Shown piece after piece: positions 1 to 64,000 of a stretch of DNA of 64,000 nucleotides (positions are counted from its first letter, which is position 1; the number at the start of each line of letters is the position of its first letter). The notes under the pieces were generated by a model. That model saw only the letters and a program-made list of their open reading frames with translations. It was not told the origin of the DNA and ran no database searches. The stretch lies in the NCBI GenBank assembly GCA_947165235.1, contig CAMUZN010000001.1, positions 170,242 to 234,241 of the forward strand, written 5' to 3'. The DNA is from an uncultured Mycoplasmataceae bacterium. Lineage in GTDB: Bacteria > Bacillota_I > Bacilli_A > Mycoplasmatales > Mycoplasmoidaceae. The position numbers and the translations under genes were made by a program.

Positions 1-465
1 ACCTATTTTACCACCTTTAACAAAAGGTATTAATAAATCAATTGCTTTAATTCCAATTTCAAAAATTTCGTTAGATATGACTTGTTCTGTAAATTTGGGA
101 GGTTGATTGTAAATTGAGTTAAAAACTTTTGTTTTTACTAGTCCTTTTCCGTCAATTGGTTTACCAACAACATTAAAAATTCTTCCCAAAATATTTTTTC
201 CTACAGGAACTTGAATTGTTTTTTCTGTGTTAATAACGATTTGACCACGATATAAGCCATCAGTAGTTGTCATAGCAATACAACGAACAATATCATCACC
301 AATTATTTGTTCTACTTCCAAAATAATTGCACTGTTATCTTTAACATAAAGAGCATGGTGAATCTGTGGAAGAAATTTTGAAGCGAATTTAACATCAACA
401 ATCGGACCAATAACTTGATATATTGTTCCATTTGAATCATTTTTTTTAACTATCATCTTTTCCAT
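1..465 (-). CDS. atpD: F1 ATP synthase beta subunit, N-terminal part (rest of gene lies beyond window start)
   Basis: Reverse translation from ATG at 465 gives MEKMIVKKNDSNGTIYQVIGPIVDVKF...TTDGLYRGQ...VPVGKNILGRIFNVVGKPIDG, the N-terminal barrel of AtpD. It is the last gene seen in the atpBEFHAGD order. Confidence 0.9.
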   Translation of the reverse strand, partial: MEKMIVKKNDSNGTIYQVIGPIVDVKFASKFLPQIHHALYVKDNSAIILEVEQIIGDDIVRCIAMTTTDGLYRGQIVINTEKTIQVPVGKNILGRIFNVVGKPIDGKGLVKTKVFNSIYNQPPKFTEQVISNEIFEIGIKAIDLLIPFVKGGKIG

Positions 466-467
466 TG

Positions 468-1325
468 TTATTTTTTTATTTCAATATTACTAATTACTTC
501 ATTAATTTGTTTAGTTATTATGTTTTGACGTAGTTTATTAAATTGTAATTTTAACTCACTTATTAAATCTTTAGCATTTTTAGAAGCCAAATCCATTGTA
601 TTACTTCGATTAACATTTTCTGAAATTTTTGCCTCATTAAATGATCCATATAATAAACAAGCTAAGTAATAAGGCAAAATTTTTTTAATAATCAGTTTTT
701 TTGGTGAATCGAAGTGAAAAAATTTATTAGTATATGTTTTTTCACTACTAATTTTCTTTTCTTTAAAAGAAAAAAAATCAATAGTTTGTACTTTAGTTTT
801 AAATGCGGAAATAAACTTTGTATAGACAATCTTAATATTTTTATATTTCCCCTCTTTATGTTCATTTAGACATCAAAAACTTAGTATTAGAAATAAATCG
901 TAAACATTGTCTTTCTCATTAGGCAAATCAATAAATTTGATTAGATATTTATTTAAGTTATTTTGTTTAAAGTATTTTCAGCCTTTTTGTCCAATCATAA
1001 TCACATGATCATGAGGTTTTAAAACAGATTTTATTGCTCGACAAATATTATTATTGTATGAACCACATAATCCTAACGAACTTGTAATAACAATATATAA
1101 ATCATTATTAATATGCATTTTATTGTTTTGTTTTATATTAATAAAATCATTATCAGATAGACAAGTGAAGAAATCATAAAAATTCTTGCAAAAACATGAA
1201 ATATTTTTTAATTCTTTCTTTTGTTTTTTTAATTTAATAGAAGCAATTAATTTCATCGCCGTTGTGATTTTTTTTATTGCTTCAATTGATTGAATTCGTT
1301 TTTTTATTACATTTATTGTTTGCAT
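468..1325 (-). CDS. atpG: F1 ATP synthase gamma subunit
   Basis: Track fragments 468..677 and 978..1325 share one frame and are joined through in-frame TGA (Trp). Total length is 285 aa. It sits between atpA and atpD, and its ATG overlaps the atpA stop (TAATG). Confidence 0.85.
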
Positions 1326-2887
1326 TATTTTACATCCTTCAAATTACTATACATTTGTTGTTTATAGTTAGGAATTTTATCGGTAAATTTAGTTGTAAAT
1401 ATTTTAAATTCGTTTTTGAAAGAAGCGATAATTTCTTCATTAAAATTCAAAGACTTGGATAATTGTTTTGCTAACGAGTGATCTTTAAAATATTCCAACA
1501 AACTGTTTTTGTATGTTGCAAAATAATCATATGGTATTGTGTCGATAAAATGATACTTAATTGCGAATAATAAAATTGCTTCTTCTAGTTGTGAATAAGG
1601 AGAATTTCGTTCTTGTTTTAGCATTAGTAATGTTTTAGCTCCATGATCAAGAATATTTTTTGTTTCACTATCTAAGTCGGAACCAAATTGTGAAAATACT
1701 TTTAAATCATTGTATTGTGATAAATCTAATTTCAATGAACTAGCAATTTGTTTAATATATTTTTTTTGTGCTGCTGATCCGACACGTGAAACAGATAAAC
1801 TAGGGTCAATTGCTGGACATTGCCCAATATTAAACATATTAGCATTCAAAAATAATTGACCATCAGTGATAGAAATAACATTTGTCGGAATATAAGCAGA
1901 AATATCACCAATTTGTGTTTCAATAATTGGCAAAGCTGTAATTGAACCTCCACCATTTTCTTCATTAAGACGTCCGGCTCGTTCTAACAAACGTGAATGT
2001 AAATAAAAAATATCACCAGGATAGGCTTCACGACCAGGTGCACGTCGTAGAAGAAGTGATATTGTGCGGTAAGCCGCAGCATGTTTTGATAGGTCATCAT
2101 AAACAATTAAAACATCTTCTCCCTTGCTTAATCAATGTTCAGCAATTGTAATTCCAGCATATGGTGCTAAAAAAAGTAATGATGGTAGATCTGAAGAGGT
2201 CGTTGCAACAATCGTCGTATAACTCATAGCATCATATTTTTGTAATATTTGATGAACATTAAGAATGGCTGATTCACGTTGACCAATTGCTACATATACA
2301 CATTTGACATTCTTATTTTTTTGGTTAATTATGATATCGATTGCTAATGTTGTTTTACCTGTTTGCCTATCGCCAATAATTAATTCTCGTTGTCCCTTAC
2401 CTATTGGGAACATAGCATCAATTGCCAAAATTCCTGTGGCAAGTGGTTCATCAACAGATTTTCTTTCCATTACACCAAAAGGGATTTTTTCAATTGGAGT
2501 TAATTGATCTTTTTTAATTGGTTTTTTTCCATCTTGTTCTTGCCCTAATGCATTAATAATTCGTCCTAACAATTGGTCACCGACCGGAATAGAAATAATT
2601 TTTTTTGTTCGTTTAACAATGCTATTTTCCAAGATATCACCATATTTTCCTAACATTACAATTCCAACAGAGTTAGATTCTAAATTTAAAACCAAGCCGT
2701 AACTACCATTTTCAAATTGCACTAGTTCGTTTAACATTACAGAATTTAAACCGGATGCAATAACGATTCCGTCACAATTTGAAATAACACGACCTTCTTC
2801 ATAAGAAATAGTTGACTCTAAAGAATATTTAGCAATTTTTTCTTTAATTAAAGCAACAAGTTTTTCATTTAATTTAATCGCACTCAT
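1325..2887 (-). CDS. atpA: F1 ATP synthase alpha subunit
   Basis: Fragments 1325..1990 and 2132..2887 are in the same frame. The bridging segment reads [25 protein letters not shown]. Walker A motif GDRQTGKT is present. Length is 520 aa. Confidence 0.95.
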
Positions 2888-3425
2888 AATTTTGTGATAG
2901 TAATTTATTTTTTAGAATATTTAATTTTTCTTTTATTGAATTATCATATGTTTTATTTAAAAACTTTATTTTAATTCCACAAAGCAAATTTTGATCATAG
3001 TGAATATTTAAAAATATTTCTCTCTTTAATAATTTTTTAAAAAATAAACTAATCGAATTTATATCATATTTCGATAATGTGAATGATGAAAAAATATCAA
3101 TACTTATAAAGTTATTAATTGTTAAATAATATTGTTCACTTGCATGAAAAATTTTTCTAAAATAACCCAAATCACTATTATCAATAATAACCCATAATCA
3201 ATAAATAATGTAATTATCAATTTTCAATGTTGTGCAAATATCATTAAAAAATTTTTTAATCATTTTTTTATTAAAGAAATTTTCTTTGATAAATTTTTGC
3301 ATTTTATCTAAAGAAATTATTTCATTGATTAATTTAACATTGTTTAAATAAACTTTTTGTTTGTCACTACTATTTTTAATAGGTGCAAAAAGTGCATAAG
3401 CATAATTCATCAAATTATTTTTCAT
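2874..3425 (-). CDS. atpH: F1 ATP synthase delta subunit (OSCP)
   Basis: Fragments 2874..3170 and 3198..3434 are in frame across TGA, giving about 183 aa. The call rests on position between atpF and atpA. The ATG at 3425 is preferred over the TTG at 3434 used by the track. Confidence 0.7.
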
Positions 3426-4044
3426 TTTTTTCAAAATCCTTTTTAATCTTATTTAAAATATGATCAATATATTTTTGTTTATTTTTATCATTTTTTTCAT
3501 CGGAAAAAACATTTTCAATAACATTAAATGCTGTTTCAATAACATTATGCTGATATTCTTTTTCCATTTGTTTTTTTTCGTGCTCAAGATAAAAATTAGC
3601 CTTATTAATTATTTTCGATGCTTCTTCTTTGGCATCAATTTTAGCTTTATCAATTATTTTATAGGCGTTATCTTGAGATTCCTTAATTGTGATATTAGCT
3701 TTTTCAATAGCCGCAATTTTACTTTGTCTAGCAATATTTAGATTATTACTTGCTTCATTATTAGTTTTTTTTGCGTCGTTCAATGTTTTATCAATAAATG
3801 ATCGTTTTTTTGCTAAAAATTTTTTCGTTGGTTTTCGAACAAAAAACACCATAACAATTAATAAAACAACGAAAGCAATAAAATGTGAAACAAAAACCCA
3901 AACATTTGGGAACAAATTAGTTATAATATCATCTTTTTTTATTGGGGGAGTGCAAGAAGATAGCAAAAAAGGTGCAAGCGATAACAAAAAAATATTTAAA
4001 ACAAAAACAAATATTTTTTCTGTTTTTTTATTTTTTTCTATCAT
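3415..4044 (-). CDS. atpF: F0 ATP synthase subunit b (with lipoprotein-type signal, LLSSC)
   Basis: The protein has an N-terminal TM segment followed by a long charged helix (KKAKIDAKEEASKI...). It sits between atpE and atpH. The ATG at 4044 (MIEKNKK...) is preferred over the TTG at 4068. The lipobox-like LSSC follows the hydrophobic stretch. Confidence 0.75.
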   Translation of the reverse strand: MIEKNKKTEKIFVFVLNIFLLSLAPFLLSSCTPPIKKDDIITNLFPNVWVFVSHFIAFVVLLIVMVFFVRKPTKKFLAKKRSFIDKTLNDAKKTNNEASNNLNIARQSKIAAIEKANITIKESQDNAYKIIDKAKIDAKEEASKIINKANFYLEHEKKQMEKEYQHNVIETAFNVIENVFSDEKNDKNKQKYIDHILNKIKKDFEKNEK

Positions 4045-4051
4045 TGCACCA

Positions 4052-4312
<261 letters not shown>

Positions 4313-4381
4313 TTATAAATCAAAACAATTAGTAAAATTATTTCATCTAAAAACATGTTACTACATGCTTTTTATGCGAAT

Positions 4382-5146
4382 TTATATTCTATTTTCATTA
4401 TTTTTATTATCATTCATTTCTTGAAGACTATTTTCACCTTTTGCTAATACTCAATAAACCATTGTTAACAAAACAAAAACTAATGCTTGGATAATTCCGC
4501 ATAATAGGTCAAAATAAACGTGTAATGGTGCCATAGTCAAACCACCTAAAATATTAATAACACCAATAATTGGGATTTTTTCAAAAATGTAATTGGTAAA
4601 ATAAAACCAAAGTGACAAAATTAATCCTCCCGCAAAAACATTTCCTCATAAACGTAATGATATTGAAATTAACGGTGAAATACAGGAAATTACTTCTAAC
4701 GGATTTATTGCCAATGGAATTTTTTTATTTTTTATTTTTAGACAACAACAAAAATTTTTTAAATAAGATATTTTTTGGTATTTAAGGCCAACAAAAAAAA
4801 CGCCAAATCACATCATTAATCCTAGTGAAAATGTAGTAGTTAATGAAGAAGTTGGATTAGATAAACCAATAATTCCAATCAAATTTGATAAACAAATATA
4901 CGAAAAAAGATAAAGAAAAAATGAAGTTAATTTCTCACCTTTTAGGCCAAAAATTTCAATAGTTAAATTACGGATGAAACTAATGTATATTTGCACTAAC
5001 AAAACAAAACCATGTGGTGTTTCATCAATTTTTTGCTTTTGTAAGCGGAAATAATAAATTAAAGAAAAAGTGACTAAAATGATAGAAACAACAGCTATTG
5101 AAGTGATTTGTGGTTGTAAACTTCAAGGATTATATTCACGAATCAT
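4382..5146 (-). CDS. atpB: F0 ATP synthase subunit a
   Basis: My own translation gives 254 aa once in-frame TGAs are read as Trp. It contains ISLRLWGNVFAGG (the essential Arg motif of subunit a). TAA stop at 4382..4384. Confidence 0.85.
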
Positions 5147-5149
5147 AAT

Positions 5150-5587
5150 TTATCTCTTTTTATCAATGGAATTATACTTATCTCGTAAAAAAAAAGGAAG
5201 GAAAATTTGATTTAAAAATAGATAGATAAAACTGATTATTGTAGGTGGTAACATTCCTCATAAATTAAAAATAATATTATGGTGCGAAATATTGTTTTGT
5301 ACGCCAATAATTGGTAGAAAAACGAAAAATAATATCGCAAGAATTTTTGATAAAACAAGCGATATAATAATTGTTTTTTTTGATCCTTTTAGCGAAAAAA
5401 TTTTTCATTTAATGAATATAAAAAAGAGAATGATATAGGGCAGTAAAAAACATAATAAAAAGCCATAAAAAAAAGAATAATTTTTATTACATAATAAAAC
5501 AATTAGAAAAATAAAAAATAAGATTAAATTAATTATGGTTAGCAATCAAAAAGAAATTTTTAAATACTTTTTGCAAAAATTTTCCAT
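5150..5587 (-). CDS. Small hydrophobic protein upstream of atpB (AtpI-like by position)
   Basis: A 145-codon ORF in code 4 (MENFCKKYLKISFWLLTIINLILFFIFLIVLL...IISFIYLFLNQIFLPFFL...). Its ATG overlaps the upstream lipoprotein stop (TAATG), and its stop lies 3 nt before the atpB ATG. The assignment rests on position and hydrophobicity only. Confidence 0.45.
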
Positions 5588-6426
5588 TATTTTTTGTTAA
5601 TGTAAAAACCATTTTTTTCATTAGCAATTTTTTCGACAAATTTTTCAGTTTCAATTGGTAAGCAATAACTTTCTCTAAAGTGACCATTAACAAAGTAAAC
5701 AATATAGCAATTATTATTGAGTTTAAAAGCATTTGATCCTTCATATAATGTTTTGGCTGAATTAATGAAATTACGGTAATTTATTGCTGACTGGTCATAA
5801 CGGATATAATCCCCTTCCATTATCTTTTTTTCTTTATCTCATTCAGGATTAAGATTGCGAACTGTTTCTAAATCATTTTTTGATCAAACTGAAAAAGGAC
5901 CAATATTTGAATCAGAAATTTTAGATTTTTTCCAATCAATTTTTTTATTATTTTTTGTAAGAATGAGCGGATTATTAATACTATCATTCGTAAAAAAATA
6001 ATCGATAAAAAATATAAGTGGTAATTCTTCTTGTATATCACTTTCGATTAGATCAAAAGCTTGACAAAATTTTGATGATGAATAATTATTTTTGCTTCAC
6101 TGTTCTTGTAATTTGCATGTATTATCACCACTCATAAATTCACACATTTCTTTCGCTGTATTACTTCCAATAATTAAAATGTAATTTCCATTATTTAAAT
6201 TAATATTTCCATACAATAGGTCTTTTTCACTAAATGAGTTCTTATTCATTTTAATATCCGTTTTATTTTCAATGCCATTTATAATATCACGATACCTAAC
6301 AATTTCAACATCAATTTTCTTTGATAAATTAGGTGCACAACTTGTTAATATACACATTGGTCATGAACAAAACAATATTGGGGAAAATATGCACAAAAAA
6401 TAATAGCAAAAACTTCTTATTTTCAT
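5587..6426 (-). CDS. Putative lipoprotein
   Basis: Track fragments 5587..5820 and 6097..6357 are in one frame. I checked 5821..6096 and found only TGA in frame. Extending upstream gives MKIRSFCYYFLCIFSPILFCSWPMCILTSCAPN, a signal peptide plus lipobox (LTSC). Length is 279 aa. Confidence 0.7.
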
Positions 6427-6502
6427 TATGATATACGGTTCTTATATTACTATAATAATTATATGTTTTTCGCGTTTATTATCACTAATTGTAATTGATA
6501 AA

Positions 6503-7879
6503 ATGACAAATAATAACCTAACCTTCAAAATTACAAATAAACAAAAAAAAATTGGACAAAATTTATCGTTTTTTATTAAAACATATGGGTGTCCTTCTAA
6601 TGAACGTGATACAGAAAATATAAAAGGTATTTTGATAGCATTGAATTTCAAAGAAGCAAGTGACCAAAATTTAGCGGATTTAATAATTTTAAATACATGT
6701 GCTATTAGGCAAAATGTTGAAAATAAAGTGTTGAATACTTTATATTTACTAAACAATAATAAAAAACTAAAAAAAATTAAGTACTTTGGCATTTGTGGTT
6801 GTATGGCTCATGAGGAAAATGTTATTAATGAAATAAAACAAAAGGTGAAAAATATTGATTTTGTTTTTGGTACGCAAAATATTTATGAATTACCACAAAT
6901 ATTGGAAAAAGTAATCTTGGATAAAAAAACCATCGTCGAAAAAGCAAAGGATAATAAAAAAATTTGTGAAAAAATACCTGAATATCGTACTAATAAACAT
7001 AAAGCATTAATAAATATTATGTATGGATGTAATCATTTTTGTACATATTGTATTGTTCCTTTTGTTCGTGGAAGAATTAAAAGCAGAAGCAAAGAAAATA
7101 TTTTAAAAGAAGTGAGAAATTTAATAAAAAATGGTTGTAAGGAAATAACATTATTAGGTCAAAATGTCAATTCATATGGTTTTGATTTTAAAAAAAATTA
7201 TTCCTTTCATAATTTACTCGAAGATATTGCAAAAACAGGAATTAAGCGTTTACGCTTTCTAGCATCTAATCCATGGAATTTTAATAAAAAAATTGTTGAT
7301 GTGATTGCAAAATACCCAAATATTATTAAAAATATCCATATTGCTATCCAATCCGGTGATGACGAAATCTTAAAGCGAATGAATAGAGGAACAAATTTAG
7401 AAAAATATTCTGAACTTTGTCAATATATTCGTGAAAAGATCATTGATGTTTCTATAACAACTGATTTTATAGTTGGTTTTCCAAACGAAACAAATAAACA
7501 ATTTAAAAATACAATTAAACTTTACAAAAAAATAAAGTTTGATCATTCATTTGTAGCAATTTTTTCACCGCGTCCTGGAACAAAAGCAGCAAAAATGGTT
7601 GATCAAATAAGGATAAAAACGAAAGAAAAACGCTTTAACCGATTAAACAAGTACATCCGAAAATTTGGGAAAATCAATAATAAAAAATATGTAGGTCGAA
7701 TAATGGAAGTTATGGTTGATGGTCAAAGTAAGATTAAAAATAATATGATTACAGGAAGAACAATTAATTGAAAAATTGTTAATTTTAAAGGAAATTTGAA
7801 AGAAGGGGAATTTTGTAAAGTTAAGATTATAAAGGCTACACCTTTTTCATTAATTGGTGAAATTAGCAACGTCAAATAA
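6503..7879 (+). CDS. miaB: tRNA-i6A37 methylthiotransferase MiaB
   Basis: Contains FIKTYGCPSNERD (UPF0004 cysteine motif), radical-SAM CNHFCTYCIVP, and a TRAM-like C-terminus reached by reading TGA at 7769 as Trp. Start taken at MTNNN (6503). The stop is TAA at 7877..7879. Confidence 0.85.
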
Positions 7880-8495
7880 TTTTATTAATGTTTTTATTTT
7901 TTTTAAAAAATTTATCTTCATATTCAGTTGAAATATTATTAAAATTAAATATATTGTTTAAGTTTTTATACAAATCATTAGTAAAATACATGATTTTAAA
8001 TTTATTTTTTTTTAAAACTTCTAAAGTAAAAGAATAAAGAGAATCATTATCAGTTTTAAATTCGATAATTCCATCTTTTTTTAATATTTTTTGATACAAA
8101 CAAAGAAAAGGTAAAGATGTTAGACGGCGTTTTTCATGTCTTTTCTTCGGTCATGGATCGCAAAAATTTATAAAAATTTTTTTAAATATTTTGTGTTTAA
8201 AAATATCAAATATTTTTTTTGCATCACAATTAATGAAATAAAGGTTAGAAGGAATTAATTCTTGTTTTCTAATCTTTTTAATTGCCTTATAAACTATTGT
8301 TGATGATTTTTCAACACCAATGTATATATTGTTATGATTATTGATAGCTTGTTGAACAATAAATTGTCCTTTTCCACTACCTATTTCAAGATAAAAATTC
8401 TTCCTTTTATGCTTAGATAATATATTTTGATTAAAAATCAATGGATCATTTTTAATCAAATTGTTTGCATTTTTTATTGTGCGTAAGCGACCCAT
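7863..8495 (-). CDS. trmB: tRNA (guanine46-N7)-methyltransferase
   Basis: Fragments 7872..8099 and 8151..8495 are in frame. SAM motif LEIGSGKGQF and CDPWPKKRH are present. The track 'stop' at 7872 is TGA, so the real TAA is at 7863. The 3' end converges on and overlaps miaB. Confidence 0.85.
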
Positions 8496-9925
8496 TATTT
8501 TTTTAGAATGCTTTTTAGTAGAGACATCGCCAAAATAGGATTAGCTTGTCCTTTTGTCTTTTCCATTATTTTACCAATGATCATTTTCTCTACTCTTTCT
8601 GGTCGCAAACTATATTCATCAACAAGTTTCGAATTCGACGAAATAATTTGAGTAAGAAGGGAATTCAACACTTTTTCATCGGTGATTTGCTTAAAATTGA
8701 ATTTATCAATAATATATTCAACCGAGTCATCAGTTTTATATATCTCCAAAATTATTTTTTTTCCTTGTTTATTATTAATTTTTCCCTCTTTTAAAATTTT
8801 TAACATCGTAATAATCTGATCAATTTTTGCTTTTGGAAAATTTTTAATAGGAAAATTATCTTTTTTTAATAAACCAACCAATTCAATTAAAATTCATGTT
8901 ATTGTTAGTTTATAGTCATTAATCTGATTAATAACGTAGTGAAAAACTTTAAATAAATCAAAATTATTTAATAGAATGTCAATAATTTTTTTATCAACAT
9001 TATTTTGTTCCAAATCATTTTTAATTTTGTCAAAGTCAAATTTTAAATTTTTTGTTGCATTATTTATAAATTCTTCTGTCAACTTAATTGCTGGAATGTT
9101 CGGTTCAAAAATATAATGGTATTCTTTTTCATTAGTTTTTTCTCGCATAAATATTGTTTTATTTAGCTTTTCGTCCCATTTTTTTGTTGCTTGAATAATC
9201 GGTTTATTCAAAAGGATTGAAGAGATGTGCAGTGCCACCTCATATTCGATGGCTTTTTTAATGTTAAAAAAAGAGTTAAGATTTTTTATTTCAACACGTG
9301 TTCCTAATTTCTTTGATCCATATAAATTAACCGATAAATTAATATCAGCTCGTAGCGAACCATCTTCCATCTTAGCATCTGAAACTTCAGTAAAATTTAG
9401 AATTTGTTTAAGTTTTGTCAAATATTGAATTGCTTCGTAACTTGAAGAAATATTGCAATCAGAAACTATTTCAATTAGTGGCATTCCACTTCGATTGTAG
9501 TCAAGCATAATTTTATCACCAATATTTATTTGTTTTGCCGTGTCTTCTTCAATATGAATTTCTTTAATTAAAATTTTTTTTACCTCATTTTTTTCATTTA
9601 ATATTTCAAGATAACCATTTATTCCAATTGGGTAAAATTTTTGTGTAATTTGGTAACCTTTTGGTAAATCTAGATAAAAATAATTTTTACGGTCGAAAAT
9701 TAATTCTTCATTAATTGTCATATTTAGTTTTTTGGCTAAGCAAATAGCCTTTTCAACGACATATTGGTTAACTGTTGGTAAAAGACCAGGCATTGCCAAA
9801 TCAAAAGCATTAACATTTTCATTCATTCGATCATAATGACACGATTTACTATATGAAAACATTTTTGTTTTAGAATTAACAACAACATGAACTTCTATTC
9901 CAATAATTTGTTGAAAATTATTCAT
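8495..9925 (-). CDS. gatB: Asp/Glu-tRNA amidotransferase subunit B
   Basis: Fragments 8495..8881 and 8894..9937 are in frame. The N-terminus reads MNNFQQIIGIEVHV (ATG at 9925; the track used TTG at 9937). Length is 476 aa. Confidence 0.9.
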
Positions 9926-11345
9926 TTTTTTCTCCAATAATATTTTCTAATGTGTAAGCAATGTTTAGTAAATTCATATCATCATAAATTTTTGCACGCA
10001 AATGAATATTTATTGGCATATTGTTATTTTTGGTTCATGGTAAAGAAATGGATGGAGTCCCAACAAAATTATCAACCATTAAATGGTGGTCATACGATAA
10101 ATCATAATTTATTTCTTCTTGGAACAAATTTAGTGCTTCACAACAGCAGCATGGCATTAAAATCACATCACCTAATGACAAAGTTGATAAATGAAAATGT
10201 TGTAGTCATGAACGGAATTTGCATGCTTGGAGATAAATATTTTCAAAATTATCATGATTCATTAAATATGAACCTATTGCCAATCTTGTTTTAAATTCTT
10301 TATTAAAACCAAATGTACGATTTTTTCTTGCGAACTCTTCATAAGTAGTAGGTTGCTTATTAACATTTTCACCAAAAAGATTACCAATTAAGTTATTATG
10401 ACAACTACAAGCATTAGTAAATGTTAAAATTTGATAAATTGTTGGTAAAAGCGAAAAAAATTTTTGGTCAAAATTTTGTTCAATAATTTCATGTCCCATT
10501 TTTTTTAATTTTTCACATAACTCAAAAAACTTATTTTTAATTCTATCATCCAATTTTTCCAATAAATTTTTATAAATAACAAACTTAATTTTTTCTATCG
10601 TTTTTAGTTTTTTGTAATCAACATTTTTAGGATTTTGTGATGAAGTTAAATCTTTACAATCATATTTTTGTAAGTACGTAGCAACAATACATGCATCCAT
10701 TACGTATTTACTAATAATTCCAACAGTATCTTGTGATGGTGAAAAAGGAATTATTCCATTACGTGATATTAAACCATAAGTTGGTTTATAACCAACAACA
10801 CCAACATATGATGATGGTTTAACAATTGAATCTCCAGTATCAGTTGCAATTGCAAATGTTGAAAATCCTATTGCTACATTACACACACTACCACTACTAC
10901 TACCAGCTGTTGACTTAGATAAATTTAATGGATTTTTTACACAACCAGTAAAACAGAATTCGCCTTTTCCTCCCAAACCATATTCATCCATTGCATCTTT
11001 GGACAATAAAATTGCTTCTTCATTTTGTAATATTTCATAAACTGTTGCACTATACGGTGGAATAAAGTTTTTTAAGAATTTACTTCCCGCAGTTGTTACG
11101 ATATTTTTTGTGCAAATATTATCTTTTAGTGAATATGGTATTCCATAAAGAAGATTTTTATCATGAAGTTTTTTTTTGTCAAATTTTTTTATATTTTTGT
11201 TGATTTCATCGTCTAAATTAGTAATTACACTGTTACATGATTTATATTTTTCAAGAAGAAGATATCGTTGCTTAATTAAATCTTCAAAAGAAATCACACC
11301 ATTTTTTAAATCATTATGAATTTTTAAAATATTACTTCGAACCAT
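9918..11345 (-). CDS. gatA: Asp/Glu-tRNA amidotransferase subunit A
   Basis: Track ORF 10206..11345 continues through two TGAs to a TAA at 9918. An amidase signature region (TAGSSSGS) is present. The 3' end overlaps the gatB start. Confidence 0.9.
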
Positions 11346-11607
11346 TTTTATTATTATTTAAAATAAAAAAATTTTTTTTAACTATTATTTTTTCATTATT
11401 ATTTCGATTAATAACATCTTGTCTAAAATGATAATTACTATTTATCGCACAAGTAAAAGTAGGTTTATAATTTTTCAAATCGATTGTCATTAATTCTTTA
11501 ATTTTTTCATCAATCAATGAATATTTTTTTTCAATATAATTCATTTCTTGTTCGGTCAAATCAAAAAGAATTTTTTTTGCTGAAAGTTTAATTAATGCCT
11601 TGTTCAT
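11332..11607 (-). CDS. gatC: Asp/Glu-tRNA amidotransferase subunit C
   Basis: A small ORF directly upstream of and overlapping gatA. Starting at the internal ATG at 11607 (MNKALIKLSAKK...) gives 91 aa and avoids overlap with the upstream gene, which ends at 11615. Confidence 0.7.
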   Translation of the reverse strand: MNKALIKLSAKKILFDLTEQEMNYIEKKYSLIDEKIKELMTIDLKNYKPTFTCAINSNYHFRQDVINRNNNEKIIVKKNFFILNNNKNGSK

Positions 11608-11614
11608 ATGTAAA

Positions 11615-12748
11615 TTAATAATGCAATTCACTATTATTTTCGCTAAATTTTTTCTTGCCATAAATTATTTTAAAAATAAAATGAATGATAAAAGTATTAA
11701 GAATTGACAAAAAAATAATTGTGAATGATCTTATAACAATCCAATGGGTGAAAGGATAAATTGAAAAATCAACATCAAAACATGGAAGAAAAAATATTCC
11801 AATAATCGTTTCTGATAATACTACCGTTGAAATAATTACTGAAAAAGATATTAAATTTTGTGATCAATTGGTATTTTTTGTTTGTGTATAGCATTCAATA
11901 ATTTTTTTTCGCAAATCATTAATTTTCACTACTTTTTTCGCATAACTTTTTGTGCATCAATCTACTCATTGTTGCTTGTTAAAATTGTTTTTATTAATTA
12001 ATAATGGTAGCTTATGGCAAAACAAAAACTTTAATTTATAGAAAAATAATAGAAAAAAATATTTAAAACGAGCGATAAATATTGATCATATTACCACAAG
12101 AAGAAAGATATAAACTGAATAATTGATTCAAATAATATCACTCTTTTTAAAAATCATTTTTCCACCAAAAATTGAAATTTGGAATAAATCAATTTTTAAA
12201 TCATTAATGCACTTTCATAATATTGTCGCTAATGACAAAATCAAAATTGTAATAATAAGAGTAAATATTGAATTATTTTTTTTTGTAAAATTTCATAGCA
12301 TTTGAACATAACCAGAAATTAAACCATAAAACATTGCAACAAAAAAGAAACCATAATGAAAAGAGCAAGAAGAGATAACAATTGTTAATAAATCAGTTGC
12401 TGCTCCGATAAAAACCCCAATTATAGGTCCAAACATCAAACCACCAATTTTAATTAAAACCCCCTCAATTAATATTCTTATTCCAGGATAAGCAATAAAA
12501 AAAACATTAAATATCCCTGATGTCAAAAAAGACAAAATTAGAATTATTGCGACGGAAAGAGAAATAGTCATCGCAATTTTAGTCATTATTTTTATTGAAA
12601 TTTGGGTAGAAACATGATATTTTTTTTTAAATTTAAAATCTTTTCATGTTTTTTTTATTACATCAATAAAAATTGCTGCAAAAAATAAACAAAGAAAAAT
12701 CAAAATTATTTGCTTAATCGATAAAGTTGATTGCAATTCTGTGTTCAT
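11615..12748 (-). CDS. Polytopic membrane protein (N-terminal half resembles ECF-transporter S components; assignment uncertain)
   Basis: I translated the whole frame codon by codon. It has 377 codons with TGA as the only in-frame 'stop' from ATG 12748 to TAA 11615. Hydrophobic segments include GLMFGPIIGVFIGAATDLLTIV. Confidence 0.55.
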
Positions 12749-12772
12749 TAAGAGTTATTTACTAAGATTATA

Positions 12773-12803
12773 AAACATGCACCGAACATCTAAATGCATG
12801 TTT
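12773..12803 (-). terminator. Hairpin downstream of rplL (candidate intrinsic terminator)
   Basis: A 9-bp inverted repeat, AAACATGCA / TGCATGTTT, lies 13 nt after the rplL stop. On the minus strand it is followed by a short U-rich stretch. Confidence 0.45.
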
Positions 12804-12815
12804 ATAATGAATTAA

Positions 12816-13178
12816 TTACTTGATATCAACTTTTGCACCAGCATCAGTAAATTTTTTAGCAATTTCTTTTGCTTCTTCTGGTTTAATTCCTTCTTTAATT
12901 GTGCAAGGAACTTTATCAACAGCACTTTTTGCATCCATTAAACCTAATCCAGTGATTTCACGGTAAAGCTTAATAATTGCAACTTTTTGTGCACCAGCAT
13001 CCGTCAAAGTTAATGTAACCAAACTAGGAGCTGCTGCTGCCGCAGGTGCTGCTGTAGCGGTTGGAATAGCAGCTGAAACATGAAATTCATTTTCTATTGC
13101 TTTTACTAAATCATTAATTTCCATTAAACTCATTTCTTTTAATGAATCAATAATTTGTTGATTTGTTAATTTTGCCAT
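12816..13178 (-). CDS. rplL: 50S ribosomal protein L7/L12
   Basis: 120 aa, with an Ala/Pro hinge ([10 protein letters not shown]) and a C-terminal domain ([24 protein letters not shown]). Confidence 0.97.
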
Positions 13179-13216
13179 ACTTTTCCCTCTATTATTTAAT
13201 TTTATACTATCATTTA

Positions 13217-13696
13217 TTATTTCTTTATTGCTTTTAATCCATATAGTAATTTTTTAATCGGACCTAACAAACAAGAAAGAACCATTGAATACAATCCTTC
13301 CCTACCAGGAATAGAAGCAATCATTGGTAATTGCTCATTAGTAATTATCTTATTTTCTAAATAGCCAAATTTGTATTTAACTGTTTTATTGTCTTTCATT
13401 ACATCATAAAGGGTTTTAAAACCAATAATTTCATCATCATTACAAAACATAATTGCATTTGGACCTACCATTTCTGGTAAATTTTCCAATTTCATTTCAC
13501 TCAATGCTCGATTAAGGATATTATTTTTTATGATTGTGATTGATGCATTTTTTTCATGCATTTTTGTACGCATTTTTGTCATTTTTTTGACATCAAGACC
13601 AAAATATTCAAAAATCAAAAAAGACTTTGCTTTTTTAATTTTGTCAACACAATCAGTTGTTTGCTTTGTTTTAAGTTCAATAATTTTTTTTGGCAT
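13217..13696 (-). CDS. rplJ: 50S ribosomal protein L10
   Basis: A 159-aa ORF immediately upstream of rplL. Size and sequence are L10-like. Confidence 0.9.
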
Positions 13697-13835
13697 ATTT
13701 ATCGTCTAATAAGCAAGAAATACAATAACCAATATCAATAATACTAAGCAATAACTAATATTGTTAGAAGATTCTACACCTCGGTAACAAATTAAGGAAT
13801 TATCCAGTTACTATCTTTGGTATATTGCTTAAATA
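13697..13835 (-). promoter_or_regulatory. Structured 5' leader of rplJL (candidate L10 autoregulatory leader)
   Basis: Nested complementary segments are visible: 13746..13753/13823..13830 (AAGCAATA/TATTGCTT), 13752..13756/13806..13810 (TAACT/AGTTA) and 13761..13766/13785..13790 (TTGTTA/TAACAA). Family membership has not been verified. Confidence 0.35.
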
Positions 13836-15173
13836 TTATAAAACAAAAGGGTAAACTATTAAATAAAATATTTTTTTTATCTTTTTAATTAAATTATTTT
13901 TATGTTTTTTAATTGGTATGCAATTGTTTATTTCTTCATTAAAAATTTTTAAAAATTGATTTTGTTTATTTTGAAAATTAAATCAAAACATTGGGTAAAA
14001 ATGCGATAAGAGAGAACTAAAATTAAAATTACTTGTTAATAGAACGATATCATCATCAATGATGATAAAAGAATCATTAATTTTTTTTGTTGTTTCTCAT
14101 CATAAATTTTTTTGCTCAAGTAAAGAATTGTTTAGTGAAAAATTAACAAGATAACAAAAATTAGAACACGAATTAAATGTTATGATTTTGACATCAATAT
14201 TTTTTTTGATGGCAAATTGTAATGCTAATTTTATTGGACTATTAGGGATAAAACAATTAGAAAAAATTTTAATCGATTTTTTTGCAGCATAGATCAGATC
14301 AAGTAATACTACGTTTAAATCTATTGATAATCCAAAATACTGAAAACAACTTTCTACTTCGTTTGAGTTATTTGATGTTGCTGCAAATAAAATATTATTC
14401 TCTTGCAATTGCTTTTTGTCAATTCAACCAAAAAAACATGATTTTAAATTTTCAACGATTTTATTACTAATAATAAAATTGTAATTAAACGAATTGTTGA
14501 AATTACCATATAGCGCTTGCCTACCATCAATTATTATTAGTTCACTATATGGATTAAATACATTAAGCACTATTGGAACTTTGTTTAAAACAATACTAAA
14601 ATTTCTATATTTTTTTGTGTCTTTTTTTTTAATATGCAAGTTGTGATTAATAAAAATTTTTATTTTTTTTGTTTTTGCAATGTCAATTAAAGTTTCGATC
14701 AAACCATTATTATTTAGAAAAGCATAATCTTGGTACGAAAAAATTTGGAGCAAAATCATTTTTTTTGCATTTCTAAAAAGTTCGTTTATTGTTTTTATCA
14801 AATTAGGTGTCGATGTAAAAATTAAATTATTTTTCTGTCATGACATATTTTTTCAATCGAAATTTTTTGTATTTGTTAGCGGGAAATTTTTTTTAATACA
14901 TTTATTTTTTTTTTGATTAACCACTTCCCAAATTAAATAGAATATAGCACCAAGTAATGGAAAGACAATAATAATAAAAATTAAGCGATTTTTTAAAATA
15001 CTATTATATTTTTTGTCGTTAAAAATGGTTAGACATAGTGAAACATTACCGAAGAAAATTATGATAAAAAAAACAATGAGAAAAATCATCATTTTTTCAA
15101 AAAAATAAAAATAATTTAAAAAATTTAACAATAAGAAAAATAGTGAAAATAGCGATATTTTTAATATATTCAT
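13836..15173 (-). CDS. Phospholipase D / cardiolipin synthase-like membrane protein with degenerate HKD motifs
   Basis: Fragments 14100..14408, 14424..14801 and 14853..15173 are all in one frame. I extended the frame through TGA TGA to a TAA at 13836, giving 445 aa. There are two N-terminal TM helices, then two PLD-type repeats: PYSELIIIDGRQALYGNFN and INDSFIIIDDDIVLLTSNFN. Confidence 0.65.
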
Positions 15174-15892
15174 TATTTTTTATTATAAAAATGAAAAAAT
15201 TTTTGATAGAAAACATTAATACCTAAACTGTTTTTTATATGTATGATTAATTGATCAATCAGAGGTTGAAAACAATTATTGAAATTATCGATTAGATCAT
15301 ACTTTTCTTTAAATAAAAAATAAACAAGTTTATTAAAATTTAATGGATAAAATTCGTTATTATTTTGTTTAAAACAATTTTGACAAATCAAACCTTTTAA
15401 ATTGAAATTCATTGTTTTAATCTTGTTCGAACCGCATAAAACACATTTATTAACAAATAATTCAATTCCTGATAATTTGCAAAATTTTTGAAGAACGATA
15501 AGTTGTGCCTTTTTATCATCGAAAGATGGATTGGTTACTATTGATAAAAGATTTTTATAAAAATTAAAATTTTTTATTGATGGATAAATCAATTTATTTA
15601 CTAATTCATTTAAAAGAAAAAAACTTGTTCGATAAATAGGTCAGTGAATTTGTTTAATAGTATTAACTTTAACAAGTCTACTTATCTTGTTTGGATCACG
15701 AGCGAGAAAAAAATTAAATTCACAATAATTACCAATTTGGAGATTACGTGCATTTTTGCTAGATATTTTTCGTGTTCCTTTTGCTAAACAAACAAATTTA
15801 TTTCCATAATCATTAATAAAAGTGATTATTTCATCAAAAGTATTATGATCAAGACGAGCAATCAAAAAACCCTTTGTTATTATTTGACTCAT
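15173..15892 (-). CDS. recO: DNA repair protein RecO
   Basis: Fragments 15173..15592 and 15641..15892 are in frame. There is an OB-fold-like N-terminus and a Cys cluster (CVLCGS...CQNC). It sits downstream of era, as in many Firmicutes and Mollicutes. Confidence 0.8.
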
Positions 15893-16783
15893 TTATTTGT
15901 TAAAATAACCTAGCGATGCCAATACATTTTCATCGTTTCTTCATTTTAATTTAACTTTGACAAAAAGTTTTAGCATAATTTTACAATCGAAAATTTTTAG
16001 TAATTCATGACGCGATTTTGTTCCAATTTTTTTTATCATTTCTCCATTTTTGCCGATAACAATTTGTTTTTGAGATTTTTTTTCAACAATTAAATTAGCA
16101 TTAATTGTTAGAAGTTTTTTTTCGGTATTGTATTCTTTATTTAAAATTTCTATTGCTAACGAGTGAGGCACTTCGTATTTCAAAAGATAAAGACTTTGTT
16201 CACGAATTATTTCTCTAATTAGAAAATCGTCATCATCAGCATTAGGAGTGAGTAAAATATGATCATTATCATTAGTCAAACTATAAATAAAATCAATAAG
16301 ATTATGAATATGCTTTTTATTGAATGAATTGATTGAAATTAAATTATTTGATTTTAGTTTTTTATGATACGAACATAGATTGATTGTTTTATTCAAATCA
16401 CTTTTCGTAAAAACATAAATTATTTTGGATATGGCATAACCTTTAATAATATTCAATAATATCTCATCATCATCAGTAAAACCTTTGCAAGAGTCAACTA
16501 GAAATAAAACAAAATTGACTTTTTTTAATGATGCTTTTATTTGTGAATTTAAAAAAGAATCAAGCTTTGTTTTTGGTTTATGAAAACCAGGTGTGTCAAA
16601 GAATAAAATTTTAATTTTATCATTTTCATAAAGAGCAGTAATTGAATTTCTCGTTGTTTGCGGCTTATACGAAACAATAGAAACTTTTTTATCAAAAATT
16701 TGGTTTATCAATGTGCTTTTCCCAGCATTTGGTTGACCAATAATTGCAATTGAACACTGCTTTTTATTATTTTTCATAGTCAT
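15893..16783 (-). CDS. era: GTPase Era
   Basis: G1 motif GQPNAGKST, G3 motif DTPG, NKxD-like TKSD, and a KH-type C-terminus. The track stop at 15941 is TGA; the real TAA is at 15893. Confidence 0.9.
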
Positions 16784-17222
16784 ATTTTTTTAAGTTCAAA
16801 ATTTGGTTTGTCAATTTGTTCATAAGATATCAATTTTTATTTGTTGTATGTGTATAACCAAATAGATGTAGAAGACCATGGATGAATAAAAAAGAAAAAT
16901 AATCAATAAATTTTATTGCCTTATTTTTAGCTTCTTTTACGCAAACTTCGTAACATATATATATTTCGCCTAGCAAATTTGTTTTTAATATTTTCGTATC
17001 ATTAAGAGCGAAAGACAGAACATTAGTTGGGGTATTCTTTTTATGATATTTTTTATTTAATTTTGTCATTTCTATTTGATTGATAACAATACAATCAAAC
17101 ACATATCTTTGTTTTACTTTAAGAATTTTCATTAATCGGTTGCACAAACAACGACATTTTGACAATATTTTTTTTTGTTCTTTTAAAAAATTACTACGAT
17201 CACTAATTGAAAAAATTAGCAT
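16767..17222 (-). CDS. ybeY: rRNA maturation endoribonuclease YbeY
   Basis: Zinc motif HGLLHLFGYTH. The track stop at 16830 is TGA, so I extended to a TAA at 16767 (151 aa). The 3' end overlaps the era start. Confidence 0.8.
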
Positions 17223-18076
17223 TTATTTTTAATGTAAGTATTATAAATTAGAGACGGTGACATTTTTATTTTAGAACCGATAATTTTGCAAGCATTTTTT
17301 AATGATATTTTTTCTATATCAATTACTTCTTTGACCATATCAATAATCTCTTTATTAGTAAGCAATTTCGGTTTTATTTCATCTTTTGCATGAGAATCAA
17401 CAATTATAACAAATTCACCCTTGATCGTGATTTCCTTAATTATCTCTTCATAGTAACCACGGTAGATTGTTTCATTGATTTTTGTTAGTTCACGACAAAC
17501 AACAAAAAAAGGATCATTAAAGACTAAAAAAATATCTTTTAATGATTCTTTAATACGATGGACAGATTCAAAAAAAACAATCGGATATTTTTTATTTATT
17601 GGTATCAACTCTTTTAATTTAAAAATTCGTTGTTTTTTGTTTGATGGTAAAAAACCATTAAAGTGGAAATTATCCAAATTTAACCCTGAAACAGCTAGTG
17701 AATGTGTAAGACTACTAGGACCATTTATTATTTCAACAAAAATATTATTCTTGTAGCATTCATTTATTAAAAGATAACCTGGGTCCGATATGCATGGATA
17801 ACCAGCATCAGAAATTAATATTGTTTTCTTAATTTTAATTTTTTGAATTACCAAATTCAATTGTTTTCTTTCATTAAATTTTTGGTAACTAATTAATTCT
17901 TTATTTTTAAGATTAAATTTTGCAATTAATTTTAATGCATTTCTTGTATCCTCACACAAAATACATTCACAATTTGTTAATGCTGTAAGAAAACGATCAG
18001 ATATTTCTTCTAAATTTCCAATAGGTGTTGCCAAAATTTGCAATTTTGTTTTTGTATTTTTTAATGAAAAAAACAT
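17216..18076 (-). CDS. rsmI: 16S rRNA (cytidine1402-2'-O)-methyltransferase RsmI
   Basis: 286 aa. The N-terminus LQILATPIGNLEEISDRFL...CEDTRN is typical of RsmI (tetrapyrrole-methylase fold). Confidence 0.85.
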   Translation of the reverse strand: MFFSLKNTKTKLQILATPIGNLEEISDRFLTALTNCECILCEDTRNALKLIAKFNLKNKELISYQKFNERKQLNLVIQKIKIKKTILISDAGYPCISDPGYLLINECYKNNIFVEIINGPSSLTHSLAVSGLNLDNFHFNGFLPSNKKQRIFKLKELIPINKKYPIVFFESVHRIKESLKDIFLVFNDPFFVVCRELTKINETIYRGYYEEIIKEITIKGEFVIIVDSHAKDEIKPKLLTNKEIIDMVKEVIDIEKISLKNACKIIGSKIKMSPSLIYNTYIKNKC

Positions 18077-18115
18077 TATTGAATAATTATATTTTTCAAA
18101 AAATATAATTTAGGT

Positions 18116-18424
18116 ATGAATATTCAAAATTTAATGGCACATGCCCAAAAAGTACAAAAAGAATTGCAAAAAAAGCAAGAGGAATTTTATAAAAAGGAAT
18201 TTGCTTTTGATTATGGGAATGGTGCGATTATTATTTTAATTTTAGGTTCAAGTGAAATTAAAAAAATTAAAATTAAAAAAGAATTAATTGATCCAAATGA
18301 TCCAATAACTTTACAAGAAATGGTTGCTGAAGCGGTTAATTCAGCATATCAACAAATTAAAGAAAAATTGGATAAATTAAATGAATCAGTAATACCCAAT
18401 TCAAATTTAGGTGGTCTCATTTAA
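18116..18424 (+). CDS. ybaB: Nucleoid-associated protein YbaB/EbfC
   Basis: 102 aa, starting MNIQNLMAHAQKVQKELQKKQEE. It lies immediately upstream of recR, which is the conserved pairing. Confidence 0.85.
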   Translation: MNIQNLMAHAQKVQKELQKKQEEFYKKEFAFDYGNGAIIILILGSSEIKKIKIKKELIDPNDPITLQEMVAEAVNSAYQQIKEKLDKLNESVIPNSNLGGLI

Positions 18425-18427
18425 TTA

Positions 18428-19027
18428 ATGAAACCAAAAGAATTTGAATATCTAATCGATGCTATAAATAGTTTACCTTCTATTGGAGGGAAGGTTGCTG
18501 AAAAAATTGCTTATTTTTTGATTAACCAAGATGAAAAATATCTTTGTGAATTTATTAATCGAATCAAGCAAGCAAAGTTAAAAATTAAATATTGTGAGCA
18601 ATGTAATAATTTTAGCTATGAAAAACTTTGTCCAATTTGTTTAAATAATGAAAGAGATAATAAAAAGCTTTTAATTGTAAATAATATTAATGAATTAAAT
18701 AAAATTGAAGCAACAGGAGTGTTTGATGGGATTTATTTTGTTTTGAATGATGAAATTAATGTTAAAACTAAAAAAAATATTAATGAAAAAATTATTAAAA
18801 AATTGGTTTTATTATGTAAGAAAAAAATATTTAATGAAATAATCATTGCGACAAATTTTACAATCAATGGTGAAGCAACAAATATTTTTATAAAAAAATT
18901 ATTATCGCAAATTTTACCTAATGCAATTTTCTATAAATTAGCAATAGGTTTACCAATTAATTCAGCTCTAGATTATGCTGATGATATTACATTAAAAGCA
19001 GCAATTAAAAATAAAATTAAAGTATAA
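18428..19027 (+). CDS. recR: Recombination protein RecR
   Basis: 199 aa, with a helix-hairpin-helix N-terminus (LPSIGGKVAEKIAYF), a C4 zinc finger (CEQCNN...CPICLN) and a Toprim-like region. Confidence 0.9.
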   Translation: MKPKEFEYLIDAINSLPSIGGKVAEKIAYFLINQDEKYLCEFINRIKQAKLKIKYCEQCNNFSYEKLCPICLNNERDNKKLLIVNNINELNKIEATGVFDGIYFVLNDEINVKTKKNINEKIIKKLVLLCKKKIFNEIIIATNFTINGEATNIFIKKLLSQILPNAIFYKLAIGLPINSALDYADDITLKAAIKNKIKV

Positions 19028-19032
19028 AAAAA

Positions 19033-19105
19033 GCACCGCACATTTGCTTAACTTAGTGCTGCTCCATTCCTGGCCTAACACGGTTCGTACCACAAATTGC
19101 GGTGC
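19033..19105 (-). ncRNA. ffs: Signal recognition particle RNA (small 4.5S type)
   Basis: The minus strand reads GCACCGCAAUUUGUGGUACGAACCGUGUUAGGCCAGGAAUGGAGCAGCACUAAGUUAAGCAAAUGUGCGGUGC. The terminal helix is GCACCGCA/UGUGCGGUGC. The apical hairpin CCA-GGAA-UGG is flanked by GUUAGG and GAGCAGC, which matches the domain IV consensus. Ends are accurate to about 5 nt. Confidence 0.8.
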
Positions 19106-19120
19106 AAAAGAATTATAGTT

Positions 19121-21013
19121 TTATTTCTTTTTTTTTATTTTAAAATTCGCTATTTGGTGGTAAATCATTTCATTATTTTTTTGTAGTTTGTTTTTATCGA
19201 TATTTGTATCGTTTAAGATTTTATATTTATTTTCTTCATATCGTAAACGATAACAAAGTTCATCAATTTTTTTTACTAATTTTAGAATCTCTTCCTGATT
19301 TTTTTGTTGATTATCTAAAACAATTTTATTTTTTTTTAGTCAATTTACTTCATCAATTTGTGACAAAATAAAATTGTAAGAATTCATCGTAATATAACCA
19401 TTTTTTACCAAATCGACAATGGTTTTTTCAATTGGAATATTCGGTGTGGAACCAACCTTTTTAATAAAATGAATAATCTGATTTAAAAAATCAAATTCCA
19501 TTTCCTTGTGATTCAATTGTTCATAAACATTAATGGCAATAGTAGGTGATAAGATTACATATTTAACTAGATATTTTAATGATCGTTTTAACGATTGAAG
19601 AAGTGGAAAACATTGGGTTGCAACCGCTCCATCCTTTTTTGAATTATCTCATTTTTCTAGTAATATTTGTTTTTTAACACTATATTTTTGTTTCGCAATT
19701 TTTTGGTATGTATTTTTTAAGTCTTCTAAATCAAATTTTGTTAATTTAGCGATTAAATTAATATATTTACTCCAAAATAAACTATTACCATAATTTGCAA
19801 GTAAAGATAATATATCATGAATAATTGTATTGGCATTAAGATACTTCATTTCTTGACAAATAGTCTTTATATAAAAAGAAATATAATCGTCATTTCTTGG
19901 ATTATTAAGACAATTTAATACTTCATTTTTACCAAAATTTACCAAAATCTCATTAATATCTTTTACTTTTTTTTCGTTATTAACAATAAATACATTGTAG
20001 TTTTCTTTTAAAAATTTCATTCCATTAACAATTGTTGATTTTTTACCAGCTAAATCATTATCAAATCATAATAAAATATTTCTAATAAATTTTGATTGTT
20101 TAATTAGTTTTATATGCTCAGTTGTAAGAGCCAACCCCATTAAAGCAATTACTCCATAATCTTTCTCATTTAAACCAGCTTCATACAATGAAATCAAATC
20201 GATATTTCCTTCAACAATAATCAATGTTGCTGGGTGATTTGAACAAACATTTTCGTAATTAAATAAATTATTTGATTTTGAGAATAAAATAGTTTCTTTT
20301 GATAATAAATATTTTGGTGTCTTTTGTTCTATTGTTCGACCGATAAAACCAATAATGAAACCATTTTTATCTTTAATAGGAAAAGTTATTCGTTGGTAGA
20401 AGTAATCAGTAATTTTTTGTGTTTTTTCATTAATTGAAATTAATGATAATTTAAATAAATCATCGTCATTAAAATTTTCATCTTTCTTATTGATAAGAAG
20501 ATTACGGACGAATGCTTGATCATCGTTATGTCCACAAAATCCAATTTCAAAACGATCAATTGTTTTTAAAGATAATTTTCGTTCATTTAACAAGTAATTT
20601 AAATATTTCTTATTTGCTTCACTATGTAGTAAAAGTTTAAATATTTCGTTTGCATTTGCACACAAGGAATGGAAACGGATAATTTTTGTTGGAGTTTTAT
20701 TTTGTTTGTTTGAAAAAAAATATTGATCGATTTTTTCTTGCGAGTATCCTAAAGTAACAGCTAATTCCTTGACAGCTTGCATAAACGAAATTTTCTTGAA
20801 TTTTTGAACGAATGTAATTACATTACCAGTTGCCCCGCAAGAAAAACATTTATAGATTTTCTTTTTTGGTGAAATAGACATTGAAGGATTAGTATCAGGG
20901 TGAAAAGGACACAAACAAAAATAGTTAGCACCACTTTTTTTTAATTTAACATACTTTCCAATAATATCAATAATATTTGTATGTTCAATAATTTCACTAA
21001 TTAAGCTATTCAT
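19121..21013 (-). CDS. dnaG: DNA primase
   Basis: Fragments 19649..20020 and 20066..21013 are in frame. I extended through TGA to a TAA at 19121 (630 aa). Zinc finger CPFHPDTNPSMSISPKKKIYKCFSCG and Toprim motif IVEGNIDLISL are present. Confidence 0.9.
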
Positions 21014-22394
21014 TAATTATTTTTTTAAATAAAAAATTATTAATTTCACTAATTTTTATTCGTTTTTGTTGCATTGTATCACGATGACGAATTGTTACAC
21101 ATTGATCATTTGCTGTTTCAAAATCAATTGTAAGACAATAATATGTCCCCATTGCATCTTGTTTTCGATACCTTTTTCCAATTGAACCAGAAGAAGCAAA
21201 TGTGGCAGAAATATTAGCATCTAAAATTTGATGGTATATTTTTTTAGCATCATCAACCAAAGATATTGATAATGGTAAAACAGCTACTTTGTATGGACAT
21301 AATTCATAACTAAGACACAAAACTTCTCGATAATTATCATCGTCAATTTTTTGGTGTGTATAACTATCACAAACTATTGCATATAATAAACGTTCAACGC
21401 CAACGGATGGTTCAATAACATATGGAATTATTTTATTTCCATTTTTAGGGTCAAGGTATGTTAAATCCTTACCACTATTTTTCTGGTGATTCTGTAGGTC
21501 ATAGTCAGTTCGGTTGGCCAAACCTCATAATTCGGATCAACCATGCGGAAAATTATATTGAAAATCAATTGTTTTTTTTGCATAGTGACTCAAGTCGTTT
21601 TTGGGGTGTTCATAAGTCTTAATTTTTTTTTTATTAAGTTTCAATTTTTCCAGTAAAAACATATTAATTTCGTTAAAAAAGAAATTGAAAAATTCCTCAG
21701 CTTGTTGTGGAAAACAAAAAAACTCAATTTCCATTTGTTCAAATTCACGTGTGCGAAAAATGAAATTACCAGGTGTTATTTCATTACGAAAAACTTTACC
21801 AATTTGTCCAACACCAAAAGGTAATTTTAAATTTGTTGTTCGTTTGATATTACTAAAATTGATAAAAATACCTTGAGCTGTTTCGGGGCGCAAATATAAT
21901 GTATTTTCATTATCTTTAACAATACTTTGATTCGTTTGAAACATTAAATTGAATTTTCGAATTTCGGTTCAATCTTCATGATGACAATTAGGACATTTAA
22001 CATGATTTGTTTGGATTATTTTTTGTAAAGTTTCTAATGATGTATTTTCATTAATATTTGCATTTTTAATTTGGGCATTAATGATTTTGTCAGCACGAAA
22101 TCTTTTTTTGCAATATTTACAATCAATTAATGGGTCAGAAAAGGATTCAATATGTCCAGAGGCTTTTCAAACATTAGAATTTAATAAGATTGCTGAATCT
22201 AATCCCACCATATTTTCTTTTGAAGTAATAAAATATTTTCATCATAAAGATTTAAGATTATTTTTTAATAAAACACCAAGTGGTCCATAATCCCAAGCAT
22301 TAGCTAAACCGTTATATATTTCACTACATGGAAAAATAAAACCATATCTTTTCAAAAAATTAACGATTTCCTCTTGTTTAATAGTTTTTTCCAT
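21006..22394 (-). CDS. glyQS: Glycine--tRNA ligase (alpha2 type)
   Basis: Fragments 21006..21521 and 21537..21944, plus the upstream part, are all in frame with the ATG at 22394 (462 aa). Contains WDYGPLG and [11 protein letters not shown]. Confidence 0.9.
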
Positions 22395-22430
22395 CGTGAA
22401 CTTTACATTAATTATATTAAAGCAAAAATG

Positions 22431-22470
22431 ATAAAAAAAGAGTAATTTGATTAGATTACAATCAAATTAA
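22431..22470 (-). terminator. Intrinsic terminator after ftsH
   Basis: A 9-10 bp perfect inverted repeat, TAATTTGATT/AATCAAATTA (22443..22469), abuts the ftsH stop. It is followed on the minus strand by a U-tract (plus-strand A-run at 22432..22439). Confidence 0.6.
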
Positions 22471-24567
22471 TTAAGATTTGCTAATTTCTTTTTTCCTTGC
22501 TATAGCTTCTGGTGGTAAAGCAAGATTTTTATGAATATAATCGATTTGTTCCTTTACAATTGTTTCAAGAATCATTAAAGACTCAACAAGCAAATTTAAT
22601 TCCTTTTTATTATTTTTAATAATCTTAATAGCATTACTATATTCAATTTGAATAATATTTTCTATTTCTTTATCAATCTTAAGAGCAGTTTCGTTTGAAT
22701 AAAATTTTTGTTCAAAAGGTAATTTTGTTTCTTGGTATGGAACAAATTGGGTCATCCCTGCTTCACTCATTCCTAATTGTGTAACCATTGTTTTGACAAT
22801 ACTAGTTGCTTTATATAAGTCATTGATTGCTCCAGTTGATATAGCATCTTTACCGAATTTAACTATTTCAGCTGCTCTTCCCCCTAAAGCCATGCGGACA
22901 ATAGCAAGTAAGTCTGATTTCTTCTTAATTGCTATTTCTTGTTTTTCTGGAGCCGATAACATATAACCAGCAGCAGCACCACGAGGAATAATTGTAATTT
23001 TTTCTACAACTTCACCGCCTTTAGTAAAAAGACCAACTAAAGCATGACCGGCTTCATGTGTTGCGATTTGTTTTTTTTCTTCTTCCGAAATTACTCTTGT
23101 ATGTTTTGCCGGTCCGGCCATTACTCGATCAATTGCTTCATCAATATCTGCTATTGTGATTACATTTTTATTTTGGCGGACAGCGAGTAATGTTGCTTCA
23201 TTTAAAACATTTTCTAATTGTGCTCCGGAAAAACCAGGGGTACGACGTGCAATATCATTTAAATTAATTTTTGTCGATAAATTTTTATTTTTTGCATGCA
23301 TTTTTAAAATTGCTTCTCTTTCTTTAATATCTGGTAAATATACTTGGATAATTCTATCGAATCGACCAGGACGTAAAATTGCTTCATCTAAAGTTTTAAG
23401 ACGATTGGTTGCAGCCATTACAACAATTCCAGTTTTTGTATTAAATCCATCCATTTCGGCAAGTAATTGATTAATTGTTTGATCAACAAATCCTCCACCA
23501 ATAGTTGTGTTTTGACCTCTTTTTGCAGCAACAGAATCAATTTCATCAATAAAGATAATGGCTGGGGCAGCTTTTTTTGCTTTTGCAAATAAATCTCGTA
23601 CTCTTTTAGCCCCAACTCCTACAAATGTATCTTCGAAACTTGAACCTGATACTTGGAAGAATGGAACTTTTGCTTCTCCTGCAACTGCTTTAGCTAGTAA
23701 TGTTTTTCCTGTTCCTGGCGGACCATACAATAATACACCTCTTGGTGTTCGTGCACCCATCGCCACATATTTTTCTGGGTTTCTTAAGTAATCAACTATT
23801 TCAATTAGTTCAGATTTTTCTTCTTCAATTCCCGCAACATCTTTAAATTTAACATTACTTTTTGCCAAAATTGATTGATTTTTACCTAAACTAAATATAT
23901 CATTTCCATTCTTTCCTTTAGAAATTTTTGAAAAAGTCAACATTGAAGAAAACAAAAGGTAAACAAGTAAAATTGATGGTAATGAATGTAAAACAACATA
24001 AAAAATATTTGAACTAGGACTAGGTAAATGGTCTGCATTAGTTGTTACATATGTAATTCAGGTTTCAAATAACGAATAAGCTTCTTGAGAAGAGTTTGAA
24101 TTTTCAACAACATCTTTACCACCAATTAAAACAATTTTCTTATTTTTATTTTCATTTTTAGGCTCAACAACAATTTTAAATTCTATTTCTTTTGCTCCTT
24201 GTGGTTTACCATGGAAACTATATGTTGTTTTTTGTTGATCGCTTTGGAAATAGTAGGCAAAACATTCATCATATTTTAACGTTTTTTTATCTTTGCCCGT
24301 ATAATAAATTTTTTTATTTATTTCTTGTGGTAAACTAATGTCCAAGTAATAACCATTATCATCAGTTTTAATTGTTGCATGTAAGGGCTTGACAGGATTA
24401 TATTTAGGAAAGCTAGGTCAAATAAGCATAAAAATAATACCACCAATGATACCAATCCTTATAATTCAAGATAAAATTTTTTTTAATCAATTTGCATCAC
24501 TTAAAGGATTAAATGGTTTTGGATTTTTGTGAAAATCGTCTTTCTTTTCGTTATTTGAACAACCCAT
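22471..24567 (-). CDS. ftsH: ATP-dependent zinc metalloprotease FtsH
   Basis: Fragments 22471..23955 and 24058..24345, plus the N-terminus, are in frame with the ATG at 24567 (698 aa). Walker A GPPGTGKT, SRH region and HEAGHA zinc site are present. Confidence 0.95.
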
Positions 24568-24584
24568 ATATGTATTAATATTAA

Positions 24585-25133
24585 TTATATTTTATTAAGA
24601 TAGTCACGATCAAATTCTGCAATATATGGTAAATTACGTGCTTTTTCTTTAATATCCAAACCAAAACCAACAATAAAAACATTGTCAACACAAAAGGCGG
24701 CAAAATCTGGTTTTAATGGAACTTTTCTTTCACTTGGTTTATCAACTAAGACAACAATTTTTATTGATTTTGGCTTTTTTGTCATTAGGTAAGAAATTAA
24801 AACTTTCATTGTTCGAGCAGAATCTAAAACATCATCAACAATGATAATGTCTTTTCCAGTAATATTTGTTTTAACATCGGTAATAATTGTTGGTTTGGAT
24901 TGCCTTTTCACTTGGCCTTTAAAACTAGAAATAACAATAAAATCGGTAAGAACATTAATTTTTAGTTGTGGTAAAAGATTACCAAAAAAAGGCATAGCAC
25001 CCTTTAAAATTCCAATTAAAATTGGTGTTTTCGTTGCATAATTTTTATTTATTCATTTTGCAGCACATTTAATTCCTTTTTTAATTTTCCTAGGACTAAT
25101 AATTATTTTTTTAACATATTTTGGTTTAAACAT
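24585..25133 (-). CDS. hpt: Hypoxanthine phosphoribosyltransferase
   Basis: Track ORF 24585..24995, extended across TGA to the ATG at 25133 (182 aa). PRPP-binding motif DIIIVDDVLDSARTM is present. It lies downstream of ftsH, as in Firmicutes. Confidence 0.85.
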
Positions 25134-25206
25134 AATAAACTAAAGATAATTATTAATTATATCTATCATTAAAATCAATCGAATTAGGTGTTAAGTAATA
25201 AGTTAA

Positions 25207-25464
25207 TTAATGCTTGTTATTTAATTTAATTTTTGTTAGAAATTTTGCAATTTGGTCAGGACAACTTGTTGATTTAAATCCACATTTAATTCCCTTTAGT
25301 AATTTAATAGTTTCATCAATTGTTTTACCAATAATTAGTTTACTCACAGCCTGAGTATTACCTGAACAACCACCAATTATTTGAAAATGAGAAATAATAT
25401 TATTTTCAATTTCAGCAATCATTTTCATTGAGCAGACACCTTTAGGAATATATGTATATACCAT
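25207..25464 (-). CDS. TSCPD-domain small protein (TIGR03905-like)
   Basis: 85 aa containing GGCSGNTQA and the literal KSTSCPDQ motif. Confidence 0.7.
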   Translation of the reverse strand: MVYTYIPKGVCSMKMIAEIENNIISHFQIIGGCSGNTQAVSKLIIGKTIDETIKLLKGIKCGFKSTSCPDQIAKFLTKIKLNNKH

Positions 25465-25480
25465 ATTGGAAAATATTATA

Positions 25481-26044
25481 TTATTTGTTGAGTAAATTAC
25501 TTTTTTGAAGATTTTTTAAAATAACCGTAATTGCTCGTAAAATATCTTCACTTGTTTTGTTGCCAATGACTTGTCCTATACCATAAACATTTTTTCATAT
25601 TGTTTCATTATTTTCATTAACAATTAATTGGCCATTGTTTTTTAGCATTCCTTTTGGTAAATAATCGCTTTCTAAATTAGCGGCGATAACTATTGCTTTT
25701 ACTTCCCAAAAAGAATTATTTGTTGTTGCCAAGAGATATCTTCCATTATCTAAACATTGGAAAAAGCAAACACATCCATAAAAATATTTGACATATTGAT
25801 TATTTGTTGCTTGTTTAAATAAAGAATAGCTCAAATCCTTTCCAGTAATTTCGCGGTGGTCAAAAATATTTTGAATCTTATCCATTTTAAGCAAAATTCC
25901 ACCAGGTACGTCTTTTTCAAATAATCCGGTTTCAATTTTATTTTGTCCACAAGCGATTGTCATCAACATACCTGCCAAACCCGCCCCAATAACAACAACA
26001 TCAAATTTATGCGAATCAACGACAATATTTCGTTCTAACCCCAT
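25481..26044 (-). CDS. Short FAD-binding oxidoreductase (thioredoxin-reductase-like, lacking the central NAD(P)H domain)
   Basis: Track ORF 25595..26044, extended across TGA to a TAA at 25481 (187 aa). It has an N-terminal dinucleotide fold (DVVVIGAGLAGM) and a C-terminal VYGIGQVIG-type motif. Its ATG overlaps the lgt stop. Confidence 0.6.
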
Positions 26045-27081
26045 TATTTATCTCCATAATAAACTTGTTCCTCAAATGAACGTTTAATAATAATCTTAAT
26101 TTTTTTCATTTCATAAAGTGGGTATTTTTTTTTATTTAAGAGATGTTTTATTTTATGGCAAAAATATTTATTATTTTCGTTTAAATATTTCAATAAATTT
26201 TTTATTGAAAATCAAATTTTTATTTGACGAATTTTTTTGGCAAAGATATGATTTAAAACAATGGCGATAACACCAAAGGCAATTCAACAATATGACATGA
26301 TAAAAGTTTCAAAATATGTAAATTGTGAATCCCGATATTTTTCAAGAATACAACGAACAATTCCATATCACACAAAATACAAAAAACCTAAATCACCTGC
26401 TTTGCGTTTTTTAATAAATTCAATTCCAAAATAAATAATTAAAAAACCACAAAAATTTATGATTGATTCTCAAAGAAATAATGGTTGACAATATGCTTGT
26501 TGTTGTGCAATATACATATAAGGTAAATGGTCATGAAGAAATTGTTTTAATTGTTGTGAAGTAACAACTGCTCCATAAATTTCTTGATTAAAATAATTTC
26601 CTCATCTTCCGATTGCTTGTCCAATTAAAATTGTTGGAATTGCCGCATCAAAATACAATAAAGAACTAATTTTTGTTAAAAATTGTTTGGAATTGTAAAC
26701 ATTCTTAATTTTAAAATTTTTTGATGATAGAAAAATATTGATGATGATTACCGAGAGTAAAATCGTAAAAGCTACTCCCCCTTGAATTGCTAAACCTTGA
26801 ATGTTAAAAAAAGAAATATTAGAAAAATCGTGTGTAATCACTTTTGATCAAATCATCGCTAAAAAAGGACCAAGACAAACAATAATTGGAACGATATACA
26901 AAATTGGTTCTTTTGGAATTTTATAGAACTTTCAAATTTTAAAAACTGTTAGCAAAATTGCGGTTGTAAAAGCTAATCAAAGAAAAATTGAATATCATCG
27001 AATAGGAAAGGAAAACAAATGAAAAGCGATGTCACTTACACCAGAAATTCATTTTTTTTGGGGAATTAAATCGCTTGTCAT
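26044..27081 (-). CDS. lgt: Prolipoprotein diacylglyceryl transferase
   Basis: Reading multiple in-frame TGAs as Trp gives 345 aa from the ATG at 27081. The conserved motif GRWGNYFNQEIYG is present, and the protein is polytopic. Confidence 0.85.
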
Positions 27082-27980
27082 TGTTTATCGGTTTTTTTAA
27101 TTAAAAGAGAATTATGTTTTTTAATTAAAAAGATGTTTTTTTCTAAGCGATTAAATTTCATATTTTTTTGTGAAAAAATAAAATTTTTTACATTAATAAT
27201 TTTTCCTAAATTTATATTTTTAATTTTCTTTTCTTTTAAAAATAAATAAATCAAATTGTTCAATTTATTTTGCTTATTTTTTTTAAAAAAATCAAGATCA
27301 AAATTTTGTTTTTTTCATTTGCTAAAAATTGCCAAAATTTTCTTCTCATGAAAATGTTGGAAAAAATTACGAACAGCAAATTTTAAAAAAATAAATTTTT
27401 TCTTAATATTTGAATACGATGATAAAATTTTTCGGACTTTATTGCGATCATACATATCAGTTTCATTAGTCCAATCAAGCGCATAATTAATATTGTTTTT
27501 CTTGCAATATTTTTCTAATGATTTTTTTGTTTTACCAATTAAAGGGCGGTAAATTATTAAATTTTTGTAATAATTTATTTTTTTTATCCCATAATAAAAA
27601 TTCATTGATTTTTTATTTTGTTGCATAATTGCTGTTTCCAAAAAATCATCAAATTGGTGTGCAATTAATAGGTTAAAAATTTGGTATTTAGATGCAATTT
27701 TCACGAAAAAATTATAGCGAAGATCGCGAGCTAAAGTTTGAAAATTTTTTTCGGTTGCTTTTTTATAACAATCATCACTTATGTCTAAACATTCAAAAAT
27801 TATGTTATTTTTTTGACAGTATTGTTGCACAATTTGCATATCAATATTACTATTTTCTCGTTTATGATAGTTGATATGACAAACAACTTTTATTACATCT
27901 TTGTATTTATTAAGAAGAGCCATCGAATCAGGACCACCTGAAATCCCAGCTAGATAACTACCTTTTTTTCTAATAAACAT
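27066..27980 (-). CDS. tilS: tRNA(Ile)-lysidine synthase
   Basis: Fragments 27078..27263 and 27315..27989 are in frame. PP-loop motif SGGPDSMAL is present. ATG at 27980, TAA at 27066. Confidence 0.85.
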
Positions 27981-28034
27981 TTCTCTCAATTATTATTTTA
28001 ATTTTAAATAAAACAAAATAAATTATGTTTTAAT

Positions 28035-30497
28035 TTAATTGCTAGTTGGTTGAGCAAAAACAGCGGCAGAAACAATTTTATCATCTTGGTCCACAACAAT
28101 TAATTTAACTCCTGAAGTTGCACGTCCACGATCATTAAAAGGAGATAAATTTGTCTTTAATACATTTCCTTTTTTTGTAAGTAGAAGAATATCTTCATTA
28201 CCACTAACAATTGTTGTGTAAACAAGTTTACCTGTTTTTGGTGTTATTTTTAAAGTGGTTACGCCTTTTGATCCACGGTTAGTTAGACGGTATAGATTAA
28301 CATCGCTAATTTTACCAATTCCTTTTTCACCAATTGATAAAATTTTGCTACCACCAAGATATGAAGTACTAAAACCAACTAAATAACCTTGGTCAATTTT
28401 AATTCCTCGAACACCAGTGGCTGTTCGACCCATATTACGGATTTGATTAGCTTTAAAACGTACTAATTTTCCTGTGGCATTTCCTAAATACACTTCATCG
28501 TTATCACTAACTAGTTTGACATCAAATAATTTGTCATCATCTTTTAGCGATACAGCAATTTTACCAGTTTTATTAATATGTTGGTATTCAACTAAAGCTG
28601 TTTTCTTAACAATTCCTTTAATTGTTGCAAACATTAACGAAAGGTTTGGTGAATAGTCTTTAATTGGTAAAATTGTCACAATTTTTTCTGTCTTTTCAAT
28701 TTGTAAAAAGTTAATTGCTGGAACACCTTTAGCTTGGCGTGAACCAATAGGTATTTCATGACCACGTAAACGATAAACTTTACCATAATTTGTAAAAATT
28801 AAAATATCTGTATGTGTATTAGCAGTAACTAGTTTCATCACATTGTCATCACTATGAACTTGCATTGCTGTTACTCCTACACCACCACGTTTTTGGTTAC
28901 GGAAAGTATTAATTGGCATGCGTTTTAAATAACCATTAATTGACATTGTAATCACAATGTCTTCAACCGGAATTAAATCTTCATTATTAATTGATGCTAC
29001 ACCATCAACAATAATTTCTGTTTTTCGTTCATCACCAAATTTTTTTGCTAATTCATCCAATTGACGAATAATGAAATCAATTTGTTGATCATGACTACTC
29101 AAAAGATTGTTGTAATTTTTAACATCATTATTTAATTTATCAACTTCATTAGAAATTTTTGTTTTTTCCATCATTGATAATGAACGCAATTTCATTTCAA
29201 GTATTGCCTTAGATTGAATTGGTGATAGTTGGTAATTATTTGTTAGTGCTTCTAAAATAGCTTTGTCACTTGGAGCATTACGAATCAATTTAATAATAGC
29301 ATCAATATTTTTCAATGCAATTATCAAACCATTTAAAATATGTAAACGATTTTGAGCAATTTTTAAATTAAATTTTGTTTTACGAATAAGAACATCAATT
29401 TGGTGGTCTAAGTAAATTTGCAAAGTGGATTTAATGTTTAACATTTTTGGTTCTGTTCCAACAAGGGCTAACATATTAACAGCAAAATTTGTTTGTAGTT
29501 TTGTCATCTTAAATAGGTTATTTAAAAGGATTTCAGGAATAGTACCACGTTTTAATTCGATAACAATTCGTATTCCTAAATGGTTTGATTCATCACGCAA
29601 ATCGGTAATCCCATCAATTTCTTTATCTTTTACCAATTCGGTAATTTTTTCAACTAATTGTTGTTTGTTTACCATATAAGGTATTTCTTTAACAATTAAT
29701 CGGTTTTTACCACCATCTAAGTGTTCAATATCAACTTTTGCTCGAACGGTGATTGAGCCTTTTCCAGTAGAAAAATAATCTTTTATTCCTTGTGTACCAA
29801 TAATTTGAGCAGCAGTTGGAAAATCAGGTCCTTTAAGAACTTGCATAATATCCTCACAAGTTGCGGATGGATTTTTTGCAACAACTTTTATTCCTTCAAT
29901 AATTTCTTTTAAATTATGGGGAGGAATATTAGTTGCCATTCCTACAGCGATTCCGCTTGAACCATTAGCTAATAAATTAGGAAAAATTGCTGGTAAAACA
30001 ACGGGTTCTTTTTCACTTGCATCATAATTATCAGTGAAGTCAACGGTTTCTTTGTCGATATCAACAAGCATTGTATCAGCTAGTTTTGCCATTCGTGCTT
30101 CGGTATAACGCATTGCAGCAGCCGAATCACCATCAATTGAACCAAAATTACCATGACCATCAATCAACGGATAACGTAGTGAAAAATCTTGGGCTAAACG
30201 CACCATTGTGTCGTAGACAGCAACATCACCATGGGGATGATATTTACCAATTACTTCACCAACTAAACGAGCTGATTTTTTATATTGACTATTAGAAGTC
30301 ATTCCAAGATTTCAAGCTGCAAATAAAACTCGACGGTGGACAGGTTTAAAACCATCACGAGCATCAGGGATTGCTCGTGCGACAATTACTGACATCGCAT
30401 AATCAAGAAAAGAAGTTTGTAATTCTTTTGTTATTTCACGTTGTTTTTCGTTGCTAACTGCAAGTTGATCTTTGATTAATTTATCTGAATTAGACAT
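28035..30497 (-). CDS. gyrA: DNA gyrase subunit A
   Basis: Fragments 28035..30302 and 30312..30497 are in frame (820 aa). Contains [10 protein letters not shown], the HPHGD QRDR region, the AAMRYTE active-site Tyr, and C-terminal beta-pinwheel repeats. Confidence 0.97.
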
Positions 30498-30511
30498 TAA
30501 TTATTTCCTTT

Positions 30512-32724
<2,213 letters not shown>

Positions 32725-32806
32725 AACCAAATTATATATTTTTTATCTTCAATATTTTAGATAAAAAAAACAAAAAATATTCCCATTTTTCCTATCATTA
32801 TCTCTA

Positions 32807-32812
32807 TATAAT
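32807..32812 (+). promoter_or_regulatory. -10 box (TATAAT) for ssrA
   Basis: A perfect TATAAT ends 7 nt before the tmRNA 5' end GGGAGUG. Confidence 0.4.
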
Positions 32813-32819
32813 AACAAAT

Positions 32820-33213
32820 GGGAGTGTAAAGATTCGACATTGTATTTTTGGTTTAAGTTGCAGTGGGGTTTGCCCCTTATCGCTAAGGCACAAATACGTG
32901 CAGAACAAGATCAAGCTAAGTGAAATGAAACAGCTTTCGTTTCACCACAAGGTCAAAATAAATATTATTTCGCAAGTCTTGCTTAATTAATATTTAACAG
33001 TCATTGGTGTTTTATCACTTAACACTAGTGATTTAAAATTAAGTGATATATCTAATTGATGCTAATAAATTGGATGAAAATAATTAGCTATTTTGGTATC
33101 GTGTTTGTTTTAATACACAAGAATACCAATGAAGCTTAAAATTAAAACTAAACTGTAGATGCTTAAATTCGAAAACCCAATGGAAGTGAGTGCGATTCTC
33201 ACCACTTCCACCA
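32820..33213 (+). ncRNA. ssrA: Transfer-messenger RNA
   Basis: The 5' end GGGAGUGUAAAGAUUCGAC pairs with the 3' CACUUCC-ACCA, including a G3.U pair. A T-arm GUGAG-UGCGAUU-CUCAC is present. An internal tag frame ends ...NKYYFASLA-UAA. Confidence 0.9.
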
Positions 33214-33240
33214 TTAAACGAACATATTCATATATGTTTT

Positions 33241-33330
33241 GGAAATGTACTCAAGTGGTTAAGAGGGCACACTGCTAACGTGTTAGATCAAGTAATTGGT
33301 GCGTGGGTTCGAATCCCACCATTTCCGCCA
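33241..33330 (+). tRNA. tRNA-Ser (anticodon GCU), CCA encoded
   Basis: Acceptor GGAAATG/CATTTCC, anticodon loop CU-GCU-AA, a long variable arm, and T-arm GTGGG-TTCGAAT-CCCAC. Ends GCCA. Confidence 0.9.
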
Positions 33331-33340
33331 TAGATAAAAT

Positions 33341-33372
33341 AAAAGAGTGTCAAAACTCTTTTATTTTTTTTT
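33341..33372 (+). terminator. Intrinsic terminator after tRNA-Ser (overlaps last codons of convergent pta)
   Basis: An 8-bp stem AAAAGAGT/ACTCTTTT with a 6-nt loop, followed by ATTTTTTTTT. Confidence 0.7.
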
Positions 33373-34314
33373 AATTTGCATTAATGTTAAAATAATTGTT
33401 CCGATGATATCTTCAATAGTTGCCCCACGCGACAAATCACTTATTGGGGAAGATAAACCTAATATGATTGGGCCATAACATTTATATCCACCTAATTGTT
33501 GTGCAATTTTATAACCAATATTAGCGGAATTTAATTCGGGGAAAATATAAACATTTGGTTTTGATTTTCATTGACAATTTTTTATTTTTTTTACCCGTAT
33601 TTGTCGGTTATAGGCAGCATCAAATTGCATTTCACCATAAAATTCATAGTTAGTTTTTCTTGCAATTTGCTTTGCTAATATACATGATTTTTTTATATCA
33701 TCAATTAATCTTCCTTTTCCACTATTATTTGTTGAATAACTTAAAAAACAACATATTGGTTTTTTTACGTTTAATATATTTTTAGCAAAATCACAAGCCA
33801 TGATTGCAATTTTAGCTCGTTGCTGATAATTGGGTGAAATATTTAAAGCACAATCAGAAAAGACCAATATTTCTTCATCTTTTTGTAAAACACAAAGAGA
33901 AGAAATAAAATCATTTTCATTTTTTCTTAAAATTTCTATTGCTGGTTTAAAAACATCTTTGGAAAAAAAGTTAAGACCAGAAATTTGGGCATCAACTTCT
34001 TGCATTTTTAACATTAAGCAACAAAGGTAATTAGGTTGCTGTACGAGATTTTTAGCTTGTTGGAAATTTATCTTTTTCTTTAATAATGTGTGAAGAAATT
34101 GTGCATATTTGGTTAGATTGATTGTATCAATTGTAATAGATTTGAAAGGGAATTTTTTAGGTATATTGTTTTTACTTTTAAATACAAAGATTGGATCAAT
34201 ATATTTGTTTAATTGTTTGATTGCTTGTTGTAATAATAAACTATTACCATCACTAAAAATAACTTTTGGTTTATTTTTTATTTTAGGTATCTTTCTATTA
34301 AAATTAGAAATCAT
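33361..34314 (-). CDS. pta: Phosphate acetyltransferase
   Basis: Track ORF 33568..34314, extended across TGA to a TAA at 33361 (317 aa). The C-terminal part reads NVYIFPELNSANIGYKIAQQLGG...GPIILGLSSPISDLSRGA, which is typical of Pta. Confidence 0.85.
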
Positions 34315-34967
34315 AAATTATTAAAAAATTATATTTTTTTATTCACAAAACTATTTGAAAGATGCAAGTGATTTTAAACTATTTTAAAAATGAATAATTA
34401 ATATTTTTTAATCTTTTAAATCAAAGGTGTATCAAGGCCATAATAACATTATGATCAATGAAAAGTTTAAAAATATACTAATACTAAAATGGTTAAAATT
34501 ACTCCCCATCATTTATTAACGGTTGGTATTAGCTTTCATCTAATTTAATATAGATCAAGGATCTTGATAATTATCAAAATACTGTTAATAATGAAACTAT
34601 AGTTAGATGACAAATATAGGGAATTTAATTGAGAAATTCAAATTATAAAATGATAACTATTTTTAAAAAAAGAATTCATGAATTAAATGAAAAAATACAT
34701 TGCATTAAAAATGAATATGATGAATTGAAAAATTTAATATACAATTTGTGGGATTATTTTATGAAATTATTTTAGAACAAAAGTTCGAATTCGTCCAAAT
34801 AATAAATGTCACTCCAATTATCATCTAAATACAATAACTTATTATTTATTGACTACACAAGTAATCACCATTTATTTCGATCAAAATTTTTATTAATTTA
34901 TTTCACAAAGTATTAAGTAAAAAATTTATTTTTTTTTTTACGAGTAAAATTATTAAAATACACCATT

Positions 34968-37900
34968 ATGAATGATTTAAACAACCAGCAAAAAAAACAT
35001 GTTAACATTGGTTTAGATATTGGTACAACCTCTGTTGGTTGAGCTATTATTGATAATGACTACAATGTCATTGATTATGGAGTGAGATTGTTTACTGATC
35101 CTTGTGAAGAAAAAACTGGACACCCAAAAAACGAACAACGACGAGAAAAACGATGCCAACGAAGAATGCTTCGTAGAAGAAAACATCGTAAAGAACGTTT
35201 CATTCAATTAATTTTAAAAAATAAAGATATATTTTCTTTTAATAAAAAGGAAGAAATAATGGCGGTATTGGAACATGAAATTGAATTGCCTTGAGATGTA
35301 AAAGTTAGAGGTTTACAATCACAACTACCAAAAGAAAAATTAATCTATATTCTTTATCATTATTTATCTCATCGTGGTTTTACCTATTTAGAAGATAGTG
35401 ATCAAGAAAGTAATAAAGATAATGATCAAGTTGAGTTGGGTTATATACCAGATCAAATAAAAAAAATAACGAACGGTGAAAAAGAATTTAATAATTTATC
35501 ATTTCCTTCACAAAAGCAATGTTTTGCTTTTAAGATATTAAAATATCAAGACTCTAAATTAAATCGGTCTTTTTCAATGCAAAATTGGGAAAAGGAAATC
35601 GAAAAAATTTTGTCTAATCAAACATATTTATCTCATGATTTTAAAACTAAATATCTTGATTTATTTTCTACATATCGAGATTATAGTATTGGTCCTGGTT
35701 CTGAAAAATCGCCGAGTTCTTATGGGTTATATACCAAAGTATATGATACTAAGTCACAAAAATATATTGTTAAATGTAAAGGAAATAATTTGTGAGATTG
35801 TCTAGTTGGTAAATGTAGTTATTTTGATGGTTCGGATGGTAACAAACCAGAACAAAGAATTGAAATTAATTCCGCATCAGCTACTATTTTTAACTTATTA
35901 AATGATTTGCAAAATTTGCGAAAAATTTCAAATAGAGAATGAAGAATTTCTAAAAATGAAAAAAAGTTAATTTTTAGTTCTTTATTTGAAAAGGCAGGTG
36001 AATTGACAATAAAAAAATTGTCTACTATTTTTAAATGTGATCCTGATGATATTGATGGTTATCGTACAAGTGGTAAAAAAGGTAAAGGCAAAAAAAATAA
36101 ACCCATTTTTACAGAAGTAAAAAGTATAAAAATTGCATTGAATTTTTTGAAAATTCCAGTAAAGAATTTCGTTGAATCACTATGACAAAAAAATTTTAGT
36201 TACATTAATAAAATTAATTGCTTAATACATTTAAAGTCAACTTTCAAGAATCCGGAAAAATTGTATGCTGAATTTATAAAAATATTTCATGATTTAAATA
36301 CCAATTACGGTTTTAAAACTGGTGTGGAAATACATTCAAATAAAAATTTTAGTGATATAAAATCTTCTAAAAAGTATTCTGCATATTCACAAAAAGCTTT
36401 GAATGAAATATTTATTCCAAAATTACTTGATGATGAATTAGGGAATAATTCTGAATGTATTCGTCATGAATTTAACAAATACAATCCACAAAATATAAAA
36501 ATTAATTCCAAAACAATAAATATTGATTCTCTTAAAATTAATGAAAATATTTTTTCACCTACTGTTGTTCGATCAGTTCGGCAAACATTTAAAGTGATAA
36601 ATGCGATTTTAAAATCAAAAAAATATTCGAATTGTATTTTTGATTATTTATCGCTTGAAATGTGCCGAGATAAAAATACAAAAGAAGCACGAGATAGAAT
36701 TTATAATAACCAATCATTAGATGAGGCACAAAATAAAGAAATACAAGAATATACAAATAATTTAGAAATTTCAAACACAATTAAATTAAAAATTCTTCTT
36801 GCAAAATCGCAAGATTGATTTGATCCATATGATTTAAAGGAAATAGAAAAACCAAAACCTAACTCCAAAGATGATTTAATAAAATGGAGCGGGAAATATG
36901 AAATTGATCATATAATTCCTTCTAAATATTTTCATGATAATTCACGTTCAAATAAAGTTTTAACATCACATGAAAATAATTTTGAAAAAGCCAAAAGAAC
37001 CCCGTATGAATGATTAGGGAGCAAATCAAATTGAAGCGATTTAGTTGTAAATTTTAAACCGAGAAAATTTATTAATGGTGAATGAATTTTAGATAAAGAA
37101 AAAATAAAAAATTTTCAATTAACAGATGTTGGTACAGATATTTCAATCCAAATGAATCCACGGAAACTAGTCGATACACGATACACAACCAAATTTGTTT
37201 ATGATAATCTTAGAAATTTTTTTAATAACAATTCTTTCTATGATGTAAATAGACCAAAAATTTTTACGATAAACGGGGCGGTTACTAGTTATTTCCGCAA
37301 TAAATTTTGTAGTGATAAAGAATACAACTTTAAAGAATTTAAGAAAGATCGTGATAATTTCGAGCATCATGCAATAGACGCAATTATTGTCGCATTATTT
37401 TCGATATTACCACTGGAATTCGTCAATTTATTTAGAAAATTAAGTTCATTAAGTCAACAACCAAAGCAATTAGGTCTTACAAAGGAGCAAGAGGAAATTA
37501 AAGGCATTTATAAACATATTATTGATAAAAAATTATTACTTAATAAACAATTTGATCATTTAAAAATAAAAAAGATTGTTGAATGAATTAATAATAATAA
37601 GCCGAAATTTTCACGTATGCTAGAAACCCATAATAATATTGAATTTTTTAATGAATCAAATTATTCATATTCTTTAGATATAAACAATAATGTTATTACT
37701 AAAGAAAAAATTTCTATTTTTGATGATGGGAAAGTTAAGGATATTTTTTATTTATTTGATGATCAAGCTAAACGAAAAGAATCTTTTACAAATGCAAAAT
37801 GTTTACTAAATACTGAAACTATGGAATATTTAAAGCAAATTTATATTGATGGTAAATCTCAAAATAAAATTAATCCTTTTAAAGGGTATATGGAAAGGGA

Positions 37901-38432
37901 ATATGGTGATAAAAATCCATCTTATCTTAAATTTAATTTAAATGGTGTTGAAAATAAGATTAAAAATATATCCTTTGCTTTTTTTACAGATAAAGGAATA
38001 AATAATTATTTTGTCAATAAAAAAATTGGTTGTATTAATACTTCGTTTAAATCAGTTGCTATTGATTGTTATTTTAAGGATAGTAAATGGTTTGTAGTTC
38101 CTTTAAATGTCGAAACATACGATTTTAATAGAAAGAAGAAAAAGGACGGTTATTTCACCATGTTGCAAAAGATGAATTTAAATCCCAATAATTTTAAATT
38201 TCAAATAAAAAAAGGCCAAACTTTTATTGATAATAATGGGGATCTTTTTTATTATGTAAGTTATTCATATGTGAATAAAACTATTGAAATAAAGCCAATC
38301 GACCATGTTTATAAGGCAAAAAATGGGAAAAGTACTATTCAGTTATTAAAAACAATTAATCAATTTTTTAAAAATTTTAAAATTTGCGATCTTGATATAT
38401 TAGGTAACAAATATTTAAGAAAAGATATATAA
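34968..38432 (+). CDS. cas9: Type II-A CRISPR-associated endonuclease Cas9 (1154 aa)
   Basis: Seven track fragments (35082.., 35436.., 36003.., 36261.., 37152.., 37617..38432) share one frame with the ATG at 34968, and I read every gap and found only TGA. Motifs present: RuvC-I IGLDIGTTSVGWAII; Arg-rich bridge helix RREKRCQRRMLRRRKHRKERF; RuvC-II LSLEMCRD; HNH YEIDHIIPSKYFHDNSRSNKVLT; RuvC-III HHAIDAIIVA. Confidence 0.95.
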
Positions 38433-38433
38433 T
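38428..38433 (+). promoter_or_regulatory. -10 box (TATAAT) for tracrRNA, overlapping the cas9 stop codon
   Basis: TATAAT at 38428..38433. A G at 38441 lies 8 nt downstream, where the tracrRNA 5' hairpin begins. Confidence 0.35.
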
Positions 38434-38440
38434 AATAAAT

Positions 38441-38561
38441 GTTAATCGTAAGATTAACAGGCAACAACAATGTAATACTGCACCGGGATAAGGCTTTATG
38501 CCGTAACCGGTTGAGTAAAATCAACCTAAGATACTATAACCATTTGGTTATAGTATTTTTT
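38441..38561 (+). ncRNA. tracrRNA
   Basis: Anti-repeat 38452..38489 (GATTAACAGGCAACAACAATGTAATACTGCACCGGGAT) is complementary, with G.U pairs, to the CRISPR repeat. It is followed by the nexus-like AAGGCTTTATGCCG, hairpin GGTTGA-GTAAAA-TCAACC, and an 11-bp terminator hairpin (38531..38556) plus TTTTT. The 5' end is not mapped. Confidence 0.85.
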
Positions 38562-38575
38562 ATTTCTTTTTGTTA

Positions 38576-39454
38576 ATGGGATGAAAAATAATCGATATTG
38601 AATCAAATAGTCAAGTTAAATTATTTTTAAACAATTTAATAATATTTAGAGATTTTAAGAAAATTACAATTCCTTTATGTGATATTGATGTGGTGGTATT
38701 TGATAATATTAAAACTACCGTTACAATTAGATTGATTAATCAATTGACAAAAAATAATATTCTTACAATTATTTGTAATGAAAAACATTTACCTTCATCA
38801 TTAATAGTTCCGCAAATTGGTAATTTTAATTCATTAAAAATTTTAGAAAAACAAATTAATTGAAATGTTAAATATAAGCATTTGAAGTGAAAAGAAATAG
38901 TAACCCATAAAATCTTAAATCAAGTCGAAATCTTAAAACATTTTAATTTAAAATTTGATACTCATTTTTTTAATGAAATTCTTTTAGAAATTAGACCATT
39001 CGATATTTCTAATCGTGAAGGTCATGCGGCGAAAGTATATTGACATACATTATATGGAAAAGAATTTAGTCGTCATGACGATAATGATATTAATCATATG
39101 CTAAATTATGGTTATTCGATTTTGTATTCATATTTTAGTCGAAGTATTATTAAAAAAGGTTTAGATCCAAGAATATCAATTTTTCATAAATCTTTTGATA
39201 ATTATTTTGCATTATCTAGTGATTTAATGGAAGAATTTCGTCCATTAATTGATTGATATGTCTATAAGGTAAATCAATCAAAAGAGAAAATATTAATTGT
39301 CGATGTCAAAACAAATATATTAAAATTATTTAATCAGAAATGTATGATCGTTGATAAAAAATATTTTATTCCTCAAGCAATCGATATTTACATTGATAAT
39401 CTTGTAAACGAGAGAGAAATACCAAAAGTTAATTTTTTATATGATGAATATTAA
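38576..39454 (+). CDS. cas1: CRISPR-associated endonuclease Cas1
   Basis: 292 aa in code 4; the track shows no ORF here because of 7 in-frame TGAs. Contains SNREGHAAKVYW, NHMLNYGYSILYS, FHKSFDNYFALSSDLMEEFRP. Confidence 0.9.
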
Positions 39455-39767
39455 GTATATGCGTATCTTATTAATGTTTGACTTACCAATAGAGACTAAA
39501 TCCCAACAAAAGCAATATTCTAGATTTCATAAATCTTTAATTTCACATGGATTTATCATGATTCAATATTCAATTTATGTAAAAATTGTTAATACAGAAT
39601 CAAAAGTACAAAGAGTTATTGATAAAATAAAAATAGATTTACCTTCACATGGTAATATTAGAATTTTAGTGGTTACGGATAAACAATACCAAGATATGAT
39701 TTTTTTAGTTGGTGATAAGAATTTAAATGAACAGATAAATACGAATGAAAGATATATAAAATGCTAA
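39441..39767 (+). CDS. cas2: CRISPR-associated endoribonuclease Cas2
   Basis: 108 aa with MRILLMFDLP (beta1 Asp) and QYSIYVK. It overlaps the cas1 end and the csn2 start. Confidence 0.85.
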   Translation: MMNIKYMRILLMFDLPIETKSQQKQYSRFHKSLISHGFIMIQYSIYVKIVNTESKVQRVIDKIKIDLPSHGNIRILVVTDKQYQDMIFLVGDKNLNEQINTNERYIKC

Positions 39768-40519
39768 AGATTGAAACCGAAAATCAAATTATTGAATGAG
39801 AATTTAACGGAATTAAAATTTTATCCGCACTAAATTCTTCGTGGACATTATTAAAGTTAAAACAACACATTACTAATCATAAAGTTTCAATTGATGATAA
39901 TATTTTATCCGTTAACAATTGTCTTATTATTAATGAATACACGATGCTTGCTAATTTATTAGGTTGGACTAAATCATCGCAATTTTTAAAAAACTTAGTA
40001 TTAGCTTTTGATGTTAATAGTATTATTAACACTGATAAATTAGATGAATTTTTGCAAATAGTGAACTTGAATTCTAATAATCTAGTTAATTTTAATAATG
40101 ATCCAGTTGATTTAATTATTAAGAATTTTCAAATTGATAAAGAAATAAAGATTGATGAAAAGAATTTCAAAAAAATACTAGATTGTTATAAAACAACAAA
40201 TAAAAAATTGACAATTATCATCTCTAATTGTCATTGATTTAAATTTGATCTAATTAAGAAACATCTTGCCTTTTTTAATTTTATTATTATCACTAATTCA
40301 TTAACATATATTGGGCTTAATAGTTCAGAATTAGAAGATTGTGTGGCCATTCAAAACTATAAAAATGATTGATATGAGATATTAGATTTAGGGAAATTAA
40401 TTTTATATATTGAGAAGGAATTAAATTCATTATTTAACCAAGAGAAATTAAATAAATATTTATCTTCTAATTTATTTGAAAATTGGGAAATTTTTAGGAT
40501 TTTGCGAAAAATTTTTTAA
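39761..40519 (+). CDS. csn2: Csn2-position protein of type II-A locus
   Basis: 252 aa in code 4. The ATG overlaps the cas2 stop. It is the fourth cas gene, directly before the array. The call rests on position and size; I recognised no motif. Confidence 0.6.
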
Positions 40520-40526
40520 TTTTGAC

Positions 40527-40691
40527 GTTCTGGTGTGGTATTATATTGTTGTTGCCTAACCTCCGCTGTTTCTCCATTTATACCGGTGTTGGTTCTGGTG
40601 TGGTATTATATTGTTGTTGCCTAACCTTGTTTAGTTGGGGGTTCATTGCTTCCATTGTTCTGGTGTGGTATTATATTGTTGTTGCCTAACC
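40527..40691 (+). CRISPR. CRISPR array: 3 identical 35-nt repeats, 2 spacers of 30 nt
   Basis: The repeat GTTCTGGTGTGGTATTATATTGTTGTTGCCTAACC occurs at 40527..40561, 40592..40626 and 40657..40691. Spacers are TCCGCTGTTTCTCCATTTATACCGGTGTTG (40562..40591) and TTGTTTAGTTGGGGGTTCATTGCTTCCATT (40627..40656). Transcription sense (+) is inferred from the tracrRNA orientation. Confidence 0.95.
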
Positions 40692-41015
40692 AAAACTTTA
40701 TCGTAAATTTCTAAACAATATTCCATCTTGTATATCGAGCATTGTATAATAAACTAACAAAAAGTTGGAAGCAGGATATGGTAATTATTTTGTGAATAGT
40801 GATGGAGATTATTCATCTTATCATATTATTTGCGATGTAATTTTTCGGAAGATAAATAATTATAAAATCGATATTTTATATTATTTTATGCTCTTTTTGT
40901 AAATTTGCACTTTCATTAGTATAGAGTATATCGTTGATTATCGTTATGATTAAAATCAATATATTTGTATTAATTTAACATAAATATTTAAGAGATTGTT
41001 ATGATATAATTTAAC

Positions 41016-41102
41016 AAAAGTGTTATAATAATCTTGGTGTGGTATTATATTGTTGTTGTTTATTTTTTAGAACTTTTAAAAATATAAAAGTGTTATAATA
41101 AT
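41016..41102 (+). repeat. 17-nt perfect direct repeat AAAAGTGTTATAATAAT (41016..41032 and 41086..41102)
   Basis: Read directly from the sequence. The copies are 70 nt apart. The first copy abuts and overlaps the start of the degenerate CRISPR repeat. Confidence 0.9.
41031..41065 (+). repeat. Solo degenerate CRISPR repeat (same orientation as array)
   Basis: ATCTTGGTGTGGTATTATATTGTTGTTG matches repeat positions 1-28 at 25/28. Positions 29-35 read TTTATTT instead of CCTAACC. It lies 339 nt after the last perfect repeat. Confidence 0.85.
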
Positions 41103-41125
41103 AAAAAATATGTTATAATTATTTT

Positions 41126-41150
41126 GTGACTAATATAAATCATTAGTCAC
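41126..41150. other. Perfect 9-bp hairpin GTGACTAAT-N7-ATTAGTCAC
   Basis: The inverted repeat was read directly. There is no adjacent T-tract on either strand. Confidence 0.7.
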
Positions 41151-41154
41151 TGTA

Positions 41155-41232
41155 GTGGAGGATTTGAACCACGAAACTGCAAAGAGCAACTGATTTACAG
41201 TCAGTGTGCTTTGGTTACTTGAGTACATTTCC
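41155..41232 (-). pseudogene. tRNA-like remnant (chimeric: first 16 nt identical to tRNA-Ser, Tyr-type GUA anticodon arm, defective D/T/acceptor stems)
   Basis: The minus strand reads GGAAATGTACTCAAGT-AACCAAAGCAC-ACTGA-CTGTAAA-TCAGT-TGCTCTTTGCAGT..GTGGTTCAAATCCTCCAC. The anticodon stem-loop is perfect and a GGTTCAAATCC T-loop motif is present. No 3' acceptor strand (CATTTCC) exists, and the D and T stems do not close. Confidence 0.55.
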
Positions 41233-41269
41233 AAAACATATATGAATATGTTTGTTTAATGATGGAAGT
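41217..41269 (-). repeat. 53-nt inverted copy (51/53) of the ssrA 3' end / spacer / tRNA-Ser 5' junction at 33204..33256
   Basis: The reverse complement of 41217..41269 is ACTTCCATCATTAAACAAACATATTCATATATGTTTTGGAAATGTACTCAAGT. Positions 33204..33256 read ACTTCCACCATTAAACGAACATATTCATATATGTTTTGGAAATGTACTCAAGT. Confidence 0.9.
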
Positions 41270-41295
41270 AGAAAAGTAAATGCAAGTCCACATTA

Positions 41296-41345
41296 CAAAA
41301 AATCCAAATGATAAATTTTATTATTTTACCATTTGGATTTTTTTA
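41296..41345 (+). terminator. Intrinsic terminator (potentially bidirectional) before fpg
   Basis: Stem ATCCAAATG (41302..41310) / CATTTGGAT (41330..41338), extended by the flanking A-run and T-run. It is followed by a T-tract at 41339..41344. Confidence 0.6.
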
Positions 41346-41356
41346 TAAAATAAAAT

Positions 41357-42184
41357 ATGCCAGAATTTCCGGAAGTTAAAACATTAGTTAATTGACTAAA
41401 TCACCAAGATTTCTTTAGTATAAAGATAAATAAAATTATTTTTATTGATGCTATTGTTTTAAAAAATTCGACAAAAAAGCAATTTATTGACTTTGTTTGC
41501 AATGAAACAATTAAAAAAATTAGTCAAATAGGTAAATTTATAATCTTTTATTTATCAAATGGAAAAATTATTACAATCCATTTACGCTTGGAAGGTAAAA
41601 TTTTTTACTTATCAGCTAATGAAAAAAGTAAATTTCCGCTAGTTGAATTTTACTTGGATAATGACAAAAAAATTGTTTACGACGATTCACGTAAATTTGG
41701 AACAATTAATATTTATGATAATTACCAAAAATTATTGGATTCTAGTGAAATAAAGAAATTGGGCAAACAACCATTTGATCAAGCATTAACAGCTAATTAC
41801 TTGCTTAATTGCTTTAAAAATAAGAACCAAAAAATTAAGACAACTTTGCTTGATCAAACTATCATTGCCGGAATCGGTAATATTTATGCCGATGAAACAT
41901 TATTTTTATGTAAGATTTCACCTTTTCGGAAAGCAAAAGATGTTTCTCTAGATGAATGCCAACAAATTATTAATAATTGTCGTAAAATTATGGCACAATC
42001 AATTAAAAATAAAGGAACGACAGTTTTTTCATACCAATATGCTCTAAATCATTCCGGTTCATTCCAAAAATATCTTAAAGTCTATGGGAGAAAAAACTTA
42101 TCTTGTTTGCGATGTGGAAGCACCCTTTGTTGAACAAAAATAAATGGAAGAGGAACAACATATTGTAAGAAATGTCAAAAGTAA
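41357..42184 (+). CDS. mutM: Formamidopyrimidine-DNA glycosylase
   Basis: N-terminal MPEFPEV (catalytic Pro2/Glu3), H2TH region, and C-terminal zinc finger CLRCGSTLCW..TTYCKKCQ. Length is 275 aa after reading two TGAs as Trp. Confidence 0.9.
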
Positions 42185-43606
42185 TTATTTTGACCAATTT
42201 AATTGATTAATTGTTTTTGGTTTAGGGTTAATATAGTTTTGAATAATTTGTCCGGAATTAACTTTTATTACTCGTGTTGCTAAATCAGCAAAAATGCTAT
42301 TATGGGTAACAATGACAACGGTTGTTTTAAATTTTTTATTTAGATCAACAAATAATTTTAAAATTTGTTTACTCATTTCTTCATCAACAGCTCCTGTTGG
42401 TTCATCACCAAAAATAATTGCGGGATTTTTTGCCATGCTTCGCGCAATTGAAACACGTTGTTGTTGGCCACCAGACAATTCGTAAGGGTATCGGTCTTGA
42501 TATTTATCAATACCAATTATTTTTAATAATTCATTAATATTTAGACGTAAGGCATGATTTTTTTGTAGCTTTCATCCAATTTCAACATTTTCTTTTACGG
42601 TTAAATTAGGTAATAAGTTATAGCTTTGAAAAATATACCCAATATTTAATTTACGAAATTTCGTTAATTGAGTAGGGGTTTTATTAATAAGGTTTTGTCC
42701 ATTTACATAGGTTTGACCACTCGTTGCAACATCAATACCGGTAATAATATTTAATAATGATGTTTTTCCTGAACCTGATGGTCCTAAAATAACAACAAAC
42801 TCACCCTTTTTAATTTCAAGATTAATATTTTTTAAAATTTTTGTTACCATTCACTTATTGTAATAATATTTTGTTACATCTTTTAGTTGAATGGCATTAT
42901 CGGTAATAATTTCTTTTGTGTCAGATCTTTTGTGCGAAATTTTATCTAATTTTTTTACTCATTTTGCATATTTACCAAAACGATACATATTAAAAATATT
43001 TTCATAATTGATTTCACATTGCAAAATATTTTTTTGCGTTTTCTTTATCATTTTTTCTAAAGCAAGACCAGATTTAATTTTAAATTCTTGGAAAATTTTT
43101 GCTACATTTTTTTCTTTAATTAAATTTAAAAAATGTAAATTAAGTTTTGAAATGTTTCAAACTGCTGAATTCCTAATCAATTTTTTTAGTTTTAAACCAT
43201 GAGGGATAAGAATAATAAAATTTTTGTTTTCAATGGCATTAATAATATTTTTAATTTCTTCAAGATTATGAAAACGAGCGGATTTATTATGCAATTTAAT
43301 AAGGACAAGGGTTATTTTGGCAATTTTTGCTTTTAATAATCATTGTTTCTTACACAAAAAATTAATTTCATTTACATTTTTTTTTAACTTATCATATTTT
43401 TCAAGCGAAAATTCTTTTAAGTTTGCTTGATAAGTCTGCTCGCATTTTTTTAGTTTTTTTGTGATATGGTTTAAAGACGCCTCTAACAAGTTAAGATCAT
43501 CAATTTTTTTTAGCATTAAAAATTTTTTTCTTGGTTCTGTTATTGATGATAAATTTTTAAGATCGGCAACAGTTGCTAATTTTCGATATTTTTGGCTAAT
43601 ATTCAT
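42185..43606 (-). CDS. ABC transporter ATP-binding protein (MacB/LolD-type cassette) with about 230-aa Lys-rich N-terminal extension
   Basis: I translated 42848..43342 codon by codon. Fragments 42185..42478, 42572..42850 and 43340..43606 form one frame with only TGA inside (473 aa). Walker A GPSGSGKTS, signature LSGGQQQRVSIAR and Walker B IIFGDEPTG are present. The ATG lies 4 nt after the permease stop. Confidence 0.8.
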
Positions 43607-43610
43607 AAAT

Positions 43611-46600
43611 TTATTCTGCTTTTATTTCTTTATTTAATTTTACTTTTTTTAATGTGTAATAACCATATAAAGCACAAGTTGCTAAAATTCCAAAAATCAC
43701 ACCACATCCAATTAAATAATGGGTAATTTTTGGTAAACTATAAATTAATATCTTCATTGAATTTAAAATTAATTTTTGGTATGATGTTGCTAATAGCATT
43801 GTAAAAGGGATTGATACGAAAATCCCAATAATTGAAACTGGAACATATAATGATAAAATATTTTTTGCATTTTGCAAATCCGAATAACCTAAAGATTTAA
43901 GCATAATCGCATATTTTTGGTTTTGTTTGATCAATAAACTTGAAATAACCATAACAATAAGAATAGCAATTGGGAAAAATATGGCTACAACGATTGCTTG
44001 AATCAAATTAAAAAGATCCATTAAACCATTGAAAATAGTACCAAGCGTTGTCAAATCATCAGCGGTTTTTATTGTTGTTATTGCTGCCGTTTTTCCATAA
44101 ACATTAGCAATTTGTTCACAGAAATTTTGAATTATTTTTGGGTCGGAAAATTCCTCGTTGACACTCTTGTTTCTAATTAATTCAACAATTTTTTCATTAT
44201 TCAAACCTGTTACAAAATTAGCAAGAGCTAAATTATGACCAGACTTATCTTTATTCAAAATATCAAAAAAATCACCAGTATCACTTATTTCTGAAACAAA
44301 CGAGGAAGTAGCAGGATATAATCCACTAGGTGAATATAGCGAAATTGATCTTAAATACGAATCAATAATTTTTGATTTTGTAAAAACACCATTAAAGCCA
44401 ATTGGAATATCATTTAAGTGTTTATTTTTAAACTTCGCTTTTTCATTGTCATTTAATGTTGAAAGATCAAGCTTTTCAAATTTCCCTTCATTAGGATTAA
44501 AGACATAAATATCTAAATATTCGCTATTGCTTGCCAAATCAACAATTGCTGATTTTGTTTGTCATTCATTATGGTTGTCTTTGTCCGTTCAAAGCATATA
44601 TTTATGGGTTTTGTTTCAATTTTGTCCATCTGGCAATCCTAAAATTTTATTTGCAAAATATTGTGTGGTGAAAAACAAAGCATTAGCCGTACTTTTTGCA
44701 ATTCCAATTATTTCAAACTTCATTTCGCTGTTTCGCTGTTTTAAAAATCGGTCAACGGCATTTTGCGGTTTAAATGTAATGATATCTCCTACTTTTCAAT
44801 TATTTTTAAAGGAAATATATGCATTAATGACAAGAGGATAAAGGTCCTTATTTTTTTGTTTATAACCATGCAATTTTTTGAGTAAATCATTGTTATCATG
44901 ATCGTAAAGTTCAACATGTTTTGAATTATCTTTTATTCCTAAAACTCGCAAAGATTCTTTGACATTATCAATGCTTATGTCAATATAAGTGTATGTTTCA
45001 TCTGCATTTTCATTATTTTCGTTAGCAAAATTAAGAGGAATAGAACCATAATTAATAGCAAATTCTCCTTTTGATAATTCGGGATCGGAATAAATAGTTT
45101 GCAATAATTTTATGAAGTAGGGGTTAAAAGCCATATTTGCATTGCTTGTGGAAGTAATGGCAAATCGCTTATTCTCAGTTGATAATTTATATTTATCTCC
45201 ATCTTTTTCGATGAACCATTCATAAGCATTTTCTGGTTTATTAGCAAATCTTTCTGGTACTTTAATATCTTTTCCAATTTCTCAAGGTTGATATCATTTT
45301 GGATTTTTGTTTTTTGGATCATCATAAATCTTTTGTCCAACCTTTTGAATTAATTCATTAAATGATTTATCAGCTAAATTTTGGTAATTTAAAGGCATCA
45401 TTGATATTGCTGTTTTTCATGGATTTTGCATGTAAATTGAATTATGTCCCAAATCATGATCTAGAGCTAATTTTGATATTGATTTGTTTTGGAGATAAAA
45501 TAAATCAATATCTTTTCCTATCTGATCTCCTTCATTAAATAAAGCCAAAGATCCAATTGCTGTTGTCGTTTTCTTTTCGTTATTATCGTTTGGTGCACTT
45601 TTAATTAGGTTAAGATATGTATATTTAGAATCATTTGATTGCATTGAATATGCCCAAAAGTAATCCATTGAATCATCACTATAAAGAATGTCAAACATTC
45701 GATCTGCAACTCCACCACTAATTTCGTTTTTTTCATATCGTGAGTTAAGTTGATTGGAGTAATAAGGTTTGGTTAGTTCTGGGTAGTATTGGGGATCAAT
45801 TTCAACTTGATTTACCATAGTATTGAAAATAAATTTATTGGAATCGGTTTGGAAAAATCCAACTTCATTATCATTACAAAAATTAAAAGTATTGTAATTA
45901 CCACCGGATGCTGTTGGTGTAACTAAATCAATAGCATATTTATATTTAAATTGGTTTGAATTAAGCTTATTTGATTCATCAATTTTACCTAATGTTGCAA
46001 CGGAAAAAACTGTCCCACTCATTGTTATAGAAATAGTGGCCGATAAAATTAAAAGTCTTCAAAAAGAGGAAAAAGCGGAAGCAATTCTAAATCGTGTCAT
46101 AATTCCAAAATGGGAGAAAGGGATTTTGGCAATCCGACTAAATAAACTACCTTTAAAACCTGATTGCTTATTTAATAAATAAGTCAATCTTAAATTCAAC
46201 ATTTTTAATGTTGAGAAAAAAGAAGTAAGTGAAAAAAGAACAAAAGGAAAGCAAATACATAAAAGCATTGTTATGTAGTTAAATGAAATCAATTTTGTTG
46301 GCAAAAATCAATAATTTTTAAATAATTTTAAGCCAACAATTTGCATGAATAAACCAAATAAATATGCTCCTACTCCTCCGACAACTGAAGGCACCCACAC
46401 AAAAGGTAATAATGAGAATATTATTTTACCTTTTTTTATTCCATTTGCCAAAAGGATTCCAATGTTAACTTTATTCGAATCAACATAATATTTAACAATG
46501 ATGATACAAATAATCACTGTTAATAAAAGAATAAAGGCACAAATAATATAAGAAACAATCTTAAATAATTTAATAATTGACGGTAAATATGTTATGCGAA

Positions 46601-48875
46601 ATGTATTGGCATTTAGTTGATTACTTTTATCATCATTGAAAAAAACATTATTTACTCCATCTGGGAAGACCATATACTTTTTGCTCAAATCACGAATATC
46701 TTCAACAATTTTTCTTTTTTGTTCATCGGAAACATGTGGCAGAAATTTGCAGACAACAAAATTTTCTATTGGAGCATTAACATGAGCAAGTTGTAATTGT
46801 TTAAAACCACCGTCATTTAGATACATTAGGCAATCTTTTCTTGGATTAGCAATTAATTTCGTTAGATCAATTGACGGGTAAATAAAATCAGGTGTGATAC
46901 CGCATCCAATAATGATAAAATCAAAATTCGAACAATTGCATAAGTACTTCTTATCTATTCCTTTTCAATTTTCATGCATAGTCTCATGATGTTGATTCTT
47001 GTTTTTTTCATCATTAGGTAATTTAAATTTTTGTGGTTGTTTACCGGTCAACCAGTATATATATTCATCGTATGTAATTCAATTTAATCAATCGATAATT
47101 ATGTTTTTATTAACGACAATATTTTCGCTTTTATATTTTTGTTTATATCATTCAACAAACGGTTTAAAATCGGTAAACATATTTTGGGCGATAACTTCTT
47201 TATTATTTTGTTTCATATATTCGGGATTCAAAATGGTAAATAAGTCGAATAGATTATGTATTTCACACGACAATATTTGTGTTTTCTTTCCATCAGCACC
47301 AACTTTATTAGCCATTCCACTAATAGTACCATCAGGTGCAAAAAATCATTGGATTGTTAAAAATATCGAATCTGAATTGATGAATTCATTTTGGTAAAAT
47401 TCATCGAAATACTTTTGGTAATCTTTTTTCAAATCACCATTAAATAATAAATCGCAATATTTTTTACTATCATTTTGTTCAGTTGTTCCCAATTTTAAAA
47501 TACAATTAACAATATCTTTACATTTTTCCATTTTTTCATTGTCGTTAGGATATAAATAATTGATTTTTCCATTGCACATTCACTTAAATCTTTTTTGCAA
47601 AATTTGAGCATATAAAAATTTTTCTTGTTCATCTTTAAGATCATCAAGTTTTAGTAGTTTAATATTGAACAATTCGTTAATATTTTTAGGAACAGTTAAG
47701 CGGTTAACTTTTTCACCAAGTTGATATTTATTTTCATCTAATTTTGAAAAAGTAAAATTACTACCATTTGGTGCATAATCATTGACATCAAATAGGTCAT
47801 AGCCCTTATTTCCTTTTTTGTCAGGAAACAAAACAATTTTATCAATTTGATCAGTTGGATTGGATTTAATTGCTTTTGTTGTTATACCATTTGAATCCAT
47901 GGTAAAAGAACAAAAATTTTTAAAGACTATTTTATCGTTATATTGTTTCAATTTAAATGATAAAGGGTTAAGCTCATCTAATATTACCTTCTTTTGCATT
48001 TGTAATTTTTTTGAAATTTCATCAATCAAAGGATAAAGTAATTTGCTAAATTTTTCACAATCTTCGTTATCATTGATGATATTTCCCCATTTAAGGTTTT
48101 GTTTATCATCAATTTTGGTAATTGCCTGATCTAGTTCATTAAAAATTTCAAAATGGTCGCTATTTTCGTCATTCGTCTCAACAATGATCCCAAAATTAGT
48201 CAAGTCCTTTATATTTTTTTTTGCGAAATCCTTAAATAAACCTATTGATTTTTCGGACAATTTGAAATTGTATTTTAAAGCAGCGATTTTACCATTTTTA
48301 ATCTGTATTTCTGGCAAGATATAAAATGGGAATTTAAGACTAGGTTTATCATTTTTATTAATACAGCAGAAACGGTACTTTTCTTTCTCAATTTTTCCAT
48401 CTTTTTCAATCTTTATTTTTTTATCGGTTTCATCATAAAATAATGGTAATTCCTCAATTGGTTCTCACGTTATTTTAGTTTCAATATTATCATTAGTAAC
48501 ATAAACATATTTAGCAATTTGTTTTTTAGAAATAGTTTCATAGTAATCTGGATCATCACCAATTGATGCCAACACTACTGGTACATAGTCTCACCATGAT
48601 TGCGGCGAATCTTTAATTTCGATATCATTTAAAAAAAGTCATTCGGAATTTGTTATTTCATAACTTGGTTCACCAATATCATATAGTTCAGAAACAACAA
48701 GATCATGTAATTTACCATCATTAACAATAGTTTCATATTGTGTCGAAATATTTGAAAAAGTATTTGACATCGTACAAAAAATACTTAAACATAAAAAAAT
48801 AAGAAAAACTAAAGAAACAATACTTAGTTTATTTTTAGGGAAAGAGCGTAAAGTATTTTTAAAAAGATTTTTCAT
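43611..48875 (-). CDS. Giant ABC transporter permease (FtsX/MacB-like, Mycoplasma MG468-type), 1754 aa
   Basis: Eight track fragments (43611.., 44796.., 45417.., 46059.., 46308.., 47346.., 47580.., 48639..48875) are all in the same phase. Every fragment boundary I checked is TGA, and the 44538..44798 gap reads through cleanly. TM clusters lie at the N-terminus, the middle (46.06-46.6 kb) and the C-terminus. Confidence 0.75.
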
Positions 48876-48888
48876 TTACAATGATTTC

Positions 48889-50613
48889 TTATTTAATTTT
48901 AACAAATAAGTCGTTGAGATCCTTGGGGTCAACTTGACTTGGCGAATTTAACATTAAATCCATTCCATGACTATTTTTAGGGAAAGCGATAATTTCTTTA
49001 ATTGACTTACTTTTAGTTAAAAGCATTATTAATCGATCCAAACCTAAAGCAATTCCACCATGGGGTGGTACACCATACTTAAAGGCCTCTAAAAGATAAC
49101 CAAATTTCGTTTGAATTTCTTTTTGTGTAAGATTAATTGCTTCAAACATTTTTTGTTGGATGTTAGGGTCAGTAATTCGTATTGAACCTCCTCCAATTTC
49201 ATATCCATTAAGAACAAGATCATATGCTCGTGCTTTGGCATTAATTTTATCGGTAGTAAAAGTTGATAAACTTTCTCTTGTTGGACTAGTAAAAGGATGG
49301 TGAGCTGCAACAAATATTTTTTCTTGTTTATTGTATTCAAACAATGGTCAATCAATAATTCAAACAAAGCATAGATTATTATCATCACCAATTTTATATA
49401 AATCATTTGTTTTTATACGGCATGCTCCTAATGTTTCATTTACTTCTTTTGTTGGGCCACAACTAATAATTAATGATCCATTTTTGAAGTCAAATTTTTG
49501 ACAAATGTTTTCAAGAATCTCTCGCTCTAAATTTTTATTTAAAGAATTAAATAGACATTTTTTATCTTTAAAAGTGAAATAAAAACTTGTCAAACCCTTA
49601 TCTATTCCATATTTTTTAATTTGGATAAAATCTTTATTTGTGATTACAATATTTTTGATAAAAAAACCTTTAATTACTTGTTTTTTTGCAAGAATTTTTT
49701 TAAAAATATCCGCTTTTGTTTTTTGAAAAAAACTTGATAAATCGATTAGTTGTAAATCATAACGCAAGTCGGGCTTATCACTACCATAACAATTCATTGC
49801 TTGTTCATATTTCATTCGTGCAAAAGGTGTTTTAAGAGTCATTCCCATTGTTTTTTTTATTGCTGTTTTTAATAAGTCCTCAATTATTGACATAATTTTG
49901 TTTTCATCAATAAAACTCATTTCTATATCTAATTGTGTGAATTCAGGTTGGCGATCAGCGCGCAAGTCTTCATCGCGAAAGCATTTAGCAATTTGAAAAT
50001 ATTTTAAAAATCCTGCAACCATTAACAATTGCTTAAAAATTTGTGGTGATTGTGGTAAAGCATAAAACATATTTCTTCCGTTACGGGTTGGGATTAAATA
50101 ATCACGAGCTCCTTCTGGTGTCGGTTTAGCTAAAATTGGTGTTTCAATATGTACAAAATCTTTTTCAATTAAGTAATTATTAAGAGCATGGATAAAATTA
50201 CTACGAAAAATTATTTTCTTTTGGACTGTGTAGCGGCGCAAATCAAGATAACGGTGTTTTAAAAGAACATCTTCAAATGCAACAAAATCATCCTCAATAA
50301 CAAACGGTGTTGCTTGTGCTTTGGATAATAATGAAATATCTGTAGCGATAATTTCAATTTTTCCTGTAGGTAAATTTTTGTTTGGATTTTTTCGTAAAAC
50401 AACTTTACCTTTGATATTTACAACGGATTCTCGTGTTAAATCAAAAGAGCAATCTTTTTTTAAAATAACTTGAACAATCCCGTATCGATCAGCAATATCA
50501 AGAAAAGTTATTCCTCCCATTTTTCTAATTTTTCTTATTCAACCATTGATTTCAACTGATTGATTTAAGAATTTTTCGTTAACACAACCACAATAAATAA
50601 TTTTACTCAACAT
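48889..50613 (-). CDS. aspS: Aspartate--tRNA ligase
   Basis: Fragments 48889..49344 and 49360..50520 are in frame with the ATG at 50613 (574 aa). Motif 2 FRDEDLRADRQPEFTQLD and motif 3 GGIALGLDR are present. Confidence 0.95.
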
Positions 50614-51907
50614 TATTTTTTCATCCTAATTCTTTGTGTAGATAAGGGATAAGTTTTTTTAATTCTATTTCTTCCTGTTGCCTTGTTTTTTGGTTTTTAA
50701 CTAAAACAACATTTTTCTTAATTTCTTTTTCCCCAAAAATGATGACAAATTTTGCTTTTTGCTTTTGGGCATACTTAAAATGCTTTTCAAGTTTATTTGC
50801 GCCAAATTTTGTTAATGAAGAAATAGCATTTTGCTTAAGACAGTTGCTAATTGATAATGCATATAAATCAAATTTACTTTCTAGTGGTGCAATAACAACA
50901 TCGACATTTAAATATTTCTCCTTTTGTTTATTAAAAATCTCATTATTTGTCAAAGCAATAATTAAACGATCCAATCCAATCGCCAATCCGATACAATTTG
51001 TTTCATTTGCACCTAATTCTTTAAATAATGAATTGTATTGTCCCCCACCCACTAAAGTTGGTTGTCCTTTTAATAATTCAGAAGTAGATTCTATTTCAAA
51101 AATAAAGTTACAATAATAATCTAAACCGCGAACAAGTGTATCATCAACCACATATTTTATTTTTTGTTGATCAAAAACATTAGTTATTTTTTTAAAATAA
51201 TCTATTTCATTTTTAGTCGCGAAATCAATAATTTTAGGGGCTTTTTTAACAAAATCTTTTTTACCATCAATTTTGTCATCTAATATTCGCAACGGATTTT
51301 TGTTTAATCTTTTTTGACTTTCATCGGATAGTTGCGATTTATATTTTGAAAAATATTTTTTTAAGGCAATAATTCATTTTTTTCGTGTTTCGAAACCACA
51401 AATATTGTTAATTTTTAAAATATATTCATTGTAGTGGAAAATTTGTAAGAATGACAAAGCAAAATTTACAATTTCCACAACATCAAGATAACTATTACTA
51501 CCAATACATTCGATCCCGAATTGATAAAATTGACGCGAACGTCCACTTTGTGGTCGTTCATAGCGAAACATTGGACCGATATAAAATACCTTAATTGGTA
51601 TAGCCATTTTCATAAGTAAGTTATTTTCAACAATACAACGACAAACGGAAGCGGTCATTTCTGGACGTAAAGCTAATGAACGATTATTTTTATCAAGAAA
51701 TTCATACATTTCTTTTTCAACAATGTCGGAAGTACCACCAACAGAACGGACAAATAATTCTTTATGTTCAAAAATAGGAGTAACAATCTCATAGTATCCA
51801 TTTAAATGAGACAAATTTTTTGCAAAATTAATTAAAATGTCAAGACTTGGATCAAGTTGATAGAAATAATCGTTTGTTCCACGTGGTTTAGCAATTGGTG
51901 TTAACAT
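50603..51907 (-). CDS. hisS: Histidine--tRNA ligase
   Basis: Fragments 50621..51292 and 51374..51907 are in frame. Contains LRPEMTA and MFRYERPQSGRSRQFYQFG. The track stop at 50621 is TGA; the real TAA is at 50603. Confidence 0.92.
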
Positions 51908-51970
51908 ACTATATCTTCTTATATTTTATATAATTAAAGAAGCAATTACTCATTTAATTTTTCGTTAAAA

Positions 51971-54895
51971 ATGGTAAATGAAAAACAAAAAAAAGAACGG
52001 AAAATAACAAAATTTTCACTTCTATCTATTTTTTTTGCTCTTATATTATTAATTGGTGCAATTTTTGGGATTGGTTTGAGCATAAAAAAAATAGGTAAAA
52101 ATACTCATGAAAGTAGTGAATTTACTGATTCAATTAATTACCGAATGCGGGTGGCATTAACTAAAAATGAAAACGATAAAATTGATGATTTTGAGGATGC
52201 TAAATTAGCAATTAATAATGCAGCATCATCATTATCGTTATTCTTAAAAGACACAGGACAAAGCAATTATGATGTCCAATACGAATTGTATAAGGATAGT
52301 CAAGATGAATATTATGGTTATCTAAATGCCAATTTAAATATTAAAAAAGTTAAAAATCATTTGAAATATGAGGAAGAAAAATTTATTGATGATGATCCAT
52401 ATTTAACGTTTTTTAATCTAATTCATAATGCTGATAAAACTCTTATTTATAAATGATATACAAAGGAAAACGGTTCATCTTATTCAGTCATACCTTTGCA
52501 AGATATTGTTGATTTAAATTCACCATTAACAAAAACTTTAAATGATTTAAGTGGTTCACCAGGTTTAATGCTTAAAGTTAAAAAATCTGATGAAATAAAT
52601 GAAATTTGTAAAAATTATTATGAAGCCGCGAAAGAAAAAAATCTTGATCAAAAAAAGCAACCAAAAATGTACATTATTAGTAACATTGAAGGTTTATTTG
52701 CTGAAGTCAATTATCATTTACAAATGTTTGATAAATCCATAAAAACTCCAAATTATGAATATAAACGTCATTTAGAACCACAATATGATTTTTTTGTTCA
52801 TGCCTGGAAAGAATACGTTGAAAAAAATAATAAAGGAAATACTAGTTTTTTATTTAATGCCGAAAAAAATAATAGCGAAACATTTATTAATGGTGGTTTT
52901 TTCGATTTTTTATCTAGTTTAGATTATCAACAATATATTCAACAGTATCCATGATTAAACAAATATATAATTCGTGATATCAATAGTGAAAATATTCGTG
53001 ATTTATTTCCAATAATGATAACTGACATTTATCATAATGAAATAAATACTAGCAATGGTCAAGCGGAAATTTCATATTTATGACTATCATTCCCTCATGA
53101 AATTATTGCAAACAGATTTTTAAATTGAACAAAAAATTACATGTGAAGTTTGTGTGATAATTTAAATTGTACACTTGAAAATCCGTTGTTTGAAAGCTGA
53201 TCAAATTATCATTACAATGGAATTACATATAAGAGAAGACAACCTTTATTTAATGAAAACATTTTCAAACAAAAATATAAAACTAATTCTTTAATTATTA
53301 CTTCAATTTGCCTGGCAATTGCGATTTTTTGTTTATTAGTCGCTTTATTCCGATTAATCGGTTTAATTACATGACTTTGTCTTTTTACCGGTATCTCATT
53401 AACACTATCTATTCTTTGTGCAACGATAACATTTGTTTCAATAAATATTATTATTGGTTTATTAATTTTAGCACTATCAGGTCTAATAATTGCTATTGAA
53501 ATTGGTGGCAAATTTACGAAATATCGTAATAGTAATTTTGACACAAATTCAATTATTAAAAAATCTTTTTCAAATAGTCTAAATTTTACAATTGATGTTT
53601 CATTTATTACTTTTATTTTTGGGGTTTGCTTTCTTTACCTTTCCCAAAAAATATTATTTAATATTGGTTTAGTATTGGTTATCGGTTCATTATTACTTTT
53701 TATTTTTGAATATTTAGCAAATATGTTGATTTGTTTTTTTGCCTTTAAGAATAAAATTATGGTTAATCAATGAAAATTATTTGGAACAAAACCAACAATA
53801 AATGCCATTACTTCTTTTAAAAATCATTTTCAGCAAAATCAAAATTTTTCTTTTAATAATTTTGCAAAATATACAAATTTTGCTAATAAATTTAAATGCC
53901 AACTTTATACGAGAAAAAAATTAATTTTATATCTCATTTTTAGTGCAATTTTTATCGGATTTTTAATTTTTAATCTTTGCATCTTAACTTTAAAGTCAAA
54001 AATGTTTTTTACAAATTATTATGAACTAGGAATCATTAGTAGTGATGTTAGTCAACAAAACGATATTTTAAAATGGTTAAAAAATATAAATTTTGACTAT
54101 GAAAAAATGAAGATTGTTGATAAAACTTTTTCGTTTTATACCACAAAAGAAATTACTCCTATTATGCTTGATAAATTAATTAAGGTATCAAACAACATAT
54201 TGGACTTAAAAACTAACTTATTTGTCAAAGTGCTTATTAATCAAGGTGGTTATCAAAAATTTAATGTTGGTATTTTTGTTATTCTTATTAATTCTTTAAT
54301 CGTTGCTTTTTATCTTGGTATCCGATACAATTGAACTTCATTTATTACTATGATTTATAGTGGTTGCTTAATAATTACGATTTTTATTTTTGCCCTTTTA
54401 ATCAACTATTATTGCCTTGCATTAAACAGCAATTTATCTAATTTTTATAACAGTTTGGTCTTAAGTTTAATCTTTAACACATATTGTAGTAATCTTGTTT
54501 GTTGTAATTATTTATCAACAATGAAATTACCATGACATCATAACATGAAATACAATAATTCCGATTGAAAATTATTAATTAATTATGTCTATAAAAATAG
54601 TTTTTTTTATGATTTGCTTGCTTTCATTTTTTTAAGTATTATGATATTTTCATTAGGTTTATCTCTACCCAAAGGTCTTGAAATATTAACGGTAAATATA
54701 TTTTTTGGTAGCTTATTAAATTTCTTTCTTTTGCCATTTATTCTTTGTTTTTCACAATATTATTTGCTAGTTTTTCGCAACATGATAATTGGACTAGGTA
54801 AAAACGAAATGGCAAAGTTACCAATAAATTACGATAAAATTGATGAGCAATTAATCGATAATATTAATCAATTTACAGTAAAAATTAATAATTAA
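51971..54895 (+). CDS. secDF: Large polytopic membrane protein, SecD/SecF-like (protein-export membrane protein)
   Basis: Fragments 51971.., 52496.., 54002.., 54350.. and 54614..54895 share one frame (974 aa in code 4). It has an N-terminal TM, a large extracytoplasmic domain, and two blocks of about 6 TM helices. The family call rests on architecture, not on a verified motif. Confidence 0.5.
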
Positions 54896-55601
54896 TTTTA
54901 TGTTGGGCAAAAATTTTTTTTATTTCCTTAATTTTTTCGTTAAGACTTTTTTTAGCATCAATAATAACATAAGGAATAGCATATGTTTGACAAATTTGTA
55001 CAAGATATTTTTCATAAATTAAAACTAGGAAATAAAAATAATCTTTATTTTTTGCGAAATTTTCTATTTCCATTTTTCGATTCCTTTTAAAAATTCTTTT
55101 TTTAAAAGTTGATCAATCCACTCGCAAAATAATATATAGTTTTGGTAAACCAACCGAATAAATTAATTCATGAATTTTATCTAGTCATAATTTTTCATAA
55201 TATCGAAATACACTTGGTTGCGCGATAAGATTGACATAAGCAAATAAACGATCAGCAAAAATTGAGCGATCAAAAACTTTAATTTTATTAGGTAATATCT
55301 CATTATTTTTTTTATATTTATTAAAACGATTTAATAGAAAGTGCAGTTGACAAACCCCTTCTGCTACCTCATTACGACGATACATTTTTTCCAATAAAAT
55401 ATTGGTTAAATCATCTTTATTATTCGTTAATTCATAAATAGGGTGAAATTTAAACACTTTTGCAATTTCAGTGACAAGTGTAGTTTTTCCAGAAGCTGAC
55501 ATACCATCAATAACAATACAATTACTCTCTTTTGGTTTTTTATTTACATGGTTTAAAAAAGTTGAGTTTAAATTTTTTAGATGAGTTTTTGTTTTTTGCA
55601 T
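54885..55601 (-). CDS. Deoxynucleoside kinase family protein
   Basis: Fragments 54885..55073 and 55185..55601 are in frame (238 aa). P-loop DGMSASGKTT and DRSIFAD (DRS motif) are present. Confidence 0.65.
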
Positions 55602-55827
55602 ATTTTTAATAGCAAAGTGGACACAAATATTATATTTTTATTTTTTAATAACATCATTTGCAATTGTCTAACAAAAATATTTATCTGTACGATAAAATTT
55701 TTTGTGATGGTAGTTCATATTATTAATAAAGTTTTTATTAAACTGTTATACGAATAATCGTATTTATTAATTAAAAAGATCAATAGAGTTAATGAATTGA
55801 GTAAACAAATCTAGGATTTATTTTTAT

Positions 55828-56865
55828 TTATTGTCCATGCAATATTCGTAATTGACCACAGGCAGCTTCAATTGCATTGCCTCGCTCTTGACGAATTTTT
55901 ACTAAAATCTGATTTCGTTTTAGGATGTCAAAGAATTTTTCTATTTTTGCACTTCTTATAAAATTTGATTTTTGGATTTGGTTATATGGGATTAAATTAA
56001 CATAACAATTTAAACCTTTTATTCTTTTGATTAATTCTAGAGCATGTTTTTCGTGATCATTAACATTATCAAGAAGCAAGTATTCAAGAGTAATCCGGTT
56101 TTTTGTTAAAGAACAGTATTTTTTACAGGTTTTGATTAATAAATCACAATTGTAAACATTATTAATAGGCATTAATTCACTTCGGATTTTATCATTTGGA
56201 CCATGGAAAGAAACAGCCAAATTAATCTTTGGCATTAATTTTGCTAATTCTAAAATTTTAGGACAAATACCACAAGTGGAAATTGTTATATGTTTTGGTC
56301 CAATTGCTAATCCAAAAGGATTAGTAAAAATTTTTAGGGTAGTGATTAAATTATCAAAATTATCAAATGGTTCTCCAATCCCCATAATAACGATGTTTGT
56401 TATATTTTTGTGAAATAAATTAGATATATATTTTTTTGCCAATATATATTGGAGAATGAATTCACTTGGTTTAAGGTTTCGTACTTTTGTTTTATTTCCA
56501 CTAGCACAAAATTTACATTTCATGTTGCAACCAACTTGTGATGAGAGGCAAATTGATCATCCGTATTTAAAGTGCATGGCAACCATCTCAATCGAATTTT
56601 TATCAGGGAATTGTAAAAGAAATTTAAATGTTTCTTTTTTTTCATCGCTACTGATTTTAATTATTTTTGCATCACTAATCATGAAATTTTGTTTAATGAT
56701 TTTTCGTGAGTTGAGCGAGATATTTGACATTTTATCAAAATCATAGATATTCTTTTGGTAGATTCAATGAAAAATTTGTTTTGCGACAAACTTTTTTAAT
56801 TGTAGTTGTTCGAAAATTTTTTTACATTCACTAAATGGTAAATCTAGAAGCGAATATTTTTTCAT
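55828..56865 (-). CDS. rlmN: 23S rRNA/tRNA (adenine-C2)-methyltransferase RlmN
   Basis: Track ORF 55828..56523, extended across TGAs to the ATG at 56865 (345 aa). Radical-SAM motif CNMKCKFCASG, the IVIMGIGEP motif and C-terminal ACGQL are present. Confidence 0.9.
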
Positions 56866-57440
56866 TATTTTTTCAGTAATTCTTTATCAAAAATATCAAT
56901 TAATTTTTTTTGCGCTTTTTCAATCTCTTTATTTGTAATCACATATTTAAAAAGTTTTTTCGCCTTTACCTCTCATTTCGCTTGTTCAATTCTTTTTTTA
57001 ATAATTGATAATTTTTCGGTATGACGATGCATTAATCTTTTTTTTAGATCAGCAAAAGAAGCAGGTTGAATAAAAATAGTTAGTGGATTAGTTTTTTGTA
57101 AAAATTTATTCGCTAGAATTTGTTTTAAACCATTAATTTCTATCTCTAAAACTACATTAATTCCTTTTTTTATTTCCGTATCAATAAATTTTTTTGGTGT
57201 ACCATAAAAGTTATCAATATATGTTGCATATTCAAGCATCAAACCATGATTAATTGCATACATAAATTGCTTCTTAGTGACAAAAAAATAATCCTTTCCT
57301 TCTTTTTCATCTTTACGCTTTTTGCGTGTTGTCATTGAAACACTATAGACACAATTGTACTTCGGTTGTTTGATGATATTGTGGTAAATCGTTTTTTTTC
57401 CGACACCACTTGGGCCACAAATAATAACTAATCTTGCCAT
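56865..57440 (-). CDS. gmk: Guanylate kinase
   Basis: P-loop GPSGVGKKT. Contains SVSMTTRKKRKDEKEGKDYFFV and YGT. The track stop at 56973 is TGA; the TAA at 56865 overlaps the rlmN ATG. Confidence 0.9.
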
Positions 57441-57465
57441 ATTTAATTATATTTTTCTCAATATA

Positions 57466-58332
57466 ATGAAAGCAATGAATGGACAATGTCTTGGTTTATC
57501 ATCAATTGTTTTATTAATTACAATTGTGATGATTTTTACAAATAAATTTATAAAAAAATGATTGAATTTTTATTTTTTTTGATTAAGTCTTAGTCTTTTA
57601 ATTATTGGTTGGTTTATTGGTTTTCGTTTCTATCATAGTTGGCAAAGATATTACCATTATTTGCATGATGATACAATAACAAAAGAACCAATTAATAATT
57701 ATGAGCAAAGCCTTATTATTTCAAAAGCTCTATTGCTAGATATTTCTCCAGCTGTCGGTTTATTATTACCATTATCATTAGTTTTTGATCCGAGTCGGAC
57801 TTTTGCTCGTTTTATTTGTCCATTAGCTTTGATTAGCGGTACGACAACAATTTTTATTCAAATGCCTTTTGACACTAATTTTATTAATGAACTTGATTTT
57901 CAATTGTCGGCAAAATGAATATTTATTGGGGGGGAAGGAAACGAAATTTATTTTCTCATGCATGTTACTAATTTCCTTTTACCAATTGGTATTTATTTAA
58001 ACACTCCTAGAGGGAAGATATCTTTTTTTACACTAGGAGCAGTTACTTTTACACTTTTATTTTATTTTTATGTTTTGATTTGTATAAAAATTACAGGTTG
58101 TCGTTGAAATGTGAGTGGATTAAGTAAAAACGATTGGTGTGATGCAAGAGGTGAATATTATGCTGTTATTTCAATAACAAAATTACCAATAATAGTTTGT
58201 GTTCCAGTTGTTTATATTTTACTATTTCTTTTTATTTTTTTGTTTTGCTATATCAAATATTTCTTAACCGATAAATTTTGTTGAAAATATTGTGGAAAAT
58301 TCAATAAATGGTATGCTTGGTATAAAGTATAA
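57466..58332 (+). CDS. Hypothetical polytopic membrane protein
   Basis: 288 aa in code 4, in frame with track ORF 57661..57918. There are several hydrophobic helices and I recognised no family. Confidence 0.5.
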
Positions 58333-58346
58333 TACCATCAATATTT

Positions 58347-59156
58347 ATGAGTTTTTCTTGATTCCCAGGGCATATGAAAAAAACAATTGAACAATTATCA
58401 ATTGCGATGAAAAAAATCGATTTAATTCTTCATGTTGTCGATGCAAGAAGCATTAATTTATGTAGTGATAATTGGATTTTAAAATTTAACAAACCTATTT
58501 TAAAAATTTGCAATAAAGCTGACCTATGTGATCAAAAAACAATTAAATTAAAAGAAAATGAAGTTTTTTTTAATTGTAAGAATCATAACGGAAGGAAGAA
58601 ATTAATTGATACAATTAATAAATTTTTGAATAAAAAAAGAAATTTATTAATTAAACAAGGATTGAAAAATCCTTTTTTTTATTTAGTTGTTGTAGGGTTG
58701 CCCAATGTTGGTAAAAGTTCACTCATTAATTTATTAAAAGGAACAAAATCAATAATTACAAAAGATCAACCTGCAACAACATTAAAAACAAATATTGTAA
58801 AAATTAATAACTACCTTTTTTTACTCGATACACCAGGTGTTTTATTTAGTAAGATAAATGATTGTCAAACACTATATAAATTGGCTTTAATCAATGTTAT
58901 TAAGCATGAACTTTTACCGCTTAATGAAGTGACTGAATTTGCTTATAATTTCTATTTAAAAAATTATTATCAACAATTAAAAAAATTTTATTGTTTTAAT
59001 AAAACTTTATCTTTTGCTAGTTTCATTACTTTTCTCGCTAAGAAAAGAAAATACTTTTTGGTGAATAATAAAATTGATCATAATCGAACAATAAAAGCTT
59101 TTTATGGTGATTTAATTAATGGTAAAATTTGTTTAGTTAATTATGAAAAAAAATAA
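58347..59156 (+). CDS. rbgA: Ribosome biogenesis GTPase A (YlqF/RbgA)
   Basis: The N-terminus MSFSWFPGHMKK carries the hallmark WFPGHM, reached by reading TGA as Trp. Circularly permuted G motifs (NKADL ... GLPNVGKSSLIN ... DTPG) are present. Confidence 0.9.
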
Positions 59157-59766
59157 ATCAATGCTATTTTACGAAAATAAATATTATCAAAAAGGTTTCA
59201 AAGTTATTGCTGGGGTTGATGAGGTTGGTCGTGGTTGTTGAGCTGGACCAGTTGTTGCGGCATGTGTAATTTTTCCACGACATTATGAAAATTCAGCAAT
59301 CAAAGATTCAAAAGTTTTGTCACAAAAAAAAAGACAACAATTGTATTTTGAAATAAAAAAAAATGCTCTAGCTTATGGTATTGGTTATTGCAGTGCAAAA
59401 AAAATTGATGAAATTAATATCAAAAAAGCAACAATATTAGCAATGCAAAAAGCGGTAAAACAATTAAAAATAAAACCTGATTGTATTTTAATTGATGCTG
59501 AAGAAATTACTGATAATTCTGCGACGATTGTACCAATTATCAAAGGTGATACTAAAAGTATTAGTATTGCTGCCGCAAGCATTATTGCAAAAGTAACACG
59601 CGATAATTTTTTAAACATCGTTGATGAAATTTTTCCCTTATATGGTTTTAAACAACACAAAGGTTATGGAACATTGTTACATTTAAAAGCCTTAAAAAAA
59701 TATGGTCCAATAAACAATTTTCATCGAATGAGTTTTGCTCCAATTTCAAAAAATTTTAAAAATTAG
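59143..59766 (+). CDS. rnhB: Ribonuclease HII
   Basis: AGVDEVGRGCWAGPVVAA (catalytic DE) appears after reading TGA as Trp. DSK and the C-terminal KGYG are present. Length is 207 aa. Confidence 0.9.
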
Positions 59767-59783
59767 TTACTTAATGGTGTTTT

Positions 59784-60290
59784 ATGGATTTTGCTATTAA
59801 ATTCTCAATTATTTTCATTACTATTTCCTATTTTTTTATTTTCTTTTTTCGTATTTGTCTTGTTTTAATTAGAAAGAAGCGAATTCTACAGTTAGTTGCA
59901 AACGAAAAAGAGGTTTCACCAAATGTTTTCTTTGCGATTAACAATGTTTTAAACCAGAAACAAAGAAGAAATAATTTTTTTCATTTTAATTATTCATATT
60001 GAAATGAACGGAATTCATGTGGTGTTTATATTCTTTTTAATAAAACGAAAAATAAATGTTATGTTGGGCAATCTAAAAAAATTTTTTACCGAATAATTAA
60101 TCATTTTTCTGGTCGAGGTAACCATGATGTTTATTATGATTATCATCATGGAGATACGTTTACAATTAAAATAATTCCTTTAATAAAAAGTAATTACACC
60201 TCATTAAATAAATTAGAGCGACATACCATTATGACTTTTAAATCGTATCGAAATGGATATAACAAAACACGTGGGAATAGAGGTAATTAA
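59784..60290 (+). CDS. GIY-YIG nuclease-domain protein with N-terminal transmembrane helix
   Basis: 168 aa in code 4. The N-terminal segment FSIIFITISYFFIFFFRICLVLI is followed by GVYILFN...CYVGQS...R...ERHTI...YNKTRGN (the GIY, YIG, R, E and N positions). Confidence 0.65.
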
Positions 60291-61423
60291 TTTGATAATT
60301 TTTCGTTATTAGAGTTGGAATTTAATTTATTAGCAATTTTTATTTCTAATTTAATTTTTTTTCTCGTATATTGGTTATAAGTTGTTGTTGCAAGTAAACT
60401 TTTTCTAGCAAAACGAGTAATAAGTCTTGCGAAATTAATAAAAAGAGAGGGAAAAGAATTCAAAATTTTAAAAATGAAATTTTTAAAAGCAAAATGATAA
60501 TGATAATTATTTTTAATAAAACAATTCAATTTTTCAACACAATTTTTAAGAATTCGAATTTTTTCGTTTTTTGGTAGGTTATAACTTTGTGAGATAATCT
60601 CAAGAATTCAAAAAATTCAATATTTGATAATTTTTGCTTGTGCCATAATTCTTTTTTTCATACTATTGTGTGGTAAAGGATTTTTTAATAAGCATTCTAA
60701 AATAAGAGAAAAATGATCAAAATTATTTACACTTCTTTCCATACTTATCGATTGGTTACCCTTATGAATAAAATAATTGTAGAGATAAATTTTTTTATTA
60801 ATATATCCAATTATTTTTACATGTTGTAAAACATAATAAATTAAAAGTGTATCGGTATAAAAAACATGACTTGGCAACGGTTTAATTTTTTTAAAAATAT
60901 TGGTTTTAAAAATCGTTGCATGGATTGTGATAAACGAGAATAATTTTATTTTTGTAAAGATTTTGCATTCAATTTTTTTTGTTGTTGTAGAAATTTTTTT
61001 TTTGACTATTCTTCCACTATTAAGAAAGTTTAAATGATAATTTACTAATAATAAATCTGGAGCATTATTAATTGTTTTCATAATGTCAATAATTTGGTTA
61101 AAAGAATTAGTATTATATTCATCATCACTATCAAGAATACTAACGTATTCGCTGTTAATGCGATCACGAATGAAATTTATACACCCACCCCAATTACTAT
61201 TTTTTTTATAGAAATAAAAAACAGTATTCTTATATTTTTTTAAGAAATGATTTATTTTTTTTTTTAAATGGTCTGTACTACCGTCATCAATTACAAAGAC
61301 AGCAATGTCTTTGCTCTCTAAGTTTAGAGAATTTAATGTGTGACAAATTGTTTTTGTCGAGTTATAACAATTGATAATAATAGTTCACAATTTTTGCTTT
61401 TCTTTATTTAAAAAATTTACCAT
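60287..61423 (-). CDS. Family 2 glycosyltransferase
   Basis: Fragments 60287..60529 and 60617..61081 are in frame with the ATG at 61423 (378 aa). The N-terminus reads IIINCYNS...VFVIDDGSTD...LDSDDE, which is the GT-A DxD architecture. Confidence 0.8.
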
Positions 61424-62381
61424 ATTTTTTGCGGAATTTATAGTCAGAAATAATCATTTTTTTTAGATCATATTTTGGTTTTCATTTTAGGATCTTTCAT
61501 GCTTTTTTGGTATTGGTTAATAGTTTATCAGGATCACCATTTCGCCTTTTTGCAAAATGAAATTTTAATGTTGGATCAATATTTTTTTTTGCCATTTTTA
61601 CGACATCTAAAACCGTATATCCTTTATTTGATCCTAAATTAAAAATTGCTGATTTATTTTTCTTTAAAAAATTTATTCCGCATATTGTGGCTTGGGCAAG
61701 ATCTTGTACATGGATGTAATCACGCAAACAAGTTCCATCTTTTGTTTGATAATCATTACCATATATCGTAATTTCTTTTTTTTTAATTAAACAATCATTT
61801 AAACTAGGAATTAGTAATGTCGGTTTCTTTTTTGCCATTCCATATTTACCACTAATAGAACTACCTGCGACATTAAAAAATCGAAAAATAACATAATTAA
61901 TTTTATGGGCTATACCAGCATCAATAATCAATTGTTCGCAATATAATTTTGATGCCCCATAGGGATTGCATGGTTCTTTTTTTGTTTCTTCATTAATAGG
62001 GAAAGTTTTACTTTTTCCATAGACTGCGGCTGAAGAAGCAAAAATTATTTTTCTTACTTTATGTGCAACCATTGTTTCTAAAACATTTGCCAAACCACCG
62101 ATATTCACAGAAAAATAAGTAATTGGTTTTTGTACTGATTCGGCAACAATTGTTTTTGCTGCATAATGATAAACAAGATCAATTTTATGTTTTGTAAAAA
62201 TTTTTTCTAAAATTTCTTTATCAAGCATTGAACCATTATAGAAAATGGTTTTAGGATGAACTAAAAAATTACAACCAGTTGACAAGTCATCAAGAACAAT
62301 TACACGATGTTTTTTTTTAATTAACAGTTCGGTTGTTACCGAACCAATATACCCTGCTCCACCAATAACCAAAATATTCAT
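61404..62381 (-). CDS. galE: UDP-glucose 4-epimerase
   Basis: GGAGYIGS Rossmann motif and YGASK catalytic motif. The track stop at 61497 is TGA, so I extended to a TAA at 61404 (325 aa). Confidence 0.9.
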
Positions 62382-63277
62382 TATTTATTAAATTTATTCA
62401 CTTTTTCTTTGATTAATTTAATGATATCGTTTTTAATTTCTTGATCGTCTAAAGCATAATCAATAGTCGCGGCGACAAGACCAATTTTGCTTCCCAAATC
62501 ATAACGTTTACCTGTAAAACGACAAGCATTTATTTTTTTTCCTTTCTTAATTAATATTTTTAAAGCATTTGTTAATTGGATTTCGCCTGATTGATCAGTT
62601 TTTGTTTCTTCTAGAGCTTTAAAGATATCACTTGTTAAAACATATCGTCCTAAGATTGCATAATTACTAGTCGCTTTAGCAATAGGAGGTTTTTCAATTA
62701 ATCCTTTTAAAGCGAAAATTTTTTCTGTTTCATTTTGTTTATTTTTAGGAAGAACAATTCCATATTTACTAACCATTTTTTTTTCAATTTCTTGTATTCC
62801 AACAACACATGAATTTGTTTGTATAAAAGCATCGATACATTGTTTTAAAGCTGGTTTTTCATTGGGTGGATTTTTTACAACGTCATCACCCAAAATTACG
62901 GCAAAAGGATCATTACCACAGAAAATTTTTCCACATTTTATTGCATGTCCTAAACCCAAAGGTTCTTTTTGACGAACAAATTGAATGTTGGCAATATCAC
63001 CAATTTTTTTAACCATTATTGCTAATTCTTTTTTATTTTTTTTGATTAAACGGTGTTGCAACTCATAATTGTAATCAAAGTGATCGATAATGGGGTTTTT
63101 TGCTTGACTAACAACAATTAAAATGTCTTTAATTCCACTTTTAACTGCTTCCTCAACAATTAATTGAATTGCAGGGACATTAATAATTGGTAGCATTTCC
63201 TTAGGTATTGCTTTTGTTGCTGGTAATAATCTTGTTCCTAATCCGGCAGCCGGAATAATTGCTTTTGTTATTTTCAT
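62381..63277 (-). CDS. galU: UTP--glucose-1-phosphate uridylyltransferase
   Basis: 298 aa with the N-terminus KAIIPAAGLGTRLLPATKAIPKEMLP. Confidence 0.93.
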   Translation of the reverse strand: MKITKAIIPAAGLGTRLLPATKAIPKEMLPIINVPAIQLIVEEAVKSGIKDILIVVSQAKNPIIDHFDYNYELQHRLIKKNKKELAIMVKKIGDIANIQFVRQKEPLGLGHAIKCGKIFCGNDPFAVILGDDVVKNPPNEKPALKQCIDAFIQTNSCVVGIQEIEKKMVSKYGIVLPKNKQNETEKIFALKGLIEKPPIAKATSNYAILGRYVLTSDIFKALEETKTDQSGEIQLTNALKILIKKGKKINACRFTGKRYDLGSKIGLVAATIDYALDDQEIKNDIIKLIKEKVNKFNK

Positions 63278-63359
63278 TTTGTCATCAATAATCGTCGATT
63301 AAATACTTAATTATATTAATATAATGAATATAAATAACTATTGGTTTTTATTATTAACT

Positions 63360-64000
63360 ATGGTTTATCATTTGATTTATAACCCCACATGTCGTTCAGG
63401 ATCACATTCTTATCATGTTGTGGAAACATTAGTTGACTATGCTCTAAAAAAAGGAATTAAAATCATTATTCATGAAACCAAATACAAAAAACATGCGACT
63501 AAAATTGTCAATGAACTAACCACTGATATCAAAACGGAGGTTAAAATTATTAGTTTTGGTGGGGATGGGACATTACATGAGGTTTTAAATGGTATTGTTG
63601 ATTTTGAAAAAACAACATTAGCAATTTTACCATTAGGTAGTGGTAATGACTTTGCGAGGTATTGAGGAATAGATCTAAATGTTACCCCAACAACGATGCT
63701 TGATCAAATTATCACACAATACAAACCTAAAAGAATTGATTATTTGCTTATTAATGATTCATTAAGAGTGATTAATTCTGTTAATTTAGGAATGAGTGCT
63801 AGTGTGATTAAATTTATGGAAAAATTAAAACATTTCAAACCACGATTAAAGTATTTAATTGCTACTTTTTGTAAATGTGTATTTTATAAAAATTTTAATT
63901 ATTTGATTTCATTCGACAAAAAACCATTTATTAAAGTAATATCTCCTTCAATTACTTTTTGTAATGGACCATATTTTGGTTGTGGGATGTTAATTGCTCC
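63360..64000 (+). CDS. Diacylglycerol kinase-family lipid kinase (YegS/DagK-like), 3' end beyond window
   Basis: Contains HLIYNPTCRSG, FGGDGTLHEVLNG and LPLGSGNDFAR. The frame continues through TGA at 63663 to the window end. The start is taken at MVYHLIYNP. Confidence 0.75.

Follow-up and report, generated by a model that had tools for sequence, protein, structure and literature searches.

In the window, the whole 64,000-nt stretch of DNA that was analysed, a short chimeric patch made of sequence from two stable-RNA genes of the same genome lies behind the old end of a type II-A CRISPR array, and one end of this patch forms, with its source, an inverted repeat that encloses the CRISPR-Cas locus. 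The stretch is part of the assembly G000, a 479-kb (479,183 bases) metagenome-assembled genome (MAG) of a rumen mollicute in 13 contigs. We consider it probable that the patch was inserted by a templated event at the array trailer in this lineage, that it has decayed since, and that the inverted repeat is a by-product. From a tmRNA/tRNA repeat around CRISPR-Cas it is tempting to infer that the island is mobile or that the segment can invert, and it is this inference that is corrected here. The features are listed in Table 1.

Table 1. Features in and around the segment enclosed by the inverted repeat (positions in the window).
Feature	Position	Strand	Details
tmRNA (ssrA)	32820..33213	+	Rfam RF00023, 74.4 bits, full length; last 10 nt in proximal arm
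Proximal arm (source copy)	33204..33256	+	tmRNA 3′ 10 nt, 27-nt spacer, tRNA-Ser nt 1-16
tRNA-Ser(GCT), intact	33241..33330	+	ARAGORN; Rfam tRNA 33241-33327, 56.1 bits
pta (phosphate acetyltransferase)	33361..34314	-	PF01515, E 2.8e-71; native, outside island
Type II-A cas operon (cas9, cas1, cas2, csn2-position gene)	34968..40519	+	Pfam HNH_4/RuvC_III, Cas1, Cas2
tracrRNA anti-repeat	near 38459-38491	within cas operon	seen as inverted pair with repeat; predicted duplex -48.5 kcal/mol
CRISPR array	40527..40692	+	three 36-nt repeats, two 29-nt spacers; repeat search
338-nt non-repeat stretch in spacer slot	40693..41030		between repeat 3 and terminal degenerate repeat
Three TGTTATAAT extended -10 boxes (41021, 41091, 41111)	41016..41119	+	motif count
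Terminal degenerate repeat (28/36)	41031..41066	+	predicted anti-repeat duplex -43.1 kcal/mol, canonical repeat -48.5 kcal/mol
Perfect 9-bp hairpin	41126..41150		left edge of patch
tRNA-Tyr-derived part	41156..41216	-	nt 17-79 of the real gene, G000:C1:126527-126614
Distal arm	41217..41269	-	inverted junction copy; leader and nt 1-16 of pseudo-tRNA
27-nt linker	41270..41296		pairs with T-arm remnant in predicted + strand fold
19-bp hairpin, one mismatch, 9-nt loop	41297..41343		A-run before, T-run after; bidirectional terminator-like element
fpg (formamidopyrimidine-DNA glycosylase)	41357..42184	+	PF06831, PF01149; right-hand native flank

Structure of the inverted repeat and the pseudo-tRNA

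The repeat search recovered the 53-nt inverted pair that the first-pass annotation had reported, with 51/53 positions (96%) complementary and 7960 nt between the arms, and both mismatches are transitions as claimed there (C/T where tmRNA ends in CCA, G/A within the spacer), leaving perfect blocks of 7, 8 and 36 nt. The composition that had been assigned to the arm was likewise upheld by Rfam and ARAGORN. The runner-up inverted pairs between 30 and 45 kb were 28-33 nt long at 82%, or longer at just 70-79%, and inspection of the alignment found no homology of the arms past the 53-mer into the tmRNA body. Between the arms lie pta, cas9, cas1, cas2, the csn2-position gene and the three-repeat array. 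The genome search for further copies, which had been proposed as a check, returned only two copies of the 53-mer in the entire assembly (the second with E = 3e-19), and a dispersed repeat is thereby ruled out.

The distal arm had been taken for a bare repeat; instead it makes up the 5′ portion of a minus-strand pseudo-tRNA (41156-41269), a Ser/Tyr chimera in which the junction copy runs on into nt 17-79 of tRNA-Tyr. The Ser/Tyr join falls within a 7-nt D-arm microhomology, CAAGTGG, found in both class-II tRNAs. Positions 1-16 agree with tRNA-Ser at 16/16 and with tRNA-Tyr at just 13/16, while positions 17-79 match tRNA-Tyr at ~94%, the changes being four transitions and two 1-nt deletions; G18 G19 read AA, both deletions lie in the T arm, and the 3′ acceptor and CCA are missing. 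ARAGORN made no call even with lowered thresholds, Rfam found no tRNA even with E values up to 10 allowed, and the fold of the pseudo-tRNA has z = 0.1. A functional second tRNA is ruled out by these results, together with the loss of G18 G19 and the broken T arm and acceptor. The patch is the only tRNA-derived fragment found in the G000 genome.

The distal arm carries G000-specific states and a spacer indel relative to the two close relatives G001 and G005, and the Tyr part carries the G000-specific variable arm; since both halves show states particular to this genome's own genes, the patch is home-made. At the one spacer difference, the proximal copy has G, while the distal copy and both outgroups have A, so that the G arose in the source after copying. 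Relative to its sources the patch differs by six substitutions and two 1-nt deletions, with 5/6 of the substitutions in the patch itself. All six are transitions, five of them GC to AT, and on the best reading of these differences the patch is apparently now decaying through GC-to-AT transitions and small deletions. That it is an artefact of assembly, as might be suspected in a 13-contig MAG, is exceedingly improbable, for the copy is internal to a contig and collinear with two relatives on both sides, and assemblers do not create a chimera with such differences from its sources.

Gene order in relatives and the borders of the CRISPR-Cas island

The same-species search in the genome collection returned only G001 and G005 as close relatives, and same-species contigs sought by a metagenome scan reached an identity of at most 37%. 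In both relatives tmRNA, tRNA-Ser, pta, the CRISPR-Cas locus and fpg have the same order and orientation as in G000, and the interval 30.0-46.0 kb is collinear on one strand with both, so no inversion is seen. The distal arm and the patch are absent from the two, with no second junction copy and no Tyr fragment in either genome. In G001 the last repeat is followed by ~60 nt and then fpg, in G005 a degenerate terminal repeat is followed by fpg, and a ~270-nt stretch of G000 between its terminal degenerate repeat and fpg (41067-41332) is without counterpart in these relatives.

The first-pass annotation had read the arms as bracketing an acquired CRISPR-Cas island and had suggested a synteny comparison with relatives that lack the system. 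This comparison went against it: in three CRISPR-less genomes of the same genus (G009, G003 and G004) only a small coaD-like gene separates the neighbours pta and fpg, and there is no tRNA close by. The island therefore sits between pta and fpg, not between the arms, and pta and tRNA-Ser belong to the native flank. The adjacency of tmRNA and tRNA-Ser is itself derived in this clade, as judged from G002, G009, G010 and G011, where the tRNA is 7.5-14 kb off in opposite orientation with nusA and infB in between. We thus regard it as extremely unlikely that the arm pair was left behind when the island integrated at tmRNA/tRNA-Ser, or when the segment inverted and the inversion became fixed; although tmRNA and tRNA genes are the classic island sites and the cas locus happens to fall within the pair, G001 and G005 hold the island without a distal arm, no integrase gene was found, the repeats are inverted and cover the tRNA 5′ end, and gene order is unchanged. 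Of the scar that had been proposed, there stands a rearrangement product in the broad sense, and the inversion falls away.

The pair had also been put forward as a substrate for ongoing homologous inversion, in which case RecA would flip the 8-kb segment (tRNA-Ser body, pta and CRISPR-Cas) and both orientations would occur in the population. This suggestion keeps some weak ground in the 36-nt perfect block within the 51/53 match and in the recA gene of the genome (PF00154, 364.8 bits), but we judge it decidedly unlikely. The assembly holds a single orientation, which is also that of the relatives without the repeat, no small contig carries the alternative junctions, and the 36-nt block is close to the lower length limit for RecA recombination. 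The assembly has two tRNA-Ser genes only (GCT and TGA), with tRNA-Ser(GCT) as the sole AGY decoder according to ARAGORN; when flipped, this gene would lie behind the terminator hairpin and off the tmRNA promoter, so that the flipped isomer is predicted to be selected against. The best reading of the inverted repeat is that it came about as the patch was copied, and that it is neither a border of the island nor a record of inversion.

Origin of the patch and signals in the array trailer

The csn2-position gene of the cas operon had no Pfam match. Neither array spacer has a self-match in the genome or a match in viral contigs, so no protospacers were found, and self-targeting spacers as a cause of breaks at tRNA loci are ruled out, as none target the own genome. 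The 338-nt stretch behind repeat 3 is unmatched anywhere else in the genome; in G005, the spacer slot that separates a good repeat from the terminal degenerate one is occupied by 1.6 kb, and the inserts of 1.6 kb and 1.9 kb in that genome gave no Pfam matches. The terminal degenerate repeat of G000 is, from its predicted duplex energy, still able to pair with the anti-repeat. The pseudo-tRNA patch comes after this repeat with no further repeat downstream, and for this reason lies outside any spacer slot. Across 18 further type II-A loci of the family, the 1.5 kb that follow the array contained no similar tRNA fragment, and the sole tRNA there is one genuine tRNA-Gly.

In the templated insertion that we prefer, the patch would have drawn on two sources, the tmRNA-3′-end/spacer/tRNA-Ser-5′ junction 8 kb away and the tRNA-Tyr body 85 kb away, probably in a single event in the G000 lineage once G001 and G005 had branched off. 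Template switching guided by microhomology, or else illegitimate recombination, probably produced it while DNA was being repaired or replicated at the array trailer. This trailer has acted as a DNA sink in the clade in other cases too, with long foreign DNA in the spacer slots of both G000 (338 nt) and G005 (1.6 kb); AT-biased transitions and small deletions would have eroded the patch after insertion. We infer the molecular mechanism from a single assembly, and the neutrality of the patch is likewise deduced. Both sources are abundant stable RNAs, the transcribed spacer is included and the two parts meet at a motif common to both tRNAs, as would also be expected if the chimera had been copied from RNA, with reverse transcription of the tmRNA/tRNA-Ser primary transcript, a template jump to tRNA-Tyr and insertion of the cDNA at a break. 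Such copying has a slim chance at best, given that no reverse transcriptase domain (PF00078) occurs in the 86%-complete assembly, that the copy ends differ from the transcript and mature-RNA ends, and that template switching at the DNA level accounts for the same facts.

Two observations count against templated insertion as a neutral accident. The first is that the lone tRNA-derived fragment of the genome lies right next to the solo CRISPR repeat; with stable-RNA genes covering ~0.6% of the genome, a source picked at random is unlikely, which suggests a bias, whether through fragile or highly transcribed loci, an RNA template or selection. The second is that three strongly avoided extended -10 boxes and the 19-bp terminator hairpin, which frame the patch on the + strand, and a + strand fold with z = -6.4 give the region the look of a transcription unit rather than of junk.

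The TGTTATAAT box was observed 7 times genome-wide against 12-28 expected, with 3/7 here on one strand, and TGNTATAAT and TATAAT are 2-4-fold under-represented across the genome. A 17-nt perfect direct repeat (41016-41032 and 41086-41102) spans the TGTTATAAT box, and its first copy abuts the solo degenerate repeat and stands in crRNA register against it. The 3′ arm of the 41297-41343 hairpin is ancestral fpg-upstream sequence. Local alignments hint at a possible target-site duplication around the patch, with fpg-upstream-like sequence at both 41096-41139 and 41306-41360, at low scores in AT-rich sequence.

These signals would suit a patch that is, or has become, a + strand ncRNA gene, antisense and possibly Cas9-guarded in the manner of CreTA, with the inverted repeat owed to RNA pairing. 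Transcription from the extended -10 boxes at 41091 and 41111 would yield an RNA of ~220 nt that ends at the terminator; it would be antisense to tRNA-Tyr and, at 51/53 positions, to the processing junction of tmRNA and pre-tRNA-Ser, and could be toxic or regulatory. Silencing could occur by Cas9:tracrRNA loaded with a crRNA-like transcript of the solo degenerate repeat, the last 15-17 nt of whose "spacer" equal the promoter box at 41086-41102. The clustered boxes, the direct repeat in crRNA register, the predicted anti-repeat pairing that is retained, the strong terminator, the stable + strand fold and the minimal array of three repeats all speak for it, and so do the facts that tRNAs are targets of known CreT toxins and that Cas9 repression by short guides is known from tracr-L and scaRNA. 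We nevertheless hold such a gene to be unlikely: it is confined to a single genome, being missing in G001, G005 and the 18 other family loci, neither viral contigs nor the genome hold protospacers, promoter box 1 lies inside the pseudo-spacer and so is unable itself to yield a spacer-bearing RNA, and the substitutions have no clear bias to keep antisense pairing (four wobble-compatible, two not). Its full form, in which the antisense RNA against the junction and tRNA-Tyr is held off by Cas9:tracrRNA through the solo repeat, is very unlikely.

Were a + strand antisense unit expressed and controlled by Cas9, the locus would matter far more: it would be the first addiction module resembling CreTA in a type II (Cas9) system, with fragments of the cell's tRNA genes as its building material; the CreTA papers compared describe no CRISPR-guarded RNA toxin for type II. 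On the reading of templated insertion, the patch is a small natural record of a reduced genome patching CRISPR-trailer DNA with copies of its own stable-RNA genes, and repeats that enclose an island need not mark its borders.

Comparison with known systems

With CreTA, tracr-L and scaRNA the locus shares an ectopic degenerate repeat, a short stretch that resembles a spacer and matches a promoter close by (the spacer-like 17 nt equal the TGTTATAAT-box promoter region of the adjacent candidate RNA) and an adjacent candidate small RNA related to tRNAs. However, CreTA has been described for type I systems (I-B and I-F), and CreT sequesters tRNA via rare codons and not by antisense pairing, whereas here antisense pairing is proposed, the system is type II-A, the arrangement does not recur in the relatives or the other cas loci of the family, and the candidate RNA is predicted from sequence. 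Chimeric tRNA pseudogenes at CRISPR arrays were also sought in the literature, with nothing relevant found.

The attachment sites of islands and prophages resemble the locus in that a tmRNA 3′ end and tRNA sequence recur some way off and accessory genes fill the interval. Known sites at tRNA and tmRNA genes repeat the 3′ part of the RNA gene in direct orientation and have an integrase alongside. The repeat here is inverted, as the first-pass annotation had rightly set against such a site, covers the tRNA 5′ end and leader, and lies off the island borders. An island attachment site is ruled out, as there are no direct 3′-end repeats and no integrase or recombinase in the segment, and the empty site in relatives is elsewhere than the repeats; a composite transposon is ruled out by the lack of a transposase and by borders that do not fit, and a site-specific inverton or shufflon by the lack of a recombinase or invertase among the neighbouring ORFs. 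From what marks homologous inversion, the identity block and recA were found, but the opposite orientation in G001 and G005 was not.

We know of no example of such a template-switch patch in mollicutes. The patch differs from those described in having stable-RNA genes for both templates and a CRISPR trailer as its site. It is like the products of MMBIR/FoSTeS-type events and of bacterial quasipalindrome template switching in being a short copy from the same genome with a junction at 7-nt microhomology, and the likeness extends to the inverted copies, the fold-back hairpins at the edges and the empty orthologous site in relatives, so that the same-genome sources, the microhomology junction and the empty site that mark microhomology-mediated templated insertion are all present.

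The inverted repeat and its chimeric distal arm

The 53-nt inverted repeat noticed in the first-pass annotation, which matches at 51 of 53 positions with two transitions, was recovered at the same coordinates and with an agreeing alignment, its arms lying 7960 nt apart in a window with a G+C content of 26% and reading frames that are open under code 4. The positions of tmRNA (Rfam) and tRNA-Ser(GCT) (ARAGORN and Rfam) also bear out the proposed composition of the proximal arm, which runs from the last 10 nt of tmRNA through the 27-nt spacer to nt 16 of tRNA-Ser. A search of the whole source assembly (G000; 479 kb, 13 contigs, 86% complete) returned these two copies of the 53-mer and no third, ruling out a chance match or a dispersed repeat.

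Read along the minus strand, the distal arm leads into tRNA-like sequence. Alignment to all class-II tRNAs of the genome revealed that nt 17-79 of this pseudo-tRNA are a copy of tRNA-Tyr(GTA) (genuine gene at G000:C1:126527-126614; best block 53/56), with four transitions and two 1-nt deletions, the latter in the T arm, and that nt 1-16 plus 37 nt upstream are tmRNA/tRNA-Ser junction sequence, the switch from Ser to Tyr falling at the motif CAAGTGG common to both tRNAs. The hybrid is missing G18, G19 and CCA and has no acceptor 3′ strand able to pair; it received no ARAGORN tRNA call at any threshold tried, Rfam did not match it to tRNA even with E as high as 10, and its fold is not better than that of shuffled sequences. 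This chimeric pseudo-tRNA patch is specific to the G000 lineage and is the sole tRNA-derived fragment in the G000 genome.

Features at the two arms and around the patch, listed along the + strand (window coordinates)
Feature	Coordinates	Strand	Remark
tmRNA	32820-33213
Proximal arm	33204-33256		at tmRNA/tRNA-Ser
tRNA-Ser(GCT)	33241-33330
Three CRISPR repeats	40527-40692	+
Spacer-slot sequence	40693-41030		338 nt, no match
Terminal degenerate repeat	41031-41066		28/36
AT-rich stretch	41016-41032 = 41086-41102		17-nt perfect direct repeat at these positions; three TGTTATAAT (extended -10 promoter-like) boxes
Perfect hairpin	41126-41150		9 bp
Pseudo-tRNA			antisense orientation, after the 9-bp hairpin
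Distal arm	41217-41269		5′ part of the pseudo-tRNA patch
Linker			27 nt, after the pseudo-tRNA
Hairpin	41297-41343		19 bp, with an A run and a T run at its sides; 3′ arm belongs to the ancestral sequence upstream of fpg

Gene order in relatives and the island and inversion readings

Two close relatives, G001 (a rumen MAG labelled uncultured Ureaplasma) and G005 (a goat reticulum MAG), share about 76-87% DNA identity with the window over the gyrB-like/S4/tmRNA/tRNA-Ser/pta and fpg/ABC genes, and the order and orientation of these flanks are identical in all three. G001 contains a complete type II-A locus whose array has about 40 repeats, the last followed by about 60 nt and then fpg. G005 carries a cas9 fragment, a single repeat and a 1.6-kb insert, after which come a degenerate terminal repeat and fpg. 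The patch was found in neither genome, at the orthologous site or elsewhere. Since both patch-less genomes have the CRISPR locus, the locus is older than the repeat, and the pair does not mark acquisition of a CRISPR-Cas island; their collinearity with the window likewise indicates no inversion between these genomes.

The island borders are pta and fpg. In the CRISPR-less genomes G009, G003 and G004 of the same genus, pta and fpg are divergent neighbours with one small coaD-like gene between them, so the cas locus sits between pta and fpg, and pta and tRNA-Ser are native flank. A tRNA beside pta or fpg, which the first-pass annotation had asked about in such genomes, was found near neither gene. 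The coaD-like gene (L100, L101, L102) has a phosphopantetheine adenylyltransferase motif; it was not found in the 86%-complete G000 assembly or the examined G001 and G005 loci, and in the window the cas locus takes its place between pta and fpg (34315-41356).

As for ongoing inversion, the perfect 36-nt block within the repeat and the recA in the genome would allow rare inversion of the segment, but no alternative junction was found in the G000 assembly. A flipped isomer would keep tRNA-Ser intact but place it behind a terminator hairpin and off the tmRNA promoter, and because this tRNA is the single AGY decoder in G000, such an isomer should be selected against. The repeat itself is thus confirmed, but neither the reading as an island border nor that as an inversion finds support.

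Further variation was observed in these loci. In G005 (L050 6466-8537), the frameshifted cas9 fragment ends near residue 686 and directly abuts the single repeat. This locus has lost cas1, cas2 and csn2 by deletion, and an additional 1.9 kb separates pta from cas9. Between G000 and G001, Cas1, Cas2 and the csn2-position protein are 93%, 91% and 87% identical, and Cas9 (34968-38432 vs L049) only 55.6%, which suggests that in an otherwise shared locus cas9 was replaced or has diverged very fast. The final two G001 spacers (L049 reverse strand 12540-12720) are identical, so a spacer-repeat unit was duplicated at the trailer.

Origin of the patch

The tmRNA/tRNA-Ser spacer varies between G000, G001 and G005. 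The distal arm has the G000 states, an indel among them, and the Tyr-derived portion has a variable arm specific to G000, so the templates of both halves were genes of this lineage itself. At one spacer site the proximal copy has G where A is present in the distal copy and in both outgroups, showing that the source changed once the copy had been made. The six substitutions are without exception transitions, and five run from GC to AT, a pattern that fits decay without constraint where the genome is AT-rich. A single templated patch insertion in the G000 lineage is the account with the best support; in it, trailer synthesis or recombination would have used tRNA-Tyr as template first and then the tmRNA/tRNA-Ser junction, changing template via the D-arm motif common to both; this step is read from its products, which alone are seen. 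The patch pieces are all inverted in orientation, with fold-back hairpins at the patch edges. Copying from an RNA template by reverse transcription is a possible route, though no supporting enzyme was found in the 86%-complete G000 assembly.

The adjacency of tmRNA and tRNA-Ser at the source junction (32820-33330) is a derived state. In four further genomes of the genus, G002, G009, G010 and G011 (loci L051-L054), the two genes are 7.5-14 kb apart and separated by nusA, infB and additional genes; there tRNA-Ser(GCT) has the opposite orientation and lies downstream of a DAC-domain gene. In G000 nusA and infB are about 126 kb from tmRNA/tRNA-Ser.

The old array end in this clade gathers long inserts in a spacer slot, with a well-preserved repeat on one side and the degenerate repeat that ends the array on the other: the slot sequence in G000 has no match elsewhere in its own genome, and that of G005 (about 1.6 kb; L050 8538-10147) holds two minus-strand ORFs with no Pfam hit.

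A candidate antisense RNA

The patch might instead encode a putative Cas9-repressed antisense RNA resembling CreTA, the CRISPR-repressed toxin-antitoxin RNA pairs, a reading we consider improbable. Of the TGTTATAAT box the genome has seven copies, where 12-28 would be expected, and three of the seven lie here on one strand; TATAAT is two-fold depleted; moreover, 231 nt of the + strand fold with z = -6.4, and the degenerate repeat retains predicted pairing with the tracrRNA anti-repeat. However, the arrangement occurs in one genome only, and 18 further type II-A loci in the family lack it. Across the whole of G000, TATAAT was counted 591 times against about 1040-1280 expected and TGNTATAAT is strongly under-represented (22 in total), as would be expected if stray -10 boxes are selected against in a genome this rich in AT.

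Repression of Cas9 by short guides is described for tracr-L and scaRNA. CreTA-type modules in the literature consulted belong to types I-B and I-F, whereas the candidate here lies in a type II-A locus.

Follow-up and report, generated by a model that had tools for sequence, protein, structure and literature searches.

Our results point to a single, degenerate CRISPR repeat that persists outside the array of a type II-A locus in the genome of an uncultured Mycoplasmataceae bacterium, that would pair almost completely with the tracrRNA of this locus, and that is preceded by 15 nt recurring exactly over a promoter-like box a short distance downstream. The most likely reading, which we hold tentatively and would put a little short of an even chance, is that this solo repeat is the gene for a short-guide crRNA-like RNA parking Cas9 on the neighbouring promoter.

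Results

A type II-A locus with a repeat outside its array

The window, by which we mean the whole 64-kb stretch analysed, is Mollicutes-like DNA with a G+C content of 25.9%, in which TGA is read as Trp. It contains a complete type II-A locus on the + strand, in the order cas9-tracrRNA-cas1-cas2-csn2-array. The cas9 gene (34968..38432, + strand) is a Table-4 ORF (TGA = Trp) of 1154 aa, and the identical protein in public data (P0001) has the Pfam domains HNH_4 and RuvC_III. The cas1, cas2 and csn2 genes (38576..40519, + strand) are also Table-4 ORFs, with Cas1/Cas2 Pfam matches on orthologous loci. The array (40527..40691, + strand) begins 7 bases past csn2 and consists of three repeats of 35 nt and two spacers of 30 nt, unit lengths that we read off the 41-repeat array of a relative (L004). 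Beyond it lies strain-variable non-coding DNA without long ORFs (40692..41000), including a hydrophobic 20-aa mini-ORF at 40778-40840, and then the solo repeat (41031..41065, + strand), which sits in the cas locus outside the array, between csn2 and mutM. The latter (41357..42184, + strand), encoding formamidopyrimidine-DNA glycosylase, is the conserved gene 3' of the array in all relatives.

The tracrRNA gene (about 38440..38566, + strand) is recognizable by its sequence, its promoter (GTAACA-18-TATAAT), its terminator, its pairing with the repeat and its covariation in relatives. It is made of a 5' hairpin (38440-38459), an anti-repeat (38460-38489), a nexus-like AAGGCTTTATGCCG and a terminator (38528-38559). 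The duplex between the array repeat and the anti-repeat has 30 pairs. Independent backing for this pairing register comes from relatives, where repeat and tracrRNA have changed in a compensatory way: at position 16 in L002, and at positions 8, 9 and 29 in L018.

Changes in the solo repeat preserve pairing with the tracrRNA

The solo repeat aligns with the array repeat along its full length of 35 nt and has an exact core of 24 nt (41035-41058), equivalent to array-repeat positions 5-28, for which shuffled sequences gave no equal match. A sequence-only reading of this DNA had described the similarity as 25 matches out of 28; the copy is confirmed, but is better stated as 24 of 24 in the core plus one of four at positions 1-4. 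The two repeats differ by eight substitutions (G1A, T3C, C4T, C29T, C30T, A33T, C34T and C35T), which suggests that the copy is old.

These substitutions respect the tracrRNA. In the part of the repeat expected to pair (positions 1-30), all five changes preserve a standard or a wobble pair. The tracrRNA end reads GGGAT at 38485-38489 and pairs with positions 1-5 as the sequence-only reading had it, and the substitutions there that it regarded as pair-preserving (G1A, T3C and C4T) are indeed so; the same applies to C29T and C30T, which retain wobble pairs. A pair-preserving change is possible at 12 of the 30 positions, and the five changes all fall on these positions and are each the one that preserves the pair (P = 0.0056). 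For positions 1-4 taken alone, pairing would arise by chance with a probability of about 0.05. The unpaired tail has changed at three of its five positions. By type of substitution, C to T is seen at five of five sites and G to A at only one of nine, this one at a G.U site (P = 0.003). The predicted duplex of the solo repeat with the anti-repeat has 29-30 pairs and an energy of -41.2 kcal/mol, against -46.6 kcal/mol for the array repeat and a mean of -10 kcal/mol for shuffles. A search for a hairpin terminator 3' of the solo repeat found none, only a T run.

Descent from the trailer end of the array

We compared the locus with those of relatives, which are uncultured rumen and goat 'Ureaplasma'/Mycoplasmoidaceae-type genomes (contigs L001-L003, L008-L012 and L014-L022; most Logan contigs break at the array). 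A search with the repeat pattern recovered two genome loci and two metagenome loci, and a scan of genomes with Cas9 gave no matches. In the relatives, mutM is the gene that comes after the array. L004, L015 and L009/L010 have their terminal repeat 60-140 nt before it, and in L011, L014 and L018/L019 there are 0.3-1.7 kb of foreign DNA between a working array and a decayed relic repeat, itself placed 65-75 nt before mutM. The solo repeat aligns with the terminal repeats (L004, L010, L015) and with the relics (L011, L014, L018, L019). The trailer motif TAGAAC that follows it (41068..41073, + strand) also comes directly after the relic repeats of L014, L011, L018 and L019, and its 5' A-T-x-T recurs in the terminal repeat of L010 and the relic of L014. 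These alignments indicate that the solo repeat is, by descent, the ancestral trailer-end repeat, hence the oldest of the array. It is now separated from the last array repeat by 339 nt, versus the 30 nt of one spacer. This interval does not look like a decayed array, since the best repeat match in 40693-41030 is 18/35, which is at chance level. The relics of the relatives have predicted anti-repeat pairing energies at shuffle level (-11 kcal/mol in L011, -23 in L014 and -5 in L018), and the pairing kept in the solo repeat is thus not the default outcome.

The sole other contig of the same species that spans the stretch, L008, has an identical Cas2 and flanks that are 98.4% and 97.7% identical. 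It carries a single repeat after csn2 and then 656 nt of mostly unrelated DNA before mutM. Within this stretch only positions 40657-40880 of the window align with L008, at 68% identity, and we found in L008 neither a second repeat nor TGNTATAAT boxes nor a tRNA-like patch. When we searched the relatives for a guide and target before their terminal or relic repeats, none had a 3'-anchored match to nearby DNA. The absence from L008 and the lack of such a pair in relatives suggest that the module, seen in one genome only, is strain-specific.

A guide-position sequence that matches a promoter-like box

The sequence in guide position, AAAAGTGTTATAATA (41016..41030, + strand), is an exact copy of 41086-41100. 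The match extends 2 nt into the repeat; the resulting 17-mer, AAAAGTGTTATAATAAT, is present in two exact copies (41016-41032 and 41086-41102), and no other local direct repeat in the 64-kb window, CRISPR aside, is as long. The match of 15 nt has its 3' end anchored where guide and handle meet, is PAM-proximal only, and is the sole 3'-anchored match of at least 10 nt to the guide in 64 kb; the duplicate lies 55 nt downstream of the start of the solo repeat, on the same strand. The recurrence over a second promoter box, of 15 nt or 17 with the following AT, had been noticed in the sequence-only reading and is exact.

That reading had offered as its null model a decayed terminal repeat next to a chance duplication of 17 nt. 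The alignments with relatives uphold the first half, descent from a terminal repeat; the second half does not stand. Pure coincidence might seem plausible in a window with 26% G+C, in which AT-rich spacers often find exact matches of 13-15 nt and the other local repeats comprise four of 14 nt and one of 15 nt. Yet the expected number of exact 15-nt 3'-anchored matches, estimated from base composition, is about 0.003 per 128 kb of strand, and the single match to the guide of at least 10 nt is found a mere 55 nt away on the same strand, which excludes chance. The clustering of promoter boxes described below also speaks against coincidence, and we regard this explanation as effectively refuted.

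The exact patches of 17 nt and 24 nt are sharp-edged and separated by 2 nt. A long tandem duplication that had since decayed could have given rise to the two copies of the 17-mer, but their flanks have no residual similarity, as expected of a sharp-edged patch rather than of such a duplication. An assembly artefact is unlikely on the reasoning that assemblers usually work with k-mers longer than the shared stretches of 24 and 17 nt. An ordinary immune spacer is unlikely too, given that the 30 nt hold two perfect promoter boxes. We also considered other targets for the guide, namely the cas9 and tracrRNA promoters, and found no further 3'-anchored match of at least 10 nt in 64 kb; the tracrRNA promoter matches the 17-mer at 14 of 17 positions, with a broken seed.

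Four promoter-like boxes surround the solo repeat. P1a (41002..41010, + strand) is a perfect extended -10 box, TGATATAAT, with a predicted start at about 41017. P1b (41021..41029, + strand) is also perfect, TGTTATAAT, and has a -35-like ATGATA at 17 nt; its predicted start, about 41036, falls on the opening bases of the exact repeat core. Both starts were placed by consensus spacing, using the usual distance of 7 nt. P2 (41091..41099, + strand) is the TGTTATAAT within the 41086-41102 duplicate, and P3 (41111..41119, + strand) is a third TGTTATAAT, whose surrounding 17-mer matches at 14 of 17 positions. The presence of two extended -10 boxes in spacer position, already pointed out from the sequence, is confirmed for P1a and P1b. 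Such boxes are infrequent here: we found five TGNTATAAT boxes in 64 kb on both strands, versus ten expected, and four of these five are within 41002-41119, all on the + strand, the fifth being inside a coding region. By consensus, P1b is the best promoter-like site in 3.2 kb, with a better -35 than that of P1a; its location within the guide follows from the guide being a copy of a -10 box. The hexamer of P1a ends at 41010, which puts its predicted start (~41017) right at the 5' edge of the match (41016) and would explain why the match ends there.

The putative Cas9 binding site (41086..41102, + strand) comprises the 15-nt match, or 17 nt with the next AT, over P2, and its 3' flank is ATAAAAAAT. 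This target flank, ATAAAAA, differs from the self flanks ATCTTGG and GTTCTGG. Scans of viral contigs returned one imperfect protospacer (L013, 23/30, flank TTTGTG), BLAST of 42 spacers against GenBank phages gave no matches, and the comparison of all 64 spacers with all compared loci gave no new protospacer. Overlapping spacers in L004 provide two flanks, AATAAAAAGG, which is reliable and A-rich, and TG. No PAM consensus emerges from AATAAAAAGG, TG and TTTGTG. The target flank resembles AATAAAAAGG, and not TG.. or TTTGTG; we take the A-rich flank of L004 as weak evidence that ATAAAAA may be compatible with the PAM.

A predicted structured transcript before mutM

P2 and P3 are within the part of the region that aligns with the trailer and mutM-upstream region of relatives. 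They are followed by about 218 nt without counterpart in relatives (41126..41343, + strand), which correspond to the predicted P2/P3 transcript and end at the conserved last 15 nt before the ATG of mutM. This stretch contains a 9-bp 5' hairpin, an inverted degraded copy (41146-41270) and a strong bidirectional terminator (41298-41346). The inverted copy consists of the tmRNA 3' end, a 27-nt spacer and the first 16 nt of tRNA-Ser(GCU), with 36 nt exact (41217-41252 on the minus strand equal 33221-33256). Folding of 41126-41350 is far more stable than that of shuffles, with z = -7.3 on the + strand and -6.4 on the - strand, and together with the inverted copy this suggests that transcription from P2/P3 would yield a stable product of about 220 nt, in antisense orientation to the tmRNA/tRNA-Ser junction. 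The only ORF in the predicted transcript is weak and has 22 codons. A tRNA gene at 41146-41233 (minus strand) was considered and discarded, as ARAGORN made no call and there was no Rfam tRNA match at E up to 10; by its similarity, the segment is part of the inverted degraded tmRNA-end/tRNA-Ser copy and not a tRNA. The existence of this second copied patch in the same strain-specific stretch suggests that patchwork repair has been active there.

Discussion

Under the reading that we favour, transcription would start at about 41017 from P1a, or reach the element by read-through from upstream, and produce an RNA with a guide of 14-15 nt followed by a handle predicted to pair with the tracrRNA over 29-30 positions. 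RNase III and Cas9 would process and load this RNA like a normal crRNA. Its guide would be identical to the -10 region of P2 (41086-41100) and, if ATAAAAA is acceptable as a PAM, Cas9 would bind this target without cutting it, because 15 bp are too short for cleavage. The bound Cas9 would block P2 and the adjacent P3, which would otherwise drive a structured transcript, about 220 nt long and stopping at the terminator that directly precedes mutM.

If real, the element is closest in working principle to scaRNA and to the CreA/CreR mini-CRISPRs, and it would follow the known logic of scaRNA, CreA and tracr-L without introducing a new principle. These three repress via partial PAM-proximal matches (10.1101/2023.03.03.530964). 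Like the scaRNA of Francisella novicida (II-B), the solo repeat is in the cas9 locus outside the array, has a predicted promoter of its own and has a degenerate repeat that pairs with the tracrRNA. The likeness extends to the short guide with a partial match to an endogenous promoter or 5' region, a configuration in which the Cas9 of scaRNA binds without cutting. Unlike in scaRNA, the array's own trailer repeat, now orphaned, would serve as the handle and lies 3' of the array, the system is II-A with csn2, the putative target shares the intergenic region with the handle at a distance of 55 nt, and no terminator was found. In silico predictions have placed scaRNAs in other type II loci, II-A included, e.g. 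in Mycoplasma gallisepticum (PMC6199352), and about 6% of type II loci have mini-arrays other than tracrRNA. The tracr-L of Streptococcus pyogenes is, like our locus, II-A, and represses via a promoter match of about 11 bp (10.1101/2023.03.03.530964). It is however the long form of the tracrRNA, a natural single guide that represses the cas9 promoter, whereas the RNA predicted here is crRNA-like, needs a separate tracrRNA and has no match to the cas9 promoter.

The resemblance to CreA/CreT (CreTA) and CreR lies in a degenerate repeat with a pseudo-spacer that has a PAM-proximal partial match to an adjacent promoter, in a strain-variable module in or beside the cas locus. Yet CreTA and CreR, known from type I and V-A, work with Cascade or Cas12a and without a tracrRNA, CreA usually has a repeat on either side, and their proven target is the promoter of a toxin (CreT) or of cas genes. 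The effector of the solo repeat would be Cas9 and not Cascade, so the element is not a member of CreTA, although it could still work like one. Other comparisons concern the repeat itself. It resembles degenerate terminal repeats by being on the same strand as the array and downstream of it, with a decayed 3' end, and by its orthology to the terminal repeats of relatives; it departs from them by its distance of about 340 nt to the previous repeat, the two consensus promoters upstream and the near-complete tracrRNA pairing. As in the phage Racrs and solitary repeat units (PMC10651486), a single repeat comes directly downstream of a promoter, but Racrs are carried by viruses or plasmids and inhibit type I and V-A complexes, and the solo repeat is chromosomal and has a guide-like match. 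A viral solitary repeat is also disfavoured by the location between csn2 and mutM, by the absence of the repeat from IMG/VR and by the lack of phage genes nearby. Finally, the non-canonical crRNAs of Campylobacter jejuni (PMC8224270) are transcripts that pair with the tracrRNA and are processed into Cas9 guides; these are fortuitous and arise from mRNAs, whereas the handle of the solo repeat is a true descendant of a repeat.

How far, then, does the evidence favour a regulator? Nearly as likely, in our assessment, is a functionless scar, in which the trailer-end repeat was orphaned by an insertion or rearrangement, the 17 nt are a copied patch, and any RNA made has no selected role. The patch could be a duplicate of the trailer promoter, or could be all that survives, on the PAM-proximal side, of a self-derived oldest spacer, its other half having been replaced during escape from autoimmunity. 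This history fits the descent from a terminal repeat (same place, same TAGAAC, and the 5' A-T-x-T of L010 and L014), the record of insertions between array and old end repeat that L011, L014 and L018 share, and the absence of the module from the nearest strain, L008. The same absence, with other DNA in L008 and a single genome carrying the module, weakens the regulatory reading. What a scar does not predict is that an old repeat should have changed in its paired part only in ways that preserve pairing, while its counterparts in relatives decayed freely, although the selection for pairing could date from the time when the solo repeat was the last of the array. The mosaic nature of the stretch, with its 36-nt exact tmRNA/tRNA-Ser copy and third promoter copy, makes patchwork repair evident and suits a scar; still, that account has to accommodate two independent sharp-edged exact patches just 2 nt apart. 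The overrun of the match across the spacer/repeat border by 2 nt is explained by a copied patch at least as well as by a spacer acquired by Cas1-Cas2. Stern et al. are said to have found in 2010 that self-targeting spacers are mostly accidents with damaged neighbourhoods, which we counted for the scar. On the other side, the match is confined to the PAM-proximal end and unique in 64 kb, the functional pattern of the known repressor guides tracr-L, scaRNA and CreA, and a perfect extended -10 box, one of only five per 64 kb, is placed exactly where it would start the matching segment, within a cluster of promoters. The regulatory reading further draws on the precedent that transcripts with tracrRNA-pairing stretches become Cas9 guides (PMC8224270) and on the A-rich protospacer flank of L004 (AATAAAAAGG); the flanks TG.. 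and TTTGTG, unlike that of the target, and a handle without hairpin terminator tell against it.

P1b also tells against the regulatory reading. Its start inside the repeat would produce a guide-less RNA, and the box could occlude P1a or compete with it, an argument that we also count for the scar. If P1b were the dominant promoter, transcripts starting at about 41036 would consist of a handle that pairs with the tracrRNA and occupies Cas9, and the element would be a host-encoded damper of Cas9, akin to the RNAs of phage Racrs or solitary repeats. The quality of P1b (ATGATA, 17-nt spacer, TG, TATAAT), unmatched in 3.2 kb, the fall of its predicted start on the first bases of the exact core and the tracrRNA pairing kept by the handle are consistent with this, and viral solitary repeats typically follow a promoter directly (PMC10651486). 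Yet such an RNA gives no reason for the 15-17-nt match to P2, other than as the source of a -10 box, the element is chromosomal, in a cas locus and derived from the array's own end repeat rather than in a mobile element, and no RNA anti-CRISPR of such simple form is documented for Cas9; the phage RNAs reported in 2026 preprints are sgRNA-like. We consider it unlikely. More improbable still is a Cas9-based guard akin to CreTA, in which the RNA of the solo repeat would be an antitoxin that keeps P2/P3 shut through Cas9 and the P2/P3 transcript would arrest the cell. Were this the case, loss or inhibition of Cas9, tracrRNA or the repeat would let P2/P3 fire, and their stable product of about 220 nt, which is antisense to the tmRNA-tRNA-Ser(GCU) precursor by 36 exact nt and flanking partial matches, could block the maturation of an essential tRNA, of tmRNA, or of both, leading to arrest. 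Between these alternatives, the proposal of a Cas9-guiding regulatory crRNA, made in the sequence-only reading, retains the pairing of the handle, the consensus promoters and the PAM-proximal match in its favour, and is qualified by the lack of conservation and by the guide-less product expected of P1b.

Natural regulators of Cas9 are, to our knowledge, few: the II-B scaRNA, the tracr-L of S. pyogenes and a II-C scaRNA. We know of none in Mollicutes beyond in silico prediction, and of none built from the array's own end repeat. If the element is a scar only, it is a clean example of how self-matching spacers are disarmed, and it teaches that guide-like matches by orphan repeats need conservation or RNA data before a regulatory reading. 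If instead the solo repeat makes a short-guide RNA, it would reveal a simple route from a decaying array end to a regulator, by keeping the handle, gaining a promoter and keeping a 15-nt self-match. It would also be a compact natural case of a truncated-guide RNA with which Cas9 binds but does not cut, and would link Cas9 to the control of a transcript in the ancestral upstream region of mutM.

Repeat variants, tracrRNA and promoter-like motifs

The CRISPR repeat differs between two strains with 98% identity over cas1-csn2. The window array repeat has T at position 16 of its 35 nt and ends in ...CCTAACC, whereas that of the closest strain of the same species (locus L008, 1388-1422) has C16 and ends in ...CCTAAAC. 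In two other relatives, L011 and L014, the old relic repeats preceding mutM carry T16 and the working arrays carry C16, and for this reason T16 looks like the ancestral state. The tracrRNA of a further relative, L002, carries an A-to-G change matching the position 16 variant. Judging from alignment A3, the tracrRNA seems to start with a conserved 8-bp hairpin, TGTTAATC...GATTAACA (38440-38459 in the window), lying directly before the anti-repeat that pairs with the repeat; in the same alignment the hairpin is kept, with a changed loop, in relatives L001, L002, L017 and L011.

The whole 64-kb window is poor in perfect extended -10 boxes (TGNTATAAT): shuffles predict 10 and it has 5, of which four cluster within 118 nt (41002-41119). 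An extended -10-like motif, TGGTATTAT, also lies inside every repeat of the window array (40527-40691; for example at 40536-40544), and is reminiscent of the promoters that lie within the repeats of type II-C arrays. At this place the repeats of most relatives read TGGTATCAT.

The region between the array and mutM

Directly 3' of the last array repeat, both the window (40778-40840, MVIILWIVMEIIHLIILFAM) and L008 (1506-1574, MIDLIFCWLVMEAIHIILLFAI) encode a small hydrophobic ORF. Its DNA is merely 68% identical between the two strains, against 98% in the flanks, and the peptide is nonetheless conserved; in appearance it resembles a type I toxin-like peptide. L008 has a second such ORF, MTVIAGWLIIVGITLWFSIILS, with a strong ribosome-binding site.

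Further downstream, an insertion of about 218 nt (41126-41343), missing from all relatives, separates the ancestral trailer from mutM. It folds far better than shuffled sequences on both strands (z = -7.3 and -6.4), and its 3' end is a 13-bp bidirectional terminator immediately 5' of mutM. The gene has its own -10-like TATAAA, which predicts, from sequence, a leaderless mutM mRNA. On the minus strand, 41146-41270 is a copy, inverted and degraded, of the 3' end of the tmRNA, the 27-nt spacer and the first part of tRNA-Ser(GCU) (compare 33200-33330), including an exact stretch of 36 nt (41217-41252, minus, equal to 33221-33256). The original is about 8 kb away, across the cas locus. By eye, the copy keeps a perfect Tyr-like anticodon arm; ARAGORN and Rfam find no tRNA there, and a tRNA identity was rejected.

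Spacer content and repeats outside arrays

The sole spacer of the L011 array (3130-3159, GGCGTCGCTGATCGCCACGAATGCGTTCAC) has 60% G+C, far from the roughly 26% of its host, which suggests that it targets a very different organism or element. The last repeat of L011 (3160-3187), like that of L012 (174-201), is cut short exactly after position 28; next come an intrinsic terminator and an insertion of 1.7 kb, which contains two ORFs on the minus strand. Elsewhere, one canonical repeat (on the minus strand of L006, 1658-1696, and of L007, 806-844) stands directly 3' of phage-like genes, namely a PAPS reductase (phrog_424) and a fragment resembling NrdD, and precedes a 58-aa basic ORF. The same repeat is joined to a truncated cas9 pseudogene in L005 (3501-3535), and a downstream segment shared with the single-repeat loci also occurs 3' of the truncated repeat of L011 and L012. 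These arrangements suggest a mobile element for which a CRISPR repeat is either cargo or the sequence through which it recombines.

Follow-up and report, generated by a model that had tools for sequence, protein, structure and literature searches.

Known CRISPR-guarding RNA toxin-antitoxin pairs belong to Cascade and Cas12a systems, and in Cas9 systems scaRNA and tracr-L are known only for regulating virulence genes or cas9 itself. The question raised by the present locus is whether a type II-A system could guard an RNA toxin as well. Within the window, i.e., the whole stretch of 64,000 nucleotides that was analysed, which comes from an uncultured mycoplasma-like bacterium, a block of ~430 bases lies between the CRISPR-Cas9 array and fpg. 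It was the initial annotation that proposed a Cas9-guarded antisense unit in this place, and the sequence features that it listed were all recovered at their coordinates. The anatomy is collected in Table 1; the block resembles what a CRISPR-guarded toxin might be in a Cas9 system.

Table 1. Positions of the block, its parts and its partner sites (numbering of the window).
Feature	Position	Strand	Remarks
Strain-specific block	40910..41338 (edges approximate)	.	homology to L004 fades after ~40910 and is back from 41339
Block junction sequence, example			GTCACTGTAGTGGAGGATTTGAACC
P0, putative extended -10 box TGATATAAT	41002..41010	+	start predicted at ~41016-41018 from the usual 6-8 nt spacing
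Guide-like 15-mer AAAAGTGTTATAATA	41016..41030	+	abuts the solo repeat on its 5' side; contains P1
P1, putative promoter box TGTTATAAT	41021..41029	+	inside the guide; promoter-like site 41001-41029 with TG, 10/12
Solo degenerate CRISPR repeat	41031..41066	+	positions 1-31 pair with the tracrRNA anti-repeat; 3' end diverged, runs into TTTATTTTTT
Putative Cas9 binding site (protospacer-like)	41086..41100	+	identical to the guide; overlaps the P2 -10 box and the expected P3 -35 region
P2, putative promoter box TGTTATAAT	41091..41099	+	-10 box overlapped by the putative Cas9 site
Putative PAM-side sequence ATAAAAAA	41101..41108	+	ATCTTGGT at the equivalent place of the guide's own locus
P3, putative promoter box TGTTATAAT	41111..41119	+	start predicted at ~41126, the first base of the 5' hairpin
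Perfect 9-bp hairpin	41126..41150	+	7-nt loop, -8.6 kcal/mol, z -5.6; the unit RNA would begin here
Antisense of putative decayed class-II-like tRNA remnant	41151..41216	+	minus strand: GTA anticodon-arm-like stem-loop, T-loop motif
Antisense copy of the tmRNA-3'/spacer/tRNA-Ser-5' junction	41217..41269	+	51/53, inverted pair I1
Intrinsic terminator	41296..41345	+	A-run, 14+4 bp stem, TTTTTTT; bidirectional in shape; in the strain-specific block
Predicted trans target	33204..33256	+	junction of the real tmRNA (32820-33213) and tRNA-Ser(GCU) (33241-33330)
tracrRNA anti-repeat	38459..38489	+	partner of canonical and solo repeats (inverted pair I10); followed by nexus-like and terminator hairpins, to ~38566

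The solo repeat stands 338 nt, including a conserved small ORF, beyond the last regular repeat. It is 78% identical to the canonical repeat (family D1), with an identical 24-nt core and the identity starting at 41035, and at GGTATTATATT it carries T instead of C, as is particular to the repeats of this strain. Pairing with the anti-repeat extends over 31 of 31 positions, the five changes being all transitions and all pairing-preserving, and beyond the paired part the repeat diverges completely. The duplex was calculated at -43.0 kcal/mol, compared with -48.4 kcal/mol for the canonical repeat and -13 ± 3 kcal/mol for shuffles. The solo repeat thus shows what defines a scaRNA, a repeat-like segment complementary to the anti-repeat with a guide on its 5' side, and also the crRNA-like, degenerate repeat inside or next to a CRISPR-cas locus that marks a CreTA antitoxin gene. 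We infer a crRNA-like RNA gene at the CRISPR locus whose product loads Cas9. The terminal repeat of type II-A arrays is usually conserved at the 5' part and decayed at the 3' end, which counts for a left-behind terminal repeat; the solo repeat has this form and sits at the trailer end, and L007/L008 have a degenerate terminal repeat too. The solo repeat differs from such a repeat in the intervening 338 nt with their conserved ORF and in the promoter-like sequence that precedes it in place of a spacer.

The 15-nt guide is matched 55 nt downstream on the same strand, starting precisely from the edge of the repeat and in the orientation that a type II crRNA needs. Chance does not account for this match: its length was reached by 0 of 2000 shuffles, and 561 mock anchors placed in the real region gave at most 14. 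A comparable cis match is lacking for every other repeat of the window and of eight related loci, and the 17-mer shared by the two sites occurs nowhere else in the 64 kb. The match with the guide ends at 15 nt (1/5 identity in the next 5 nt upstream), within the range of about 11-15 bp of the truncated or partial guides of scaRNAs. Guides truncated to 13-15 nt are known to give binding without cleavage. An eroded self-targeting spacer was dismissed, as the PAM-distal 15 nt are at random level (6/15) and the proximal 15-17 nt are perfect; a simple 70-nt tandem duplication was dismissed as well, the 17-mer alone being in common. In search of the PAM, two spacers of the window, one of L007 and five of L010, eight in all, were compared with IMG/VR, JGI metagenomes and GenBank phages, and no usable protospacer came out. 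The three matches obtained (L092, L093 and L094) are confined to the 20-nt query, the other 10 nt agreeing at 2/10 positions, and in databases of this size they are chance matches. The cas9 upstream region (34315-34967), where the guides of Cas9-regulating scaRNAs and tracr-L match the promoter or 5' UTR, has no match to the 17-mer with ≤3 mismatches and no 11-nt seed match with ≤1 mismatch.

Of the five TGNTATAAT boxes in the 64-kb window, four are at 41002-41119 on the + strand. TGTTATAAT is not enriched in the whole window (4 found, 3.7 expected), three of the four copies being within 120 nt on one strand. Nor do sites of the generic sigma-70-like type exceed expectation in the region (8 found, 11.6 expected). 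The initial annotation had reported P2 and P3; both are present, and P1 is a third copy, with P0 upstream of it. Promoters and start sites are predictions from sequence alone. P0 would start an RNA at the first base of the guide and would thereby give a native guide of 13-15 nt. The next-best match to the 17-mer is the tracrRNA promoter AAAAGATATATAATAAT.

No convincing terminator was found between the array, the small ORF, P1 and the unit. Since this barrier is missing and the guide DNA doubles as the putative promoter P1, synthesis of the antisense RNA is expected even with Cas9 bound, and the earlier caveat on read-through from the array is reinforced. Moreover, a Cas9 guide paired to the template strand blocks elongation poorly in CRISPRi, and at the putative site the guide would pair with the template strand. 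Taken together, P1, read-through and template-strand pairing argue that some antisense RNA is constitutive, and this weakens the reading as a strong toxin.

A transcription unit of ~220-240 nt would extend from the predicted promoters P2/P3 over the 5' hairpin and the antisense body to the terminator. The perfect hairpin was found as described initially, and the terminator, which had been called strong, is on par with that of the real tRNA-Ser (-15.2 kcal/mol, z -5.3, vs. -13.2 kcal/mol); the stability of the 5' hairpin was rated equal to that of a genuine local terminator as well. The unit terminator consists of a stable stem-loop followed by a U-run, as expected of an intrinsic terminator, and was missed by a rule-based scan because of its 9-nt loop. 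The claim that the + strand of the unit has mini-ORFs only was borne out. An additional 22-aa frame (41280-41348) runs through the terminator and is not credible, and of the two 32-aa frames on the minus strand neither is credible-looking. The proposed tRNA-like remnant was confirmed in part: an anticodon-arm-like ACTGA/CTGTAAA/TCAGT and the T-loop motif GGTTCAAATCC are present, and the resemblance to the rest of tRNA-Ser is weak (z 2.6). A tRNA as such was not recovered, since ARAGORN found none on the minus strand at default or relaxed settings, with a poor fold only at the 70% threshold, and Rfam gave no tRNA match at E ≤ 10.

The body also holds the inverted 53-nt copy, whose complementarity to the tmRNA/tRNA-Ser junction is exactly as first claimed (51/53). 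The predicted target begins with the terminal 10 nt of tmRNA, CCA included (the Rfam model ends at 33213), and continues with a 27-nt spacer and nt 1-16 of tRNA-Ser(GCU). As RNA, the duplex has 51 Watson-Crick pairs, 1 G-U and 1 A-C, and was calculated at -76 kcal/mol with opening costs of about 16.5 kcal/mol and about 17-18 kcal/mol, so that the energetics would allow antisense pairing. In mature tmRNA and tRNA-Ser the ends of the target are buried in the acceptor stems, and the spacer is offered by the precursor only. The edges of the copy are sharp (identity 2/10 in both flanks), and the chance expectation for the 53-mer, as for the repeat core, is zero. It matches this strain's own fast-evolving spacer, the L002 junction being only 85% identical; judged by this match, the copy is young and comes from the strain's own sequence, and its near-identity may come from youth and not from selection. 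An inversion of the pta-cas segment with staggered breaks was dismissed, as both ends are oriented alike in the relatives, which lack the copy.

None of the six related array-to-fpg intervals compared contains the block, and that of the closest relative L004, with an identical Cas2 and 96% Fpg identity, is among them; over L004-L010, where the block is missing, Fpg is 81-96% identical. Due to this absence, conservation or covariation lends it no support. The interval is hypervariable and differs in every relative sampled: the array directly adjoins fpg in L010, the gap is 140 nt in L005/L006, two minus-strand ORFs are present in L007/L008 and other small ORFs in L004. ORFs of 197 aa and 150 aa were translated from L007. 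Old decayed repeats are stranded close to fpg in L007 and L009, which indicates that array tails have repeatedly been split. Small hydrophobic ORFs of toxin-like character are found in the trailers of this strain and of L004. The Cas9 locus L095, from farther away in the Mycoplasmoidaceae, has an array of 38 repeats that ends beside a toxin-like gene. Among the GTDB species genomes, no match was obtained in a Cas9 scan and nothing closer than 45% identity in an Fpg-profile scan. By its sequence, the block is a young mosaic, specific to this strain, that was inserted where the type II-A CRISPR array has its hypervariable tail.

CreTA was described as CRISPR-repressed toxin-antitoxin RNA pairs in the type I-B system of Haloarcula hispanica and later in types I-F and V-A. 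The block shares with it an ectopic degenerate repeat with a short pseudo-spacer beside the CRISPR locus, a match of the pseudo-spacer to the promoter, here a putative one, of a neighbouring small ncRNA, a toxin, here a proposed one, directed at the pool of translation RNAs (in CreT by sequestering a tRNA) and a patchy distribution. In contrast to CreTA, the effector would be Cas9 with tracrRNA (type II-A) and not Cascade or Cas12a, one repeat is 3' of the guide instead of two flanking it, and a 53-bp antisense duplex with the tmRNA/tRNA precursor is proposed in place of rare-codon/tRNA sequestration on ribosomes. P1 and read-through, which argue for leaky expression, are a further difference. 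Recurrence in related CRISPR-cas loci would be expected of a CreTA module, and the present module is absent from L004-L010. The initial annotation regarded a type II CreTA as undescribed, and none was found in the literature searched or in a 2025 review (PMC12737573).

The guide-plus-repeat mimic that pairs with tracrRNA recalls scaRNA, which can also sit downstream of the array, and so does the partial guide, with which Cas9 binding and repression without cutting are predicted here. In Francisella novicida (II-B), Cas9 with scaRNA represses an uncut target at an 11-bp match (PMC12231574). Cas9-regulating scaRNAs of II-A/II-C loci have truncated guides and are located downstream of arrays, and both scaRNA and tracr-L are co-opted by phages (bioRxiv 10.64898/2026.06.01.729453). 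Unlike in these cases, the predicted target here is not a virulence gene, and not the promoter of cas9 either, but the adjacent promoter of an antisense ncRNA in the same inserted block, and the element is not conserved in relatives. With tracr-L, the natural single guide of Streptococcus pyogenes II-A, Cas9 represses a promoter in its own locus through an 11-nt match (as summarised in PMC10120712). The likeness is that a short match would reprogram Cas9 to repress a promoter within its own locus. The difference is that the guide would belong to a crRNA-like RNA of its own instead of being fused to tracrRNA, with a target other than Pcas.

The following scheme can be put forward. Transcription from P0 would produce a 13-15-nt guide with the repeat core, still fully tracrRNA-pairing, which amounts to a scaRNA/CreA-like gene. 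This crRNA-like RNA would pair with tracrRNA and load Cas9, and Cas9 would bind 41086-41100 without cutting because the match is only 15 bp. The bound Cas9 would occlude the P2 -10 box and the P3 -35 region and keep the antisense RNA low. Upon loss or inhibition of Cas9 or tracrRNA, the promoters would become active, and the unit RNA would form the 53-bp duplex with the co-transcribed tmRNA/tRNA-Ser precursor, masking the RNase P site of tRNA-Ser and the 3' end of tmRNA. The outcome might be harmful, as CreTA-like addiction or an abortive response, or merely regulatory. That a scaRNA/CreA-like RNA lets Cas9 bind, uncut, the promoter of an antisense ncRNA, whose toxicity we infer, is our tentative preference and falls somewhat short of probable. 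The fuller claim is unlikely, namely that the block is the first Cas9 (type II-A) counterpart of CreTA, in which a tracrRNA-dependent RNA with a 13-15-nt guide parks Cas9 on an RNA toxin's promoter, the 53-bp duplex formed by this toxin blocks, in a new mode of action, the maturation of two essential translation RNAs from their tmRNA/tRNA-Ser(GCU) precursor, and loss of Cas9 or tracrRNA or inhibition by an anti-CRISPR leads to cell arrest. With respect to the Cas9-guarded unit as first proposed, the anatomy is real and stronger than noted (31/31 pairing, 15-nt match at P2, and P0), whereas the absence of the block from the closest relatives and the leaky expression predicted from P1 and the missing terminator count against the guarding.

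The same parts could also be a functionless rearrangement scar, debris of a recombination hot spot made up of a left-behind terminal repeat, promoter-like AT-rich 9-17-mers that were duplicated locally, the decayed remains of a tRNA-like sequence and the 53-nt inverted piece as a recent arrival. Any + strand RNA would then be read-through stopped by the terminator before fpg. This is a real possibility, if on the doubtful side. It agrees with an interval that is different in every sampled relative, with the decayed repeats near fpg in L007 and L009, with the closest strain without the block, with the 5'-conserved, 3'-decayed form of terminal type II-A repeats and with the youth and local origin of the 53-nt copy, and the same AT-rich DNA holds one more exact match of 17 nt as well as a direct repeat of 14 nt. 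Nevertheless, the scar leaves unexplained the exact guide position and right orientation of the 17-mer copy, the placement of P0 for a start at the guide's first base, the clustering of four of the five TGNTATAAT boxes and the 5' hairpin and terminator of native quality that frame the debris, and no mutational mechanism is evident for a sharp-edged 53-nt inverted insertion.

That P1, P2 and P3 are near-identical and strong-looking, and that the tracrRNA promoter comes next in similarity, which suggests a shared promoter type, would suit a constitutive trans-antisense small RNA without Cas9 control. Such an RNA would tune the processing or levels of the tmRNA/tRNA-Ser precursor or be merely tolerated, the guide-promoter identity being a by-product of one promoter cassette re-used for two RNAs. 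The constitutive expression predicted from P1 and read-through and the favourable duplex energy point in this direction too. Since the block is missing from close relatives it is not a conserved regulator, and the intact tracr pairing of the solo repeat would be of no use to it; we consider this explanation quite improbable. A mobile-element remnant is very improbable. In one form, P1 would give a guide-less repeat RNA (start ~41036) that titrates tracrRNA/Cas9 as an RNA anti-CRISPR or viral scaRNA-like RNA; the canonical-repeat identity begins at 41035, right at the predicted P1 start, and phages do co-opt scaRNA and tracr-L, but the solo repeat has the strain's own variant and the similarity of the block to phage and plasmid records is at chance level. 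In the other form, the inverted tmRNA/tRNA piece would be an att leftover. The genes of tmRNA and tRNA are classic integration sites, and the att duplications of genomic islands likewise leave a partial second copy some kb from the intact gene. An att site of an integrative element was dismissed, however: the repeat is inverted, not direct, and reaches from the tmRNA 3' end over the spacer into the 5' end of the tRNA, where an att duplication would cover the 3' end of a gene. Only pta and cas genes and no integrase lie between the arms, and in the relatives the gene order is identical although the copy is missing.

If the Cas9-guarded reading is true, addiction and anti-anti-CRISPR logic would be extended to type II systems, antisense pairing to the tmRNA/tRNA-Ser precursor would be a new RNA-toxin mechanism, and minimal-genome Mollicutes would possess a compact natural kill switch. 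Even if the block is functionless, the tail of this small type II-A array is a hot spot for stranded repeats, small toxin-like genes and RNA-gene fragments.

The 36-nt degenerate CRISPR repeat that lies beyond the array (solo repeat, see the table) has a 24-nt core identical to that of the array repeats and pairs with the tracrRNA anti-repeat at 31 of 31 positions, the same as the canonical repeat. The duplex is worth −43.0 kcal/mol; the canonical repeat gives −48.4 and shuffled sequences −13 ± 3. All five differences from the canonical repeat in the paired part keep the pairing, because they are transitions facing G or U, and directly beyond the paired part the divergence is complete. A second copy of the 15 nt abutting the repeat on its 5′ side, the guide position in type II systems, lies on the same strand; its PAM-side flank is A-rich, and it overlaps the −10 box of predicted promoter P2 as well as the −35 region expected for predicted P3. 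Among 2000 dinucleotide shuffles the longest anchored match was 13, against 15 here; mock anchors across the real region gave 14 at most, and no comparable cis match was found at other repeats of the window and eight related loci.

The sequence TGNTATAAT occurs five times on both strands of the 64-kb window, and four of these occurrences are P0 to P3. With the usual spacing of 6–8 nt, transcription from predicted P0 (TGATATAAT) would start at 41016–41018; this putative start falls where the matched 15-mer begins and would yield a native guide of 13–15 nt. From predicted P3 the start would fall at about 41126, where the 9-bp hairpin begins. No PAM could be derived, since searches with the spacers returned chance 20-mers alone. 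The region upstream of cas9 (34315–34967), an unusually long non-coding gap of about 650 nt after the PTA_PTB-family gene, gave no crRNA-like guide match. Elsewhere in the window, the 17-mer AAAAGTGTTATAATAAT is matched best, with 3 mismatches, by the tracrRNA promoter region AAAAGATATATAATAAT (38420–38436), which is also followed by ATAAA; this points either to a promoter type common to both or to a weak secondary guide site with a 7-nt seed only. The predicted tracrRNA 5′ end (38441–38458) forms a self-contained hairpin, GTTAATC-GTAA-GATTAAC, immediately before the anti-repeat.

Positions of features in the window and, for related strains, in their own contigs
Feature	Position	Strand	Remark
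gyrA, gyrB		−	upstream side of gene order
tmRNA	32820-33213	+	
tRNA-Ser(GCU)	33241-33330	+	
PTA_PTB-family gene		−	between tRNA-Ser and cas9
cas9	34968-38432		
tracrRNA	38459-38489 (anti-repeat)		after cas9
cas1, cas2, csn2			between tracrRNA and array
CRISPR array	40527-40692		three repeats
Last repeat-to-fpg interval, window	40693-41356		array end to fpg (~40693-41356), 665 nt non-coding
ORF MVIILWIVMEIIHLIILFAM	40778-40840	+	20 aa, table 4
Predicted P0	41002-41010	+	
Guide	41016-41030	+	
Predicted P1	41021-41029	+	
Solo repeat	41031-41066		
Guide match	41086-41100	+	
Predicted P2	41091-41099	+	
Predicted P3	41111-41119	+	
9-bp hairpin	41126-41150		
53-nt antisense copy	41217-41269		reverse complement of 33204-33256
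Terminator	41296-41345		
fpg	41357-42184		
Last repeat-to-fpg interval, L004	1424-2078		
Same, L005	1-171		L005/L006: repeat, then 140 nt to fpg; no block
Same, L007	6774-8583		L007/L008: degenerate terminal repeat, two minus-strand ORFs, old decayed repeat near fpg; no block
Same, L009	1-485		resembles L007/L008; no block
Same, L010	364-421		array end 60 nt upstream of fpg; no block

The initial annotation had described a compact antisense RNA unit downstream of the guide match, and all its elements were found in place: the TGTTATAAT boxes (P2 and P3), the hairpin (−8.6 kcal/mol, z −5.6), the antisense copy (51/53 identical) and a strong terminator (−15.2 kcal/mol, then seven T) on par in quality with the native tRNA-Ser terminator. 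The copied stretch runs from the final 10 nt of tmRNA through the 27-nt spacer into tRNA-Ser (nt 1–16). The computed RNA duplex has 51 Watson–Crick pairs, one G-U and one A-C, and its −76 kcal/mol stands against a combined opening cost of about 34 kcal/mol, which makes a duplex with the tmRNA/tRNA-Ser precursor feasible on thermodynamic grounds. Folding of the full 251 nt is far better than that of shuffles (z −5.8 and −6.5 on the two strands), mostly owing to the two hairpins, and the stretch has no credible ORF under table 4, as had been proposed. For the supposed tRNA-like remnant the case is weak: anticodon-arm-like and T-loop-like motifs are present, but ARAGORN and Rfam searches gave no tRNA call, and similarity to the rest of tRNA-Ser is marginal (z 2.6). 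At the tRNA-side edge of the copy (41205–41216 vs 33257–33275), TAACCA stands in place of its reverse complement, the TGGTTA of tRNA-Ser, and beyond it GCACACTG is again common to both; possibly a small hairpin-mediated inversion took place here, or the remnant arose in a more complex way. A 14-nt direct repeat, TAATTATTTTGTGA, is found both where the hydrophobic trailer ORF begins (40782–40795) and at the P3-to-hairpin junction (41116–41129); the copies do not pair, as they share orientation, and may reflect chance or local duplication.

With 26% G+C and TGA read as Trp, the window is Mollicutes-like; its proteins have their nearest named relatives among uncultured Mycoplasmoidaceae MAGs, and no Fpg above 45% identity was found among GTDB species genomes. 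Contigs of close relatives were found via Cas9 and Fpg homologues. In the closest, L004, Cas2 is identical, Fpg 96% identical, and the csn2-end/leader and fpg-start DNA 97–98% identical. In the trailer, homology (about 68% identity) stops near 40910 and restarts at 41339, 18 nt upstream of the fpg start codon; the L004 DNA between these points, some 420 nt in place of the block, is unrelated and contains other small ORFs. The block was absent from all relatives examined (L004–L010), and their intervals differ, therefore the interval is hypervariable and the block, with solo repeat, promoters, antisense body and terminator as one set, is specific to this strain lineage. Every related strain sampled differs in what lies between the last repeat and fpg and in how long this interval is (60 nt to 1.8 kb), with flanks 81–98% identical; the interval acts like a hot spot of recombination or insertion that has the repeat and fpg as its anchors. 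In L007 (8475–8510) and L009 (379–414) an old, heavily decayed repeat (GTTCTGATATAGCATTATATTGATT...) is found on the far side of inserted DNA, downstream of it and some 75 nt before fpg, which indicates that insertions split array tails more than once.

The hydrophobic trailer ORF MVIILWIVMEIIHLIILFAM is preceded by TATAAT (40745–40750) and a purine-rich stretch before its ATG. L004 encodes a counterpart conserved as a peptide, MIDLIFCWLVMEAIHIILLFAI, in DNA only about 68% identical, and a second hydrophobic ORF, MTVIAGWLIIVGITLWFSIILS (pair at 1506–1574 and 1743–1811); these look like type I toxin-like peptides beside the array. In L095 (9963–11903, −), from a distant Mycoplasmoidaceae MAG, a Pertussis_S1/CARDS-toxin-like gene adjoins the end of a 38-repeat type II array.

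We tentatively favour, at somewhat less than an even chance, the reading that a scaRNA/CreA-like RNA would park Cas9 on P2/P3 of an antisense ncRNA. The main rival, a functionless mosaic scar within the hot spot, is quite possible too. The block's parts stem from the strain's own genome: the antisense copy matches the strain's own fast-evolving tmRNA–tRNA spacer (only 85% identical to the junction of related L002), so its high identity may reflect youth alone, and the solo repeat carries this strain's T at a position that is C in the other six repeat-bearing related loci (T in the decayed L009 copy). Debris would, however, not readily account for the combination of a tracr-competent solo repeat, a guide set at the repeat boundary that matches a cis promoter, a promoter placed to yield exactly that guide and a hairpin-to-terminator unit downstream, hence our preference for a Cas9-parking RNA. 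A mobile-element or decoy remnant is very improbable; no similarity to the block was found in phage and plasmid collections.

The proposal of a Cas9-guarded toxic antisense RNA fared unevenly: the pairing and the anchored match strengthen its guide logic, while predicted leakiness partly disfavours toxin and addiction. The guide DNA is itself a predicted promoter copy (P1, flagged by a promoter scan), no convincing terminator was found between array, trailer ORF or P1 and the unit, and a guide on the match would pair with the template strand, where CRISPRi blocks elongation poorly. Some antisense RNA is thus expected despite Cas9, which weakens the reading of the unit RNA as a putative toxin. 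A constitutive antisense regulator is improbable, and full CreTA-like addiction unlikely.

The layout resembles CreTA in having an ectopic repeat whose pseudo-spacer matches the promoter of an adjoining ncRNA. With toxicity and addiction predicted only, a putative PAM, and no recurrence found in the relatives, CreTA membership cannot be claimed; CreTA, CreR and CrePA are confined to type I and V-A systems in a 2025 review (PMC12737573). In mechanism the element would resemble scaRNA, with tracrRNA dependence and a truncated guide, and sequence-level scaRNA features are present; the Cas9-regulating subclass differs in targeting the cas9 promoter, upstream of which no match was found here. An 11-bp match suffices for Cas9 repression without cleavage by scaRNA (PMC12231574) and by tracr-L (PMC10120712). 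Truncated-guide scaRNAs downstream of arrays, aimed at the cas9 promoter, were recently reported (bioRxiv 10.64898/2026.06.01.729453). In a survey of repeat-like elements, about 6% of type II loci had non-tracr mini-arrays, without a target of the kind seen here (PMC10120712). If functional, the unit would possibly be the first Cas9-guarded RNA module.
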